Shown here: positions 1 to 64,000 of the stretch, in pieces | Position numbering within the stretch: position 1 is the first letter of the stretch | Layout of the letters: every line of letters begins with the position of its first letter | Source: Basidiobolus meristosporus CBS 931.73 | Lineage: Eukaryota; Fungi; Basidiobolomycota | Direction of reading: 5' to 3' | NCBI GenBank assembly: GCA_002104905.1 | Contig: MCFE01000045.1 | Location: 134,921-198,920 of the forward strand | Length of the DNA: 64,000 nucleotides | Program-made: the position numbers and the translations under genes | The notes under the pieces: generated by a model | Seen by the model: only the letters and a program-made list of their open reading frames with translations | Told to the model about the DNA's origin: nothing | Databases searched by the model: none

Positions 1-896
1 ACACTGAACAGCGCATCCAGGCTGAAAGCTCTCCGGGATCCATACGCTACAGCTCGGACTACATCGACCCATCCAAGGTGATTTCCAAATGCAAGGAAAC
101 CTTGGAGGAGCTGATCGTCAAGATCTACAACCTCCTGATGCAGGATTTGAAGAAGAGGGTGAACAAGCTGATTATCCCTGGGGTGGTGGAAAGCCAGCCT
201 CTCATAGAGTACTACATCCAGGAGTCAGGCTTCTTCAAAAAGATCATGACCAACGCTCGAAACAGCATGATCCCACCCTCGGTCAAGATCATCACGGATT
301 TCCTTGAGCACGAGTGGAGCCTGCTGACGGGGTATTTCATTGACATCGAGGTGAGCAGCCACATCGTCGAGGAGCTGCTGAACTTCGTCGGCGCCACCGC
401 CTTCAACAACGTCATCATGAGACGCAACTTCTGCTCGTGGAAGAGAGGGACGCAGATCCAGGCCAACATCACTTCGATCCAGGAGTGGTGCGCCAAGACT
501 TCGCACGACATCCCCGAGATCGTGCATCTAGAGCAGCTTCGGCAGGCGATGAAACTGCTGACGCTTCTGAACACCGTCCAAGATATAGACGTCCTGTTCC
601 AGGCATGCGATTCGCTGAACCCTGGCCAGATCAAGAAGCTCAGCTCCATCTATGCCGTCTCCGATTACGAGGAGCCGCTCTCCCCCAAGATCCTGACCGA
701 GATTGCTCAGAGAAGCGAGGCTACCGAGAAGGTGGACAACCTCTTCCTCCCGGCAGAGAGCATGATAGACACATATAGGGTAGGGAAGCTTGTTCAAGTT
801 ATGATCTACTCGCCCACAGACGAATACATCCCCGACTGGATGCGACTGCACCTGTTGAGACATGTCCTTCAAACCCGTGCCCCACACGCCAACTAA
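1..896 (+). CDS. DIL (dilute) domain protein, probably the C-terminal cargo-binding tail of a class V myosin; 5'-partial
   Basis: Frame is open from the window edge. Contains AFNNVIMRRNFCSWKRGTQIQANITSIQEWC and LEQLRQAMKLL...CDSLNPGQIKKL, typical of the Myo2/MyoV DIL domain. Confidence 0.75.
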   Translation, partial: TEQRIQAESSPGSIRYSSDYIDPSKVISKCKETLEELIVKIYNLLMQDLKKRVNKLIIPGVVESQPLIEYYIQESGFFKKIMTNARNSMIPPSVKIITDFLEHEWSLLTGYFIDIEVSSHIVEELLNFVGATAFNNVIMRRNFCSWKRGTQIQANITSIQEWCAKTSHDIPEIVHLEQLRQAMKLLTLLNTVQDIDVLFQACDSLNPGQIKKLSSIYAVSDYEEPLSPKILTEIAQRSEATEKVDNLFLPAESMIDTYRVGKLVQVMIYSPTDEYIPDWMRLHLLRHVLQTRAPHAN

Positions 897-969
897 TGCT
901 TTTTTGATTATTCTTTGCCCGTTCCTTGGAGGTTTATTCGTTCAATGTTCATTCTGTCAATTCTAATGC

Positions 970-2939
970 TTAATAAATGAATCCTCGCTGCGAGGTCAGA
1001 TAGACCCAAGAGAACCCTAGCCAGCTATAGAGCACGCCGACTGCGCAGTAGATCGAGGTCAACATCAGCGGCAGGAACTCGTATCTCGATGCTCCGAAAA
1101 GGGCCGGGTGCGCGATCGAGCTGTAGAACTGGATGAGGAACGCTCCACAGAGATAGCCGACCTCTGACCACCTGCAATAGCTGGCCTTGGCCGCCTTCTT
1201 GTAGAGCCCGCCTCTCCAGGTGATCCCAAGCACGATGGCATTCCATAGCCCGAAGATGACCAACTTGACTGGGGTCTCTGGGATTTCGATCAGCAGCGGG
1301 AACAGGGAGAAGTAGCCAGCGATGGAAAGGATCACGAGGAAATGATCGCTCGCTCGAGTCTTGCCGAAGAGTAGGTTATAGGGAATGATCACCAGCAAGA
1401 TTGCCTTTTCGTGAACATGCCAGCCAAACAGAAACGATGAGAATCCGCAGAGGACGACCGCCCCGACAAATCTGTCCGGGCTGGGCCTGCGAAAGAGCGA
1501 CACCATGAATGGCTTTGTAGGGGGCTTTAGTCACGGTTCGTCGGCGAGAGGCGTGGAGATGACTTACCAGCTGCGTGAGGAATGTCAGTTGGAATGTATG
1601 ACCAGCCGTCGGAGTCGGTAAGATCCCGTAGGCAATGTCACCCACGATTCCCCTGGTTGCAGATTCCAAGGCTTCGGAGTTGAGGCTAACCCCCAGGACT
1701 TTGTACCCTGCAGAATAGCGTAGTGAGGAAACGGATTGGATTTGGCATCTCATCAAGCTCAACGTTACACTGTATCAACATTCGGTCCAAGAACGAGTAG
1801 AGAGCCCAGAAGTTAGGAGCCCAATAGGCGTGGCATAGGCCACGTTTGAAAGGGAAAAGACGAACGGCCAGCTGGCCGAGTTGACCATAGTATACAAACG
1901 GGCCTAGGGAAATCCCAAAAATCCCCACGACCACAAGCCCCATCTTGATCAAGTTCGAGAAGGAGAAGGAGTAGGAAGCCCCTGGTAGGATCGAAATACG
2001 CGTCAGGGGGCGATGTGGGCCGTTGGCTGTTCATGACCACCTACCTTTCTTTCTGGGCCTGGCGGTGAAGCAGTAGGTTTTGAGAATGTAGGCAAAGTAG
2101 GCAGGGGCCAAATACAGATAGATATGCTTGAAGTTGAGCAAAGCGCTGAACAATGCACCCGATAAAAGTACGTTCCCCTAAAGTAACAACGAGGTGGACC
2201 GTTAGTTCCCAGGCCATGTCTGTTCGAGGAATATCTGCCCACCCTCATCATCTCGACGAGCGAAAACACCAGGATGCCAAAGAGAAACCCGTTGTATTGG
2301 AAATGGATATGGTCGATGAAATAGAACCCGGGGCTGAGGTAAATCAGGGCGGCGATGGCTTTGTTGCGATAGCTGTATCCGAAGCTGGAAAGGAACCTGG
2401 ATTTCGCAAGCAATGTGAGAAGAACCCAGCATGGTTAGTCACTCATGTGTGGATAGGGTCTAACCTGCACACAGCGGCAAATAATAAGAGCTCGCTGACC
2501 AAGACGGTAATACGTTGGAAGAGAATCGTATTGGGACTGGCGTGGTTCAGGTTGTCGACCCTCAACATCTCAGGGTCGAAGAGACCGGCGAACCAGGACA
2601 TCGACCACTCGAACCAAGCAAAGAACGGCGGATAATCAAGAGTCCATTCACTTGTTTTCTGTTGGGATGCTCGGTGAGTACTGATGCTCGGGCCCGAAAA
2701 ACGGCACGAAGCTACGTACCTCGTAGTACCACTTCGAAATCGGAAGATTGTGTGTAAGGGCCAACCAATTTCTATGCACCTCGAAATCGGTAGAAAAGCT
2801 GGAGCAGATTAGAAAACCGGTGGAGAGTGGGGCAGATGGAAAGTGGGACCTACTATGTCGAGTACAATAGAGCCTTGGTAAAGAGGCCGAAAAACAGGAT
2901 GTCCCTAGTAAACGTTTCCTTCCCAGAATCCCTTCCCAT
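970..2939 (-). CDS. ALG8: Dolichyl-P-Glc alpha-1,3-glucosyltransferase, multi-exon
   Basis: Motifs [65 protein letters not shown] and [17 protein letters not shown] read at 2939 ([10 protein letters not shown]). Confidence 0.93.
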
Positions 2940-3277
2940 GTGCAGAAATTAGAGACCTTGGTTTGTTCCACTTGCACTGGAACCTTCAGTTGGCTTTTAC
3001 CGTGGGTTGAACGCCTCTAAATTGATTGGCAAATCACGTTCATTGAATTGGATGATCATTTCATGATATACAATCTTCAGAATAACATTCCCATAGCTGC
3101 TTGTGGAGGACGATTTATTGAAACACGAAAAACACAAACTGGTCATCGGAATGCAATCATATGAGTAGAGTATATATCGGAAGAAGTAGGGAGGGATACA
3201 TTAAGTTTGCTTATCATAAGGCGACTATTTACAGGAAGAAATACGCAGAAGGTAGAATGGATGGGACACCGGGCTTG

Positions 3278-4543
3278 TTAACACTCCATAACTGTGGCTA
3301 GTGTATTCGATTTCTTCGAGACTATGGGTGGGAAAGTGATTTCTGTCGGGGAGCAGTTGATGTTTGCCAGCAAACCGTCATTAAAGAGTGGCGATTGTGA
3401 GATTTGGACATCGATTCTTGGCCGCGATTGTCTTCGTGATTGTTGATACATATTAGAGATATGGGTCTCGCTCTTGTTGCCGCCGTTCTGAATAAGACTG
3501 GAGGATTGAGTATGGCTCATCGATTTACAAGGTCTTGGAACTCGGGGTTTGGTAGTTTGGACATTATTGGCGCTGGCTCGACGGGCCATTTCCCTGTACA
3601 GATTTCCCAGGGGAACCTCTGGTAGAGTCCGGACGGCATATTTAGAGCGTATGGTGATGGCCCGAAGAGAGTTCAACCATGTCTTGAAATCCTCCAAGGA
3701 TTCTGCTTGGATATACCATGGGTGCGCCAAACCATTTTGAAGCTCCAGCACCCATCGTTTCTCTGGATATTTGTCGCAAATAGTAGCGGTGGTGGACGCA
3801 GTAATTTCCATGGAGTTGGTCGACATGGATTGCCCGGAGGATGACTTGAACTGGTAAAGATGAGTTGAGGTAAGAACTAGTAGGCGGCGTTTCCACGCTT
3901 TGCGGTGAAAGAAGGTGTTGCTGATACGAAGCTTGTTTAGCCATCCAGCAAGAACCGCATCCATGTAAGCCTCGTTCAAAGTGACTTCCTTGATTTGGTG
4001 AGGAGTAGCAGCACCTTGATCTTTGAAGAATTTGGGGGAATGAGAGAACTCGGAGCTCCAAGCGAAGTATGCACTGGACTCGCTCTTCTCGCTGTTGTTG
4101 GAGCTGACAGAGGCATTGGAATATTTGCGTGAGCTAACTAAATCATGCGACTCATGGCCAAGCTCGGCCGGGGTGGAGGGGCCACTGGACTCAGATTCGG
4201 AGACCACCTTATCTAGGCACGCATCCAACGATTCTAGCAATTCGTTAACCTTGGTTTGATAGCTCGGCTCAGCAGAATGGGAAGAGCTGTCCTCTCTGGA
4301 TACCCTCCGCTGTTGGACAATTGCTTGGAGTGTATCACGAAGCCCATCCAAGCTCTTGGCCAAATTGCTTGGGCCCGCTTGTTTTCTGCTCTCCACGTAC
4401 TGCGGAAAAGCTGGACGTCTTTTACGGGGCAACATTGGAGAGGACAAAGATGCGGCATCGCTAGAATACATGGACCTACTCTTGGACCCATCCAGCAGAG
4501 CCAAGGTTTGCATGTGTGCCAAGCTTTTGTTGGTGACGGTCAT
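3278..4543 (-). CDS. PH-domain protein
   Basis: Intronless 421-aa ORF with AGWLNKL...WKRRLLVLTSTHLYQFK...WYIQAESLEDFKTWLNSLR, a PH fold signature. Confidence 0.8.
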   Translation of the reverse strand: MTVTNKSLAHMQTLALLDGSKSRSMYSSDAASLSSPMLPRKRRPAFPQYVESRKQAGPSNLAKSLDGLRDTLQAIVQQRRVSREDSSSHSAEPSYQTKVNELLESLDACLDKVVSESESSGPSTPAELGHESHDLVSSRKYSNASVSSNNSEKSESSAYFAWSSEFSHSPKFFKDQGAATPHQIKEVTLNEAYMDAVLAGWLNKLRISNTFFHRKAWKRRLLVLTSTHLYQFKSSSGQSMSTNSMEITASTTATICDKYPEKRWVLELQNGLAHPWYIQAESLEDFKTWLNSLRAITIRSKYAVRTLPEVPLGNLYREMARRASANNVQTTKPRVPRPCKSMSHTQSSSLIQNGGNKSETHISNMYQQSRRQSRPRIDVQISQSPLFNDGLLANINCSPTEITFPPIVSKKSNTLATVMEC

Positions 4544-5512
4544 GATATGATCTGGTTCAGAATATTAGTCAATCAATTTCAAAGCATTGTATGGTTGATG
4601 GGAGCATTACCTGATACGCAGTGGTAGACAGAGGAGCCGAGCTGAGCGGGGGCTGGGGGAAACAAGGCTTTATTATAAACAGTATGTTGATGAAGGGTGC
4701 CAAACAAGCAGAGACTCGTGAAGTAGTGAGGGACCACGTATTCGCAAGATTTTCTCTCAATACACTGCGGGAAGACTCTAAATGCTTGATGAGAAACTTC
4801 ACACCAAGCACTTGCGTTGCATTTTATAGGGCAGAAGCAGTCTCGAATCAGCGCTCATTATCGGCATTATCGGTGCCATCAACTGACAACATCCAATCAG
4901 GAAATAATTAATGACAGATTCAATGCAAATACACCAGAATATATAAATCTACAGAAATCCGACGACCACAGTTTCGCCAGAGTGACACCAACACCTGAGC
5001 CGTAGAAAGAATCACCACCCACCACTGGACCATCTACGAGCGCAAGTGTGTGAATCCCTCACCTTTCAACGAGCAGGCCAGCATAGATGGCGTGGAAGTT
5101 GAGTGGAGGTGAGCTTTGGAACCTTGATTGTTTCATGGTTAATGGCCAACAAGAAGACAAAGCACATCACCGATAGGTTGTCACTACAAACCATCGCGGT
5201 CTGCAATTGGGGCACCAGTGAGACAGGTACCACGGAGGACGTGGGGCAGTAAATTATACTAGTTGGTATGACATTGACAATGAAAGAAAGCTCCGAGGCG
5301 TATCGATGATTATGTGTGCATGCGCGTATGCGTGTATGTGTATATTAACCGTCTCTTATTTTGTGTAATTCTGCGGTGGTGTAGGTTGGCCATGATTGGG
5401 TGATTCTGTCAGGGTTCACAAGGTGGATGTTACTTTGTTTCACTATCGGGGAAAATGAACACAAGACACCGGTGGGAACGGCAGGAGGTTTATTATATCA
5501 ATTGGATTGTTT

Positions 5513-6599
5513 CTATTTGTTTCTATTCCATAAATGAGGTAGCACCTTGGGAAGGTCGGTGACTTTGTGGATCTGGTGGTGACCGGTTTGAGAGAGCTCC
5601 GGATGATCAGTTACATGAATGGCTGTCCATCCAAGTTCCTTGTTGAATTCGTTTCAGCAGACCGCGGTTGAGAGCATGACTAAGGCTTGCTTACCTGTGC
5701 TGTGTTTACGTTGGCAGCAGAGTCATCAACCAAATAGCACAATTTGGGATCGGTAGCCCCAGCTTGCATCATGGCGCGGTGATACATGGGTGCGTCTACA
5801 GGCCAAATCATTAATTTGGACGCTTGGGGAAAGCCGAAAAGTAGGATGCATACCTGGTTTGGATGGGAAATCTGGTTCGCAGTAGTCGCAATAAGTGATT
5901 CCGTCAAATTGATCTTCAATTCCCAGTATTCTCAAAACGCGTTGGGCGTGCTACAAGTTGTCAATTTAGCCGCTATACTTGATGTCGGCGGTGGGTTACT
6001 TACGGGAAGCCCGGCATTGGTGAAGACCCACTTCTTCATATCCAAGCTTTGAAGCATCTGACGAAGCTCTAGATTGGGCTCTAAAATGTCTTCTAAAGGC
6101 AAGCCTCCATCGACTTTTTTGTCTATTGCAAGGCAAGATTTAGTGCTTGTCGCGAATACTGCTGAGCGGAGATGCTAACCATATTCAACCGGGTCGATTT
6201 CTGTTTACAAGTAAAGCAACCATTGAGTTCGCAAATAAAGAACATTACTCCAAGATAATAGAGCAGTACCATGATGCTTGATCAAGCCACGAACGGCGAG
6301 ACCGTAATCGAGGTAGTACCGCTCACACAAATGCTCCACTAAAGAAAGTTAACGTCGAGGGATATTGGGCGAGGGGCAAGCGGATCTGTACCTTCATCTT
6401 GAGAGATTCCAACCGCCATGCCGTATTCGTAGATTCTATATGTACGTTTAGTTTCTGCGTCTAGGAGCGTAAGTAAGCTAAAGTACCTTTCTTTCATCAT
6501 GTTGGCAATGCCAGAGCTCTGTGGATAAAGGCAATTATCTACATCGAAAAAGAACACCGGCTGTGCCTCTGTAAGTTTGGAAGTAGCTGTATTCACCAT
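5513..6599 (-). CDS. HAD-superfamily pyrimidine 5'-nucleotidase (Sdt1/Phm8-like), multi-exon
   Basis: HAD motif I FFFDVDNCLY, then ILGIEDQFDGITYCDY, KP, and LVDDSAANV. The last exon reads ELGWTAIHV...HLWNRNK* with the stop at 5513-5515. Confidence 0.85.
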
Positions 6600-7024
6600 T
6601 GCTTTCGTGAAAATGAAGGATACCAGGAATTACCAAGTTTAATATTGAAAATCCTTACTACGGAATTGATGTCCAACCAAGCGGCTCGACGAATAAGGCA
6701 AATCAAGCCATTACTCATTATTACTATATACCCAAGATATAGTCAACTTACTATGCCAGATAAAATAGGATTTCAAGCTTATATTAATAAATAAGCCACA
6801 TTACTACCTGGCAGCTAGTATTATTCTAGTCAATCGCCTTCCCCTTTCTTTGCTCATCTGAAAGGGTCGGTTTAATATGAGTTACGAATATCCTCAGGTA
6901 AAGTAAAACAATATGTTCATTGGACGTAAGGCTCATCTTTCGCCGTCTGATACAGCCAACCATTCCACACCCCCAAGTCGGAAACACCAAAATGCTGTCC
7001 GACTTCTTGGGCGACTTGTTTACC

Positions 7025-8154
7025 ATGGGTTGCTTAAAAGTAAGGTTTTCTAATGTTAAGGAGAGTTAACTAGCTGTACCAACCTTGGTTTATTTAACAC
7101 CTAGGGCTTCCGTTTCTTCGAGCTCTATCTTCGTGGACGTGAAGAGTTGCTATTGCAGGTATATAGGCAGGGTGATCGTGGTGCTAAGAAACCCGCGCCT
7201 TCCAAGGCCTTTCAAATAGCAAAAGCGCAGTACGTAGTTAGGCTCATCACGGGCAATATCCACGTTGGATTTAACTGTTGTCTCCCCACGTAGGAAAAGC
7301 TCGGGCATATCACACAGAACACAAAAGCAGTAAATAAGGCTACCACGAAGGATTATTTAATCCACGCCTCTTAATTCTATACGGTTTTAGGATGAAGTTA
7401 ATGCCTTCCGGACCTATGCTTCCAGCAACAACCCCGTTGGATCATGACCTACAGCGGGTAAATGGCTGATCATGGGGGAGACGTTTATCATTGTTTCTGA
7501 TGCCTATTCGAGCACTTAGGACCAAACTCGCACGGCATTTCTCATTGCTGGCTACGCACGATACAAAAGACCTTACGTCTGGGTAGGCTACTGCACTCTG
7601 CTCATAAACAACCTAGATCTAACCCTCGACGTAGCTGCGGTCAAACCACAAAGAGCTTCTGAAGCTTGAGATAGACTCCACAAGCAACAAGGATGCGGAC
7701 AATCCCCTTAAGCTCGATTCTATCGCACAATGGAAAGCCAACGGTTCTAGGGTTTGTTTGCCTCTTGTATGATCAAGCACATACTCACTCCTACCACAGA
7801 GGTCAAAGTCTGGGATGTTATCGCGGAAATCGTTACTCTAACTCAAGACCCCGCACCAATCAACCCATTTGCGATAAATCACGATTTCTTCGATAGCTTG
7901 CCTGTAGAGGAGTGTGTGTTTGCCACCGGCGCACTGATATCTGTACTTCAGAAGATCTATCTATCGAATGTCCCTTATGCTGATCAAGGTGTGTACAGAC
8001 AGGACTCGTGTTGTCAGATGATTTGCTAAATCCATAACTTCCAGTGATGAGCGATATTCAACAGCTCCACCAAAGGCACTTCACCGACTTTGGTGAGTTG
8101 GTGGAGCTCCAGCTGATGCAAAAGCAAGCACCGAAGCCCAACCGATTCAACTAA
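7025..8154 (+). CDS. Uncharacterised multi-exon protein
   Basis: Exons joined across GT-AG introns: MGCLK / GFRFFELYLRGREELLLQ / FLIAGYARYKRPYVW / VWDVIAEIVTLTQDPAPINPF...GALISVLQKIYL / VMSDIQQLHQRHF...RFN*. I could not assign a family. Confidence 0.6.
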
Positions 8155-8332
8155 TAAAGCCATAATATGTAGATAACATGTCTGATTGAATCCCGATCTC
8201 GACAAATTGATTCTGACCATTGACAGTGCTCCAAATAGTCAGCTAGCTCTGCGCAATTGGATAATTGGCCGTCTTGTCAACTATAATAGTCATTGGTGTG
8301 AACGAGGTTGGACTTTCTTTTTGTCCCCGAGA

Positions 8333-8963
8333 ATGTCACGACGTATCAAAACTAGCAAGGGCAAAGAGGATAATATTCTTACGCTCCCTTCGGAATTAAG
8401 AATCAAGATACTTGGCTACTTGAGCCCTCATCAGTTGGCACAACTAGGCATCCTCTCGAGGGCCTGGCAACACTATGTTAATGTGAAGCTAAATGTGCTG
8501 TGGTGGAATTGGTGCATGGAATATTTCTGGGAAAGTTCAAGTAGACCCAAGGCTATGGGGAAAGCAGATCAGCGCAAAGATTGGCGCCTACTTTATCTAG
8601 AGGCTCACCTAGGAAAAGAGCTGGGCTCTGTAGCGTACGTTTGTTGAATTAACGGCATATTTACCAACTACTCAGGACTAAACCCACTCACATACTCCTC
8701 TTAGTCGCCCGATACGCAAGAGTAATGAGAATCGACCCGGCTTGGCAAAGCCTTGGCAACACATAAAGGAACCCTCTATTGAGGTTCCGGCCGAGGCCGT
8801 TCCTTTGTCGCATCACAGCAACCACAATAAGGTAAAACCTTGGAGCTTGAACGGCCGTAACAAGATAGAAATGAGAGAATATTACAAGTCGATTCGAAGC
8901 AAGCCCAAGTGGAAGAAGCCCAATCATGATAGCAGCAGGTTGGATTTTCTATGGGATGATTGA
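8333..8963 (+). CDS. F-box protein, two exons
   Basis: ILTLPSELRIKILGYLSPHQLAQLGILSRAWQHYV is an F-box motif. An intron near 8634-8705 joins it to the 8742-8963 frame. Confidence 0.75.
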
Positions 8964-9177
8964 GGCCAACTCTACCTCAGACGCACACTTGCAGGGGCCC
9001 ATTGAGCCATTCGACCAATTACATTGATTAGTATATTAAAGATGTCAGGACGAAGATACTGTGACTACCAGATACGGCCATTGGGAATAAATTTAGATTT
9101 ATATATAAGTAGATGCTAGAGCCTTGCCTGAATAAACACGCACTTTTGGTGTAGTACCTTCGCGAACACTCATTTGC

Positions 9178-10248
9178 ATGATTTTACGCCTGAACAAACA
9201 ACGCGCTTGGTTGGCAGTAGCTGTGGTATTGATTACCGGAGTTCTCTTCTTCGCATTTACAAGGGATTCCAAAGTGGTACTGCTTTCTTCTGAGAGATCT
9301 ACACCAAAGGCGGAGTCCAACAAGACCTCTCTCAATGAACAAGATCTCCACTTGCTCAAGAAACTATCGGTCCCAGATAGGCTGAAAGTCGACGGCTCTT
9401 TATTAAAACCTCTGCTGATACCACGAGTATCCGGAACACCAGGAAACAAGAAAGTCCAAGGTTTCATCAAAAGGCACTTTAAAAAACTGGGTTGGAACAT
9501 AGAGGAAGACCAGTTCAAAGACTCTACACCGCTTGGGGTAAAGTCCTTCAACAATATTGTCGTATCGAAATTTCCCAACAAACCTAGAAAACTGATACTT
9601 GCTGCCCATTTTGACTCCAAATACTACCCAAATGGGGAGTTCATTGGCGCAACAGACTCTGCAGTACCTTGTGCCATCTTGATGGATGTTGCCTCTACTT
9701 TGGATGAATACTTGTCGGATAGCGGAAATCCGGATGTGGGCTTGGAATTGGTGTTCCTCGATGGCGAGGAAGCATTCGTAAATTGGAACAGAGAGGATTC
9801 CGTTTATGGTGCTCGTCATCTAGCAAACAAATGGTCCAACACGCCTGCGCCTGATAATAAGACCCGTATTGAGACCATTGAACTCTTTGTACTTTTGGAT
9901 TTGATTGGTGCCAAAGGCTCTACCATTCTAAACCTTGGGCATTCAGACACCCCCGCTATGAATCAGCTAGTTCTTCTGGAAAAGCGTCTTTCTCAGCTCT
10001 CTCTGCTTTCCAATAGTATGATAGAGGACAATTACTTTAGCGCACGTACATTTTATGCAGGTATCGATGATGACCACAGGCCTTTCCAAGAGAAAGGGGT
10101 CTCCATTGCACATCTTATACCATACCCATTCCCGGATGTTTGGCACAAGTTCAGCGATAACGCTGAAGCCATCGACCATGCAACAGTAGTCGACTTCAGT
10201 TTACTTATGCGTGCTTATGTTGCCGAGTATCTTCGACTTTTCCCATGA
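9178..10248 (+). CDS. Glutaminyl-peptide cyclotransferase-like M28 family protein with N-terminal signal anchor
   Basis: Motifs LAAHFDSK, GATDSAVPCA, FLDGEEAF, LFVLLDLIG, IDDDHRPF and HLIPYPFPDVWH; hydrophobic N-terminal segment. Confidence 0.9.
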   Translation: MILRLNKQRAWLAVAVVLITGVLFFAFTRDSKVVLLSSERSTPKAESNKTSLNEQDLHLLKKLSVPDRLKVDGSLLKPLLIPRVSGTPGNKKVQGFIKRHFKKLGWNIEEDQFKDSTPLGVKSFNNIVVSKFPNKPRKLILAAHFDSKYYPNGEFIGATDSAVPCAILMDVASTLDEYLSDSGNPDVGLELVFLDGEEAFVNWNREDSVYGARHLANKWSNTPAPDNKTRIETIELFVLLDLIGAKGSTILNLGHSDTPAMNQLVLLEKRLSQLSLLSNSMIEDNYFSARTFYAGIDDDHRPFQEKGVSIAHLIPYPFPDVWHKFSDNAEAIDHATVVDFSLLMRAYVAEYLRLFP

Positions 10249-10464
10249 ATTCTACGATTGTATAATAAATTAACGCATAAATTAACCAATTCAATCGGAG
10301 CGAATATCTGACAGTCACTTCAAAAATTTCTCTGCTATTCAATTGAAAAAATTTTGATACCTTATTTGATTAACAGAGTCATATCTGTGGTAAGCTCTGG
10401 GAAAGTTACTCATGCTGTCACGAACAACTCTCAGAGCATTTAGGTGAGGCTCTCCGTCTCGGCT

Positions 10465-11341
10465 ATGCTGTATTCTCGGTATTTACTTACAGATTCCCTT
10501 TCCATCAGGTTAAGCTCAGCCAACTCCTATCTTAAACGATATGGCGCCATAGGAACGAATACAAGAGTGCTTTACAGTACCAGCAGCTCTGGAGACGGAG
10601 AGGGGCAATACCAGAAGCAAAGCAAAGAGGAACAAAAAGTAAACGCCACCTCAGATTTGTTCGCTGACTTGGTTGAGGAAGAAACAAGTAGTGGTCTTGA
10701 CACCAGTTCACCTCTCGAGCAAAGTCTCTTGGACTTGATTGAACGACAGGAGGAGATTTACAAGAACAAAGGTACCCCAGGTCCGAAGTTCCTTGACAAA
10801 TCCCCTCGCAAAATCCCACAAACCGCGCTATGGGACGTTTTGAGCAACAGGTCGGGCTTTCGGTCTAGGCCACGTTCGATTCTTCCAAAAACTATAGACG
10901 AAGATCAGTTGGAATCGCAGATTGCTCAGTTGCAAAGCGCGAAGAATAACCTGGAGTTACGGAATAAGATGGAAGAGTTGTTTTCGACCGAGGACACCCC
11001 TAGAGACGCCATTCTTGGCAACAACCATCTCCTTGGCTCGGAGCTTCGGCGACCCATACATGGGCTATGCCATTTATCAGCAGATGAAACGCAAGGGAGT
11101 GGTCAGTTATGTTACTGGATGCTCGGCGCGCGTGTACAACGAGTTGTTGATAAATAGCTGGGATATCTTGAGGGATCGTACCAAGGTTGAGTCTTTCCTA
11201 ACGGAAATGATTAAAGCTGGAGTAGAGGCGAACCCAGAGACCAAGAGAATCGTTTCCAGAATCATTTCAGAGGAAGCCGAGTACGGAAAGGAAGTGGATT
11301 CCTTGAAAGTCTTAGTACAAAGCTTAGAGTTGCCAGCTTAG
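10465..11341 (+). CDS. Mtf2-like mitochondrial protein, split by an apparent +1 frameshift near 10990-11010
   Basis: Presequence-like N-terminus. The second frame carries FGDPYMGYAIYQQMKRKGVVSYVTGCSARVYNELL, resembling the Mtf2 C-terminal domain. The two ORFs overlap in different frames. Confidence 0.6.
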
Positions 11342-11553
11342 TCCAATCCTCGTTAGCATATGCATCCACCTTCACTCTAGAGTTGTAATTGTTTGATTTA
11401 TTAAGTAAATGTGATGAAATATCCTATCTCAGCCATCTAAACTGCCAAAACCTTTGAGTGAGGTTCTCCCTGGCTGGTGATCCGTATTAAGTGGTAGGTC
11501 GTTATAAGATATATATGAAAAGCGGATGAACCTCAATAAATGCTCACTGAACC

Positions 11554-12458
11554 TCAATAAATGCCCACTGGGCCCACTACTTGGCGCGTCCAAATGGTCG
11601 AAAGTACAGCAAAGAGTAGGTATATGCCGGCTGTCCATACAGTCACAAGCATCAGTGCCCTAAGAGCATTCGCTCGATGTCAATATGATGCAAGGATGAT
11701 AATCAAATGCCTTCACTTACTTGGTACATGGATTCACTGAGTGGCCTGTCGCCATTTTGGTAAGGTCCCCGCCAGGTGTACTCGGCGGACTTCCGGGTTT
11801 CTACTCAGATACGCTAACGTTAGATGGGTCTTAAGAGAAACCTCTATACCATACATACTATGCCCTCAGCTTCGAAGGCGAGAATTTTCTGACTAAGCTC
11901 ATCCAGCTTTTTCTCCTTTTCAAACAGAACTGATTCTCTTCTGTGGAACTCCTGCTGGATTATGTGTATATCTTCTTCTAAAAGTGCTTTCTGAACAAAT
12001 CCAATGAGCGAAAAAGCTCCACTGCGATATAGAAGAGAGCTAAGAGTGACCTTATCTTGTAGTTTACTAAACGAATCTTTCATGACAGTCTGGCTTTCCA
12101 TCTCATTTTGGCGGGCTTCCTCAAACCGACTTACCAGCTCGCCGGCTTGCTTTCTTTCCAGGAAAAACCGAACAGTTTATAAAAGGAATAGTAATGGCAA
12201 GATTTGCAGCCAGGGTACCTGTAGGTTTCGAGCTTCCTCAAATTCAGATTCAGATCGTGTATTGTGTGAACTAGCTATGCGAAAGGTCAAAGGAGTTGGT
12301 ATGAGTGGTTTCCCTACGTTCGTTACCTGTTCTTTGGAAGTAGGTTTCCTTTGCGGCTTGGTTCGGACGGCCATATTGGAATTAAACTTGGGGTATTCTG
12401 TCAATCTACATTTTCCGTCCAGATCATTTCTATATCCGTTTTCACCACTGGTGATCAT
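11554..12458 (-). CDS. Coiled-coil protein with predicted C-terminal transmembrane tail, multi-exon
   Basis: Coiled-coil exons ELVSRFEEARQNEME and EKEKKLDELSQKILAFEAE. My splice model ends ALMLVTVWTAGIYLLFAVLSTIW...GIY*. Confidence 0.45.
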
Positions 12459-12570
12459 TTATGAGTATTTTGACTGGGTCTTTTATTCATTAATATAGAA
12501 GATGAGTATTTATTCCGAAATATACAGTGTCAGTTGAGGCTATTAATACTAAAGATACATGTTGACCTGT

Positions 12571-13450
12571 CTAGGATGCTGACGAGCTGGATGAAGATGC
12601 TTCCACATCTTCTTCGTCTGAGGACATATCGGAAAATTCGTCCCTAAGTGATCCGATAGTTTAGCTAATGGAGAGGAATATTGAAAAAGTAGTTGGGCTT
12701 ACCACATCGACAACTTGGCTGATTGCTTAGGTACTACTTGCTCCTTCTCTTTGCCTTTGTCTTTTGTATCACCTTTCTTCTTGGATTTCATGACTTGAGG
12801 AGATCGTGTGAGTCTCATGCGATTCAAATCTTCATAATTCGCTCAATAATACCTTCTGAAACGGCGCTCTTTACTTCTTCGATTAGATCTTGGCTCTCTT
12901 GTAGGAATTCTGGATCGTCAAACCGAATCTTCTTTACTGGTCGCTCTTTTAAAGCTTCTTCAATTTTTCGGTTGATACGTTCGTTTTTTTCACGCTCTCT
13001 TTGCTCCTCAAGTTCGGCATAGTCGGCGATCCTGTGTGAAAAAGGGGGTTGAGTTGCCTGGTCGCTCTAGGCACTGCAGATATCAAATTACCTTTTGGCT
13101 GCTTTAATGGTCTTCAGTCTAGTACCAGAGAGATCGCGACAACTGTCATAGTTGGTGGTCTTTTTGGATGACATTCTGCCTCCTTGAGCTCTGAGCATGC
13201 TTCCAAAACCACCCTTACCACCAGCCAAGGCAACTTGAACCTTCAATGTGGTTGGGTGGGTGTTGTTACTCTCAATTACATAGTCCTCGTCCAAAGGTAA
13301 ACCTCCAAAAGTCAAAATTCTTTGCTCTTCAAGGGGGATATCGGCAAGATCATGTACGCGAGATTTCACGAAAGCTACGCTAGGCTGGGAATCGAATTCG
13401 AGGCAAACTAAACGGGAACTTCCCGGAAGATTGATATAGAGTGGCACCAT
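12571..13450 (-). CDS. SDE2: Sde2 ubiquitin-fold splicing/replication-stress factor
   Basis: Ubiquitin-like N-terminus followed by LAGGKGGFGSMLRAQGGRMSSKKTTNYDSCRDLSG, the Sde2 cleavage-site signature; three exons. Confidence 0.92.
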
Positions 13451-13779
13451 ATTTTCGTGAATGGATTGTAAGGAAAGGTGGAAACTAGAATTACAAATGC
13501 TTGCCTTGTGGGTTGAAAAAAATCCAGTTTCAGGATGTTTCACCCTTCAAGTACACGTGATGCAAAATCGCGAGCTAATTGTCCATTAACATTAGATATC
13601 GATATTCTCATGATCTAACTGTATGTACATCAACGAAAATAAGGGAGATTTTCCGCACTATGGGAGCGTTGGATTATTTGCAGGGTAACCTGACTTGATA
13701 TTGCAACGATTTTAAATTTTGAAACTTGAAATTCGTTATTATCAATCTTGTCTTGTCGTCTGTCCAGTGCAGTAATAAA

Positions 13780-15811
13780 ATGTCATTAGCCGACGAACTA
13801 CTTGCCGATCTTGAAGATCTGAGCGGAAATGAGAGTGGGGAGGAGAATGTAGAAGAAAAAGAGGACGAGCAAATGATGGATGAGGCGGAAGATGAAGATG
13901 CAATGGAGGACGATGAGAGCAATGTTGACGAAGATAAACTAGCCACTCTGCTCAAGAACAGCGAGACCGTTGACGACGTAGCAAAGCTTCACAGCAGTAA
14001 AGAGCTGAATGAAGTCCTGACTGTTAGTATATGATGACTAGTAACCTCACCAAACACAACCATGACATTTATTCGAACATACTTTTCTAGAAAATCGAGC
14101 ATTTCAAAGGAGTTCCACGTGAGGCTACTCAGTTGGTTGGTGTGATGGAGGAAGATCCCGAATACAAGTTGATCGTTAAAGCCAACGATTTGACAGCTGC
14201 CATCGATACAGAAATCATCTCCATTCACAAAGTACGCATTTTCAAAGACTTTCAGCCACCCCAGAAAAACTAACCACTATCCTCGCTATAGTTCATTCGT
14301 GATCACTACGCACCCAAATTCCCAGAGTTGGAATCCTTGGTTCCTAGTGCGTTAGATTACGCGCGTGCTGTGAAGACTATAGGAAACGAATCAGTTAGTA
14401 CTTTCTTGCATCCCTCGAAAAATATTGGGTATTCATATTGAAGCGGTACGAATTTCAACTTAGGATATTACGAAAGTCGACCTTCGGTCTATCCTGCCCT
14501 CAGCAACCATTATGGTTGTTACAGTCACTGGTTCTACCACTGCTGGACGACCACTGGACGAGCGAGAATATAAGATTGTCATGGATGCATGTGACATGGC
14601 GCTACAACTCGACGAAGCCAAGAAAACCGTAAGTGCTCTAGATGAACAAGGACGCTTCTCGCACACAGACATTAACCGAATCCCCTTTAGATTTTGGAAT
14701 ATGTTGAATCGAGAATGTCATTTATCGCACCGAATCTTTCGGCAATCATCGGTAGTGCCACTGCAGCCAAGCTGATGGGAGCAGCAGGTGGTTTGACTTC
14801 GTTGAGTAAAATGCCCGCTTGTAATATCCAGGTAAGTGTATTCCGAATCTCTCACCCAAACCAGATGTTTGACAGCTACTTGGGAATAGGTCCTTGGAGC
14901 CACCAAAAAAACCCAAACCGGATTCTCCAGTGTCACCATTAATCGACATGCGGGTTTCATCTATCACTCTGAGTATGTGCAAAGAATCCCGTCCGATCTG
15001 AGACAAAAGGCCACTCGTATCCTTGCTGCCAAGTGAGTTCCAGGCATCATGACTTTTCAAGCTTACAAGCTACTTACGCCATCTCTCTTGTTAGATGTAC
15101 ATTGGCAGCTCGAGTCGATCGTGGGCACGAATCGATTGATGGTAAGAATGGAGGATCCAGATATATTGCTGGTTGCGTTTACTGATCCTTCGACATGCGT
15201 TTACTGATCCTTCGACATGCGTTTACTGATCCTTCGATAGGCTCGATTGGCAGGAAATTCCGGGAAGAGATTGATCAGAAGATTGAGAAACTGGTTGAGC
15301 CACCGCCAGGAAAGAATATCAAGGCACTCCCTGCGCCGGATGACGCCCCCAAGAAAAGACGAGGTGGCAGAAGAGTGCGTAAGCAGAAGGAGGCCTACGC
15401 TGTAACCGATCTCCGCAAGGCCCAGAACAGGATGTCCTTCGGAGTTGCGGAGGATGAGGTTGGATCGATGGATTCAACAAGGGGGTTAGGCATGATTGGC
15501 GCCAATTCTGGCAAGGTCAGAGCAGCAGTGGCTGATTCTAGGGCCAAAGGTAGAATGATTTCAATGTGCTCTTGATCTTGATGATTTCTAAACCCGATTC
15601 CTTTCCCTTATCAGTACCGTATAAAAAACCCAAGATCCTCAGCGGATCATCTGGTGCCACTTCAGGCCTATCATCCTCGTTGGCGTTTACCCCAGCTCAA
15701 GGCCTTGAACTGGAAAACCCCGAGGCACGCGAGCAGAGAATCCGAGACATCAACAGCAAATACTTCGACGATGCAGCTGGCTTTTTGAAAGTGGGGCAAA
15801 GCAAGAATTGA
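13780..15811 (+). CDS. PRP31: U4/U6.U5 tri-snRNP protein Prp31, multi-exon
   Basis: [14 protein letters not shown] start, NOSIC/Nop domain ([39 protein letters not shown]) and C-terminal [14 protein letters not shown]. Confidence 0.95.
15175..15238 (+). repeat. Three tandem copies of a 22-nt unit containing an intron branch site
   Basis: GCGTTTACTGATCCTTCGACAT x3 (last copy truncated) directly before the 3' AG at 15239-15240 of PRP31 intron 15142-15240. Confidence 0.9.
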
Positions 15812-15964
15812 GGTGAGATTTCGTTCAGAGCACAGCAGACAATGTACAAAATAAAAGCAGAATAGATGATTCAAGACAAAACCAGAATAGGTCATTCAAG
15901 AGTCAGAAGTTTGTTTATTTTGGGGGATTTTTTGCTGAGAACCAGTCTCAATATGTTTGGATCC

Positions 15965-16351
15965 CTAACAACTAGTGAATGTCCACGAAATGGTGACTCT
16001 TCCAGCTGCCTCGTCAGCGATTCGATTAAATGCGGCAGGACTCAGGTCCAGGTCCCCATGCTTACAGCCAGGACATTTGTCGACGATCTGGACCTTGACG
16101 TTGCCTTTCGGTCCAGTGACAGTGGCACATTTGAAACAAGAGGATGAGCCTCTGGGTGCATTTCCGTACTGAGGGGCGTTCAATGCCGCGATCATGTCGC
16201 TGGGTCCATGGGTGGCTTCGCAAGCGCCAAGTCCTGGATCGTAGTACGTGGCATCCCCTTGAAAGTTTCCAGCTTTGATTGGGGCGGCGACCAAGAAACC
16301 AGCTTGGAAGGTAGCGATGGCAGTGACGAGAAGGGCGAGTTTAGAGAACAT
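15965..16351 (-). CDS. Secreted RlpA-like double-psi beta-barrel (expansin/loosenin-like) protein
   Basis: Signal peptide, GDATYYDPGLGACE, IVDKCPGCKHGDLDLSPAAFNRIAD, GRVTISW. Confidence 0.9.
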   Translation of the reverse strand: MFSKLALLVTAIATFQAGFLVAAPIKAGNFQGDATYYDPGLGACEATHGPSDMIAALNAPQYGNAPRGSSSCFKCATVTGPKGNVKVQIVDKCPGCKHGDLDLSPAAFNRIADEAAGRVTISWTFTSC

Positions 16352-16921
16352 CTTACTTGTCTTGGACTCTCAGAGTTGACCAGAGGATGATAGAAGTAGG
16401 GAACAGCGCCGGGTTATTTATACCGAAGTCTGCAGGATACCGTAAAGGTTATATCTGCCAACTTGCGCCAGACTGGGGCCGACTTTCAGCTTCCCATTTC
16501 CGAGCAGAGACCAATGGAATGGTGTTCTGAGGTTGTACGGGTGTAACCACCCACTTGAGATGTCCTTGAAACGGATAACCTGCCAACTTTCTTTCGTCAT
16601 CGACGTTATCGACATTCCATCGAGATAGCTGGATGGCTTGTTGCGAAGGAGAAAGAATTCTTCGGTGCTGTCTGAGTGGACCACAGGATGTGGGGTGTAT
16701 GCTATGGGAACCCGAGTCGAGTCCCGACCAATTCCTGGGAATGCCGACTACGGTGTCGAGGCCGTATCCACCCAACAATCCGGCCAGTTTAAGGTTGGTA
16801 GTGAACAGAGGACCATTTATTGGTGGGCCTAGCAAAAAGATGGAGCACAAATAAAAAACGAACTCTGGCAAAATACACAGGGATTTTCAAAAAAAAATTA
16901 CATCAAATGAGTGGGGATTGG

Positions 16922-19456
16922 TCACGCTTTGGGTTCGCATTGAAGCGAGTACAGATGGAGCTCGTCCTCAGAATAGGCGGGCATCCCATTCTTGATAAAC
17001 TCGTGGATCCGAGGGGTTTCAGTAAACTCGTAGGGGAGCTGCTGATACTGCACAATCTCCCCCAGCATCTTACTGATCAACCGGAACTTGGCGAAGTTGA
17101 TCAAGTGTGCTGACCTGCTGAGTGATTGCGCCTTGCCACCCTCTTCCGTGGGCTGTGGCTTGGGTTGGCTAGGGAAGGTGCGGTTTTGATGCTGATGCAG
17201 GATTGGAGAAGGGAGATACTCGTTGGGTGTCACCGAGATGTAGGTGGGGTTTCCATCTTCAGCAAAGACCAGATCAGTCAAATGAAAGCCTAGATATGGC
17301 AGTACTGGCACATTCACTCCTGCAGCCTGAAGACACGTTCGATAAGTACGATGGTTGTCGCTTCTGGATATGACCTTCGTGAGGTGAGAGTAGATTTGGA
17401 TGTATTTGTTGGGAAGAGCCTTCCACAGTCCCTTGAGTCTTTGCACCGAGGACTGCTCCAACCCCGCCACGATCTCGAAGCAACCATTGTAGTTGTGGAT
17501 CTTGAGGCATATCTGCGCCGCCTGTATCAATCGTTTGACGATGGTCACTCGGGAGGAGGAGGAGCTGGTGGTCACTATGATCCCCGAAATCCCGTAGGCG
17601 ATCTTGTTGAACCAACGGATAAACCCCGACAGGTGCGGGGTCATTTTCTCTTTGATGGCTCGATCGCACCAGGAGTGGTTGAAGAACTCGTTCAGGTGGA
17701 TGGCGAAGAAGAGGCGCTGCTCTATCAGGGTCAGCTGGTGGGCAAAATCCTTCGGATCGATGTCGGTGATGGCCAACCTCTCGATGGGCCCTCTTGTCTT
17801 GGCCGGGTCGACCTTGAAGGACGCGGGCAGTGGTGATGAGGCGATTGGCGGCGTCAGCGTCACTGTACTCATCCCCCAAGAGATCTTGCTAATCGAGTCT
17901 GTGCCATCCTCCATCTGGACGAAGCGATGATACAAACTCTGGGTGCCATCGTCGGTGCCCTTGCTGGGGAGCAGCAGCCATCCTATGGGGATGATGTCGC
18001 GCTCCCCCATCTTTTCGTAGACGGAGTCGGCAAACTTGGTGCGCTTCTCATCACACGTCACCACCTCCTCGAGGAACAACAGCACCAGCTCGGTCATCTC
18101 TCGGTTTAACGAGAAATCCTCGCAAAACAAGTCGATCCACTTCTTGAAGGTGTTGAGAACGCGGAGTTGGATGATGTTGTCCCACTCGTCTTGCTTGGCG
18201 AACGAAGACTCGCACTCCATCTTCTCCTGAGCCCTCCTCATGATGGATATGGTGCTATTCAAGTATCGGACGATCAGCAGCCGGGCGACGTCGAGAGGGT
18301 CGGCAAAGTAGCGATACGTGCGCAAGAAGTCGATGATATAGTTGGGATCGTTCTGGCCTTCACAGGCCAGCATTTTCACCAGATAGCGAAGTGAGGAGGC
18401 CCGCACCATAGCCTTCCCGGTCTGGGACTCCAGGATCACCTCGTGGGATGTATCGTCCAGGTCCGAAGGCCAGGAGATATTCGTTGAAGTCGGCGACTCG
18501 GCAAGTGACTCCCGTGAGGCTTGATTTTTTTCGGCAGATTCGGGGTCTTCAGTGAGGTCCTCGGTGGAGATAGAGCCTTCGCTGCGATCGGTTCCATCAA
18601 TATGAATCCTTAACTTGTTGACGAGCGTGGTCGAAATCAGCATCGGTAGTATACTTCCGATCGATTTGTCGAACACCCTGATTTCTCCAAGAGTTTTGAC
18701 CGATTCCTTGCCCCTGAAAAACGGCAAGTCGGATGAGGTGGTGGCTGGGGACACAGGTGGGGTAAAGTCTGGCCGCCAAACTCGAACCAGCCGTGGTGGT
18801 GTGCTTCCGAGGATGTGTGGATCTGATGCCAGGGAGCTGGAATTACTTTGGGTGCTATCACACCGTTTCCGGGGGTAGTATGGCTCGCTGAGGGCACTTT
18901 CAAAGCTCCCAGACGACACCGAGGACGAGTCGTCCCCCAAATCCAAGTGCTCTGCTTCCTGAAGGGACTTCGAGAAGCCGATTCCATTTGAATGGAATTT
19001 GGAGCTTAGTGGGGACTGCAGAGGGCTGGAGGATTTTGCTTTCGATGGGAACTTAGGAAGCCTAGGCGACCCGAGAGATTTGCTGGTTGAGATCCCATCG
19101 CTGGTGGAGCTCTTTTTTAGCGTCGGCAGGGTGACTCCTCTTTGCGGAATGTCCCCTAAATGGTTGGCCCCATGCTGCCTCCCGTAAGCCAGGGCCTCAG
19201 AGGACTTCGAATGTAAAAGGCTATATCCTGAGGCGGTGGTGCCCCTGGCAAAGTTAGATGGGGGAGTGGTGGATACGTTTGTACTCTCTCTCTTTTCCTT
19301 GAACAACTGGAATGTATTTAGGGAAGAGCTTCTCTGCGGAAACTCCTGGGGAGCTACGGGTTTACTACTGGACGACATGGAAGGGGGGATTTTTTGTATT
19401 CTATCTTCGGTTACACTTACAGGATCTACTTCGTTGCTTCTAGCAACCAAAAACAT
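16922..19456 (-). CDS. Ras guanine-nucleotide exchange factor (REM + CDC25 domains), intronless
   Basis: REM domain YIIDFLRTYRYFADP and RVLNTFKKWID; CDC25 domain FAHQLTLIEQRLF, IHNYNGCFEIVAGL, PVLPYLGFHLTDLVFAEDGNP, INFAKFR. Confidence 0.92.
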   Translation of the reverse strand: MFLVARSNEVDPVSVTEDRIQKIPPSMSSSSKPVAPQEFPQRSSSLNTFQLFKEKRESTNVSTTPPSNFARGTTASGYSLLHSKSSEALAYGRQHGANHLGDIPQRGVTLPTLKKSSTSDGISTSKSLGSPRLPKFPSKAKSSSPLQSPLSSKFHSNGIGFSKSLQEAEHLDLGDDSSSVSSGSFESALSEPYYPRKRCDSTQSNSSSLASDPHILGSTPPRLVRVWRPDFTPPVSPATTSSDLPFFRGKESVKTLGEIRVFDKSIGSILPMLISTTLVNKLRIHIDGTDRSEGSISTEDLTEDPESAEKNQASRESLAESPTSTNISWPSDLDDTSHEVILESQTGKAMVRASSLRYLVKMLACEGQNDPNYIIDFLRTYRYFADPLDVARLLIVRYLNSTISIMRRAQEKMECESSFAKQDEWDNIIQLRVLNTFKKWIDLFCEDFSLNREMTELVLLFLEEVVTCDEKRTKFADSVYEKMGERDIIPIGWLLLPSKGTDDGTQSLYHRFVQMEDGTDSISKISWGMSTVTLTPPIASSPLPASFKVDPAKTRGPIERLAITDIDPKDFAHQLTLIEQRLFFAIHLNEFFNHSWCDRAIKEKMTPHLSGFIRWFNKIAYGISGIIVTTSSSSSRVTIVKRLIQAAQICLKIHNYNGCFEIVAGLEQSSVQRLKGLWKALPNKYIQIYSHLTKVISRSDNHRTYRTCLQAAGVNVPVLPYLGFHLTDLVFAEDGNPTYISVTPNEYLPSPILHQHQNRTFPSQPKPQPTEEGGKAQSLSRSAHLINFAKFRLISKMLGEIVQYQQLPYEFTETPRIHEFIKNGMPAYSEDELHLYSLQCEPKA

Positions 19457-20338
19457 AACATACAGGGAACGGGGATCTGGTATAAAGCTTCACCTCAACT
19501 GGATCTAAAACAAGAACTGGGGTGGGTATGGAAGTGAATAGTCGCCCTGCGAACAAGCGTAGTGTTACAGACAAGGTAAGAGGGAGAAGGTTAAATAGGG
19601 AGAGTTGAAGAGATGTGTGTCGAGCAACCGTCCAACATAAAAAGGAAAGGTAGAGTTTGAGAAAATGGCTCGCCTACATTCATGATCGGAACTTTATCAA
19701 ACGCAAAGTCGGGAAAGCAGGGGGGCTGTTATCATTGTAAGTACAAGCAACCAAGGATTCTGTAAGATTTAGGGGTCGGAGTCAGGGAGGTGTCAATGGC
19801 CATCCCAAGGCGCTATGCACAAATAATACCGTGATGGACATTTAAGGAACTGTGGTATGCACTTAGGAGAAATGCTGGTTAGGCTACGTCTGAGCAAAAA
19901 GACCATGATCACGACCACTTAAACCGGTTTTACCACTGCAGCAACCACGCGTGCCTCTGTGTGTGGCTATTACGAGAGACTGTTATGCCTAATACGAGAC
20001 TGCTGTCAATCCCTGTGAAGATAAACCAGTCACACCGGATAGGGCCGAAACGGCGGAATAAACAGTCCAAAGAGACAGTCCGGATATGAATGCAAAGACT
20101 GTTTCACACGATTTATTTAAGAGCAGAAAGATACTAATGCAAGTCCGCATCAAAAAGAGTTGAATGGAAGTATTCCTCAAGGAATTAAGAAATGCCGAGA
20201 GTAGTTGGTTGGGACGGAAGGTCAGAGGATGAGTTGGGTAGGAAGCGAGGTGACGACTAATATAGACAAGTGTAAAGATGCGGGCAGGGAAAGAATCAGG
20301 TAATACAGAGGAAATATAGAAATAAACACTGATGTTAT

Positions 20339-21497
20339 CTAAAAACCAGTTAAAGCGGCGATTCTCGCTTGGGCAAAATTATGAGCTGGGACGATTCCGA
20401 TGATCCATCCTAGCTTGGTCTTGAAATCCTCTACGGCGTCGGCAAATGTGCCGTTGGATTCGGTATTGTGAAGGTCAAGGCTAACATAGGCAATTTCGGT
20501 TAGATATATGCTTCTGACACGTTACGCTGCTTGCTACTTACTTCCTAGCCCACTCGCCGACCACAAGTTGGCCATAGATTCGGCCCTCTCCAAGCTTGCT
20601 AGCTGCGTCCTCGATCGCTTTCCTCCAGTAAATGGCAATACGGGCATACAGAGAGTTCTTCAGCTTCTGATGCTTTGGATCGTCCCAATTTGGAAGACGA
20701 TGGATCACGCTGGTGGCCGTATGCAGATAAGAGAACGTCGTTGTTGGGAACTCTTCCTCTGATGTAAAGTGACAAGCATATTCCAGAATTGCGTCCTACA
20801 GAGACAAATTAGTACCATGCCCTTGGAGACTCGCGTGTCAGGAAACCTACCTGAATCTCAACCAAAACGTGGTGGACGCGATTGAAAGTATAAGGGTCGC
20901 GGCCTGGCCCAAATTTGCTGTATGGGAAACTTTCTTGTAGCTTCTTCTCCAGATTCGACAAAAGATTGGTGACCGACTGAATAGTTGGTTTGGGCACATA
21001 CGAGGAAATCTCGTTCTTCAAATGAGGATGATTGTCAACCAGCTGGCTTAGGACAGATATCAGCTGGCTTTTATCGAGTGGCTCTGTGAAATTCAAAGTT
21101 CGTTAACAACATATTCCTAACAAGCTCACGTGCAGGAAACCCTGACATACCAAGCAATTTATTAAGAGGAAGATGACGGGTCAGACTTGAGCGAAGCTTC
21201 TTTACTGGATTGTACTGGTCCATCTCGTCGATGTTGGCTGCGGTATCTGAATCCTCCTCGTAATCATCATCGCGCATGTTCTCATCAAAGCTAGTTTTTC
21301 GTTTTCGGCCTGTTTCAAGCAGACGAATTAGTGGTTATTTTAGAGGATGGTTAAGTGGACTCGCGCTGACCTCTTGAGAACTCAATGTTTCTGATGATTG
21401 GGCTTCTCTGTGGCGCGAAGCTAAGGGGCCGTTGGTGGAAAGGAGAGTTTTGTGGGGAGTGGACGGGAAAGCACGGTGAGTGTGAGGCTTCAGACAT
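20339..21497 (-). CDS. STS1: Nuclear proteasome tethering factor Sts1/Cut8, multi-exon
   Basis: GRKRK NLS, RHLPLNKLL(intron)EPLDKSQLISVLSQLVDNHP, PKPTIQSV...FPY...YTFNRV; C-terminus KTKLGWIIG. Confidence 0.82.
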
Positions 21498-22687
21498 AAT
21501 TAATAGAGGTGAGGTGTGTGAAAGAAAATTACAAGTGAAATATAAGAGTAGAAATGAAAAGAGGGAGCTATGAGGATCGTATCTGGACTAAAATATTTGT
21601 AGGCGAGGCTATTAGGATTTCTTTTATGATTGAGCTGACGTACGGCCAATGTTTCGCAAGGGTTTGCCAGGGTAAGAATCAGTTTTTTTTCACTTTTTGT
21701 GCTTTTACTCGCAATTCACCAATTCTGATCCAGAACCAGCCAGAGATGATTAGAAATCCCTCCTCCAGCTGCGGCATGCCCTCGATATTTGCGGTGCTAT
21801 TGAGCCAAACTGGGTTAGATCAATCCATCACACTGTGTTCCGGGACGATGAGGGACAATGTTATGTATACAAATGGCAGAATTCTCAACACAAAAAAGGA
21901 ATCTGTGTCAGGTAACTTGTCACACTCACTCATTCGTCAACCGTTGCCTGTACATGTTTGGGTCAGAATACTCGCCCCATTGATGATGCATATGATTGCT
22001 GTAACACACCGCGATGATTCGACAGTTTCAATTACGGAAAGCTCCATGCTTGTCAAGTGATATCTAGAGTATATATGTATATAAAATGTATCTATTTGCC
22101 ATCAATCATCGATCCGTAATATAGATGACTATTCCCAAAGTGGGAACTCTCGATCAAATTCTGGTTATTTATAGTTATCTACCACAATGAGCTAACTAAG
22201 ATTATATCGGATTTCTGGTTAATCAATGCGTTGGATATCAAGATATGCACCAACAACCATGCGTGGTTGTGGAGTGTAGAGATCAAGATGATTGTTCTTG
22301 TGCTGGAGGGTGGAAATCAAGACGATTGTTCTGGCGGCGCTGGAGGGTAGAAGCCAACAAGATTGTTTTTGTGCTGAGGGTGGGGATTGTTCTTGCGAAA
22401 TATTGCCTCTACAACCACACCTCGTGATGTTCAATGCATCAGATGGAAATGCGACAAAAGAGCTACAATGGTTGCGGCCCTAAGCACATGCAATGCTCAG
22501 ATATGATCCCGACATAATGATTGACTTCGGATTTCCGAATTGTTGTATGTCTTGGTTGCAGTGGTTACCGAGGTCAAATCTCCTTTGCTGGGGATATATA
22601 TCCAGCACGGTGTTTCCGATTCATTTGTATCTCGACTTCTCGCCTCAATTTCCTGTTTCAACCAAAAAACTTGATCAAAAAAGCAAC

Positions 22688-23575
22688 ATGGTCTACTCTT
22701 CTGTATTTGATGTGAACACAAAAGCCACAAACAGCTCGAAATCAAATGACGATGTGCAGACGGCTTTCATCCCAAGTCTTGATGATGTGTTTGCTGACTT
22801 GAGCTTATGGAGAAATGAGCATCCCAATGGATTTGCAAAGGGGCCATCACAGCAACTGAGCACATTCAGTCGTAAGCTTGATGTTAAAGGGTTCCCTCAA
22901 CACAGCTCTCCTCTACCAAGCCTGCCGAAACAGAACATCAAAGATGTTACGCTTTACAAAACTGAGATGTGTAGATCATTCGAAGAAACGGGAAGTTGCC
23001 GGTAAGCCCATCTCCAATGCCCCACTGACTGTTCCGTGCCCATTAATAGCGTTCACGCATGTAGTTATGGCGAGAAATGTCAATTCGCACACGGGGCTGC
23101 TGAGCTTCGTGTAGTTAAAAGGCATCCAAAATACAAGACTCAATACTGCCGCACTTTCTGGGAGCAGGGGTGCTGTCCTTATGGTAAACGTTGCTGCTTT
23201 ATTCATAGCGAAGAGGAGCAATCTACTTTAGAGCTGAAGGCTCAACAAGCGCCCCCAGTCCCTAGGGTGGTTCCAGTGGAGAGAACTACCACTGCCAGCC
23301 ACCAAAAAAACCTCAAGGCAGAGTGGGTCAAGGCCTCGAAAGCAATTGGCCATTCTTGGGAGGAGCCATCTCTCACCCCGTACCCAACCAGTTTCCAATT
23401 GTTTAATGGTTTCGAGGCCAGCAGAGGCCAAGCGGTATCGCGCCCGACTGCTAGTCCTTTCCTCCGTAGCGAGTGGTCGCCTTTCGGTGGATTGGAGAAA
23501 TCAAGAAAGCTGTCTGTATCAGCTATCAACCAAGAGCTACCAGAACGTCTGTCCGCTTTTACTCAATTCTTCTAG
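22688..23575 (+). CDS. Tandem CCCH zinc-finger (tristetraprolin/Cth/Zfs1-like) mRNA-binding protein
   Basis: LYKTEMCRSFEETGSCR(intron)YGEKCQFAHG and KYKTQYCRTFWEQGCCPYGKRCCFIH. Confidence 0.92.
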
Positions 23576-23857
23576 ATCTCGTGTATTTAAACAGTCCTGG
23601 GTGGCTGTTGCATTCAATCGTTGTCGATATCCCATGAACCTACTCCCTAGATAGATAGCATTCAGAATAGGCTTACCATTGGTGTCATGTTCCTACTCAT
23701 TTAGATGTTACTTTATTTCACAATAAACTATGCTTGCAATTTGATAAATTGGTTAGGAGATCTTCGCATCGTTTAAATTTTCTATCGCTTGCCAGAATAC
23801 AATGCATATAATTTAATCAGGATTTCATTTGCTTCCCCTCCACTCCGTCCACACTAT

Positions 23858-26800
23858 ATGTTTGCAGAAGAGACTGACACATATTTTGAGGTGTTTTCCA
23901 CAAAGCCAGAAAGGGATTTCCCTTTGCCCACTCTGGCTAAAAAAAGAGGTATCTCTTCTCTGGCTGAGTCAGGGCACAATAAAGTAAAACAGAGAAGAGA
24001 TCTACCGTTCGATTCGGAAATTAGTCAGAGAGTCATTTTGCAAGATGAATTTTTCAAGGATCAAGAGTGTCAGGTTAACTTTGCCCCTCCATTAAACTTT
24101 CAGGTGGAGGTAGATCCCAGAGAAAAGTTAACCTTGAGCCACAAGGTAAATTTGCCACGGTTTACCACGCGTTTATACTCTGCGTGCCACTATACAACTA
24201 GCATCAAATTGCTCAATCACTTAATAGGCATATCACAAGGTAGCCACTATCGTGGATCAGCCTTATCAGCCTTTAGAGAAATACGAGTTTACCCATGCTC
24301 CGAAATTCGGCTTTAAACTTGATCCATTCCAAGATTTGGCGTGCCGTTGTGTTGAAAGGAACGAATCCGTATTAGTCAGTGCACATACCAGCGCGGGAAA
24401 AACCGTAATAGCTGAGTATGCTATTGAGCATGGTATCAGGCAGCAACAGCGGGTAATATATACCAGCCCGATCAAGGTCATAAATTCCATTGCTGAGTAT
24501 TCTATAAGAGCTTTAGTAAACAGACGTTGATTTTATACTAGGCCCTGAGTAACCAGAAATACAACGACTTTAGAGAAAAAAATACGGATGTCGGCCTTCT
24601 AACGGGTGACGTGGTACACAATGAAAGCGCGCATTGTTTAGTAATGACGACAGAGGTGGTAATTGACTTATCTCCAGCCCGCGTTCATAGTGCTTACTAA
24701 CCCGCACCAATAACTCTTAGATTCTCCGGAGTATGATTTATCAAAGTCCGGCTTCGCTAAGCGAGGTTGGCTGGGTTATTTTTGATGAGGTGCACTACAT
24801 GCAACACAGAGGTGAGGTCGCCATGTTTCACAACCCTCGCAGCCAACAGTAACCGGGGTCTTTGTAGAGCGTGGTCTGGTTTGGGAGGAGTCAATCATTC
24901 TACTTCCCAGCCACATTCGTTGCGTGTTTCTGTCTGCTACTATACCAAACGCTGCAGAATTTATTCAATGGGTATGCAAGATTCGTCAGCAGGTAAGCCT
25001 GAGTAGTATCTAGTGGTTGCAATCAAGGGCGCCCCCTTCTAACTGTCCAATTGGTGAATGCAGCCTTGTCATTTAATCCATATCGACTATCGCCCCACAC
25101 CATTACAGTACTATGTATATCCCTCTGGTGGGGACGGAATCCATATGGTGATGGATGAGAATAGACAGTTCAAGGAAGACAGCTTTGAAAGGGCACTTGC
25201 CTGTGTTGATAACGTGTTGGAGCCTGCTGTGCCCCCGAAAGCGAAGCCTGGGAAAAAAGGAAAAAGTAAGGTTATATCAGCTTTGTTCGTGAAATACCGG
25301 TGCTGATTCGCCTGTTTACAGCCCCTGCTGATATTCAGAAACTCCTGGGCATGATCATAAGCAAAAAGCAGTATCCAGCTATTACTTTCGCATTCAATCG
25401 TCGAGAAGTAGAGGCGTGCGCGTACGCTTTAAACGATTATAATCTACTTACCGAGGATGAGGTGGAGAAAGTGGAGAAAATCTTCTATAGCGGTATAGAT
25501 AGTGGGCTCAGAGCATGCGATCAAACACTATCCCAGGTTGAGCGTATGCTACCACTGCTCAGACAAGGCATTGGTTTCCACCACTCGGGGCTGCTACCAA
25601 TTTTGCGAGAGCTCATTGAGATTCTGTTCCAAGAAGGACTGATTAAGGTAGGGCGGCTTTCTTGCGAAGGTCCATTGCTCGGTAGCTACTAACCGCGGTT
25701 ATTTAGCTTTTGTTCGCCACAGAAACATTCTCGATTGGGTTGAATATGCCGGCAAAAACTGTGATTTTTTCCTCGATTCGAAAGTATGATGGGGTTTCCA
25801 ATCGTTGGGTTAGTTATATAGTTCAACCCGCAAACCAGCCCCGGGGCTCACAAACCCTCTCATTTGTAGCTCACTCCTGGTGAATTCATCCAGATGAGTG
25901 GCCGTGCGGGAAGACGAGGGGTTGACGATCGTGGGGTAGTAATTATGCTTTTAGATACCAAGATTCCGCCCGAAGCGGCAAGGGAAATGCTTGAAGTAGG
26001 TGCAAGCCCGTTATTCATGCAACCAGCAAGATACTGATCGACATCTAGGGAGAGGCACCCCCACTGAATTCAGCTTTTCATCTAACGTATACAACCATTC
26101 TCAACCTCATGCGATCCAACACTATCCAACCGGAGTCTATATTGGAGCAATCCTTTTATTGGTTCCAAAACAGCATTCGCCAACCAGAGCTGACCAAAGG
26201 TTAGTGTGACTTTTCGGATCGATTGTGGTGACATTCGCTGATTAGGGTATCGTTGCAGAGCTTCAGAAACTGTCACAAGAATACGAGTCCACCCAGTTGA
26301 CTGAGCCCCACAACATCGCCCAGTACTTTGAGGTTCGCCAGAAGCTCGACCAGTATGCAGGCGATCTAAGGAAAATCATGTACCACCCTGTCTACGTCAA
26401 GAAGTTTATTCAAAAAGGTCGCTTGGTGAGAGTGGAGTACAAAGGGCGCGCTCTAGGCTGGGGGTGCTTGACGCGTGCACTTGGCTATCCTCAGGCCAAA
26501 GGAAAGGTATGCTTATGATGGTTCCATTGAAGAAACTCGTGATCTCACGAGTTCCCTATTGTAGAGCTCAAAGGAGCAGATCGTTGACCCATATGACTTC
26601 AAGAGAAGCTCATTGTATATTGTTGAAGTATTGATATATTGTGCTGCTGGGACCGTTATTACATTGGATCCCAATTTTTGTGCCACTCACGTAGAGCCAT
26701 GTCCTCCAGGGGAAAATGGCGTAATGATCCCAGTATCCCTACCCTTATCTGCTCTGATAGAAGTCAGTTCTCTTCGCATTTTTTTGCCAAAGGAGTTGGA

Positions 26801-28115
26801 TTCGAAGCCAGCGCAAGGCCGTAATACTGTATACACCTATCTAAAAGTATGTCGATTCGCTGATCGTTTCATCCTCGAGGCATCAATAACATGTACCTTC
26901 ACTTGCCTAGAACCTGGAATCCCGGTTTCCTGACGGCTTTCCATTGCTCGATCCTGTTGGAGATTTGAATGTCCCAGAGCAAGATATTGTACACCTCGTC
27001 AAGGTACTTTTACCATCAAGAGATGCTCTACAGCTGTGTTATTCACGATCTTGTTGTTAGAAAATCGAGGAGCTTGAGAATGTACTGTATTCGAATGCTC
27101 TTGTGAACGACCCTCGACTCCCCGAGTTATACAATAGCTACGCCCACAGCAAACTATTGCAGAGGAAAATCCGGGAAGTCAAGAACGAGCTCAAGCGTGC
27201 ACAATCTGTTATAGAGTTGAAATTAATGAAATCCCGTAAACAAGTATTACAAAGGTAAACATGCTCCTCACTGTAAAGTTTGAGCACATGTACCTAACAA
27301 TACCTCAGGCTAGATTATATCAAAGACGATTGTGTTTCCCCCAAGGGGCAAGCAGCCTGTGCCATCCAATCGGGCCACGAGCTCGTGTTAACTGAAATGA
27401 TATATAGCGCGACCTTCCAACAACTCGAACCTGAGCAAATTGCTGCGCTGTGTAGTTGCTTTATATTCACATCTCAAGTGCGTTTTTATCACTGTCGTTG
27501 TACCAGCGATGGCAGTTTAGCTAACCATACAACAGCCCATAGAGCCACCGAAACTCCGTAAGGAACTAGCCGATGCCCTGGGTAAACTGAAGGTAGAGAC
27601 TTGTGCGATCCTCCCAAGTTACAATGTTGATCTTCTCACTGTTGTTCGATGTAGCTTTGTGCAAGGGTGGTGATTGAGGCCTCGGAGAAAGCCCATCTCA
27701 CTGTCGAAGAGAGCGAATATCGATACGCAGAATACGATGGATACATGGATATCGTGTATGAATGGTGCAAGGTAAATAGCTTAAATCTGTATCGACCGGG
27801 ACAGCGTTCTCAACGTCCTGATAATCAGGGGGCTACTCTGGCTGAGATCATGGCGAAGCCAGATCGCGGCTTCGAAGGAGATATCATCAGAGGGCTCCGA
27901 AGGCTGTTAGAACTGATGCAGGAGCTCTCCACAGTAGCCAAGGTGATAGGAAATCATCCATTAGAAGAGAAGTTCGAAAAAGGTTGTTTATTATAGTTCA
28001 TTTGAGCTTGGTGAGATGCTCGTCAAGTGCGGTTTGTTCATAACCTCTCTTTTGTTTAGCTTCAGCGTTAATTCAGCGAGATATTGTATCCGCCGCAAGT
28101 TTGTACATAGAATGA
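23858..28115 (+). CDS. Ski2-family DExH RNA helicase, Mtr4-like, many introns
   Basis: [44 protein letters not shown] and [10 protein letters not shown] motifs, an arch/KOW region, and the C-terminus [10 protein letters not shown]. Confidence 0.9.
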
Positions 28116-28188
28116 TCCAGGTTTGTGTTGTTCGAGCCTTGATATTTCCCAATTATAAAAAATAAATTGGTTGGAGTTTATTGAATGG

Positions 28189-30357
28189 TTTATGGTTTCC
28201 AAAGGTGAACCTTGCCATCATCCGTGTAAACGGCCAGAATATTAGAAAACGGATGATGCACAACGCCTATCACCTCGGCTTCGGTTAGCTTGAACATAAA
28301 CGAGTTGATTAGTAACTAAGGATGGAGGGTTAGGGTGCAATCATCCTACCTTAATGGTGGATAGTAGTTTGCCACTTTCTAAATTGAAGCTATAGAGCTG
28401 TGAGTCTTCACCAACGCAATACAAAATCTCCGCTTTGGGCGAAAGAGTGATGCTGGCGAACTCGGTGCGTATGGATTCGTCGGTTAACTTTCTCAGAATC
28501 TGTGCGTCCGGTATTAGATACATCTTTCATTTGGATTAGCTATGCCTAGCACCTACCCGTCCTTTGGTCGACATTAGGTAAGCAGCAGACGACTTGTTGC
28601 ACATGATAAGTTGCTCAGTGGAATCTGGCACCAAGATAACGGAATTGACAGTGGGTGACCCACCAATGGTACTATTTGCTGGTGCTTCTGTAGGTGTTAC
28701 AGTGAGTAGGCACTCAGTGGTTCTGTAGTCCCAAATCTGTTGATGCAGTTGGTCAATAGTCATACTTGAAAGTGGATAGAGTTCCTAGACTCACCTTCAC
28801 TGTTCCATCACTACTCCCGCTAATAATCTTACTCATGTCTGATGAAAATGCGACAGTGTTGACAAATGAGCTGTGTCCTCTATACTCTCTCAAAGTTTTT
28901 CCGGATTTCAGACCATGGAGTCTATCATAAGCTTACTCAGTATCGAGAAGGCTGGCAGATCGTGATGCTGATATCAAGTACCTGATGGTTTGGTCAAAAC
29001 TTCCAGTAATTATTTGACTACCGTCTTTCGAGAAGCAGACCGAAGTAACGCCTTGGGCGTGAGCAGGTGTAAACTTTCGAATGCATTGACCACTGTGTAC
29101 TTTCCAAATCTACAATAAGTACGCTTTCAGTATTCTGGATGATGCTGTTATTTATGGTGCTTGGGTACCTTGACTTTTCCATCTTGCGAGCCGGAAGCAA
29201 GCAAATCACTGGTTCTACTAAAAGCTAGGCAAAGTACAGCGTCCTCCATCAACATCAGCTTGTCTTCAGCCTGATATTTCAGGTCTTTTCTTAACTTTGC
29301 TGTAAGATAGTTCCACACTTCGATAAATCCATCCACACTACCAGTTACCATGTATTGACCATCCGGTGAGAACGCAACACATTCCGCATGTTGCTTTTTA
29401 GGAAATTTGATGGTATTATAGCATTTGGATGGTACAGCATCTTCCTCGGATTGTACCGTAGGAACTTTTCCCTGGAATAAGTCGTAGCTCACGTCGGGGG
29501 GAAGCAACCCTTGATGCTGTTGCCATTTGACTGCCTGCCCAAGTAGTGTAAGCAATCGTGAAGGCGGAACGACAGTAACTTCCGATGAAAGTGCTTCTCA
29601 AGAACTGATGAATTAGCATTAAATTAAGAAACTAAATCAGATATGACTGCTACCTTTCGCGATAGCCTGGCGTCTCTTCTCTTTGCTCGAATCCCCTGGA
29701 TATGCCTTATTTGATGGGGTCAACTTACCAAGCCATCCTTTGGAATGAAGAAAGAAGCATACCTCTTTAGGGTCGAAGAAAGTACGCGACAGAAGCTGCT
29801 CTAATGCAAGATATCTGTCCGGAAATTTGTCACGTAAAACAAACATAGGGTCGGTCTGCCTCAACAGTGTTCTTGCTGCGCCTAATTCACGCATTTCAAT
29901 CAACTCTATGATAATCTAAGATATCATTTTGACGTAAAGTTTGTTGTTCGTAAGCGGGGTTCCAAATCGGTATCTCAGGAATATAGATCAGCCTACCTGC
30001 TCATATAGATCTACAAGTTTTCCCTGAGGTATACGTATTTGACCTACGGTCTTCAAAACCGAATCCCACCGCCCTTCTTCGATCTCTTTGGAAAACGCGT
30101 CAATGTTCTCGACTGTATTTAACACGACTGAGCTTTCATCCTTCAAGTAAATGGTTTAGTCAGATTCTTCTTGGCCTTTAGAGCTTGCTACAAAATTGAT
30201 TACTTGCAAAGCCTTTAGCGCATTTGGTAAATTGTTTTCTTTCAAAAATTGCTGTATTAGACGTATGACACTACAGAGGAAGGCAGCTTAATGTTGAGTA
30301 CGAAATATACCCTCTCATAGAAAGTACTTACTCAGTGGACTCTATTTCTAACGACAT
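28189..30357 (-). CDS. SMU1: WD40 spliceosomal protein Smu1, many introns
   Basis: [22 protein letters not shown] LisH start, [38 protein letters not shown]...[11 protein letters not shown]; ends LWKP*. Confidence 0.93.
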
Positions 30358-31089
30358 GACTGATTTCCCTGTAAAAATGGCCGAGATACACTAAGCCTAC
30401 TTTCGGTCGTACTAGCAATTGTCTTATCATTTAGACAGGATTTTTTTAGCATTGATCGCTTCAATAAACAGTAACTATTCGCTTGTAAATATTAACCAAA
30501 TTGAGATAATAATCACCATATCTTGAAAGCTCGGTTGTGAATAAGATATTCGGCTAGGTGTACATTAAATCATGCAAGCCACTGCATCATTAGGAACTGT
30601 AGAATGTTACAACCGAGGTCCCCTCTCTAAAGTAGCCTTCGAAATTTCCATAGATCCATTGTATTCTGGGTTGATGAATACCACAGCGAAGCTAGAGTAA
30701 TGTGTGTATTGTATGCCTTAGTGATGGTCAGAGTTTGCCTCTGGAGATATACGTTATTGAGTATCGGACGATAATCAACCCCTTGGAGAATCGCATTGGA
30801 CAATCTTTATTGTATTTTGGCCATTGATTGTATGCTCTATGCAGCCTTGGTTCTTATATAAGCTGGAATTCTATAACCAACCACAGCGAAGATTCATTTT
30901 CTTTACGAACTCAAGGCTCCATCTTTGCCATAAACTACTCTTCCCTGGCGTAAAATAGATCTAAGTGGTACTGGATACCTCAAGTGGGAAGCCTCAAACC
31001 ATTTGACAAACTGATTTAACGGATCATATCGAACTGTGCATTACAGCAATCCACTAGATACCCTCTTTACCCATCAATTTTGAGCAAAC

Positions 31090-33293
31090 ATGCTTGCTTC
31101 AAACGAATTCCCTACAATGCAAAGTGTGAGAAAGGTTCACATGGATCAGACTTTGAAAAAACTGGTAGGTATTGGCGCACCCCACCTCAAGAAAGCTCTA
31201 TCGAAACAGGGGGCGCCAGTGATAAGTAGATCGCGATCTAGCGGGAGAACACGACTCCCTTCATCTACAAAAATGGCAGATAGAAAAATCGATAGCCGGG
31301 CTAAGCCAACTCGATACTCTCATTTTCCAGGCCAGGCAGATAACAACCAGAAGCAACCAAGTGCCCGAAGGAAACAGCGTTCGAGTGTTCTGTATTCATT
31401 TGAGGGGGGCATATGTACTGGGTATCCTCCACGCCTTCCACCTTCGAATCCAGGCGCCGATTCAAGACGCAAAGGTGATCGGGTGCACTCAGAAAAGCGG
31501 AAAAGTGAGATATCGCGACGTCATGTATCTGTGCCGATCACTTCCAACCATGACCGAGAAGCTAGTCAACAATATAAGGGGACATCTCAAACGGCAAAAT
31601 CAATCCCATCAGGCCCGAATATGATCGGGTCAAATGGTGAATATCGTAGGGTCAATCTACATGGTAGATGTCACTCTAACTCTGCCTCATCAGTATTACT
31701 GTCGGAAATTAGCGCTACCAAGGAAAAAGTTCCGATTCCAAGGCCACAGTCTGACTATGTCACTTCCAAACACTCGGCTAGATTTTCAAACGTAGGAGAT
31801 ACGAGACATACAACATCGTATGCGGGATTAACAAGTGCCGGTCCATTTAATAATACTACAACGATTCCACTTTCCTTGTCTCCACCTGGTACACCTTCTA
31901 TCTCTTCCATTCGTTCAAGTAGCCATTTATCTACGCTTTCTTCTAGCTCAACCACTTCCGGTGCATCCAATAACTCCTTAACTTCGACTCGTTCGTCCAG
32001 AAACATGACGGTAACCACACATAGAACATCATTAACACTGATAAATCAAGAGTCGGCTTTGTCGATGTATCGCGAAAATGCTAAAAAGACCAATAACCCC
32101 ACGGTTCAGTTGGAATTTGCCAAGTATCTGGTTGCTTGTGCAGCAGTGTTAGGTGAACCTTGCTCTACCTCGAACGATTATGGTCACTCGGCGAGGCAAA
32201 GCCCAAATAGCACAGACTCTGGTAAACCTGCAAACAAAAACTCTAAAGACCTGCTGGAAGAGGCGAACTTTTGGATTCGTAGACTACAAAAAAGTGGAGA
32301 CCCAGAGGCTACTTATATTTTGGGCACTTGGGTTGAAAACGGTCTTTATGGGTTTTCCCCAAACCCGTATAAGGCCTTTGCACTTTACAACAAATCTTCG
32401 AAACTTGGATTTGTCAAGGCAATTCACAAGGTTGCCATCTACCATGAGGCAAGAAAGGAGTATTCAAAGGCGCAGCAGTTTTTTCTGAAGGCCGCTAGTC
32501 AGGGGAGTACTAGTGCAAATTATGTACGTTGTCCAGAAACGCTCAAACCATACCAACCTCATTCTTACCCTTTTTGTGTTTATGATAGAGACTTGCCAAG
32601 GCGTATATGCATGGCGAGTTGAAACTGAAGCCCAACATTAATCAAGGGATTCTGTACCTAACTAGAGCTGTCAACAGTAATGACTCGCTGGAGTGCCCCG
32701 AAGCCTCATACATCTATGGACTAATCTTGACTGGTGCATATACGCAGGTGGATGTGTCAAGTATTCCAAAGGATGTTGGCATGGCCCATGATCTAATCGA
32801 AAAGGCCGCCGAATTGGGTTACACGCCTGCACTCTACAAACTTGGATACTCGTACGAATTCGGCGAGCTTGGTTACAAGATAGATCCAGCTAAATCGATA
32901 TTTTATTACAAACAGGGTGCAGAACGTGGCGATCCAGAATGCCAAATGGGCTTATCCGGGTGGTACCTAAGTGGGGTTCCAGGCGTCTTGGAGCCAAATG
33001 ATGATCTAGCTTATAGTTGGTGCAATCAGGCAGCATCGAAGGGTCTACCGAAAGCAGAATTCGCCATGGGCTACTATTATGAGCTAGGGGTTGGGGTTCC
33101 CAAAGATATGTCCATGGCTAACTTTTGGTATGTCCGTGCAGCATCGCATGGCAGTAAGGAAGCCCAGAGCCGCTTAGAAAGAGGGGATGAGAGCCCTCCC
33201 CATCCCATTATCGCCGGTGCCAGAGCACAGGGATTGCACAAAGAAATGAAGGATCAGAAAAAGCAGACCAAGGAAGACTGTATCGTCTCCTAA
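31090..33293 (+). CDS. Sel1-repeat protein, chitin synthase activator Chs4/Skt5-like, C-terminal CAAX box
   Basis: MYRENAKKTNNPTVQLEFAKYL, several SLR repeats, AEFAMGYYYELGVG, C-terminal CIVS*. Intron near 32524-32590. Confidence 0.85.
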
Positions 33294-33635
33294 GTTGGTA
33301 GTAATCGGAGCTGCACGACTTGCACTAGAATCCAACCAAGTAGAGGTTTTGCCATCTAATCTAAACCCAACTTCGTGTTAGATTGGCACCATTCCTGATC
33401 CAATACCAACTGGCAAGCTACGACGTTCTATTGAAGAGAGATTATGAAAGAATTCAGATCAATTCAATATATAGCTGACACTATACGAAATGTCAAAGCC
33501 CCTTTATTTTGACGTTGTCAGTACTTTTCCTTACGCGCAGTGTTTTCGATGTGCGGCGTACCATCGAAGAGATCTCAAATAAATACGTCACAAGCTTGTG
33601 TTTGTAGCAAAAAGATTATGTATCTAGATTGGATT

Positions 33636-35892
33636 TTACAATGAACCTACAAGGATGGCATTTACAAAGGAGCCTTCTTCCAAGACAGTCTTTCCATCAT
33701 CAGATGAGGGAAGCATCAGCAGGGCGTTCGCACTACGCATGCTTAGCATGCGGCTGCTTTGTTGAACTCCGGTGCTTGAGGCAACCAAGGTCATCTCATT
33801 ACCCACAAGAGTAGGGACGATAATGGCTCTGTGGTACTCAGGGCGGGTGTCCAAACGCAACGAATGTGAGATCTATTACGGAGGGCGAGGTCAGTAACCG
33901 ATTCAAGAATGTAAAATCAGCAAAATACCGACCTTGACTTTGAGGGTTGGCAGTTGTGGCCGTGAGTAGCCCAACAACTTGCGCAACGATGGCAGCACAA
34001 ATAGGTAGAAGGTTACAGTGGCAGAAACAGGGTTTCCGGGCAAAGCGAAGATCAGCTTCTTTTGCTCGGAATTTTCCGGGGTATAGGTGGCAAAAGTAGT
34101 GGGTTTTCTGCATTGGATTAATCGTCAGCACGATCCTACATGAATCAAAGTGGTTGAACTTACCCAGGCTTCATGTTCACCCGACCGAAATGTAACTGAG
34201 CCTTGAGGTCATCTTCAATGATCGACTTCATCAGGTCCAACTCACCCATGGAAACGCCGCCTGTAGAGATGATTACATCGACCTTGTCAAGTCCATCCAC
34301 CAGAGCATTCTTCAGCGTCTCTCGGCTATCCTTCACGATCCCCAAATCCAAGACCTCACAGCCAGCGGAACGGATGGCTGCAGCTAGGGTGGGTCTGTTG
34401 GAGTCTCGAATTTGGCCGTACTTTAGCTCGTTGGTTGAAGTTAGGTCAATCACCTCATTACCAGTGGAAAGGATGCCAACAACTGGTCTCTTGTACACCA
34501 ACACTTCTCTAACACCAACCGATGCCAAAATCCCAATCTCTCCTCCTACCAAGGTGATGCTGTCACCCTTCTTGAGTACCAAATCACCGGCCCGAGTATC
34601 GACTCCGATCTCGCGAATATTGGCTCCTTCGGGCACACCCTCCGAGATTTCAACAACCTGTTCCACTGAGCCGTCTTCGGATGCTTGAATTAAGGAGGTA
34701 TACTCGACCATTACTACTCCTGTGGCACCTTCCGGAACAGGCGCTCCGGTGGTTACTCGAGCAATATGGCCAGAAGTCAGTTGGATCGGAGCCTCGAGCC
34801 CGCCAGCCGTTGAGGCATCTTGAATTACTGGGAATTTTCCTGCGCCATCAGTGGCCACAACTGCATATCCATCCACAATGGAGGCCCGATATCCGGGGAC
34901 AGATTCTTTGGCGAAGATATCTTCGGCTAATGTGTAACCAATTAAGCTGGTATCGACCGGTACTTTCACAGTGGGCAATGTTTGAACATTGTCCAAAATG
35001 GTCTGGATGGCTTGATCTACAGGCTTCATTGGATATGGGGACGAACGGTCTCTAAATGCCACTGTTCGGAATAAACAGCATTAGCGAAGCCCGATCGGAG
35101 CGATAACCTGTACACATAAGGTAGATACCTGGCTTAGGTCCCTTACCACCGTGCTTATGCCCGTGTGAATGGCCGTGAGTATGATCCCGGCCACAGCTAT
35201 GGTGATGGGAGCTCTGGTGGCTATGTGTGTGACTAAACGAATCACCTTGCATCTTCTGGTGGACGCTCTTTCCACTACCTCCTGAAGCTAAATCTAACGC
35301 ATGTGGTAAGCCGCGAACAATCGCTTCTAGATTCTCAATAGCTGCCTTTGGACTGCCAGGTAGAGTGACGATAACGCTTTCTTTTCTGACCCCCGCTGTA
35401 GCACGAGACAGCATGGCCATATGAGTGATTTTTAGGGAAGAAACCATCATGGCAGTACTGATTCCAGGAGCGCTGCGATCAAACAAAGGGGAAACCGCCT
35501 TAAAACAACTCTATTAGTCTTTCGGAAGGGGGGAAGTAGCCACCTCACCACCTCACATACCTCAGGAGTTATGTCACGCTTGGCAAACCCAGTTCCACCG
35601 GTAGTCAGAATCAGGTTCAACTGAAGCTCATCGACCCATTGCCTCACAACGCTCTGGATTTTCTCGACCTCATCGGGCACACACCCTACTTGAACAACAT
35701 TCCAAGCACCAGCCTCCTCCAGGAATGCTTTGAGTTTTGGGCCACTCCGGTCTTCGTTAAGACCTTGGAAACAGGTATCACTAACTGGGGAAGAAAGGTA
35801 AGGTCACCAAAAGCCTCATGCTGCCGTGCTTTAGGGTCTATTTGGAAAATACCGGTAAGAATTCCAACAGTGTACTTCATTTTTTCACTCAT
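33636..35892 (-). CDS. Gephyrin/Cnx1-like molybdenum cofactor biosynthesis protein (MogA G-domain + MoeA E-domain)
   Basis: G-domain [18 protein letters not shown] and TLPGSPKA; E-domain [47 protein letters not shown](K)[10 protein letters not shown]. Confidence 0.93.
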
Positions 35893-38455
35893 TTGATAAG
35901 TTAAAGGCTCGAATCCTTCACCCTCCAATGGTCGCGGGCTGGTATACTTCCCGAATTTAAATCCAATACACATATCCCCTGCACACTCATGATATATATC
36001 TTACGTGGACACAAAGTAGGATCTTTTATGTTCAATCGTAAATAATGGTGCCACTTTGGTCGATTGCAATAACTTTTTCCGAATGATAACGAGTATTTGG
36101 ACTTGCAGGAGAATCCCTGGGCCAATCATCCAATCCCGGTGGATTCCCTATGTTTTCAAACCACTCGATATAACAAATACAACTAGCGGGACTTGTGCCC
36201 AGGTAGCACTGATGTTTCCACAAACCTTAGTCTGATCCATGTGGTGGTTATGGTGGCTATATGCTAATCTTTTCTCACCGCGCTATGGTAAAATCCCATA
36301 TAGAAAGTCATAACCCTAATCCATATATATGTCAGCCGTTATGTAATATGTGGCCACCTCTTCCCTCTAGCCATCTATGGATAGGCAGGCCAAGGCCCAG
36401 TGCCGTATGACAGTAGGATAGTGTCTGAGTGCACGGGAAGGATGGTCCGCATCACTGGGCAGTCAGTGGAAGCTTGCACCATCTCATGTGTCTAGACAAT
36501 GTGATCAACTGAGGAATTTCTAGAATGGCATGGAGTGAAAATCACGAGTAGTCTCAGCAGATTTAATAGTCAAGGATCCACAAGCAATCAGTCAATTTTT
36601 AATCAAAACCGTCTTGGAAAGCAATTTACAAAGCACCTATCGTCCAGCCAATCCGACACCTTCGCTTTAAGCTCATCAAGCTTATCCTGGTAGTCATATA
36701 TATATGAGTTTGGTAAATGGGGGATTGTTTACGAGTGGGAAATGTATTCTTCCCATTTGGTTGAGCTCGAATACAAAGACATCCAACAGATAACCATATT
36801 GGTGAATCAAGGCTTTGAACAATCGCCAATTCCCGCCTTTTATTCGGGGCGAATTCCCTGTTCCCACCATTCCCATCACAAATACGTGCTAATCTCTAAG
36901 TGGATTGAAACAATGGTCTTTGTATAACTTTCAATCAATATCGACGGCCCAATCACCGCGGCGGACTGTTCCACAGCGACTATTCTACTTCGCTCCGTTG
37001 TTGAATGATCTTCGCCATGAATAGGGAATGCTCTACTGTAGTAGGAAGGTTTACCAGACGCCAAGATGCTTATCTTGACTCGTTCCAATGGATAATCACT
37101 TGGTGATTCATGGTCAATGAATCTGAAACATCGCAATGAAGGTTCGATATCTCGACCAATCGTGGGAAGCTCCGTGCATGATTGGCCGCAAAAATAGAAT
37201 GGCACCTGGATATTCTAAGAGCTTCCAATTTCCGATTATTAAGGCGGTGTTAGGGCTAGGGCTTGGGTTCGGCCTAGGGTGCTGACTACCCGCCCCCACA
37301 TTTCCAATCCAGCCGCGAAAATCCACTGAGCTCTGCAGCTCACTCCACTTGTCTGCGTCGAACGATGCTGATCTGGCGACTCACCTGCCAGCAAGGTGCC
37401 TTCATCCCTCACCGCTGCTCGAGGTATGCTGATCGGATGATGCGGCTAAAATAGGAAAGTCTAAATTCTGCCTCAGGAACCACACAACGTTTTCTGAGGA
37501 TCTAGAAGTGAGGGTATGATTTGTGTTCCAAACCCAAACACCTTGATCCAAGGGTCTCACATGCAAGATAATATCTAACCAAACCCATCCACCCACCCGA
37601 CGAGCGGAGTTCATTCTCCGGGTACACATGGCAGACTCGAGCCCCCGCCCCAACCTCGACAAAGCAGCGACGGTGAAGCTTCTTGAACAAAGGAGGGATG
37701 AAAAAGGAGGATTCGAGACTTTCATCTAACTAAATCTCCCGTGCTTCACCAGCAAGCCGATATCAAATCCCTATTGCAAGTAGACTAGCGAAATCAATTA
37801 ATTTGGTTAGCAAGCTCATTGAAGCGGATTTTGGAAGTTTCGGTTCCATTAATAATATCCAATTGATGCAAGGAATCTCTGCCTCTCTTGCCCAAAATTG
37901 GCTGTCACTAGGGATAGTACTGCATATGCTGCATTCATTGTACTTAAACCGTTTTCCTACCGTGAATAAATTAACTCACCCGGGGGGCTCGAAGCTCCGA
38001 GTTAGGTCGGGAATAAGGGCTAGTGCGGATTTCTTGGCCTTGTAGCGACCGACTAAATCAATTATATAAACTTTGCCGGTTGCTGAGCCAAGCTCACTCG
38101 CTCCTACTTTATCTATCTGTTTTTTCTTTTTCTGTTACCGCATCTTTTTTTGATATTTTTGAACTCAGGGCCATTGGTACTTTTCCATTGTTCTATACTT
38201 ATCTTCCACTTACAACTCAGCACAACTTATACCTATCTTGATATCTCTACCTTGGCGTTACTCTATTCTATTTTGAAAGCTATACAGTCTAGTATACACC
38301 ACACTTCCCGATATTTCCTGCAAGTTTCCTGATGAACTGTATTGCGGATTGAGTGAACGAACGACCTATTTTCTACGAATCCTCTTCTCCCTGATTACCC
38401 CTATTCTCTATTCTACTCATAGACAAATATTCCCTTGGTCTTCTAACCAACAAAC

Positions 38456-41249
38456 ATGTCTGAGCAACCCATGCAGATCACGGAGGATCCTTCTCCCTCT
38501 ATACCTTCAAATAATATCCCTCCCACCGAGCTTCACTTGAATTTCTCCTCACAGGAAACGCAAACTATCGCTAGTGCGGAAAACTTGTTTACAAATATGT
38601 CCCAAGACGCCATAAACCAGGCTTTTCTCAATCAACAGCTGGCCTCTCAACAGGAGCTCAACAACCTCCTTGCTGGCTCGTCCATGCTATCTGAAGGCAT
38701 GATGCTGATTGATACACCCACCCTACCCTCACAAGAGATGCTGAGTCCTTCTAAAGTAAACCTTCACAATGCTAACCTAGAGAGCCTTGTTGTTTCGGGA
38801 GAGTCGACGCCCAGCGGTGGGCTGACCCCACAGGAGCAAGTGATGTCCTCCATGATGCAAATCCCCTCACACGGGGGTTTCCACACGGAGGTCCCCAATC
38901 TTGTGATGGCGAATAGCATGATATCTCCTACCGTACAGGAGCAGCAGTTCTTCGAAAACATGCTTACCGAGGCTAGCACGGGAACAATCGTATCGAACCC
39001 TCAAAATATGTTAGTAGGCGAGGGTATGCCTCTTGAACCACCCAGAAGCGTCCCCTCCATGGGCCCGATACACCCGACCTCGGGCACACAAATGTCAACC
39101 ATGTTCCCGGATAATGGTAACATGATGAGCTTCGATATGGGTCTTTCACAAGCGCCACCCAAGCAACACGCCTTACGTGCAAACCGGCCGGCCCACCTTC
39201 GTCATGGCTATAGCAAATCGGTTTCCATGTTCACCCCTCCAAACCAACCGAGACCCTCGACCAGCACTCAGTATGTTGCGAGTAATCTTCAACCGATGCC
39301 CAACTCGCAGATTGCACCCACCATGCCCTCCGAGCGGATTCCACCTTTGTTCCAGAAACAAATGGTTGAAAACAGCCAGATGCTTCATGCGATGCGTAAA
39401 AAAATGGGTCACCGGAGGCAGTATTCTGCACCGGAGCTGAAGTATTCGGGATTTCCTAGAAGCCCCGAGAAACAGCTGCTCCGGCAAACCACGGAGGGGC
39501 AAATGCTGAGACAGCGTGGGCTTATGCAAATGACGCCCATGAAACAAATGGCGCCCCATGAGTTACACGGGCTCAGCCCGGAGCAGATTGAGGCTTTGTC
39601 TTTACACTCTCATGGCGAGCCAGACCCGAAACCACTTAAAATACTAGAATACACGGCGGATGGCTACGGCATACTCCGACCTAATAGCACAAACATGGCG
39701 AATCCCATGCAGGATGTGAAATGTGAGGAGCCTGAACCTCTTCATAAGCAGAGTTCTGTGGATGACATTTCTGCTAGCGACAAGGTGAGTTCACTGGACA
39801 ACTTAACCCGGGAGGAGCTGATCAAGAGGCTCCGGAATGTGGAGAGCGAGCTGGCCAAAACCAAGAATTCGCCCACGAAATCCCCGAATTTGAAGGTGGA
39901 GACATCGGTCAGTCCTTTCGGAGAGACTGGATCTGAGCAGGGTGACGAAAGTAAGTCTAGGATCACAGATTGGTTCGCTTTGTGGTCCATTACTAACGAG
40001 GCCCATGTAGCTGGAACCGGGGATTCCGTCAGTCCAGTTGGCGCCCACTCCCAAACGCACCTACAAGCGACACCAGAGGATAAACTGGTCGATGATGACG
40101 ATGATGATGACGACGAGCCAGAAGACGATGAGGACTCGAAAGACGAGGAGAAGTCCGAAAAATCCCAGTCGTTCGATTGTCTCTGGGGTGACTGCTCAAG
40201 ATCATTCCCGGCACTTGATGTTTTGATCTCGCATATTGGCCAGGAGCATATCGGAAGCGGGAAGGTAAGCAGGAGTCGCAACTGACAGGCATCTATGGGT
40301 TGCAGTCTAAATTTGTCGCATCATTTCCTTAGGCTTCTTACAAATGTGAATGGCAAGGTTGCCCGCGGAATCAAAAGCCGTTCACCAAACGCCACAAGAT
40401 GTACAATCACTTGCGAACCCACACTGGGGAGAGACCGTTCCAATGCCCTGTTGCAGGTACTTTCATATTCGGACCATTGTTTCTCTTTGAGTGGCTATTG
40501 ATGAATCCTCCGTAGATTGTGGCAAACGATTCTCCAGACCCGACTCTCTGGCAACTCATGTTAAAACCCACTCCAACGTCAGACCATACATATGCCCCGT
40601 CCCAGGCTGTGGAAAAGCATACTACCATTCGCGCTCTCTACGCAAGCATATCAAAAGCCACGAGATGACACGCCCTCTCCAGATATTCTCCCAGAACATC
40701 CCTGGGGTGAGCCCACAAAATATGATCGACCTAAACAACCATCAGCTACTTGGGGCCAGCCAGCTAGGGATGACTCAAGGGATCAAGTATCACCATTACC
40801 AGCCGGACTCCTCGACATTCTCCACTCCAAAGCCTGGGGAAGAGATCCCCGCAATCAACAACGCACAGCCATCTGCTGCACCTAGTGGAGGACATGGGCC
40901 AGCCATGGCCAGCTCCAACCTGAACACAAATGTGCCCAACGACTTCCCCATATCACCAGTGGATGTTTCCAACCTTCAGGGGACAGCGGCGATGATCGAG
41001 CCGCCTGTCCTTCAGTCTCATCAATTTGCCGATGACGACGCAAGAAGACTAGAGCCGGCCATCATGGCTACTCCTGGCTCCCTTACGTCGGAAATGTTAG
41101 ACCAGCTGATTCAACAAGTAACTCCCCCGATACCTTCATCACACCCCACTACCCCGTCTGGTGAAGGGCTTGGAGCATCTCCTTTCATTCCTTCGACAGG
41201 ATTCTCCGCCCAAGCCATTCCTACCATACCGACCACACAAACTCAGTAA
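38456..41249 (+). CDS. C2H2 zinc-finger transcription factor, four fingers, GLI/ZIC/Zap1-like tryptophan-linked pair
   Basis: CLWGDC...HIGQEHIGSGK(intron)ASYKCEWQGC...HLRTHTGERPFQC(intron)CGKRFSRPDSLATHVKTH...CPVPGCGKAY; long Q/M/P-rich N-terminus. Confidence 0.88.
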
Positions 41250-41949
41250 GCTTCGTTGGCAGCAAGATCGGTTGAATTCAGCCATCATCGACCCCATGTA
41301 TATAACTCCAAACAAAAGCAAAAACCCTTTTTGTCCGCTCAAAATGTGTTTTAGACAATCGGAGCCATGGTGCGAATTCCAAGCCAGCCAGAACCTATCT
41401 TTGCTTCCACCCCAAAATATAGAGGATCGCCGTTCGCTTTCACCCCGGACGACCAGCGCGAAGTAGAACTCCCAGCCGCTTCCCGCTTCCGTCGATTTTC
41501 CCATGTACAAAATTGAAATCATCGTTGCTTCCAGCTAACCTTGATACGCTTGACATCTCTTAAAACTATACAATGCACTCTATCCCACCAATCGGTACCG
41601 CCTGGTTAATGTATTCACTACGTATTTATTTCCAAGTGCTACATACCCCCTCCCCTCAATCTTTTGCAAACCCACTAACCTTATAATAAAAAACCCGCCA
41701 GAACAACGCGGTGCAGTTGTTTCTATTCCTAGAAATCCCTTTACCGTATCACATGATCTCTCAAATGTTGCTCACCCGACCCTCTATCCCCCTATCCCCC
41801 TATCCCGTGCGAATGGAATAGGGAGCCAACCTCTGGTCGCCGGATAAACGATGAGGAAGGGGCAGGGGAAGCAACAATATTATAGCCAATCGCTCGGGTG
41901 AATCTTTTGGCCAGAAGTAGTCATGGTAGTGCTTTGAGAAGAGTGACTA

Positions 41950-43041
41950 TTATTGATTCATTTTGAGCCGCAACCAATGGAGAAAGGGGGGTTGACAAAT
42001 AAGGACGGTATCAAAGTGGTATAAGTACAAGTTGTTCTCCTTCGGCGCGGAAATGCCTGCTGATGGGATGTTCCATCTGTTTGGTGCTGATAGGTACGGT
42101 CTGTTGACGATCTTTGTTATATCGGGCGACCTTGAAATTGGTCGGAACATTGTCGATTTCCTAGATGATCGAGGGTGAGTGGGTGTTGCGTGGATCGGAG
42201 CATCGATGGCTGTAAGGGATATTACCTCACGAATCATCTCCACCGCTTTCGAAACACTCGCGCTGGGTGGAATGAAGATGGCGCCAAGTACCGTATGGGA
42301 ATTTTGGGATTCGAGGCTAATCAATAATTCCTTGACCTCAGAGTTGGCTAAACGAATTGAATTAGAGGTGGGGTCGAGTGGGAAAAGCGCTATCGTGGGG
42401 TGGGCGTTACTTGGTTCGGTCGATACGGGCTGGCTGGGAGGGACGGGGACGCTTCATTGCTCGGCTGAGGTTTGTCTTCTTTTGTAGAGAAGGCCTGCTC
42501 TAACTTCTCAAATGGGAGCTTTACTCTGGGCTCCACCACATCATCTGGAATCGACCATAGTTTTCCAAGATCCGGAGAAGTGATATAGTTGGGAACAAAG
42601 CTCGGCTCATTGGAAGTGGTCTCGGTTTCTGGCTGCTCTTTTACCTCCACTTGAAAAGTAAACACCCATTTAGTATCGAACTCAAGCCGGGTCAACATAA
42701 TCCATTTCCACTAACATCCAAATGCCTCGCGGACCGTATTGGTTGTGGCCAAATCAGCAGCAGTTTGGCCCTTGTTGTTTTTCAAGGTGGGATCGGCTTC
42801 GTTGGTGAGAAGCAACTTGACAATCGTTGCATGGCCACGGTGCGCAGCCCAGTGGAGGGGTGACCTATATGGCGCGGGCTTTGAGTATTTGCTCTCGTGG
42901 TCCAATTCGCGAATGGACTTACCAGCCGTTGATCTTATTGACCGAGTTGACGTTCACCCCATTACGAATGTAGAGATAGACGGCCTTGAAGTTACCAATA
43001 GCCGCCATCTCTCTAAGAGATTCCTCACGCTCGTCTAACAT
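41950..43041 (-). CDS. Ankyrin-repeat protein, ANKRD40-like, multi-exon
   Basis: MLDEREESLREMAAIGN...VNSVNKINGW(intron)SPLHWAAHRGHATIVKLLL...ADP. Confidence 0.78.
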
Positions 43042-43503
43042 GGCCCGAAAGAAGAAATAAAAATTTCGAAAGAAACGGGTGCCGGTTCGGTGGTTATAAT
43101 ATTCGTATCCATGTCTCGACAAATCATTTTCCTGGTTTAATAAGAGGAGATTTATGCAGGAAAAGAAGCAATGTGGTAATTGGTAAAGACCGGGCACCAA
43201 AGCAATTTTCATCTCGGCCATCCTTATGCATAAATGTGCTCGCCTATGATTAATTTCAATCCCATTGATTGTTGGCTTTGACCAAATAACCTAGATTTGT
43301 TTATGGTTTGGAAAATCGGAAAATCGGAAAAATGGAAACGGGAGCCGTGATGTTTGTTGTGAAAGTCACTAGGTTACGGTGCTGTGGTACAAAATGAAGT
43401 TGATAAATACGGGCTTGGTCAAAGAGCATACACCCAGTCTCCTCTTGTATCATATTTAATTCACCAAGGATACTTCTCTTGTAATAGTAGTGTATACTCT
43501 CAG

Positions 43504-44775
43504 ATGGTAAACTTAAATAGGAAAAGTGTCGTCAAAGTCGCCGCTCGGTTACGCCCTAACGAACTACCAGCGGGGTCGCAACTTCCATATGAAGTTGTAG
43601 AGCCCAACACAATCATACTGAAAGAGCAGAAGATCGCGAGAGGCGACTCCATTGAAAAAAAGCACTCGTTCACTTTCAACCAAGTGCTTCAAGAATCCGC
43701 AACACAAGAGCAAGTGTACGCCACAACCGTGAAGCCTATGGTAGACGCATGGATAAACCAGGGAAAACACGCAGCAGTGTTCGCTTACGGATTTACGGGT
43801 ACTGGAAAGAGTCATAGTTTATTTGGAACAGAGGAGCAGCCAGGTCTCGTTGTTTTGGCGGCTCAAGAGTTGTTGGATAGAGTAGATACCACTTCGGGGG
43901 TATCATTGCGGGTTTCGATGTATGAAATTGCCGGGGATAGTTGTTTCGACCTTCTAGCCGAAAAGAACAGACTGAAGGTCCGTACTGACGTCCACGGAAA
44001 CATTCATCTTCGCCAAGAAGGAGGCGGTTCTTTGTCCAGGCATGTTGTGACTTCCATGAGCCAATTTCTCTCATTGTGGACAAGTGCTATGAAGGCCCGT
44101 CGTGTTGGATCCTCGACAGTTCACGATGCCTCGTCCCGTTCGCATGGTATTGTAGATATGCAAGTAATCTCTGATGAGCTTGTCGAAGCAGAGAACCGAA
44201 TCTTGTTCAGTGAGAAGGAGCTGATTCGACTTAGCAATGAAAAAGACGATATTCTGAAGGCACGCATCAAGGAGGCATATGAAAAAGAAGGACCAGAAGC
44301 ACTGGCTCCTGGGACGGCATTGGCAGAAGAAATGACACAACTAGGTGTGCCATACGAAGAGGCATCCAGAGCTTTGGATGAGGAGCGCCAGGCCTATTTA
44401 ACACTACTCAGCGAGGCGCCTGCTGTTCAACAAGGCGGTTTTTCATTTATCGATATGGCAGGTAACGATTGGGAAAAAGCAACAGCAACACAGACGACCC
44501 TAGCCAGGGCCGAGCATGCTGCCATCAATTCCTCTCTTCTTGCAGTCAAAGAGTGTTTCCGTGCACTAGCCACTGTGCCTACACCTGCTCGCATTCCATT
44601 CCGCAATTCGCCATTAACCCAGGTTTTAAAGCGACATTTTGCCCCCGGATCATTACTTCTAATGTTGGCAACATTAACGCTTCCGGTGACTTCTGATACA
44701 GAGGCCAACCAAACATATGTAAGACAGAGTCTAAACACACTGTCGTATGCCAAATTAGTTCAGAATAAAAAGTGA
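43504..44775 (+). CDS. Atypical motor-domain-only kinesin, intronless
   Basis: VAARLRP, FTFNQV, P-loop GFTGTGKS, switch I SSRSH, divergent switch II DMAGND, INSSLLAVKECF, IPFRNSPLTQVL. Stop follows the motor domain directly. Confidence 0.88.
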   Translation: MVNLNRKSVVKVAARLRPNELPAGSQLPYEVVEPNTIILKEQKIARGDSIEKKHSFTFNQVLQESATQEQVYATTVKPMVDAWINQGKHAAVFAYGFTGTGKSHSLFGTEEQPGLVVLAAQELLDRVDTTSGVSLRVSMYEIAGDSCFDLLAEKNRLKVRTDVHGNIHLRQEGGGSLSRHVVTSMSQFLSLWTSAMKARRVGSSTVHDASSRSHGIVDMQVISDELVEAENRILFSEKELIRLSNEKDDILKARIKEAYEKEGPEALAPGTALAEEMTQLGVPYEEASRALDEERQAYLTLLSEAPAVQQGGFSFIDMAGNDWEKATATQTTLARAEHAAINSSLLAVKECFRALATVPTPARIPFRNSPLTQVLKRHFAPGSLLLMLATLTLPVTSDTEANQTYVRQSLNTLSYAKLVQNKK

Positions 44776-44881
44776 CAAGTGTGGCTCAGAGATGATGCTA
44801 CAGTACAAAAACCAACATGATTGTGGTTGACAAACTGTAAGGTTTATTGACACCGAGCAAACTTGCTAACAAATAGCCTTA

Positions 44882-47514
44882 TTAACTGATAGAGGGCTTC
44901 ATCAGCTCTCGCTTGCAGTGCTTGTAGAGCTCGGAGAAGCGAATATGTAATAAAATGGTACCAGCAAACAGGTACCACTTCCAGTCGATATTATATTGCT
45001 TGAAACCAACGGTATTAACTATACATTGGGTGAACATAAGATTCCTGCCAACTAAACCAAACATGAATGGGCTTACTTGGGAAAATCTACAGAAGAACAA
45101 GAACCATGGACCAAACAAGAGTTTTGGATCTGAAGGTTCTTTTGAGCCTGGTGGTAGACCATTCTGTGTTGCGCAGACTTCTATTATTGATGCCTTGCGC
45201 GTAAAACAGAAGAATCAGCGTTACCAGCACGGTGCTACGTGCACGATAAAGTCCTTTACAACCGTCGCTATACTCATTATTGCAATTCAGTGCTTGCACA
45301 CCGTCAGCCAACACTATAATGAACGAAGCAACGAAGATTGCTCCTAATTCCAACCCATAGACAAACGTATCTAATAGTGATTCAAAAGAAAATATGCTTT
45401 TCTTTGGCGATCTCGGGGGCTCGATCATTATAGTCTCGCTGGCCTCTTGAACCCCCCGCTCTGCCGCCGGAGGAGTGTCGACAAAAAACGTGAAAAGAAT
45501 CTGTATAGGACTCGGTGGGAATACTACCATGCATGAAGGCAGAATTTCTATTGCAGAATCAGTTCCAAATTGTAAATTAGTGCGTACAGTGCACTACTAA
45601 TCTTGAGTATCCTGTAATGCGTCGCTTCTCTAATGCGCTGATAGTGATCGCTAAGTTATCGTGTGTTAAATGATATCGCGATCCATTCTTTACATGCATG
45701 CCAACATCGGTCATGGTTGAAACATGCAAGTTCTTTTCATCTTTGACGCAAGATGTGAACTTTTCCAGGATGTCGCTAGAATTTTTGATATCTTGGCAAA
45801 GAGGTAAAATTGCCTCTGTTGCGCCTTTGGTGAACACAACCACGTTTTTGAATAATTGAGACGACATACTACCGACATCCTCTTGATTGTCGAGCCGAAT
45901 AGCTGCTCAAGTAGCTGTTGGGAATTTCCCTCCAAGTCGAGTCCGAATTTAAGAGCAAACATCTTCAGTGCAACCTCAGTGGAGCTTCCGCTAGCAGCTC
46001 ATTCACCAGATTGATCTTCACGAACAGTTGCCATATTGCAAAGAGCTGAGCGTTGAATAAATTTCTTAAGGTTGAACCCTAGTTGTTGATAGGAATCTGA
46101 TTTGCTCACAATAACATGGCTAATTTCTGGCGACGAGCCCAAGCGATAGACCTCCCCTTCTGGCTTCGAGGTTACTGAGTAGTAGCCTCATATGAATTTG
46201 ACCAAAACATTCGGGCTTCGGTTAGAGTGTCAGTCTTCTTAAGTGAGGATAGTGGTTTAATTGCAAGGGTTACACAAAGAAAATATACGTTATCTGAACA
46301 GATGTTGGTTACTCCACCTAGGGTCTCCAGTGAGTTTAGTTTTCGTACAATAGCTTTCTTCTCAATCATCTCCTTGCCACCAAGGACAAAAATTACAGTT
46401 AACATAGTGGTTATTCTAGCCGGTACAGCACATAAACCAGCAGTCATTGCGTACATCCGGACATCGTAGCTGATTGCCATTGAACATTAGTGCAACCCTA
46501 TTGACCCGTTAGAGAAATAAGTAACTTACGTAATATTGAATTTGTTAATTCCCATCACAATAATTGCAGCAATCACCGCGCTGAGTAGCAAAAACAAGGC
46601 CATAAGGTCCAAACTACAAAATCAACTTATTTAGCAATGGTTACTATTGAGGGATCCAGTATGCCCTACCTCTTCTGTAAGCGAGTTTGACCATGGTGCT
46701 AGCCTGTGTGATTGTTTTAGCAATCTTACCAACCTCAGTATTCATCCCAGTGGCTATTACTATGCCATTGGTCCGGCCTTTGCAGATGATGGTCGAGGAA
46801 TATGCTATATTGCAACTATCTCCTATTGGTAATATAGTTTCTTTACACGGAACACCTAGCCTTCGGGAGACTTGGTTAGCCCGCTCATCAAATCTCCCTC
46901 TTAATATAAGTCTTAACCAACCTTCTGCCAACGTTCTCGGATTCACCAGAAAGAAGTGCTTCATCCACCTCAAAGTTGGACCCATCAAATAATAGAATAT
47001 TAGCGGCAATTGCATCACCCTCTTGAATCAATAGAATGCCCCCTGGGACCAATTCCCGACCTATTATTATCAGTTCTTTGCCGTCTCGGATGACACTAGT
47101 TGTGGGTGAGGCCATACTATGGAGCACCTTCATTGTTTGCTCTACTTGATACATTTGATGAACTTCTAGAAACGAATTCAGAAGAGTAATCGCAAGGACT
47201 AGGGAGCCTAATATGCAATCTTTCTGTACAAAAGACAAAATCTACAAATGCAGTTAGAAGACATCACAGTCTGATTTGATATCAATTTTTTACACTGTTA
47301 CAGCGAGAAAGATATAGTTGATGGCATGTTTGAGTTGGTGTGATAGAAGGATATGCCACTTAGTATCACTAGCTCCGTCCAACTCATTGAGGCCGTATTG
47401 TTGCCATTTCTTGTGCATCTCTGAGCTACTTAACCCTGTCTCGATATCTGTATAGAGCATTTGAATCACCGTGTTGATATTTAGTGAATGACATATTTCT
47501 GTTTTCGATGTCAT
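44882..47514 (-). pseudogene. Decayed P-type IID (ENA-like Na+/K+) ATPase
   Basis: YGLNEL, ELVPGGILL, FEVDEALLSGES, IVRKLNSLETLGGVTNICSD, TIKRMSV, TKGATE. Has in-frame stops and frameshifts, DKTGT altered to (D)..KTDT, and no GDGVND hinge seen. Confidence 0.85.
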
Positions 47515-48407
47515 TTAGCTGATTAGTTTATATACAAAGGCATACTCCACGATGACCACACCAGCTTCCCAATTTCAACTAAACAAACTTCCAGTGGCTC
47601 TCAGTACTTATCATATTGTGTAACCCAATGCCTATTCAAATCCGAAAAAAGGTCGAGCCCTGCCAAACTAGGTTACCAAACAGCAAACCTTAAACGGTCA
47701 TTGGAAAATCAAGTTTATAGTGTCCATTGAAGCCATTGCAATACTGCTTTGACTTTCATAATTTGATCTTGCCCTACACCCAGATACTTCATATGCGGCA
47801 TATTTTACAGGCTTTCAGATGCTAAATACATCATCCAGTTGTTACTGACATCACCTATTCTTAATAATAATTTACGTCACTATTCCGGGTATTTACTACC
47901 ATGATAAGGAAGCATCGCACCACGTCAAAAAAAGGTTTTACGTTTCTTTTGGCACAATATACAATAAACACAGACTTCTTACTATGAAATACCAATCTTC
48001 TCCTTGTTTACTGTGATAGGGACGGATTTGGAAGCAAGGAATTTAGGAGATATTGAGACGTTCAACCAAGCGAAAGGATTAATATATGATAAAGTTGATG
48101 AGAGGGTTGTGTTTGGGGGATCTTGTTACGTGCTTAAGGAGTACGCAAATAGATAACGTGTATGTTATCTCGTAGATTCGACGGGGTAGTGTGTGAATAT
48201 CTATCAAAAGGTTAGGATCGTGACTTGTAGAAACACATTCAATCATTTCTACTGCTCTTCCTACTTCTAACCAAACTTCTACTTTATTTGATTGCCTGAT
48301 TGGTATTTATACCTTGTCTCTTACTTTTCCCGGGCTACTAAGTCGTCTTTGTATACGTTGATGTCATTTAACATCGAGCTATTGCGTACTCCAGAATAAT
48401 TTGTGAA

Positions 48408-48489
48408 GGTGAGATGGCCGAGTGGTCTAAGGCGCTGCGTTCAGGTCGCAGTCTCTTCGGAGGCGTGGGTTCGAACCCCACTCTCATCA
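48408..48489 (+). tRNA. tRNA-Leu (anticodon CAG), intronless
   Basis: Acceptor stem GGTGAGA/TCTCATC, D-arm TGGCCGAGTGGTCTAAGG, anticodon arm GCTGCG-TTCAGGT-CGCAGT, long variable arm, T-loop GGTTCGAACCC, T-rich run downstream. Confidence 0.96.
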
Positions 48490-49785
48490 ATTTATTTTAC
48501 TGCCTCATCCATAGGTTCCCTTTCTGGTTGATTAGTACCATTGCGATACCCCCAATATGATTTTTACAACCTGAAGAAATATGGAGACTTTCGTACCTTG
48601 TATGAGTAATTTAACATTGAGTACTATCCAAGATTAAGTATTTGAAGGTTGAAGAACTAACATTGTGCTTCTCTGAACCAAAATAATCCTAGTCAGATTA
48701 TAATGAACTACTGGTCAAATTGTACAATGTGAATAATCTAGACTTTGTAGTGTTTTTCGCAACAAATTTCCATTTGAATCAATCCATGATTTAATATCAA
48801 AATAGAGGGCGCATGTCCTCAATAGGATTTCTTAACATCCTAAAGCTCAGACCACTCGGGTTTAGTTGATCACTCAGAATTTAGAGAATACGTGTTTAAT
48901 ATGGACTAATCAAAATAGGGTTACTAATCACATGGAACCACTTGCAGTTGTTTAAATTAGATAATGTATTCTCAAGTCAGCAGACGATACAGACCCGGGT
49001 TGCAATCCGAGTGTACCTGGGTTCTTTTAATCATTAGTAAGTAATGAGTCCCGTTTGCATCATAAAGAAAACTATATGTTATTTATAAAATAACAGGTAA
49101 AAGTTTCCTACTGAGAATTGATCTTCCCCTAATTAATCCTCATCATTATAAATCCAGATCAGGAATCCGGTATATTATGGGATTGCTTGGACTCACAGAT
49201 ATCTTTTCGTCAATTTGATAAATATCAAGTCCAATTTGGAAGTTCACATATATTTAGATTCAGGATACTACGCATCAATTCTCGTGGTTTGAACCTCATC
49301 ATTGCAGTGCTTAATGGGTGTTCCAAAGAGAGAGAGATTGTTCCGAATTGTTTTAATCTTTTTCGTTTGAAAGATTCAGTATTGATTTAAATATCGCAAG
49401 GTTGAAAATAATCATGTTGAGGTTATTCTCCTTAACTACACCAATCGTCAAAACTGACCCTGAGTCATTGACCAACCAAGCTTGGAATATCTAGGGTTTG
49501 CTTATTTCTAATCTAATGTAATGAATTTCTGCTTGCCGGATCATCTATGTTAGGTTCAAATCAGAGCTAGCTTGATAAGCGCCAGTTAATGCAACAATGG
49601 TACGAGTGCTATAGAAACGGAACGCGCCATTGTAGTAATGATCCATTTACAATGGAGTTGTGTGATTATTCTTATCATCCATCCACTGGGCGATGAATTA
49701 ATTAATAGCCGGAGTTGGAAAAAATAATACCAGTGCTGAGATGAAATTTATTGGGCAACCAGTGTAGGCATACGTGATAAATCAG

Positions 49786-50691
49786 TTATAATCGTTTGGC
49801 AATAACGATGGAATTCACCACTTCATTATATGGATGAACGACAAGGACAGGCTCGAAACCTGTCAACATCTCTGTTTCAATTTCCGGGTACAATAGGGTC
49901 CTGAGGCTGTGAGCACTTCGAAGAACCAAGTAAGAGCCGGGTCTCATGGCTCTCCATAGCTGTTTGGTGATTTCTTGTTTTTCGGCTTGAGCAAGTCCTA
50001 CCAGTGCAGCCAGATATACAATATCATGACACTTCAGGTCTTGTATCTTACCAACATCCTGATGATGAAAGATCAGGTTGCTTTGGACATCTGGCAATTG
50101 TTCTACAAGCGCCGCACTTACGGTCAGCGCCTCCAAATCAATATCATAGTTATCAATGACGAAGGAAGTCACCTCCGAGCTTCCAATCTGGGTCAATAGT
50201 TCTCTTGCCAAACAAATCGAAGTTAACGGAAGTGGTCCCGAGCCCAAAAACGCAATCTTTTCGGGAGATTGATGTAAAACGGAACGGATGGCATTGAGTT
50301 CCATCTTCGCCAGGGAAACATAATTTTGATAATACGGAAAACGCAGTAGCTCCAACGCGGCTTCTTCGGGCTTCTTGACAATGTGGGCAGCCCATGTTGC
50401 CTCCAACCGGAACTCACCGATGGCACAGAGCTGTCGAAAGTGCTCAGTAATCGCTATGATCTGCCTATCACGGAGAATGGCCTCCAGATCATAGCGCGGT
50501 AGTGTTTTTATGCAAATACTAACCAGCTCACTGAAGGCGGCGTTAATTTCGGGGCAAGGATCCAAAGCGGATGCTTTGGCCAATGTTTGATATATGCTGT
50601 AAATCCGATTCCTGGTTTCCTTTGCTCTTACGAATCCGTTTTGTGCACAAAAATCTGAGGGCTCAGTAGGAACAATGGAGTGGCTTAGCAT
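49786..50691 (-). CDS. NAS: Nicotianamine synthase, 301 aa, intronless, core domain only
   Basis: LDPCPEINAAFSELVSIC, FPYYQNYVSLAKME, IAFLGSGPLPLTSICL, NYDID, DIVYLAALVG, LVLRSAHSLRTLLYP, VVHPYNEVVNSIVIA: the NAS family motif series in order. Confidence 0.95.
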   Translation of the reverse strand: MLSHSIVPTEPSDFCAQNGFVRAKETRNRIYSIYQTLAKASALDPCPEINAAFSELVSICIKTLPRYDLEAILRDRQIIAITEHFRQLCAIGEFRLEATWAAHIVKKPEEAALELLRFPYYQNYVSLAKMELNAIRSVLHQSPEKIAFLGSGPLPLTSICLARELLTQIGSSEVTSFVIDNYDIDLEALTVSAALVEQLPDVQSNLIFHHQDVGKIQDLKCHDIVYLAALVGLAQAEKQEITKQLWRAMRPGSYLVLRSAHSLRTLLYPEIETEMLTGFEPVLVVHPYNEVVNSIVIAKRL

Positions 50692-50918
50692 GTCGAGAGA
50701 AGATTGGATAGTATGTAATCTGTGGGCATATCGAGTAGAAGATAGCCTTTATATACTGCAAAAAATGTTATGGCAAAGCTCTGCTGCATCTTTGACAATC
50801 AAATGGGGTTATTCAACGTAGAAACCCCATTACTTCTCTTGCTGCACCATCTACCTCCCACCAATATGACTAATTCTTGTTATCCGAGTCTTGGCCAATA
50901 ATTTTGAACATGGTTTGA

Positions 50919-51168
50919 GTACCCTATAGGGCATCAAACTAGACTAGTTTTGCACAACAAACACGATGATGACCGATAAGGTGCTCAGATAACAGTCGCA
51001 CTCTAACCTCTAGGGTACGCATCGAATCAAATGCTCCACAAAGTACCACAATGGTGGGATCGCCCGTATATTATCTAACTATGGCCAACGTTACCTGAGT
51101 CATAATGTCATTATCCAAGAGATTGATGGCTGATAAGCTTAATCTTTCTAACCTCCAGGGTACGCATC
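50919..51168. promoter_or_regulatory. Repeated candidate metal-response elements in the NAS/MFS divergent promoter
   Basis: CTAACCTCTAGGGTACGCATC (51003-51023) and CTAACCTCCAGGGTACGCATC (51148-51168), each with a GATAA motif just upstream. A related near-palindrome GTACCCTATAGGGC lies at 50919-50932. Confidence 0.6.
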
Positions 51169-51309
51169 AACTTTAACTCAACCAAAGCCCCAGGAAATAT
51201 TGCAACACAACAACCCCAGAATGTTGATGCTTCCGCAGTCCCTCATTTTGTTCACAAGTATTTAAGCCGTATTATTGAAGGATTTCCCAGGGCTTAAACC
51301 ACCGTCAAT

Positions 51310-53014
51310 ATGTCACCCGAGAGAGATGATAGCATGAAGATAACGCCGCTCCCTACAAGACAACTGATTGTATTGTGCTTGGTAAGGCTTGCCGAACCAA
51401 TCAACTATACTATTCTTTTTCCATTCATGTATAGGGTAAGTTGCATACTTGTGCCCATTCGGACTACTTTTCTAACCCTCGTAATGGATCAGATGGTTAA
51501 GTGGATGAAGGTAGGCGAAAGCGAGGAGGATGTAAGCTCATATGCGGGCCTGATAGCGGCGTCGTTTGCGATTGCCCAGTTTTTCAGTGGTACATGGGTG
51601 GTCTCTGACTCAGATATGTGCGGGCGGTGCTAACCTTGTGCTAAATATATTCAGGTATTCCTTGGGGCTGGTTGTCGGATCGCATCGGAAGAAAGCCCGT
51701 GATTCTGATGGGCCTACTAGGAAGTACAGTTGGAATCATAATGTTTGGTTTAAGTCAGAGTTTTGCCATGGCTATAATCAGTCGCTCTTTGGCCGGGATA
51801 CTCAACGGGAATATTGGTGTCATCAAATCATTGCTAGCCGAGATTACTGATAAATCTAATAGAGCGAAAGCTTTTTCATTGCTCCCACTAGTCTGGGGAG
51901 TGGGAAGTGTAGTTGGTCCCCTGCTAGGTGGTCTATTGTCAGAGCCAGCTACTCAATATCCGTCGGTATTCGGTAACAATTCTGTGATGATCAAGTTTCC
52001 TTATCTTTTGCCTTGCTTGATTGGTTCCTGCATTAGCCTGGCAGGGTCCATCTTCGGTTTCTTTTTCCTAGAAGAAACATTGAAAAGTAAAGTACAAGAG
52101 AAGAACCAAAAGAATGCGCAAGCAGGACCACATGCTTCCCAGGAAAAATCCTCACAGACAACTGGCGAATGTGAAAAAGGCTCAGAAATCATTGAGGTGG
52201 CAAATGCGAAATTGGATACTCACACCCCTGAATCTAAGCCATCGCTCAGATCCTCGCTTACCAAGCCTGTACATATAGTGGTGCTCTCGTATGTACTATT
52301 TTCCCTTCAAAATGTTACATGGGACGAGCTATACAACCTTTGGACTGCTGCTCCCATTGAACACTATGGGCTTGGATTAAGCCAGTCGAAGATCAGTATC
52401 ACATTAGCTATAGTGGGCATTTTAACGCCAGTGGTACAGCTTATGATTTACCCACCGCTTCAGCGACGTTTTGGGGATCTATCCTGTTACCGAGTTGTGC
52501 TATTTGTGTACATCCCATTTTATATATTGCAACCTTTTGTAGCGGATCTGGCTCGGCATGGTGAGCAGTTTAGAGACCATAACACAAGTACTTACAGACT
52601 TGTCCAAGTGGGTGTCTGGGCAGGGGTTGGGCTCTGCCTTATTACCAAAGTAATTTGCTCACCCATCTGCTTTACTGCTACATCGATATTGCTTACAGAT
52701 GTCTGTGAGAATAACGAGGTTTTAGGAACAGTGAATGGGTAAATAGTCCTACTAATCATTTACACCTGAATTTACACCTGAATATATATATCCTGACAAC
52801 TTATTGTAGATACTCGCAAGCCGTGGTTTCGCTTACGAGAGCGGCTGGGCCAGCCATGGGTGGCGCTTTACTTACCCTGTCAATCAAGTCTTCTCTACCC
52901 TTTCCATTAAATAGTCATTTAGTTTGGAATGTATTATCAGTCATTGCTATTATTACTTGGATTGAATCATTCTGGGTAAAGTCAGTTTTGAGTAAGAAGG
53001 ATAATTCACATTGA
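51310..53014 (+). CDS. MFS transporter of the ZIF1/ZIFL/TOM (yeast YCR023C-like) family, four exons
   Basis: QLIVLCLVRLAEPINYTILFPFMY / EEDVSSYAGLIAASFAIAQFFS / GIPWGWLSDRIGRKPVIL, RSLAGILNGNIGVIKS, GPLLGGLLSEPATQYP, FFLEETL, SLTRAAGPAMGG. Confidence 0.88.
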
Positions 53015-53315
53015 AATAAAACCCACGTATTAAGAGACATAATTTGCACTGAAATATGTTACACGGAGCATAAAATGAGAATGTATCAAGACATATTAGC
53101 CTATCGCTAATCTAGTTATAACAAGTACATGAGTACCCGACCAGTGATTTGATGGATGCACAAATCACACATTGCACCAATGGGTTATAATAAACAAATG
53201 ACTATTAGTCATATTCCAATCTTGTCATCGATGGAGATTTAGATGTTATGCACCATGCTCTTATAAATATGGGGAACTCCTGGGATGGGAGGGCATAAAC
53301 CTTATTTCTTCAAGA

Positions 53316-55414
53316 ATGGTCGGTAAAAGCGACGAGCAATATGCTTCCAGCGGGAAAGGCTACGTTCTACACAACATTCCAGCTGAGGGATTGAATACAC
53401 CATTATCCGAAATAGTGGAAGAGCGTCAATTTACTGTTCGAGCGATTGTGGTAGGAACTATCCTAGGTGGGTTTGTCTCTGCTAGCAACCTCTATATTGG
53501 CCTTAAAGTTGGCTGGGTTTTCGGTGCGTCCATGTTCGGGGCTTTATTCGGATTCGCAATCCTGAAGCCTTTCTCTCGTATGACTGGCAGTTATTTTGGC
53601 CCGAAGGAAAACTGCGTCGTTCAAACTGCTGCAACAACTACGGGAGGTCTATATGTTGGCTTTTTCACCGCTATTCCGGCCCTCTACCATCTAGGCCTAA
53701 TGTCCCCCAATTTCATGGATGATATACCGGCTTTATTGCTCTGGACAACCGGCAAGTATTTCGAATCCTGTGGTTACGTGTATTGTTTCTAAGATTGTTT
53801 CCCCATAGCCGCAGCATTCTTTGGCCTCTTCTTTGCTGTACCACTCCGAAAGTACTTTGTCATAAAGCAGAAGCTCCCTTTTCCCTCTCCAACAGCAACG
53901 GCCGAAACAATTAGGCAATTGCATGCGACTATGACGGGTGAGCGTGAGGCCATGCAAAAAGCAAAAGTGATGCTCGGATGCTTCATGGCTTCCTCCATTA
54001 TACCAATTATTGGTGTATTCTTTCCGCTTCTAGAGTACGTACACTTGCTATACTGGATTGGCGTAGCTACTGGAAGTCAAGGACTCATATCTGCAGATCG
54101 CGTATGGAAGTGGGTGATTAATCTTGATCCAGCATTCTTAGGTAAGTGGTTTTCAAAAAGTGGTTTTCATTGTTTTGATCGGAAGAGTAAGCAGCTAAGT
54201 TTTCCAAAGGTGCTGGCACACTGATTCCCAGCAATACTGTAGTGTCGCTATTCTTAGGGCAATTGGTGTCATATGGAATAGCTGGTCCACTGATGTTGGC
54301 ATCAGGGAATTTCGTCAAAGCAACCGGATTTGTTTCCGAAGGACCAACTGCTCAATCCTGGTTCCTCTGGCCTGGAATAGTTCTGATGCTGGCTTCTTCC
54401 TTTACAGAACTCTTTTGTAATGGAGGGAGTATACTGAGAGCAGTCCACGGGGCCTTTTCAGGGTTATATGGTACTATCAAGCATATGCTAATTCGCCGGA
54501 ATCCTGTTCACGAAGAGTCATTGAAAGATGAGGAGGACGACGATCCGGCCCCCAGGAACGAGAGAATCCCAACATGGATGTGGGCTGTGGGACTGACAAT
54601 TGCTGTCGTATTCAACTGCTTAGTACTAGGCTTCTATTTCAATATGCCAGCGTACCAGTCCATCTTGGCCATCTTTGTTGCTTTTGTGCTATCATTTGTA
54701 GGACTTCAATCAGTGGGTGAAACGGACATTAACCCAGCTGGCTCCATTGGAAAAACCTCCCAGCTAATATTTAGCCAATTTTCTGCGCCTTCACTTGCTG
54801 ATGTTCAGCGACTCAATCTTATGGCGGGTAATGTTGCTGGTTCTGCATCCTACCAAGCGGTCGACATGGTTAAGGACCTACTCACCGGCCACATCCTCGG
54901 CGGAAGTCCGTTGGCTCAATTCTACACCCAGCTGATTGGTTCATTTTTTGCCATTTTCATTGCAGTAGGAATATTTATTCTTTACGCTTCTGCTTATCCC
55001 TGTGTCACTGATGCAAACAGCATGCCTTGCGACTTCCAATTGATTGGAGTGGTTGCATGGAAAAACGTGGCTGTCACTATGACTACAGGTTTGGATATAC
55101 CGTACGATAGCAAGATGTTTTCAGTAGCATGTGGGGTGTTCGCTGTTGTGTACACTGTGCTGAAAAAATTGGTGATTCCCGTGAAATACCATCCATACCT
55201 TCTGAATGTCAACGCCTTTGGTATTGGTTTTGTTAACGCTGACCCTGGATCTGCTTTCGGGATGCTATGCGGAAATCTCTTCTTTCTCGCATGGAGGTTG
55301 GTACGACCTAAACGCGCTGAATTTTATCATTACTCTGTTGGGGGAGGGCTACTAGCTGGCGCGGGTATTGCTGGCTTAGTAAAAGCTATGCTACAACATA
55401 TTTGGCGCAAATAA
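53316..55414 (+). CDS. OPT-superfamily transporter, YSL (yellow stripe-like) branch, three exons
   Basis: QFTVRAIVVG...SNLYIGLKVGW...FGPKENCVVQTAAT, FFAVPLRKYFVIKQKLPFPSPTATA, GETDINPAGSIGKTSQLIF, DLLTGHILGGSPLAQF. Introns 53752-53808 (GC-AG) and 54142-54209. Confidence 0.92.
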
Positions 55415-55825
55415 GAACTACCTTAAATGGGGGACTCCTTGATACCTTCTACAGTAAGTCAATAAATAGCGTTAGTCAACAATACCCAAACTGTGTTATC
55501 CAATAATGCCTACAGTCTGTTCATTTTGGCCAGAGTGGTGAATCTTTTAATACTGGTATTACTTTTACTCAGTTGATTTCTGACGTAGGCATCATTATCT
55601 ATTCTTTTATTGACGCTTCCTTGCAATTTACAAATGAATCTTTGGCTTCTTTGGGTTCAACGCTTTATCCTGTATGGAAGCATATGCATTGATGCAGATA
55701 GGTTTCTGGGAATGATAATTGCCATCAGGTGTAATCTTTACTCATTTCATGCAAAAAAAGTGACCAGATACTAAATGCTAAGGGTTATGGGAGGAAAGTC
55801 ATCAGCTTAGGGGGGTGACAGTCAC

Positions 55826-57837
55826 TTAGGGTTAGGGGGGGAGACATTCACCAACAGGTGAAATCTTTATTTCAGTTGAAACAAAGAAGCCAGCGCTACT
55901 GTTGTAGCTTTGATACAAGAGTGTGTAGCTGAGGGGAATTTGTAGGTAAGTTTACAAGAAGTGATGATAGTTCTTCAGTGCTCAAGACACTGTTCAGTGG
56001 GAAGGGGGGTAGCAAGAGAGGTAAGAATGACTTGTGAACAACATTAATGAGGGGAATGTGATAAGGATTGATATTCATCATAAAGGGAGTGTGCTGCTGC
56101 AGATATTGCTGCCAAAGGTCTGTCAATTACTTCAGGTAGGCCAGCTTGGGTTTTTCTGACTGCAGAATATAGTGAGCAAACTTTTTGACTTCAGGATCTC
56201 CAAGTATAGTTCTCCAGCAGGAGCCAGGTGTAGTGTGGTGTGTTCTCTTCCAGGCCTTAGTCAGTGGGTTGTTGCAGTGGTGAAGTCTGAGATATAATCT
56301 GGTTCTAAGGTAGAGAAGTCTGATCTTATAGGGCATAAACCCAAAAGCACCAAGAATAGCATGTCTGTAGGGGCATTCAGGCAAATGAGGCACCAAGGAG
56401 GTAATGCACCATACTGCAAACTTGTCAAGCTTAGTGCAGTCTCTGGAAGTAAGAGAGAGAAGTGGTAAGCCAAATTCTAGGACAGGTAAGACAAACTGCT
56501 TGAGTAGAAGGAGGCAGCTGGGAGCTGAAGTTGTAGGAGGAGTAACAGCCAGTAGCTTGTGGAGTGCCTGTCTTGCCAGGATAATTCTCTTCTTCAGGTG
56601 TGCTCCAGAGTCTAGTCCAGTAGGAAGGAATGGAGAGCCAAGATATGTGGCAAAAGCCTGAGCAGGTATAGTGGAGTTCTCCAAGTTGATGGTAGAGCCC
56701 AAAAGTACTGTCTTTGCAATGGACAGCTGAAGATTATTCTTCTGCAGATACTGGTGGATGGTCTGGGAGTCTTGTTGCACATTGGAGGAGGATATTCTGA
56801 TGTCATCAGCAAAGAGAGTAACCAGGCAGTCAGCTGAGAGTCTTGGGAAATCATTCAGGAAGATGGCAAACAGTATAGGACCAAGCACAGAGCCTTGAAC
56901 CACTCCATTAGGAACTGAGAATACAGCTGATTGCTCACTTGGGTGAAGAATTCTTGCTTGTGGATCTAGAAACAGAGACCTGACAAGGAGGGTGAGAGAG
57001 GTACTGGAGAAGCATTGTAACTTGGACCAAAGCAGATTTCTGTCAACTGAATCAAAGGCCTTAGTGATATCAAACAGAACAGAGGGATACTTGAACTGGA
57101 GATAGTGATCTTGGCTAAGTATGACTGCATATTCCAAGGAGAGGCCAGGAACAAAGCCAAACTGTGCAGGGTGAAACTTGAGGGAGTCAGAGTAGAGCTC
57201 CTGAGCAAGCAGAAGCTCAAACACCTTTCTGCAGGTGGGCAGCAGAGATATTGGCCTGTAGGAGCTAGGATCCAGGTGCCTTCCTTTACCCTTGTACAGT
57301 GGCAGAACATTGGCAAAGGACCATTCCTCAGGAGTAGAAAGCTGGGCTGAGCATTGCTGAAACAGTGGAAGCAGAAGTGCAGACATGGCCTTGGAAATAG
57401 TCTTCAGAAGCTCATAGGAGATTGTGTCCACACCTGGGGCAGTAGAGTTGGGAAGCCTCTTGTGCACATTATGGATTCTCCCTTGATCAAGTGCAAGTGG
57501 GATGGGCAGAGTCTTAAAGTCAGGATGAAAGCCAGGTGTTGAATACTGCTTTGTAGAGAAGAAGATGTTAGCCAGCTGTTCTGTTGAAGGTAACCTCCTG
57601 GAAGAGGGCCTCATTGCCCTGTAGAGTCTTGACACTGCTCTTGTTACAGAGTTGGAAGATTGCAGAGGCAAAGAACTCATAATATGATCCCAGAGCTGAG
57701 CACGCTGAGTGTGGTGAATTGCCTTGGAGTGGTGTATGGCTGTCAGGAGGAGTTTATCTGTTTTTGGGTTAGGGAAACACAGGTAGCTTTGTTGCAGGGC
57801 TGAAAGAATGGATTCCTGTTGTGCATCAACATTTAAA
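55826..57837 (-). mobile_element. 5'-truncated, partly degenerate non-LTR retrotransposon (LINE) with RT ORF
   Basis: APGVDTISYELLK, YRPISLL, QFGFVPG, FDITKAFDSV, GVVQGSVLGPILF, LFADD, YLG. No endonuclease seen upstream; premature stop at 56127. The 3' end has AATAAA, a stem-loop and a CCCTAA-like tail. Confidence 0.9.
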
Positions 57838-58552
57838 ACTTAGCAAATTTTACTCCGTTTGAAATTCTAGTACCCTAACTGATTTTCCCTAACCCAAACA
57901 TAACAAATCCCAGTTACAGTTTATTTTATCCCACCGCAGAATCTATTTTTAGTCAACACACCTGATCTATTTTCAAATGGTCATTACGTTATCAACCTAT
58001 CAGCCAAGCCTTCCCAGGTGATTAGTCATCTGAGATCTATCCAACCACTGTGCAGTTGCCAAGACATCAGTTGATTGATGATGTAATTTTCATTTATCTT
58101 ATGCACCTATGAACACCCAAATTGATTTCAATCAATCCAGTCCCTTGGCACTTACTAATCAACTTGATCAGAAAAGTATAAATAAAGTTTACTGAGCCTT
58201 TTGGTTTAGTGTGTGTCTCAACAAAATTAAGATTCTGTCTCAGCAAAAATAAGAATCCAACAATTCCGTTCTAGTTTCTATCCAAGCCTAGTATATCTAG
58301 CACTCCAAAGAACACCAAGCCTAGCCTGCCTAGCAAACAGATATCATTGTCTTTATAGCCAACCCAGCTACATCCAAGACCAATATTGGATCAGAATCTT
58401 TCTGCTAATATTTTTGCCACTCTCTGACAATTCTAAGATTCTGCACTTAATTGTCCCTTTGGTTCAGTTAAACCATTCAAGAGTTTTATTACACTTTCTC
58501 TTGGATACAACATTTTTTTTGTTGAATTCCATTACATTCAGCCAATTAGAAG

Positions 58553-59530
58553 ATGTCCTCAGCAGCAAGCAATCCAAACCTTTCCATGTTGGAAGAAGCC
58601 AGAAGAAATCAGGAAGAACTTACTGAACAGCTTGAAAACATCATGCTTGAAAGAAACACCATGATGCTTGAGCACTCAAAGCTTGCCAAAACAAGATCTG
58701 ATAATCACCATAGAGATGAACTCCTTGAAGTTATATCTGGTTGCCAAGATGAAATTGGAATAATTAAGGAAGCACTGGAGAATATTGCCATAGTAATTGA
58801 CAGCATTGAAAATCTGCCAAGCCTTGCTCTGCATCAGCCACCAAGAAGTCATGCCTTTGAATCCTCCAGATCTACATCTCCTTCTAGACCTGCCCTGGTG
58901 GTTGTCCCAAGATCCTTGCTTGTATATGCTGAAGGTACCAATGCCATCAAGAATCCAACTGAGTTTCTTTACAAGTTTAGTCATGTCTTAGCTGCACACC
59001 AGCTAGACCCTGACACCAACTGGGCTAGACTTCTGCCTCTCTGTCTCACAATGCAAGATGCTGACTGGGTTGAAGTGAATATTCCTTCCAGTAGTACGTG
59101 GAAAATTGCCCAAAACCTCTTTTGCAGCCATTTTGAAGATCCTCTCAAGAAAGCACATCTGAACTGCAACTTATGGAAAACTAAAATGCAAAAAGGTGAA
59201 TCTGTGCAACACTTCTGTGATAGATTCCAAAGACAAATGAGATTAGCTGGAGTTAGTGATGCTAATCCATTGCTTACTGCTCACTTTCTTTCAAACTTTT
59301 TGCACCAGCTACAGAGCAATATTGCTATTGTCAAAGCATGCAACCCTGCCCGTACCTATGACCAGATCTCAGAGATATGTACACTGGCAATCACCTTGAC
59401 TGCAGCTGTTAGCCAGACTTCAGGCAACTCAACCCAATATCCCACAACAGCCAGAAAAGAGACCAGTCATGTGACCAAGAATCAGTCAACCGCTACCAAG
59501 CACTGTGAGCTTCATGGAAAATGCTATCAT
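58553..59530 (+). mobile_element. Retrotransposon gag-like ORF, interrupted at its zinc knuckle
   Basis: NPTEFLYKF...WARLLPLCL...WKIAQNLFCSHF...QKGESVQHFCDRF is gag-like. It ends at CELHGKCYH, where LINE 3' sequence begins. Confidence 0.75.
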
Positions 59531-59652
59531 TTAGGGGGGAGACCGTCACCAACAGGTGAAATCCTTATTTTGGTTGAAACAAAGAAGCCAGTGCTACTGT
59601 TGTACCTTTGATACAAGAGTGTGTAGCTGAGGGGAATTTCTAGGTAAGTTAA
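59531..59652 (-). mobile_element. Short 3' fragment of the same LINE family
   Basis: Aligns by eye at about 90% identity to 55832-55955. Confidence 0.88.
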
Positions 59653-60176
59653 TAAGAGGGGAGGAAAGTCACCAAGTGGTGAAATCTTTATTTACTTATG
59701 ACAAGTATCTAAAGAAGCCAAGTTAATCTGAAGTAATTCCTAGAAAGCTAGGTCTGAGAGATATCTTCCTGGTAAGCCAGGTCTGAGAGTTGAGAAGCTG
59801 AGTGGTACTATATTTCCTAGTTAGCTAGGTCTGAGAGAGGTTTCCTGGAAAGCCAGGCCTGAGAAATGAGAATCTGAATATATCTGAGCTAAGTTATCAT
59901 GGTTTGCGGTAGCTGAATTGTGGCCGGAATGGCCAGTAGACTGGGGGAACTGAGATATATTTCTGGGCGATCACTGGCCAAATTTACTAGGCAAATCTGG
60001 CCAATTAGCATTTCAAGGATTTCAGCCAATCAGAGCCTTTACTTTGCCCAATGGTTGATCAAGCCATCTCCCAATAAGCACACATCAATTTATTGATCAA
60101 ATTTTGCTGGATCCAGGATTTGAACCCACAACCATGGGTATGGAAGGGTTAGGGATAACCACAAGGCTAAGTGTTC
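59653..60176 (-). mobile_element. Probable tRNA-derived SINE with LINE-like 3' end
   Basis: Minus-strand A-box TAGCCTTGTGGT (60169-60158) and B-box GGTTCAAATCC (60126-60116) at tRNA-like spacing, a body with repeated hairpins, and a 3' end AATAAAGATTTCACC-N4-GGTGA shared with the LINE. Confidence 0.6.
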
Positions 60177-60824
60177 TTGGTTAGGGTGTAGGTGTTATAG
60201 TAAGGGCTAGAAAAAGGTTAGAAGAGCAGGGGTTCTGGGGGACGCAGTCCCCTAGAGAATAAAAAAGCAGGGGGTTTGGGGGATGCAATCCCCCATACTG
60301 CTCTTATACTCTTTAAATTCCTGTTGGATTACTTTTCTCTCATTCTTGGTTCTGGTCCCTTAGGGTTAGAATTCCTCCTCCTAACCCTTATCACCCTAAC
60401 CATAAATATTTTTACCCTACAATTGGCACATTGTCTGCTCATATGGTGGGCATGTCTGGACCAATATTTGTCTCCCTATACTGTCCATACGCTCTGTATA
60501 AGTCTTGATGACTATTTAGTTAATAAATTGTTATTTTTAATATATATCTAATAATTAATGGGATTCATCCCAATCTGACCACAATCCCATATTTTGATAA
60601 GCTTTGGGCACCATAAATTGCGTGGCCCTAATATGATAAAAAAATTCATGGCCAATACAAATTTTCTGTAACCCAATTGCTTTTACCAAATATAAAGTGT
60701 ATCCAAAAGTTCAATATATATTATGGCTATAATAGAAACTTTATTTGACACCATCGCAACTACTACTTATGTTCTATGCGCACATGTATCCCGCGGGAAT
60801 TGTAAAACTTAGCCACATGGTACA

Positions 60825-61680
60825 AAAGTGCTTTTATTTTTCATCATGATAGTTTTACATGAGTTCCTAACGCACTTTGAAAGTACGCAGTAGCCATACC
60901 CCAACAGGTTTTAAGGATGTCCACTAGCTACGTCTACTTGTGTCTAGCGGGAGCCATCAATCATCAGCCGTGCAATACTGAAATGCTTTTATTTTTCATC
61001 ATGCTAGTTTTGTATGAATCCCTAACGCACTTTCATAGTGCGTGGTAACCATACCCCAACAGGTTTTAAGGATACCCACTTGCTATGTTTACTTGTGTCT
61101 AGCGGGAGTCATCAATCATCAGCCACGCGGTAATAAAGTGCTTTTATTTTTCATCATGATAGTTTTACATGAGTCCCTAACGCACTTTTATAGTGCACGG
61201 TAACCATACCCCAACAGGTTTTAAGGATACCCACTTGCTACGTTTACTTGTGTCTAGCGGGAGTTATCAATCATCAGCCGCGCGGTAATAAAGTGCTTTT
61301 ATTTTTCATCATGATAGTTTTACATGAGTCCTTAACGCACTTTCATAGTGCGCGGTAACCATACCCCAACAGGTTTTAAGGATACCCACTTGCTACGTTT
61401 ACTTGTGTCTAGCGGGAGTTATCAATCATCAGCCGCGCGGTAATAAAGTGCTTTTATTTTTCATCATGATAGTTTTACATGAGTCCTTAACGCACTTTCA
61501 TAGTGCGCGGTAACCATACCCCAACAGGTTTTAAGGATACCCACTTGCTACGTTTACTTGTGTCTAGCGGGAGTTATCAGTCATCAGCCGCGCGGTAATA
61601 AAGTGCTTTTATTTTTCATCATGATAGTTTTACATGAGTCCCTAATGCACTTTTATAGTGCGCGGTAACCATACCCCCAG
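60825..61680. repeat. Tandem array, 155-bp period, about 5.5 copies
   Basis: The anchor CTTTTATTTTTCATCATG recurs at 60831, 60986, 61141, 61296, 61451 and 61606. Confidence 0.95.
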
Positions 61681-61923
61681 AAAGTAGTGTGGATGCTTAC
61701 TTTAAACGCTCACTTGTGTATTGTACGGAATATCAACAAACAGCCGCGTGGGAATGGAACATCATAGAAAAGCATTGCTTTGTTGTTAGCAAGTATTGAT
61801 GCGCAAATAGTGGTACTATGTGAATTATTGAGTAACTATTTACTCTAGTTGGTTCCAAGATATTCCTAGACAATATGCTCAAAATCAATATTAGCATTAA
61901 TAGCTTACTCTTTGATCACTAAA

Positions 61924-61962
61924 CCACCGCACCCAATATGCGGTGGCCTTGGTTTTGTCTAG
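61924..61962 (+). mobile_element. Helitron-like 3' terminus (hairpin + CTAG)
   Basis: CCACCGCA-CCCAATA-TGCGGTGG hairpin, then 12 nt, then CTAG. The next base is C rather than the usual T. Confidence 0.35.
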
Positions 61963-62136
61963 CCGTCAAGGAATGAAACCAGAGTACAGTCACAAGAGAG
62001 GCAAAAGTGAAATGTGATGAAGTAAGTGTATATGAAAGTAATATAAATCTACAGGACAGAGGAGAACAACTAGTAGTTAAACAGCACTCACTGACACTCC
62101 ACCAAGTAGAGCACCAACACGGACAATAAACAAGTC

Positions 62137-62598
62137 ATGAGGGGAAAGCTTAAGGACCGCTACTTGGGGATCAAGACCAAAAGAGGAAGCTGCCTCTACC
62201 ATAGCAGTCCTTGCACTCCAAAGGAAGACCAAGAGTCTATTATAGACAAAGATTGCGGCAAGAAGAGCAGTACAATTACCAGTTCAGGTAGTGGTACCTT
62301 TGGAAGTCCCGAATACCTGGAGAAAACTTGGAAAAAATTGGCAGATGACTCAGTTGTCCTGAGGAGAAAACGAACCAATGCGGTTGAGCAGTTCCAAAAC
62401 AAACTTCAGCTTAGTTCTTCTTTGCCTCACTATAAAGTACTCCAAGTGGCTTATTTTGATTATAAGCGTATGAAGGAGAATCAGGCAGAGACTGAAAAAT
62501 TAAGTGATAGTCAATTGCATCACTTCTTAGATCAGGTAGAGAAACAGTTGCACAGCCAAGAGATGGAACAAGAACTGACAATTACAGAAACCAAATAA
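62137..62598 (+). CDS. Hypothetical ORF in repeat-rich region
   Basis: 153-aa ATG-initiated ORF with a helical-looking C-terminus; no family recognised. Confidence 0.35.
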   Translation: MRGKLKDRYLGIKTKRGSCLYHSSPCTPKEDQESIIDKDCGKKSSTITSSGSGTFGSPEYLEKTWKKLADDSVVLRRKRTNAVEQFQNKLQLSSSLPHYKVLQVAYFDYKRMKENQAETEKLSDSQLHHFLDQVEKQLHSQEMEQELTITETK

Positions 62599-62830
62599 TT
62601 TTGCCAATGTAGTTTTGCATTTTAATAAAATAAAAGGGTGTTAATAAGAACAGAATAAAGTTAACTTATGTGTACATCAAATGATTCAAATACTGGCTAG
62701 ATGGATGTTACGTAGGAGCAAGAAGCTCAGTAACCTCAAAGGAAAGATATGATGAATGGGCCACCAACATCATCCAAATGAGTATAAAAGTGGAGAAAGG
62801 AGACATAATCCTTCATAAAAAACAAGAAGC

Positions 62831-63616
62831 ATGGAAGCAGGCAGTAGCCGGGTAGATGCCAGGAGTGAAGGTAGAGTACAAAGAGAGCGAGGAAGGGGAC
62901 AAGGACGCGGAAGAGGATGCGGAACCGGGCGCAGAAGAGGAAGAGGGCAAGGAAGTGGCCAAATCCAAGAGGAGCGTGAAGGAGGTGTTGCAGCAAACGT
63001 GGATGATGCTGAGCAAGTTGCTGTAGTCACTACCAGGCGGCTGGTCAACCAAGTTTCCCAAGCATTGTCAGAGGTTCAACAAGAGCTTCCGGAATATAGG
63101 ACAACATTGCACCATGAGATATTGCGATGAATGTGCCAGGAGATTAAACAGAGGAGGGGTGATATTGTAAAGCTAAATCGGGATATTGCTGGACTTCAAG
63201 CCCAGATTGATTTCAGTTTCCACCATTCTACTGAGGCATTAGTGGCACAAATGGTGGAAAAGTTTGCCTGCATCAGGGCAAGCAATGAGCAGGATGCATC
63301 TTCCGACCCAGGTGTACTTGCAAGCGACAGTATTGGAGGGGATACTACTTCCTCCCTTGAACCTACCACAAGCCAAGAGACAAGAGCAGAATCCTCCACA
63401 ACAATGAGAATGGCCCCCATGCAGGTTGATATGGAAGTGTGCGAAGAAGACGTGGAGAAGCAGAGTGGGGATACTATAGGCCAACCAGAAACTGTAATGG
63501 AGGCGGAGAGACCAAGTCATATTGTCATCTTAAAAATACCACAGGTTGATTCATTGCTATCACTTCCCCCATCATCACTATCTGTGCCCCCATCACCACC
63601 GCCATCCTCTGGCTAA
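62831..63616 (+). pseudogene. Interrupted ORF with RG-rich N-terminus and coiled-coil, probably element-derived
   Basis: ORFs 62831-63130 and 63131-63616 share one frame, separated by a single TGA. Confidence 0.4.
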
Positions 63617-63828
63617 CTTGAGTAAATAAAGAATTTCCACCATCCCAAATCAATGAATTGACAAGTAATAAGTTGAACTGATAAGATTGACGATTTACAG
63701 ACTAATATATGTAAAGTATGTAGTACTTGAGAGCTTTCAAGTTGTGGTGTATTATCAAGTATTCACCGTCACATAAATCACGCAGCAGTTGTTGTATCCC
63801 TATCCCAATGGCATTAGAAGCCAGCAGT

Positions 63829-64000
63829 TACACTTAGGGATAGGGTTAGGGGGGAGGGAAAGTCACCAAAGTAGGTGAAATCTTTATTTGATTTCAGACA
63901 AGTCTAACTACAAATAAAGAAGCCAGCTGGGAATAGAAGATTCCCAAAGTAAAAACTAAGTTGAATATGAATAAATCTAAGCTAAGGTTAAGGCAGTATC
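63829..64000 (-). mobile_element. 3' end of another member of the same SINE/LINE group, running out of the window
   Basis: CACTTAGGGATAGGGTTAGGGGGG tail, TCACC-AAAGTA-GGTGA stem-loop, AAATCTTTATTT and AAAGAAGCCAG shared with the 55.8 kb and 59.7 kb ends. Confidence 0.7.

Follow-up and report, generated by a model that had tools for sequence, protein, structure and literature searches.

In plants, ZIF1, TOM1, and ENA1 move nicotianamine (NA) or phytosiderophores out of the cytosol, and plants are reported to have gained nicotianamine synthase (NAS) from fungi. The biology of NA in fungi rests essentially on Neurospora crassa, the NAS of which is active and induced by zinc deprivation (Trampczynska 2006, as cited in bioRxiv 10.64898/2026.08.27.747422). 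A recent evolutionary study regards NA in fungi as a chelator with a purely intracellular role (bioRxiv 10.64898/2026.08.27.747422). The bacterial cnt operons are responsive to a shortage of metal (Zn) (PMC9175090). The closest fungal precedent for the locus described here comes from Pseudogymnoascus destructans, in which a Cu-responsive cluster of a proposed opine type (VC83_01834-01838) has been suggested to make and traffic an NA-related metallophore (PMC12113139). A full-text literature search found no published description of a fungal NAS-MFS-YSL/OPT cluster. The P. destructans cluster is nevertheless a partial precedent (PMC12113139), so that the novelty considered in an earlier note is narrower than a claim that no fungal NAS-type cluster exists.

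Gene content of the locus

The window, a 64-kb stretch of DNA from Basidiobolus meristosporus CBS 931.73, contains an intact trio of directly adjacent genes spanning 5.7 kb. Pfam matches and gene models confirmed the layout that the earlier note had read from the sequence, in which NAS on the reverse strand lies head to head with an MFS gene on the forward strand, followed by an OPT gene on the forward strand with nothing between them. The features of the block are as follows.

49786..50691, reverse strand: NAS gene (Pfam PF03059), intronless, 301 aa
50692..51309, no strand: divergent promoter region common to NAS and MFS, 618 bp (gene models)
51002..51168, no strand: 22-bp element present twice, plus a partial inverted copy (repeat search); candidate cis-regulatory site
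51310..53014, forward strand: MFS gene of the putative ZIF1/ZIFL/YCR023C subfamily (Pfam MFS_1), 4 exons, 503 aa
53015..53315, no strand: MFS-OPT spacer, 301 bp, presumed OPT promoter (gene models; no open reading frame inside)
53316..55442, forward strand: YS/YSL-type OPT gene (Pfam OPT), 3 exons, 666 aa after base correction

In the gene models, NAS and MFS are separated head to head by 618 bp and MFS and OPT in tandem by 301 bp, and a check of open reading frames and gene models in both gaps found no further gene inside the block. The flanks hold a tRNA-Leu gene, pieces of a P-type ATPase, and an LTR element. No dehydrogenase open reading frame that could represent the opine dehydrogenase CntM was found within 8 kb of the trio, and no histidine racemase was found in or beside it, so the expected product is NA itself rather than an opine. 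The three family assignments made in the earlier note (NAS, ZIF1-like MFS, and YSL-like OPT) were upheld by Pfam, by alignment to the archaeal MtNAS, by Foldseek, and by a match to HvYS1.

The NAS open reading frame matches Pfam PF03059 with an E value of 6e-70 and a score of 236 bits (cutoff, 27.1) over profile positions 10 to 271 of 276. Its residues 94 to 297 align to MtNAS (3fpe), and the SAM motif G-x-G-P-L-P-L-T is kept (FLGSGPLPLT, compared with FIGGGPLPLT in MtNAS). The protein is 76% identical to the NAS of Basidiobolus ranarum and 73% identical to the other NAS of B. meristosporus, with dN values of 0.15 to 0.18 against orthologue and paralogue and saturated dS. Its 301 residues comprise the core NAS domain only, without a C-terminal autoinhibitory extension, and its sequence places it in class III (core-only). 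Class III enzymes occur in fungi and mosses and are missing the autoinhibitory C terminus of plant NAS, and fungal NAS has been shown to be highly active in vitro (PMC10248798).

The MFS gene comprises four exons (51310-51435, 51493-51589, 51655-52738, and 52810-53014) that match Pfam MFS_1 with an E value of 1e-25, and the spliced 503-aa model is identical to the public protein P0225. An AlphaFold model of this protein is all helical, with a pLDDT of 81. Ranks 1 to 8 of the Foldseek matches in Swiss-Prot are occupied by Aspergillus fumigatus mfsB, ZIFL2, ZIF1, psiT2 (twice), ZIFL1, YCR023C, and azaK, after which the matches (MdtG) drop to an E value of 1e-14. Identity in these structural alignments is 29% to Arabidopsis ZIFL2 and 27% to ZIF1, the range for ZIFL2, ZIF1, and ZIFL1 being 26 to 29%; neither TOM1 nor ENA1 appeared in the list of reviewed Swiss-Prot matches. 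The NCBIfam and PDB matches (Tet, NorA, and MFSD10) are DHA1-like efflux relatives. Judged by its nearest reviewed relatives, the protein probably belongs to the ZIF1/ZIFL/YCR023C subfamily and is of the efflux type. The same subfamily includes psiT2 and azaK, which serve unrelated fungal gene clusters, and the closest homologue outside Basidiobolus, from Calcarisporiella (44% identity), has no NAS nearby.

The exons of the OPT gene (53316-53751, 53809-54141, and 54210-55442) were delimited by alignment to orthologues; intron 1 is of the GC-AG type, with GT at this site in the orthologues. Read literally, the open reading frame in the window ends at 55414. One base, at 55395, is missing from Illumina contigs (depth, 210 to 250) of the strain from which the window comes. 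Without this base the protein has 666 aa and ends at 55440-55442, in agreement with the end at 55442 given in the earlier note, and its C terminus matches exactly the one in P0121, a nearly identical copy, and resembles those of the orthologues.

A sequence search of the PDB with the OPT returned HvYS1 as the sole match (E value, 5e-14; 1e-19 for the paralogue P0124). Foldseek retrieved 27 YS1/YSL proteins together with yeast YGL114W at E values of 1e-24 to 1e-20, including ZmYS1 and all of the Arabidopsis and rice YSLs, and the first PT-type OPT in the list followed at 8e-14 with 13% identity. TM-scores of the YSLs ranged from 0.64 to 0.72, the top value among plant matches being that of AtYSL6. 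N-terminal pieces of the OPT match TIGR00733 and not TIGR00727. These matches put the protein on the YS1/YSL side of the family and not on the peptide (PT) side. Relatives are numerous in the Mucoromycota and Zoopagomycota (39 to 45% identity), and the next nearest beyond the fungi are bacterial OPTs, which fall solely in the siderophore subdivision of the OPT family (PMC3061005).

Residues of HvYS1 were read from the paralogue P0124, which is 80.5% identical to the window OPT. The proton-coupling aspartates D446, D490, and D494 of HvYS1 correspond to D432, D478, and D482 of P0124 and are conserved, and G76, V78, the GG hinge, and the aromatic caps are also kept. About half of the contacts checked (F130, S136, Y451, K482, Y547, and Y551) differ: Y451 and K482 are both replaced by Gly; F130 (Thr or Leu) and S136 are not conserved, in a region where the alignment is uncertain; and Y547 and Y551 are replaced by F and W, so that aromatic character alone is retained. 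F130 or Y551 is variable among NA-transporting YSLs as well (HvYS1 paper). The yeast protein YGL114W was the second-best structural match in Swiss-Prot (23% identity), and a literature search found no functional characterization of it. To our knowledge, Saccharomyces cerevisiae has no NAS gene, and the presence of YGL114W in an organism believed to lack NAS indicates that the clade of YSL-like OPTs is not tied to NA.

Conservation in Basidiobolus and linkage in other fungi

The window, a paralogous locus elsewhere in the genome (L001), and a B. ranarum locus (L002) carry the three genes in one and the same order and orientation (OPT-MFS<->NAS); a fourth locus (L003) retains NAS<->MFS and has no OPT. 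Flanking genes are unrelated among the three complete loci, the intergenic DNA is largely unalignable, and the gene copies have saturated dS, dN values of 0.09 to 0.18, and, for the OPT compared with that of B. ranarum, a dN/dS of 0.03. These sequence comparisons indicate that NAS, MFS, and OPT have been kept as one block under strong purifying selection.

Outside Basidiobolus, the chytrid Gaertneriomyces has the arrangement ThrE<->NAS->OPT, and head-to-head ThrE<->NAS pairs are found in Gaertneriomyces, in the chytrids Spizellomyces and Fimicolochytrium, and in the Pezizomycete Maublancomyces. The NAS-paired ThrE genes, which encode membrane proteins of the ThrE family, are orthologous (58 to 69% identity), and their position in the head-to-head place of the MFS points to the pairing of NAS with a transporter as the conserved theme. 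In Helicostylum (Mucorales), an OPT lies 8 kb from NAS. The OPT of Gaertneriomyces is on the opposite side of NAS from that of Basidiobolus, so that a common ancestral arrangement is not shown, and the NAS loci of Cokeromyces, Powellomyces, and Bombardia had no adjoining transporter. The earlier note had named a lack of recurrent linkage in other fungi as a refutation, and this was not borne out: linkage recurs through saturating divergence within Basidiobolus, and NAS-OPT adjacency is present in a chytrid as well. With the block in two further diverged loci, part of it in a fourth, and NAS-transporter pairs in other phyla, the adjacency looks unlikely to be due to chance.

Only short blocks of the promoter region shared by NAS and MFS can be aligned with the three related Basidiobolus loci. 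Within it, a 22-bp element occurs twice (51002-51023 and 51147-51168), together with a partial inverted copy (50916-50930); the two full copies are the only ones in the 64-kb window, where none would be expected. A 9-mer core of the element occurs once among 13 loci, in the orthologous promoter of B. ranarum, at a distance from the MFS start like that in the window, and neither of the paralogous loci, L001 and L003, has the element. The element is a candidate cis-regulatory site and is not a canonical Zap1 ZRE.

A putative NA handling module and its alternatives

We propose, at about even chances, that NAS, MFS, and OPT form a conserved three-gene module of Basidiobolus for making, exporting, and recapturing NA. 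NAS would condense three SAM into NA, the MFS would carry free NA out of the cytosol after the manner of plant ZIF1, TOM1, and ENA1, and the OPT, with the three proton-coupling aspartates of HvYS1, would return metal-NA (Zn, Fe, Cu, or Ni) to the cytosol. The form of this module that we favor from the gene content is an extracellular metallophore cycle that would operate in the gut and soil habitats of Basidiobolus, where metals are competed for. More broadly, and tentatively, since we would sooner expect this proposal to fail than to hold, NA may be a trafficked and probably secreted metallophore in early-diverging fungi, made by an ancient NAS-plus-transporter cluster in which the exporter would have been swapped nonorthologously (ThrE in chytrids and Pezizales and ZIFL-type MFS in Basidiobolus) and the importer would come from an orphan clade of fungal YSL-like OPTs, YGL114W among them.

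The same synteny evidence could be claimed for intracellular storage, an unlikely alternative in which a vacuolar MFS would load NA into the vacuole as a trap for Zn or other metals, metal-NA would be released to the cytosol by the OPT, and NA would stay in the cell. Arabidopsis ZIF1 is a vacuolar-membrane protein, and the plant YSL4/YSL6-type proteins are YSLs of internal membranes; the reviewed proteins nearest to the MFS include ZIF1 and ZIFL2, AtYSL6 has the top TM-score among plant matches of the OPT (0.72), and the sole characterized fungal case, that of N. crassa, is described as intracellular chelation induced by zinc deprivation. However, the plant family of ZIF1 also includes the plasma-membrane exporters TOM1 and ENA1, the spread of YSL TM-scores is too small to carry weight, and the window sequences do not tell tonoplast from plasma membrane.

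It is improbable that functional coupling is limited to NAS and the gene head to head with it (MFS or ThrE), with the OPT a neighbor by descent that would transport peptides or another chelate. Such a role would suit the NAS-MFS pair without an OPT in L003, the recurrence across phyla of the divergent transporter rather than the OPT as the partner, the loss of key DMA/NA-contact residues of HvYS1, and the occurrence of YSL-like OPTs in yeast, believed to be without NAS. The OPT has nonetheless been retained in three diverged Basidiobolus loci in which all of the flanks have changed, Gaertneriomyces has an independent case of NAS-OPT adjacency, and in Helicostylum an OPT is no more than 8 kb away; as a rough estimate, for ~10 OPT genes in a total of ~10^4, it is very unlikely that chance would place one within 10 kb on three independent occasions. 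Simple chance adjacency of common transporter families, spread as segments of the heavily duplicated genome of Basidiobolus were copied, seems more improbable still. Every full trio comes from one genus, these genomes contain many MFS and OPT genes, a retroelement adjoins the block, and linkage is absent from the three unlinked loci named above and from the Calcarisporiella MFS, yet the copies are old, with saturated dS and wholly different flanks, and have preserved their order, orientation, and intactness, and the repeated pairing of NAS with a transporter across the Chytridiomycota, Ascomycota, and Zoopagomycota would be difficult to account for in this way.

As a block of NAS with exporter-type and importer-type genes, the locus is the first genomic hint of membrane movement of NA or metal-NA in fungi. 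If the proposed cycle is real, it would constitute a third class of fungal metal scavenging beside hydroxamate/carboxylate siderophores and Pra1-type protein zincophores. The block makes testable the substrate of fungal YSL-like OPTs (the YGL114W clade), the function of the NAS-paired fungal ThrE proteins, and the role of fungal ZIFL-type MFS proteins, and it bears on how plants, with a NAS reported to have come from fungi, assembled the same three-family pathway. Were the ancient-cluster proposal true, it would supply a first substrate for the YGL114W OPT clade and the fungal ThrE family, and the exporter-NAS-YSL logic of plants would have preexisted, in linked form, in the fungal lineage thought to be the donor of plant NAS. 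Basidiobolus inhabits vertebrate guts, and B. ranarum causes human basidiobolomycosis; a Zn/Fe chelate system could therefore bear on growth under host metal restriction.

Comparison with known systems

The P. destructans cluster is likened to the Basidiobolus block by its description, as a metal-regulated locus with an MFS beside a SAM-utilizing enzyme; it differs in its opine dehydrogenase, its Fre reductase, and its P450, as well as in having no importer of the OPT/YSL kind, and it is an ascomycete, copper-regulated cluster whose product and function are only proposed (PMC12113139). The N. crassa NAS resembles the window NAS in being core-only and NA making and is described as producing an intracellular chelator without linked transporters. 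The NAS locus of Bombardia, the Sordariomycete sampled here, has no adjoining transporter, and yeast YGL114W is a YSL-like OPT, as in the window, but is not clustered with NAS.

The staphylopine (cntKLMABCDFE) and pseudopaline (cntOLMI) operons are like the Basidiobolus block in clustering a NAS-type enzyme with an exporter and a chelate importer. They contain the CntM opine dehydrogenase, whereas the Basidiobolus block has neither CntM nor histidine racemase; their importer is an ABC or TonB system in place of an OPT; and the Basidiobolus genes, unlike the cnt operons, are separate eukaryotic transcription units containing introns.

The plant pathway of NAS, ZIF1/ZIFL/TOM1/ENA1, and YS1/YSL proteins draws on the same three protein families as the Basidiobolus block. 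Identity between the window transporters and those of plants is low (20 to 29%), the OPT keeps the proton-coupling aspartates of HvYS1 with the contacts F130, Y451, and K482 replaced, and the Basidiobolus NAS, as a class III enzyme, is without the autoinhibitory C terminus of plant NAS (PMC10248798). The genes of the plant pathway are dispersed, whereas those of Basidiobolus are joined in a single 5.7-kb stretch that contains a shared divergent promoter.

Structure of the NAS-MFS-OPT block

ORF scanning and Pfam searches confirmed the three directly adjacent genes that had been proposed from sequence reading.

Genes of the NAS-MFS-OPT block
49786-50691, minus strand: NAS; PF03059 (E = 6e-70), intronless, 301 aa
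51310-53014, plus strand: MFS; MFS_1 domain, four exons (51310-51435, 51493-51589, 51655-52738 and 52810-53014), 503 aa
53316-55442, plus strand: OPT; three exons (53316-53751, 53809-54141 and 54210-end), 666 aa without an extra base at 55395

NAS and MFS lie head to head across a 618-bp spacer, and 301 bp separates MFS from OPT. The gene models were built by hand from splice sites and then compared with relatives. The 503-aa MFS product is identical to a public protein of B. meristosporus CBS 931.73 (P0225). The first OPT intron (53752-53808) is of the GC-AG type with the donor GCAAGT, in contrast to GTAAG in the orthologues; the public model of this gene (P0122, 645 aa) is mis-spliced at this intron and has two short stretches of exon 3 removed. 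The hand-built model aligns without gaps to the OPT paralogue P0124; its alignment with the Basidiobolus ranarum orthologue is broken only by a 16-residue gap in P0123. The extra A at 55395 is an assembly indel, being absent from Illumina contigs of the source strain (depth, 210 to 250); with it, the Pfam-matching OPT exons run to 55414 and the frame is truncated 28 bp early. Without it, the C terminus is identical to that of a near-identical copy (P0121) and resembles those of the orthologues, and the 666-aa frame ends at 55440-55442, as the earlier note had placed it.

Predicted properties of the encoded proteins

The closest relatives of the NAS protein are from B. ranarum (76% identity) and a B. 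meristosporus paralogue (73%), followed by Spizellomycetales chytrids and Pezizomycetes (45 to 48%) and, further out, by a moss, other Ascomycota, Mucorales, and plants. In a phylogenetic tree, the Basidiobolus sequences formed a clade with support of 100/100 that grouped weakly with the Spizellomycetales (88/55). Alignment to the archaeal MtNAS structure showed an intact SAM-binding GxGPLPLT motif. The 301-aa protein has the core-only class III architecture, and enzymes of this class are reported to be highly active in fungi (PMC10248798).

The MFS gene encodes an efflux-type, DHA1-like protein, which was placed by a Foldseek ranking of its AlphaFold model (pLDDT 81) against Swiss-Prot. The best matches were Aspergillus fumigatus mfsB, Arabidopsis ZIFL2 and ZIF1, Psilocybe psiT2, ZIFL1, yeast YCR023C, and azaK; the E values of the remaining Swiss-Prot MFS proteins were at least four orders of magnitude worse. 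Because the group containing ZIFL2, ZIF1, and ZIFL1 ranks so far ahead of other MFS proteins, the label "ZIF1-type" holds at the level of the subfamily, to which exporters of unrelated fungal metabolite clusters also belong. A further B. meristosporus copy from the same subclade (P0229, 71% identical) is found on a 57-kb contig.

By sequence, the only relative of the OPT protein with a solved structure is barley HvYS1. In a Foldseek search of Swiss-Prot with the model of paralogue P0124 (80.5% identical, pLDDT 81), ZmYS1, yeast YGL114W, and every Arabidopsis and rice YSL ranked at E values of 1e-24 to 1e-20, and the first PT-type OPT appeared only at 8e-14 with 13% identity. With YS1/YSL proteins well ahead of PT-type proteins, this model-based ranking supports the YSL-type assignment suggested previously. 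Relatives were found in early-diverging fungi (39 to 45% identity) and then among bacterial OPTs, which fall solely in the siderophore subdivision of the family (PMC3061005). HvYS1 positions (PMC9691689) were compared on a residue-numbered alignment. The proton-coupling aspartates D446, D490, and D494 are conserved, as are G76, V78, and the GG hinge; Y547 and Y551 are replaced by F and W, respectively, with retention of aromatic character, and the substrate contacts F130, Y451, and K482 are not conserved. The predicted fold and coupling mechanism are compatible with a YS-type transporter, and the sequence does not reveal which substrate it carries. Folate-transporting OPTs were considered for comparison; these are Opt1/PT-type proteins and so irrelevant to the clade of this OPT (PMC13642987).

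Conservation of the block within Basidiobolus

OPT, MFS, and divergent NAS genes occur in identical order and orientation at a paralogous locus in B. meristosporus (L001) and at a locus in B. ranarum (L002). A second B. ranarum locus (L003) carries a NAS-MFS pair without OPT. Flanking genes differ entirely between these related loci, and the intergenic DNA is nearly unalignable. Synonymous sites are saturated, dN is 0.09 to 0.18, and the dN/dS ratio of OPT is 0.03. The saturation, the low dN, and the changed flanks argue that the block has been kept through a long divergence, with purifying selection evident on all of its genes.

Surroundings and shared promoter

Features surrounding the block
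38456-41249, plus strand: C2H2 zinc-finger factor gene; three exons, tandem CWCH2, four fingers, 8.5 kb from NAS
45087-47514, minus strand: P2-type cation ATPase in short ORFs; Cation_ATPase_N, E1-E2_ATPase, and Cation_ATPase_C
48408-48489, plus strand: tRNA-Leu(CAG), within 2.2 kb of AT-rich DNA that separates the ATPase from NAS
55836-59669, both strands: LTR-type retroelement, about 400 bp past OPT
60811-61730: tandem array of about six units, each repeating after 155 bp; 75 to 90% identical

These features are not repeated at the related loci and are therefore not part of the module. The ATPase gene either has many introns or is decayed; it was rejected as a heavy-metal pump, as Cation_ATPase_N and Cation_ATPase_C identify a P2-type rather than a P1B-type enzyme. 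A kinesin gene lies farther out on the NAS side, past the tRNA and the ATPase. The zinc-finger gene matched Pfam Zap1_zf1 at 24.8 bits, just under the cutoff, and its four fingers also suit Gli-like classes of basal fungi; it was not accepted as evidence for a Zap1 orthologue near the block, and its product could be either a Zap1/ZafA-like or a Gli-like four-finger factor. The retroelement is bounded by 136-nt direct repeats (55836-55971 and 59534-59669; 90% identical) that enclose a minus-strand RVT_1 ORF (56127-57680) and a plus-strand gag-like ORF (58553-59611), and the opposite strands of these ORFs suggest that it is rearranged or nested.

A 22-bp element has exactly two copies in the 64-kb window, both in the shared NAS-MFS promoter, with a partial inverted copy close by. 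Among the 13 loci fetched, its 9-mer core has a single occurrence, in the promoter of the B. ranarum orthologue, where its distance from the MFS start is similar; the paralogous loci L001 and L003 lack it. The Zap1 ZRE (ACCTTNAAGGT), the ZafA core CAAGGT, and the SreA motif ATCWGATAA were all absent from the shared promoter and its relatives, which contained only generic GATA and CCAAT motifs. The repeat is genuine, with partial conservation, and does not correspond to a canonical Zap1 or ZafA site; its interpretation as a ZRE is not supported.

NAS and transporter genes in other fungi

A survey of NAS synteny across fungi, as the earlier note had proposed, showed that pairing with a transporter gene recurs but is not universal, as no transporter neighbor was found at the NAS loci of Cokeromyces, Powellomyces, and Bombardia. 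In the chytrid Gaertneriomyces, a divergent ThrE gene and NAS are followed by an OPT gene related to that of the window. Head-to-head ThrE-NAS pairs are also present in Spizellomyces, Fimicolochytrium, and the Pezizomycete Maublancomyces.

ThrE-family (PF06738) membrane protein genes beside NAS in three Spizellomycetales chytrids and Maublancomyces
L004: 7481-9333
L005: 6932-8506
L011: 6930-7283
L012: 7288-9123

The ThrE genes of these pairs are orthologous (58 to 69% identical in conserved blocks), and the family is a candidate nicotianamine (NA) exporter; neither a ThrE-nicotianamine link nor the ThrE-NAS pair was found in the full-text literature searched. In Helicostylum (Mucorales), two genes separate NAS from an OPT gene 8 kb away. 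By a rough estimate that assumes a total of about 10^4 genes, of which about 10 encode OPTs, the occurrence by chance of three independent OPTs within 10 kb of NAS is very improbable. Basidiobolus and the chytrid carry OPT on opposite sides of NAS, so that shared ancestry and repeated assembly are indistinguishable.

The 743-aa NAS neighbor in Maublancomyces, which has no Pfam match, proved not to be an OPT, and an MFS gene near NAS in Fimicolochytrium, considered as a member of the same subfamily, had no tblastn match at an E value of 1e-3. No NAS was found near the closest MFS relative outside Basidiobolus, in Calcarisporiella. In the Sordariomycete Bombardia, a gene for a 704-aa ATP-grasp protein (L010:6089-8282) is divergent from NAS; this protein could modify NA or be unrelated.

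A putative nicotianamine module and its precedents

With the family identities, gene intactness, conservation of the block, and recurrent NAS-transporter pairing established, a functionally coupled NA module is the best-supported reading. NAS would make NA, the ZIFL-type MFS would take free NA out of the cytosol, and the YS-type OPT would bring metal-NA back by proton symport; we infer the substrates, transport directions, compartment, metal, and co-regulation of such a module. The chances that it works extracellularly, as the earlier note envisaged, are about even. A vacuolar version, in which NA is stored and released, seems rather unlikely; fungal NA has been treated as intracellular (bioRxiv 10.64898/2026.08.27.747422).

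Coupling of NAS and MFS alone, with OPT unrelated to them, would match the pair at L003, but it must be set against the complete trio at L001 and L002 and is distinctly improbable. Least probable is chance adjacency: some fungal NAS loci do stand without a transporter, but the order of the block has outlived its flanks, and OPT genes recur near NAS in distant fungi.

The gene cluster appears to be new, in keeping with the novelty claimed for it: a fungal NAS-MFS-OPT/YSL cluster was not described anywhere in the full-text literature searched, though mention in an older review is possible, and fungal gene neighborhoods are not a topic of two recent papers on NAS and YSL evolution (PMC12454661; bioRxiv 10.64898/2026.08.27.747422). 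The nearest precedent is a copper-responsive cluster of Pseudogymnoascus destructans, which comprises genes for a Fre reductase, an MFS protein, an opine dehydrogenase, a SAM-utilizing enzyme, and a P450, and whose product is proposed to be an opine-type metallophore (PMC12113139).
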